From the NCBI GenBank assembly GCA_965644295.1, contig CBFFRP010000547.1, positions 1-6,490 on the forward strand: 6,490 bases of DNA, written 5' to 3'. This document shows, piece by piece, positions 1 to 6,490 of the stretch. This DNA comes from Paraphysomonas bandaiensis. Taxonomy: Eukaryota > Protista > Chrysophyceae. The notes under the pieces were generated by a model. It saw nothing but the letters and a program-made list of their open reading frames with translations. It was not told where the DNA came from and searched no databases. Positions within the stretch are counted from its first letter, which is position 1. Each line of letters opens with the position of its first letter. The translations under genes were made by a program, and so were the position numbers.

Positions 1-822
1 TACCTCCCCACTGGCGGCAGCGTCAGCTATGTAAATACCATAGTCATTATAGGTCCATTTGTTCCGATCTTGTGTTCGTCGTTCTGGATGAGAGCGGACC
101 CATCGGATTGGCCGCTGTCGATGATTTTCTGTGGCGAGGCATTCATAGAAGATGCCCTGGGGCTTTGTGCCGAGGGCTCGCCGCCGACGAGAGAGAGCTT
201 CTGTGGTTCGTGTTTGTACTGCTTGGCAGTCGGTGCACATAGGTACGGTGGGGGATACGAGTTTCGAGAACGTTAGGGCTGCTGACATTGCCAGGGTCTC
301 GTAGGTGTATGGGGTTATCCCGGGTAGGGTATGCTCGGGAGCTGTAAGTCGAAGGATTTTGGTTATTCCTGTGCTCCAGTTGGTTTTGGGCGGAAGCCAG
401 ACGATTGCTGCCCCCCCGTTGTGCGTTGCGGGCTGCGTGTGAGAGTCACCTAGTAGATGAGCAGGAGAGAGGTTAGTGCGTGTGAAAGAACCATCGGTGA
501 AGATGGCTTGAAAATCGTGTGGGTGATTGTCGTGCAGTTGGAGTTGGGATTGGACCCTGTCGGTGGTTTCTCGGAATTGGGGCGTGGCCGGAGACGGGGG
601 CTGCAGTTGGATTCCGAGCTGTTGTCCCCATTGGACCAGGCTAGTGATGTACAGGTCGATGTCTGGGTGGTTGTGGTCGTGACGTTGTAAGATGGATATG
701 GCGGCTCGCTTGGGTTCCCCTCCAAGGGTGATGGCTCTTTGCAGTGTGTGCCACTTTTGGGTCTGGGCACAGGTGGAGAACTTACGCAAGCCAAGTCCTT
801 TATGTTTCGTAGGTAGATAGAG
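1..822 (-). CDS. Partial non-LTR retrotransposon polyprotein: RT thumb/connection plus ribonuclease H domain; 5'-truncated and running off the left window edge
   Basis: Manual translation of the minus frame (codons 822..1) has no stop for 274 codons: LYLPTKHKGLGLRKF...QAIFTDGSFT...NGGAAIVW...TPYTYETLAMSAAL...MCTDCQAV...IRWVRSHPERR...WTYNDYGIYIADAAA. All RNase HI catalytic residues are present in order: D (493-495), E (298-300), D (229-231), H (88-90), D (22-24). LPxxxxGLG (787-816) matches the motif that follows non-LTR RT domains. The frame is not in the supplied ORF track because it has no stop inside the window. Confidence 0.9.
1..822 (-). mobile_element. 5'-truncated LINE-like (non-LTR) retrotransposon with RNase H
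   Basis: The RT-thumb then RNase H domain order is typical of these elements. The RT catalytic core is absent, and the GC-rich coding composition stops abruptly at ~822 where a tandem array starts. Confidence 0.8.
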
Positions 823-1140
823 ATGTTTCACGACGAGAACCATCAGTACCATCTGGGACAATATATCAGTCATGGTTTCAGATGTCACACGACGGCAGTT
901 ATAACAGTAGAAATGGTATCAGATGTTTCAGGACGACGAGAAACATCAGTGTCATTTGGGACAATATCAGTAATGACTTCAGATGACACACGACGGCAGT
1001 TATAACAGTTGAAATGGTATCAGATGTTTCACGACGACGAGAAACATCAGTACCATCTGGGACAATATCAGTAATGACTTCAGATATGTCACACGACGGC
1101 AGTTATAACAGTAGAAATGGTATCAGTTGTTTCACGACGA
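821..1140. repeat. Tandem minisatellite, ~101-bp unit, 3 full copies plus a partial copy
   Basis: Units start AGATGTTTCA at 821, 921 and 1022, and AGTTGTTTCA at 1125 (periods 100, 101, 103). All share CACACGACGGCAGTTATAACAGT(A/T)GAAATGGTATCAG. Confidence 0.95.
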
Positions 1141-1221
1141 GTGTGACCACGTGGCATTTCCCATGCCCTATCTACGTGGCTATAGTATCACGCTATTGAG
1201 TCACATGCATGGTTACATTGA

Positions 1222-1300
1222 CTTTTAGGACCCTCTATTGGTTTAGGACCCTATATCAGGACCCTATATATTGCTTTAGGACCTTCATTGTGTTCAGGAT
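1222..1300. repeat. Short degenerate repeat cluster of (TTT/TC)AGGACC(C)
   Basis: AGGACC occurs four times between 1228 and 1283, with a degenerate TTCAGGATAC at ~1293-1302. Spacing is irregular at 13-20 bp. Confidence 0.65.
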
Positions 1301-1465
1301 ACATATTATGCAACACCATTTGGACATTGGTAATGTATCACAGTGTACCTACATATTGAGCCAACGTTCGGGTATGATGTCCAATTTTATCTGCTGATGA
1401 TGATGTACGACTATGATCTGCTGCTGGTGACTTCGGTCGATGTGAAACCTGCTGCAAATTTATAT

Positions 1466-2116
1466 CAAAGTTATGTGGGCCCGTATTCCTGTATAGCAGT
1501 TGCAGTATATACTTCCATATACATACATACATGTATTACCCGTACTACCCTATAGGGGGGCAAGTACATGTACACTTGAGATGCACGAGTGTTTATGCAA
1601 GGCTTATTGGGGTTCGATTGCAAATGTGGTATACGTACTATACGAACCGTATTTATGTATTTCCTGGATTAGGGGGTTTTCAGTCTCTGGTAGGGTATAG
1701 ATACGTACGTAGTATACGGTGTACTCTCGGCATATGGTGGTGAGTCACTCCCTATCAGGTTGCTGTGTATTTTCAGTTTTTGATTGAAGAGTTACGCAAC
1801 CTGTGGTGGTGTGATGATACCACGTGTGTTGCACCATGTTAGGAGTGTGTGTGTGTGCATATATGCTTCTATGGTGTTTATCACTTGTTTTAAGTTAGAC
1901 CAAAGCTTGGTGCTAGTGAACTTGGGTGCCGGCGGTATACCATTGCGCGGTGGCTCTTTGCGGGAGTCACTAACTAAGTTTAGGTCTAGACTTAGAAAAG
2001 TGTTTTAATAATAATACCATTATTACTGTTCTTTGTTGGTTCAGTGTAGTAGGTGTTATAGTAGTACTATTGTTTACGAGCCAACACCCTGGTTATCAAA
2101 CCGGGTGTTGTTATAG
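1466..2116 (+). repeat. Left arm of inverted repeat 1 (651 bp)
   Basis: By-eye alignment to the reverse complement of 3102-3788 gives about 9 substitutions and 5 indels (33, 9, 4, 3, 1 bp), which account exactly for the 36-bp length difference. Confidence 0.97.
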
Positions 2117-2624
2117 TAAATATTTACTTTACTGCTCGTACAGAAATTTCTGTCTTTGCGCTGTTGTTTCACACTCTTATAAGAAACTAACTGCGACACG
2201 CTTCTTTGGGCTTGATTCTTTGGGTTTGTTGTCTGTTGCCTTCGGTTGCCTGTGGTTGTTGGTTGTCTGTGGTCCTCTGGGTGTGAGTTGTCAGTAGTCG
2301 TTCTCTAGGCTCTTTGTTCAGTGGTGATTGTTTGATTCACAGTGTGGTGACTGAGGAAATTCGGTTCTTTTCGAAGTCAATCGACCGTGGATACCGCCTG
2401 TGTGTTAACTGTTGTCACTTGTACAAATCCGACGGGTTCAACGGGTTTGAGTGTTGAGTGTTGAGTTTTTGGATTCTTACGCAGGGTTGTCTTTGGGATT
2501 TGTCTTGGTGTGTTGTTGAGATCTGGGTCAGTGGTTCTAGGAGTTGCCAGGGTTGCTTGTCTCAGCGTGTTAGGGAAAAGTTTGGTGGATATAGTCTTTG
2601 AGGCGGAAGTTCTTCTCAGTAACC

Positions 2625-3107
2625 ATGTCTACTCCGACTGGTAAAACGAGGAGAGGCGGCAAGAAAACTCCTGGGAAAGATCAGGAAGCCGCTGGTAGTG
2701 GTGAAACCAAACAAGATGCTGCTGGAGGTGTGCATGATGTCGTTCAGGAGTCTTCTGCTCCAAACATCAATCCAAACCAGGAGATTTTGGATACAGTTCG
2801 TGCCATGTCTCAGTCTTTTACAGAGGTGGCTACTGCAGTGTCTAACCTCAGCAGCAGGATGCAAATATTGGAGGATAGAGTACAAAATGTTGAGGATGGT
2901 GAGAGCAGTCAGTCTCAGGCTTCTGTGGGCTCACATCAGCGGCAAAAGGTTACCAAACGCGCGTCGAAACACAAACGTCAGCCTAGGTATTCTACTCTGG
3001 AAAACATGGCTAAGTTTCGCATTATTCCTCAGGAGGAAGATAGCAACAAGGAGGACGATGGTTCGAATCCCGATGTTGATGGTGATGGTGCTAATGATGT
3101 GCTATAA
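2625..3107 (+). CDS. Hypothetical 160-aa protein: disordered basic N-terminus, coiled coil, basic patch and acidic tail; possibly an N-terminal fragment of a retroelement Gag/ORF1-like protein
   Basis: ATG at 2625 in an AACCATGT context. Composition is protein-like, with a heptad-like segment VATAVSNLSSRMQILEDRVQNVE. The stop TAA (3105-3107) lies inside the right inverted arm. No family motif was recognised. Confidence 0.6.
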   Translation: MSTPTGKTRRGGKKTPGKDQEAAGSGETKQDAAGGVHDVVQESSAPNINPNQEILDTVRAMSQSFTEVATAVSNLSSRMQILEDRVQNVEDGESSQSQASVGSHQRQKVTKRASKHKRQPRYSTLENMAKFRIIPQEEDSNKEDDGSNPDVDGDGANDVL

Positions 3108-3788
3108 CAACACCCGGTTTGGCAACCAGGGCGTTGGCTCGTAAACAATAGTACTACTATAACACCTACACTGAACCAACAAAGAACAGTAATAACGGTA
3201 TTATTATTAAAACACTTTTCTAAGTCTAGACCTAAACTTAGTTAGTGACTCCCGCAAAGAGCCACCGCGCAATGGTATACCGCCGGCACCCAAGTTCACT
3301 AGCACCAAGCTTTGGTCTAACTTAAAACAAGTGATGAACACCATAGAAGCATATATGCACACACACACACTCCTAACATGGTGCAACACACGTGGTATCA
3401 TCACACCACCACAGGTTGCGTAACTCTTCAATCAAAAACTGAAAAATACACAGCAACCTGATAGGGAGTGACTCACCACCATATGCCGAGAGTACACCGT
3501 ATACTACGTATCTATACCCTACCAGAGACTGAAAACCCCATAATCCAGGAAATACATAAATACGGTACGTATAGTACGTATAGTACGCACACCACATTTG
3601 CAATCGAACCCCAATAAGCCTTGCATAAACACTCGTGCATCTGAAGTGTACAATAGCGACTTCTCTCTTATGATGGTCACATACATGTACTTGCCCCCCT
3701 ATAGGGTAGTACGGGTAATACATGTATGTATTTATATGGAAGTATATACTGCAACTGCTATACAGGAATACGGGCCCACATAACTTTG
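3102..3788 (-). repeat. Right arm of inverted repeat 1 (687 bp)
   Basis: Reverse complement of 1466-2116. The identical 74-aa ORFs 1784..2008(+) and 3207..3431(-) in the ORF track confirm the duplication. Confidence 0.97.
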
Positions 3789-4149
3789 TGTTGTCATCCC
3801 CGTATAGGAGGTTGGCTGTCATTGGAGTGAAAGCTTGGTTTGATAGTATACTGCTGTATATTGCACTATACTGTGGATGTATAGTATACAGGATATATAC
3901 AGTGTAGACAGCCAGCTACAGTAGGGTAACGGTATACTATTATACGGTGTATGATGACAATACGGTGTAGGATATGTACAGTCCAATATGTACAGTGGAT
4001 TGGTATAGAGTAAGGGCATATATATGTGCCCAAGCAGTGAGCTGTAGGTGTAGTCTGTGATAGAAGATAGATTAGAATGCTAGTCATTATTATCACAGAT
4101 AACCTCTGATAAAACAAGTTAATAACACTATCGTTTACTATCAACTTGT
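3787..4149 (+). repeat. Left arm of inverted repeat 2 (363 bp)
   Basis: By-eye alignment to the reverse complement of 5230-5602 gives about 23 substitutions and 3 indels (5, 7, 2 bp). The inner ~112 bp are identical. Confidence 0.97.
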
Positions 4150-5229
4150 TATAGTTCTTCGTCGTTCTTCACTGTTTCAATGAATGCAAAAGAAGAGTTA
4201 ATTCGGAATAAGTTGAAAAGTGTCTCAAACATATAATAGGGTATATGTTACATGGTGAAGTAAAGTACATATATTTTGTTCTGCAATTTGTATGGATTTA
4301 GTTGATGATCTTAATAGATTGTGTGAGAATCTTTGAGACAAAGTAATTCGGATGTTCAGTTGTTCGTTATGAGTTATGTTCAAATATTGTGCTACAATTA
4401 TAAAGGAAAGGAGTGATTGGTATTTCGACAATGCCGGTTCAGTGTTCGACAGCTTGTGAATTCAATGACCATGCAACATTATTTAATTCGTGCAGTGGTA
4501 CAGTGTGTGTGTTTTCTTTTTTCCTCGAATGACCCGTTGTTATTTATATTCCAATGGTTCTTAAAGTTACGCATTCGTGATGGTTGTGTGTGATGTTACG
4601 AAGAATATGTGTTCAACAGTATCATATTATCAGGAGTGTTATTGTAGCGACGACATTATTTGATCATAAATTTATTGGAGATTTTCCTGACAGCAAGTTT
4701 CAATTTCGATGATGGTTATCGGCAGCAGTTGAATGAATGACAAATAATTGCATCTGCATTCTCCATGTGAGTTTATAATGTTGACATTGTTGGGAGGAGT
4801 GTGATACTACTGTATACTCTTTCGAGAGTGTTATTTTCAAACAAATCCATCATTACTGCGAAGGATATAATGTCGAAAGAGTTCAATGCATTGGTCGATA
4901 GTTTATTTCAGTATGAGTTGGTGATATTATGAAGGAGAACTTGGTCCTTAGGCACGAACAAGGATCAGAGCTGGTTATATATGGCAGTTCAGAAGGTCGA
5001 CTACATGGTGCTCATTTGTGTGAGTTAAAGTCCAATACTGAGAGATATTTGGTTTCGAAAATTGCTTGCGGGCTAGGCCTACTTGTGTGCAGTTGGAACC
5101 TACTCTAATATTTGCAGATAAAATGCGTTGTTGATTATTATGGAGGAGTTTTTTTTTAGTGGAAATCATAAGAAGGTCCTGCGGAGGATAAAAGAGAAAA
5201 CAGGGAATGTTGTAAGGCAATAACAAGCC

Positions 5230-5602
5230 ACAAGTTGATAGTAAACGATAGTGTTATTAACTTGTTTTATCAGAGGTTATCTGTGATAATAATGACTAGC
5301 ATTCTAATCTATCTTCTATCACAGACTACACCTACAGCTCACACCTTGGGCATATATATGCCCTTACTCTATACCAATCCACTGTACATATTGGACTGTA
5401 CATATCCTACACCGTATTGTCATCATACTCCGTATAATGGTATACCGTTACTCTACTGTATACTGTAGCTGGCTGTCTTCACTACCATGTATATATCCTG
5501 TATACCAGGCACCCACTGTATAGTGCAGTATACTGCTGTATACTACCAAGCCAAGCTCACAATCCAACGACAGTCAATGTCCTATACGGGGATGACAACA
5601 CA
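5230..5602 (-). repeat. Right arm of inverted repeat 2 (373 bp; extends to ~5218 if a 7-bp insertion is allowed)
   Basis: Reverse complement of 3787-4149. ATAACAAG-CC-ACAAG-TTGAT at 5220-5239 suggests a small duplication at the inner edge. Confidence 0.97.
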
Positions 5603-5727
5603 CCCTCCTATGTTCAGTCCAACGCCTGATCTGCTTATCGTCCATAAGATTATGAACCTATAAATAAATATTAAATACCATGACATCAATCGGCTATTGC
5701 TCGACTGAGTCACAACCCCCCCCTTAA

Positions 5728-6310
5728 TGCTCTGTGTCATAGGCTTTAACATCCCAAATGAAACGCAGGCCTTTGCCTATAGACAACATAAAGTGCTCTG
5801 TGTCATAGGCTTTAACATCCCAAATGAAACGCAGGCAATTGTCTATAGGCAGAATAAAATAATGCTCTGTGTCATAGGCTTTAACATCCCAAATGAAACG
5901 CAGGCCTTTGCCTATAGACAACATAAAGTGCTCTGTGTCATAGGCTTTAACATCCCAAATGAAACGCAGGCAATTGTCTATAGGCAGAATAAAATAATGC
6001 TCTGTGTCATAGGCTTTAACATCCCAAATGAAACGCAGGCCTTTGCCTATAGACAACATAAAGTGCTCTGTGTCATAGGCTTTAACATCCCAAATGAAAC
6101 GCAGGCAATTGTCTATAGGCAGAATAAAATAATGCTCTGTGTCATAGGCTTTAACATCCCAAATGAAACGCAGGCCTTTGCCTATAGACAACATATAGTG
6201 CTCTGTGTCATAGGCTTTAACATCCCAAATGAAACGCAGGCAATTGTCTATAGGCAGAATAAAATAATGCTCTGTGTCATAGGCTTTAACATCCCAAATG
6301 AAACGCAGGC
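5728..6310. repeat. Higher-order tandem repeat: 135-bp dimer (66+69 bp) x4 plus one extra core; nine identical 43-bp cores
   Basis: TGCTCTGTGTCATAGGCTTTAACATCCCAAATGAAACGCAGGC starts at 5728, 5794, 5863, 5929, 5998, 6064, 6133, 6199 and 6268. Linkers strictly alternate between A (CTTTGCCTATAGACAACATAAAG, 23 bp; one SNP in the 4th copy) and B (AATTGTCTATAGGCAGAATAAAATAA, 26 bp). Confidence 0.98.
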
Positions 6311-6490
6311 AATATTGTCCGAAGACAAGAAGATAACGAGAATACTCGTTGATTCAGAATCTGAATAACACCATAATTAGTTATATAATATCACGAAATA
6401 CTCAACACATCATGCATATATTATAAATTTTAATTTCTCTTCCCTGTTTACTCCTTCATTCCAAGCAACAGCGGCCGAAGGCGATGAAAA

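Follow-up and report, generated by a model that had tools for sequence, protein, structure and literature searches.

Two apparent foldbacks in a repeat-only protist contig read as nested LTR retrotransposons

The window examined here, meaning the whole 6,490-nucleotide stretch, is an entire 6.5-kb contig (C547) that carries repeats only, from a Paraphysomonas bandaiensis genome of 62.5 Mb in 669 contigs. We interpret this window as a pile of nested LTR retrotransposons (probability roughly 0.86), and with the same high confidence we consider its layout best read as three nested insertions, one after another, and a single internal deletion. Two neighbouring units in the window had been described as foldbacks, and a self-comparison of the sequence confirms that their inverted arms are real. 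Each arm type has at least 40 copies in the genome, and each foldback is very probably composed of the 5' LTR of a host element and the inverted 3' LTR of a guest. Nested LTR-retrotransposon insertions are familiar from the repeat-rich intergenic DNA of maize and other eukaryotes, and the arrangement is an ordinary one of an already known kind.

The first unit is built from family A, whose full-length copy L061 carries ~1-kb direct LTRs that are 7.49 kb apart (7488–7490 bp) and 96–99% identical, a spacing also found in C121, C258 and C546. This copy has a 603-amino-acid ORF at the gag position, a 1302-amino-acid pol ORF and a polypurine tract before its 3' LTR. The pol domains (RVT_1, 359–486; RT_RNaseH, 579–685; Integrase_H2C2, 763–812; rve, 838–925) follow the reverse transcriptase, RNase H, integrase order of Ty3/gypsy elements. 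The LTR ends, TGTGACC...GTTGTTATA, are set by 4-bp TSDs in other copies (CAAT in L062, TTCG in L064, and GGAG at a solo LTR in L063), and the base following TTATA differs between copies, as variable flanks that support this LTR end. Family A therefore resembles Ty3/gypsy elements (Metaviridae) in its LTRs, gag-position ORF, pol domains, polypurine tract and TSDs, but it differs in three respects. Its LTR begins with TG and ends mostly with TA (CA in L023 and L062) rather than showing the textbook TG...CA termini. The position expected for a tRNA-complementary, TGG-type primer-binding site is occupied instead by GTAAATATTTAC, a perfect 12-nucleotide palindrome (2116–2127, plus strand) that comes after the 5' LTR both in the window and in L061, L062, L063, L064, L020 and L023. 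Finally, no chromodomain that could explain self-targeting was detected in family-A pol. The LTR-end and primer-site deviations are departures from the textbook form, not from the enzyme core.

Unit 1 begins within a complete 5' LTR of a family-A copy, A1 (1142–2115, plus strand; TGTGACC...GTTGTTATA), which is delimited by collinearity with L061, by TSDs and by variable flanks. The left arm is just the last 650 nucleotides of this LTR (1466–2115). Collinearity with L061 extends over 1136–3102, and the unit-1 interior is the A1 internal region (2116–3102, plus strand), comprising the leader and the first ~160 gag codons (ATG at 2625). This region is 94% identical to L061:2404–3386, where the gag ORF runs on to 603 amino acids. 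The right arm is an inverted family-A LTR from a second copy, A2 (3103–3788, minus strand), which is 96% identical to the 3' LTR of L061. It begins flush, to the base, at its 3' terminus, and its far side is cut by a family-B insertion. The true junctions of unit 1 are thus 2115/2116 and 3102/3103. Directly upstream of the A1 LTR lies a 101-bp tandem repeat in three copies (830–1140; Tandem Repeats Finder). This is preceded by a fragment of a third repeat family, C (4–821, minus strand), which is part of another retroelement and has at least 40 copies at 73–97% identity. Every copy among these matches spans 4–821, and in one of them (L071) a weak reverse-transcriptase ORF adjoins the match on the minus strand.

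Unit 2 is built from families B and B', which are represented by copies L065 and L066 and have direct LTRs of ~380 bp, 4.69 kb apart, with ends TGTTGT...ACAACA. At least six copies are flanked by 5-bp TSDs (CTAAC, CTTGT, ATGAA, AGTTG, GGTCA, CTCAC, TAGAA), a polypurine tract is present and solo LTRs are numerous. Neither gag nor pol was found in family B, whose longest ORF is 137 amino acids. With direct TG...CA LTRs, TSDs and a polypurine tract but no gag or pol, B and B' are non-autonomous LTR elements. They are similar to LARD/TRIM-type elements in their direct LTRs, TSDs, polypurine tract, non-coding interior and solo LTRs, but differ in being ~5 kb long with a long internal 129/135-bp tandem array.

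In the window, the 5' LTR of B (3789–4149, plus strand) starts flush at TGTTGTC, is 99% identical to many copies and lacks its last 22 nucleotides. In 24 other copies the LTR runs on for these 22 nucleotides, with GGCTTGTTATTGCCTTACAACA following ...ATCAACTTGT. The unit-2 interior (4150–5207, plus strand) is a segment of B interior that equals L065:4544–5603 and is 99% identical to B interiors in C129, C392, C139 and C478. The inverted B-type 3' end that follows (5200–6310) contains, complete and inverted, a 3' LTR of subfamily B' (5208–5602, minus strand), whose terminus is flush (TGTTGTAAGG... in plus-strand reading) and which is ~90% identical to the B LTR, so the two arms of unit 2 belong to different subfamilies. 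From 5603 to the contig end at 6490 lies inverted B' interior (minus strand), with an LTR-adjoining polypurine tract and then a 135-bp tandem array (5725–6313). In a coordinate-only search, positions 6300–6490 proved collinear, at 99–100% identity, with B' copies from contigs C399 and C99.

At 3102/3103, 3788/3789 and 5207/5208, the joins match, to the exact base, the LTR termini that other copies define, and a guest LTR terminus is flush with host internal sequence, as is characteristic of nested insertion. Probes of 120 nucleotides were placed over 3102/3103, 4149/4150 and 5207/5208. Each probe matches end to end in C547 alone, and all other copies break at the junction concerned. Alternatively, the contig might be a chimeric or fold-back long read, such that the inverted joins would not exist in the genome. 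Consistent with this artefact, C547 is a short contig made up of repeats and terminates within one, the assembly lacks all three reciprocal junctions, and the end of contig C139 forms a near-palindrome without a spacer, centred within a B LTR, that resembles a fold-back artefact. However, random chimeras would break anywhere, whereas three of the four joins lie exactly on LTR termini set independently by TSDs elsewhere, and fold-back reads do not contain a unique loop of 1 kb. Moreover, the arms of unit 1 carry private indels (29, 9, 4 and 3 nucleotides) and substitutions, some at family-polymorphic sites. Together with the subfamily difference in unit 2, this means that the paired arms do not represent both strands of a single molecule, and we consider an assembly or read artefact very unlikely.

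Under the nested-insertion reading, the gag of A1 would have been interrupted at 3102 by A2 in backward orientation, and the A2 LTR terminus would thereby face the A1 5' LTR over ~1 kb of leader and gag. The A2 LTR would have been interrupted at 3788 by the non-autonomous element B. A microhomology-type deletion would have removed 2.2 kb of B, starting 22 nucleotides short of the 5' LTR end and reaching into the interior, and B would then have been struck at 5207 by a backward copy of its sister subfamily B', within which the contig ends. We infer both this order of events and the role of integrase as the maker of the flush joins. If the reading is true, the sequence past the right end of the contig should include GTGC followed by gag resuming with CTACCCTCATGG. 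Pattern searches for the three reciprocal junctions (the other LTR end, the TSD and the host continuation) recovered none in the fragmented assembly. Since all three are expected beyond the right end of the contig, their lack counts as one absence against the reading.

A different origin would be a single event per foldback acting on one element. In autointegration as described in retroviral and Ty1 biology, the 3' LTR end of a cDNA attacks its own interior and inverts the distal part. The expected topology is the one seen here, with a 5' LTR, proximal interior and a flush inverted 3' LTR, and it is present in two adjacent families; inversion by recombination between inverted copies would be another such event. 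For unit 2, the assignment of the arms to B and B', together with an inverted part that follows ordinary B' copies beyond the required end of the inversion, excludes a single cDNA. For unit 1, identity ranking, a tree and a site-by-site classification were used to evaluate the independence of the arms. They are 98.0% identical, are each other's nearest or second-nearest relatives and pair weakly in the tree as sisters, but have no exclusive shared-derived site. The identity and the weak pairing leave some possibility that the two unit-1 arms had a common origin. Against autointegration in general, it yields circles whose two ends are already consumed and which have no normal route into a chromosome, and a tandem repeat rather than inverted gag lies upstream of the A1 5' LTR. 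We consider a single event per foldback very unlikely.

Inversion of the 3' part of B was also considered, as similarity between B and the inverted part stops at L065:5606, beside the junction at 5603. This candidate was rejected because the inverted sequence belongs to a different subfamily and is collinear with B' copies beyond that point, which weak similarity also crosses.

The original prediction concerned four 10-mers at the inner edges of the arms, and these do occur as described: TTGTTATAGT at 2108–2117 and 4146–4155, GCTATAACAA at 3101–3110 and GCAATAACAA at 5217–5226, bounding segments of 1001 and 1079 bp. Their proposed equivalence as arm-interior junctions does not survive, since they are LTR ends in unit 1 but a scar and LTR-internal sequence in unit 2. 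The left motif of unit 1 (2108–2117, plus strand) consists of the last eight LTR nucleotides (TTGTTATA) and GT from the internal palindrome, and the right motif (3101–3110, minus strand) consists of two gag nucleotides (GC) and the LTR terminus, TTGTTATA, in reverse complement. Because TTGTTATA is the LTR end on both sides and the other two letters are flank, the left/right asymmetry thought to be kept in both units is merely flanking sequence. The comparison of the motif with an LTR-end-like integrase substrate is apt in that TTGTTATA forms the 3' end of a Ty3/gypsy LTR, although the polarity is the reverse of that assumed.

In unit 2, the left motif (4146–4155, plus strand) is a deletion scar that joins TTGT of the B LTR to TATAGT of the B interior (L065:4544 onward) with 1–2 nucleotides of microhomology. 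The TATAGT at 4150 derives from interior that is 2.2 kb farther along in intact B copies, and the join is at 4149/4150. The B' LTR in fact ends at 5208, and the right motif sits 10–19 nucleotides within it. The unit-2 motif is in all likelihood a chance look-alike, arising from the deletion scar at its left end and from sequence within the LTR at its right. A Markov simulation gives a chance of ~4e-4, for one comparison, that two 30-nucleotide neighbourhoods have an exact 10-mer in common. This value is nominally unusual, but the match was chosen post hoc from a very large scan. Coincidence is the most likely explanation for the 10/10 match between the units.

These observations bear directly on the proposal that TTGTTATAG...GCWATAACAA at the inner arm edges is a programmed cut or join site that serves to load, swap or flip ~1 kb of cargo. 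The 10/10 and 9/10 matches lie at similar positions in the two units with the nominal chance given above, and the motif with at most one mismatch occurs eight times in the window versus 2.6 expected; six of these eight come from three sites that are present in both inverted arms and so counted twice (2053/3157, 2108/3102 and 4000/5369). However, the supposed TG...CA-bounded cargo proves to be truncated gag in unit 1 and ordinary non-coding B interior in unit 2, framed by arms that are LTRs, and both interiors extend to either side in other copies. Nor does the unit-2 arm end at one inner position, as it continues for 22 nucleotides in 24 other copies and the TATAGT join is unique. The right motif of unit 2 is off the junction, and an independent inverted B-in-B junction in C478 uses a different interior position. 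For unit 2, this is the outcome that the original prediction had itself named as refuting it. Likewise, the three probed junctions are each single-copy, and no recombinase is encoded here besides the elements' own integrase. The programmed-site model is largely refuted, and we regard it as extremely improbable.

Long inverted arms around a 1-kb centre also give the window a likeness to FB-type or DIRS-like elements, but this is superficial. The repeats of intact A and B copies are direct, and only this contig shows the inverted arrangement. Families A and B contain no tyrosine recombinase or FB-type transposase, and family A instead encodes a DDE integrase. A DIRS-like or foldback transposon was rejected on the basis of the direct LTRs and DDE integrase of intact copies.

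As in nested LTR insertions elsewhere, elements in the window are interrupted exactly at LTR termini, families and orientations are mixed, and solo LTRs and internally deleted copies are found in the same genome. The window differs from nested LTR insertions generally in that both nestings are of the same family and inverted, which produces the foldback look, and from typical ones in that the reciprocal junctions and TSDs of its insertions are absent from the assembly. Two side-by-side inverted nestings within the same family plus a 10/10 motif match make an improbable combination, though one that was selected post hoc. Rather than two chance nestings, the foldbacks could conceivably reflect a self-directed process that recurs in palindrome-primed elements, by autointegration-like inversion or strong same-family targeting. 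We judge this highly unlikely, but if it were true, foldback relics would be left in the chromosome.

The nested-insertion reading yields a clean negative, in which a double foldback with a common junction motif reduces to the ends of LTRs, nested insertion and a single deletion scar, and a new recombination system is unnecessary to account for it. Base-exact boundaries are now given for two families in this protist genome, one Ty3/gypsy and one non-autonomous, and those of families A and B are useful for the masking and annotation of the numerous contigs in it that carry repeats only. The single feature of broader interest is the palindrome that replaces the primer-binding site in family A.

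The four 10-mers of the original prediction are present exactly as placed there, with TTGTTATAGT at 2108-2117 and 4146-4155, GCTATAACAA at 3101-3110 and GCAATAACAA at 5217-5226. The TGTTAT...ATAACA spans of 1001 and 1079 bp were also confirmed, as were the long inverted repeats that form the two foldbacks, unit 1 (arms ~1466-2126 and 3092-3788) and unit 2 (arms 3787-4149 and 5230-5602). The window is a whole contig (C547, 6490 bp) of the 62.5 Mb assembly of this eukaryotic genome (669 contigs), within which each of the two arm types is represented by at least 40 copies, many of which occur as direct pairs with a constant spacing of 7.5 kb (unit-1 arm) or 4.3-4.7 kb (unit-2 arm).

The unit-1 arm belongs to a repeat family, called A here, whose reference full-length copy (L061, C69:293500-303499) carries direct repeats 7.49 kb apart, a gag-position ORF of 603 aa, an ORF of 1302 aa whose domains are, in order, reverse transcriptase, RNase H, integrase zinc-binding and integrase core, and a polypurine tract (AAAACGGGGGAGGAGGCAG) immediately 5' of the 3' repeat. 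The LTR reads TGTGACC...GTTGTTATA. Its ends are defined at base resolution by three other copies with 4-bp target-site duplications (TSDs), namely CAAT, TTCG and, flanking a solo LTR, GGAG; the base following ...TTATA varies freely among a dozen copies. Judged by these sequence features, family A is a Ty3/gypsy LTR retrotransposon, matching that group in enzyme order, LTRs, polypurine tract and TSDs. However, most copies have TA instead of the textbook CA at the LTR 3' terminus, and the position expected for a tRNA primer-binding site is taken by a perfect 12-nt palindrome, GTAAATATTTAC (2116-2127). This palindrome lies directly 3' of the 5' LTR in the window and in six further copies, including L061 (2404-2415) and three other family-A loci (L062, L063 and L064), and was seen in all family-A copies with internal sequence that were examined. 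Near the LTR end, TGTTATAGTA occurs twice, 55 nt apart (2054-2063 and 2109-2118); the L061 sublineage has GTTGTTGTAG in place of the inner copy, which is therefore not conserved and probably non-functional. No 4-bp TSD is found in the flanks of L061, and the 107 nt past its 3' LTR (9894-10000) are identical to 1181-1287, a stretch that starts 219 nt before the 5' LTR. This copy is probably either a recombinant or an insertion into a host repeat that is duplicated or tandem.

The unit-2 arm derives from family B, in which direct LTRs 4.69 kb apart (ends TGTTGT...ACAACA) enclose an interior with a 129-bp tandem array and no ORF longer than 137 aa. TSDs of 5 bp flank at least six copies, several of which are solo LTRs. 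Family B is thus an LTR element of the non-autonomous type. The LTRs of its sister subfamily, B', which has a 135-bp array, are ~90% identical to those of B. The array units of B' (5725-6313 in the window) and of B (5558-6631 in L065, a B copy) each comprise two ~66-bp half-units, and array copy number differs among copies. In L065 (2338-2360) and other B copies, the 5' LTR is followed by (C/T)TAACTTGTTCTCGAGAG, which contains the 8-nt palindrome TCTCGAGA; this flank has no obvious tRNA-type primer-binding site.

At the left of the window lie a fragment of another retroelement, belonging to a third repeat family (4-821), and a 101-bp tandem repeat (830-1140). A family-A copy, A1, comes next; its 5' LTR is complete (1142-2115) and is followed by its leader and first ~160 gag codons (2116-3102), which are collinear with L061 at 94% identity. 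A reversed family-A LTR from a second copy, A2 (3103-3788), abuts the gag flush at its 3' terminus, and is itself joined to a family-B LTR (3789-4149) that is flush at its 5' terminus, TGTTGTC. The B interior (4150-5207) corresponds to L065:4544-5603 and leads to a complete, reversed B' LTR (5208-5602), again flush at its 3' terminus. The B' polypurine tract and interior, also reversed and including the 135-bp array, extend to the contig end (5603-6490), and this final stretch is 99-100% collinear with B' copies on two other contigs (C399 and C99).

The 10-mers had been interpreted as four equivalent arm-to-interior junctions, but they represent an LTR terminus twice, a deletion scar and an LTR-internal stretch. 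On both sides of unit 1, the family-A LTR ends in the 8 nt TTGTTATA. The supposedly conserved asymmetry of the motifs reflects only flanking sequence, because the GT that trails the left motif is where the family-A interior starts, and the right-hand GC is where the interrupted gag ends (...gatgtgc/ctaccc in L061, the slash marking the join). On the left of unit 2, the B LTR ends 22 nt before its true terminus. Twenty-four other B LTR copies read ...ATCAACTTGT GGCTTGTTATTGCCTTACAACA, and ...ATCAACTTGT TATAGTTC is found in the window alone; in intact copies, TATAGTTC... is B interior located 2.2 kb downstream, after ...gatcagt. This early stop and the distant origin of the joined sequence identify the 10-mer as a deletion scar, TTGT/TATAGT, with 1-2 nt of microhomology. 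On the right, GCAATAACAA is the reverse complement of TTGTTATTGC within those 22 terminal LTR nucleotides, and sits 10-19 nt inside the B' LTR, the actual junction being 5207/5208. An exact 10-mer common to two 30-nt neighbourhoods is nominally rare (~4e-4 by first-order Markov simulation), but this match was chosen post hoc out of a very large scan. It also rests on the T-rich TTGTTAT, which both LTR families happen to carry close to their 3' ends, and nothing was found that would link the family-A terminus mechanistically to the B deletion scar.

Three of the four joins were probed with 120-nt sequences centred on 3102/3103, 4149/4150 and 5207/5208. Among the best 40 of about 70 candidates scored, where a spanning copy would rank first, each probe is matched end to end on this contig only, and every other copy aligns to one probe half and breaks at the junction. 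The foldback units are therefore not a propagated structure, nor are their interiors independently mobile segments. Contig C478 carries another inverted B-in-B junction, independent of that in the window (locus L069, 659/660), where a B LTR is joined by its 3' terminus to a tandem-repeat unit within an oppositely oriented B copy, at a different interior position; the inner arm ends of unit 2 are thus variable, which refutes the predicted boundary for this unit. The unit-1 arm always "ends" at TTGTTATA because this is the LTR end. Although the shared 10-mer is a real string match, the programmed boundary proposed for it fails.

Three of the four joins (3102/3103, 3788/3789 and 5207/5208) are base-exact on LTR termini defined independently from other copies, which argues for integrase-mediated insertion rather than random breakage. 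In the simplest history, of four steps, the gag of A1 would have received A2 backwards, the LTR of A2 would have received B, an internal deletion would have occurred within B, and B would finally have received B' backwards. The foldback appearance arises because a host 5' LTR with a backwards guest necessarily presents the guest 3' LTR terminus first. Reciprocal junctions with target duplications were searched for in the assembly for all three insertions and not found; all would fall beyond the right-hand edge of the contig, which makes this effectively one absence. A single-event origin of unit 1, by autointegration-type inversion or recombination, is a much less probable alternative. The unit-1 arms are 98.0% identical over ungapped columns, each ranks first or second among the closest relatives of the other, and the two group weakly in a tree; they have no exclusive derived site in common, and private indels of 29, 9, 4 and 3 nt distinguish them. 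For unit 2 such an origin is excluded, as its arms are of different subfamilies and the inverted part continues like any ordinary B' copy. Joins flush on LTR termini and arms that differ from each other make an assembly chimera unlikely, although the assembly may hold fold-back artefacts: contig C139 ends in a spacer-less near-palindrome (locus L068, C139:100000-109280, at ~8340-8380) that is centred inside a B LTR, with arms of at least 0.9 kb that are 94-99% complementary and with garbled sequence at the turn, which could be either such an artefact or a real inverted duplication.

Nested LTR retrotransposons accompanied by solo LTRs and internally deleted copies are a well-known pattern. The nested insertions proposed for the window conform to it, and its foldbacks would represent ordinary repeat biology.
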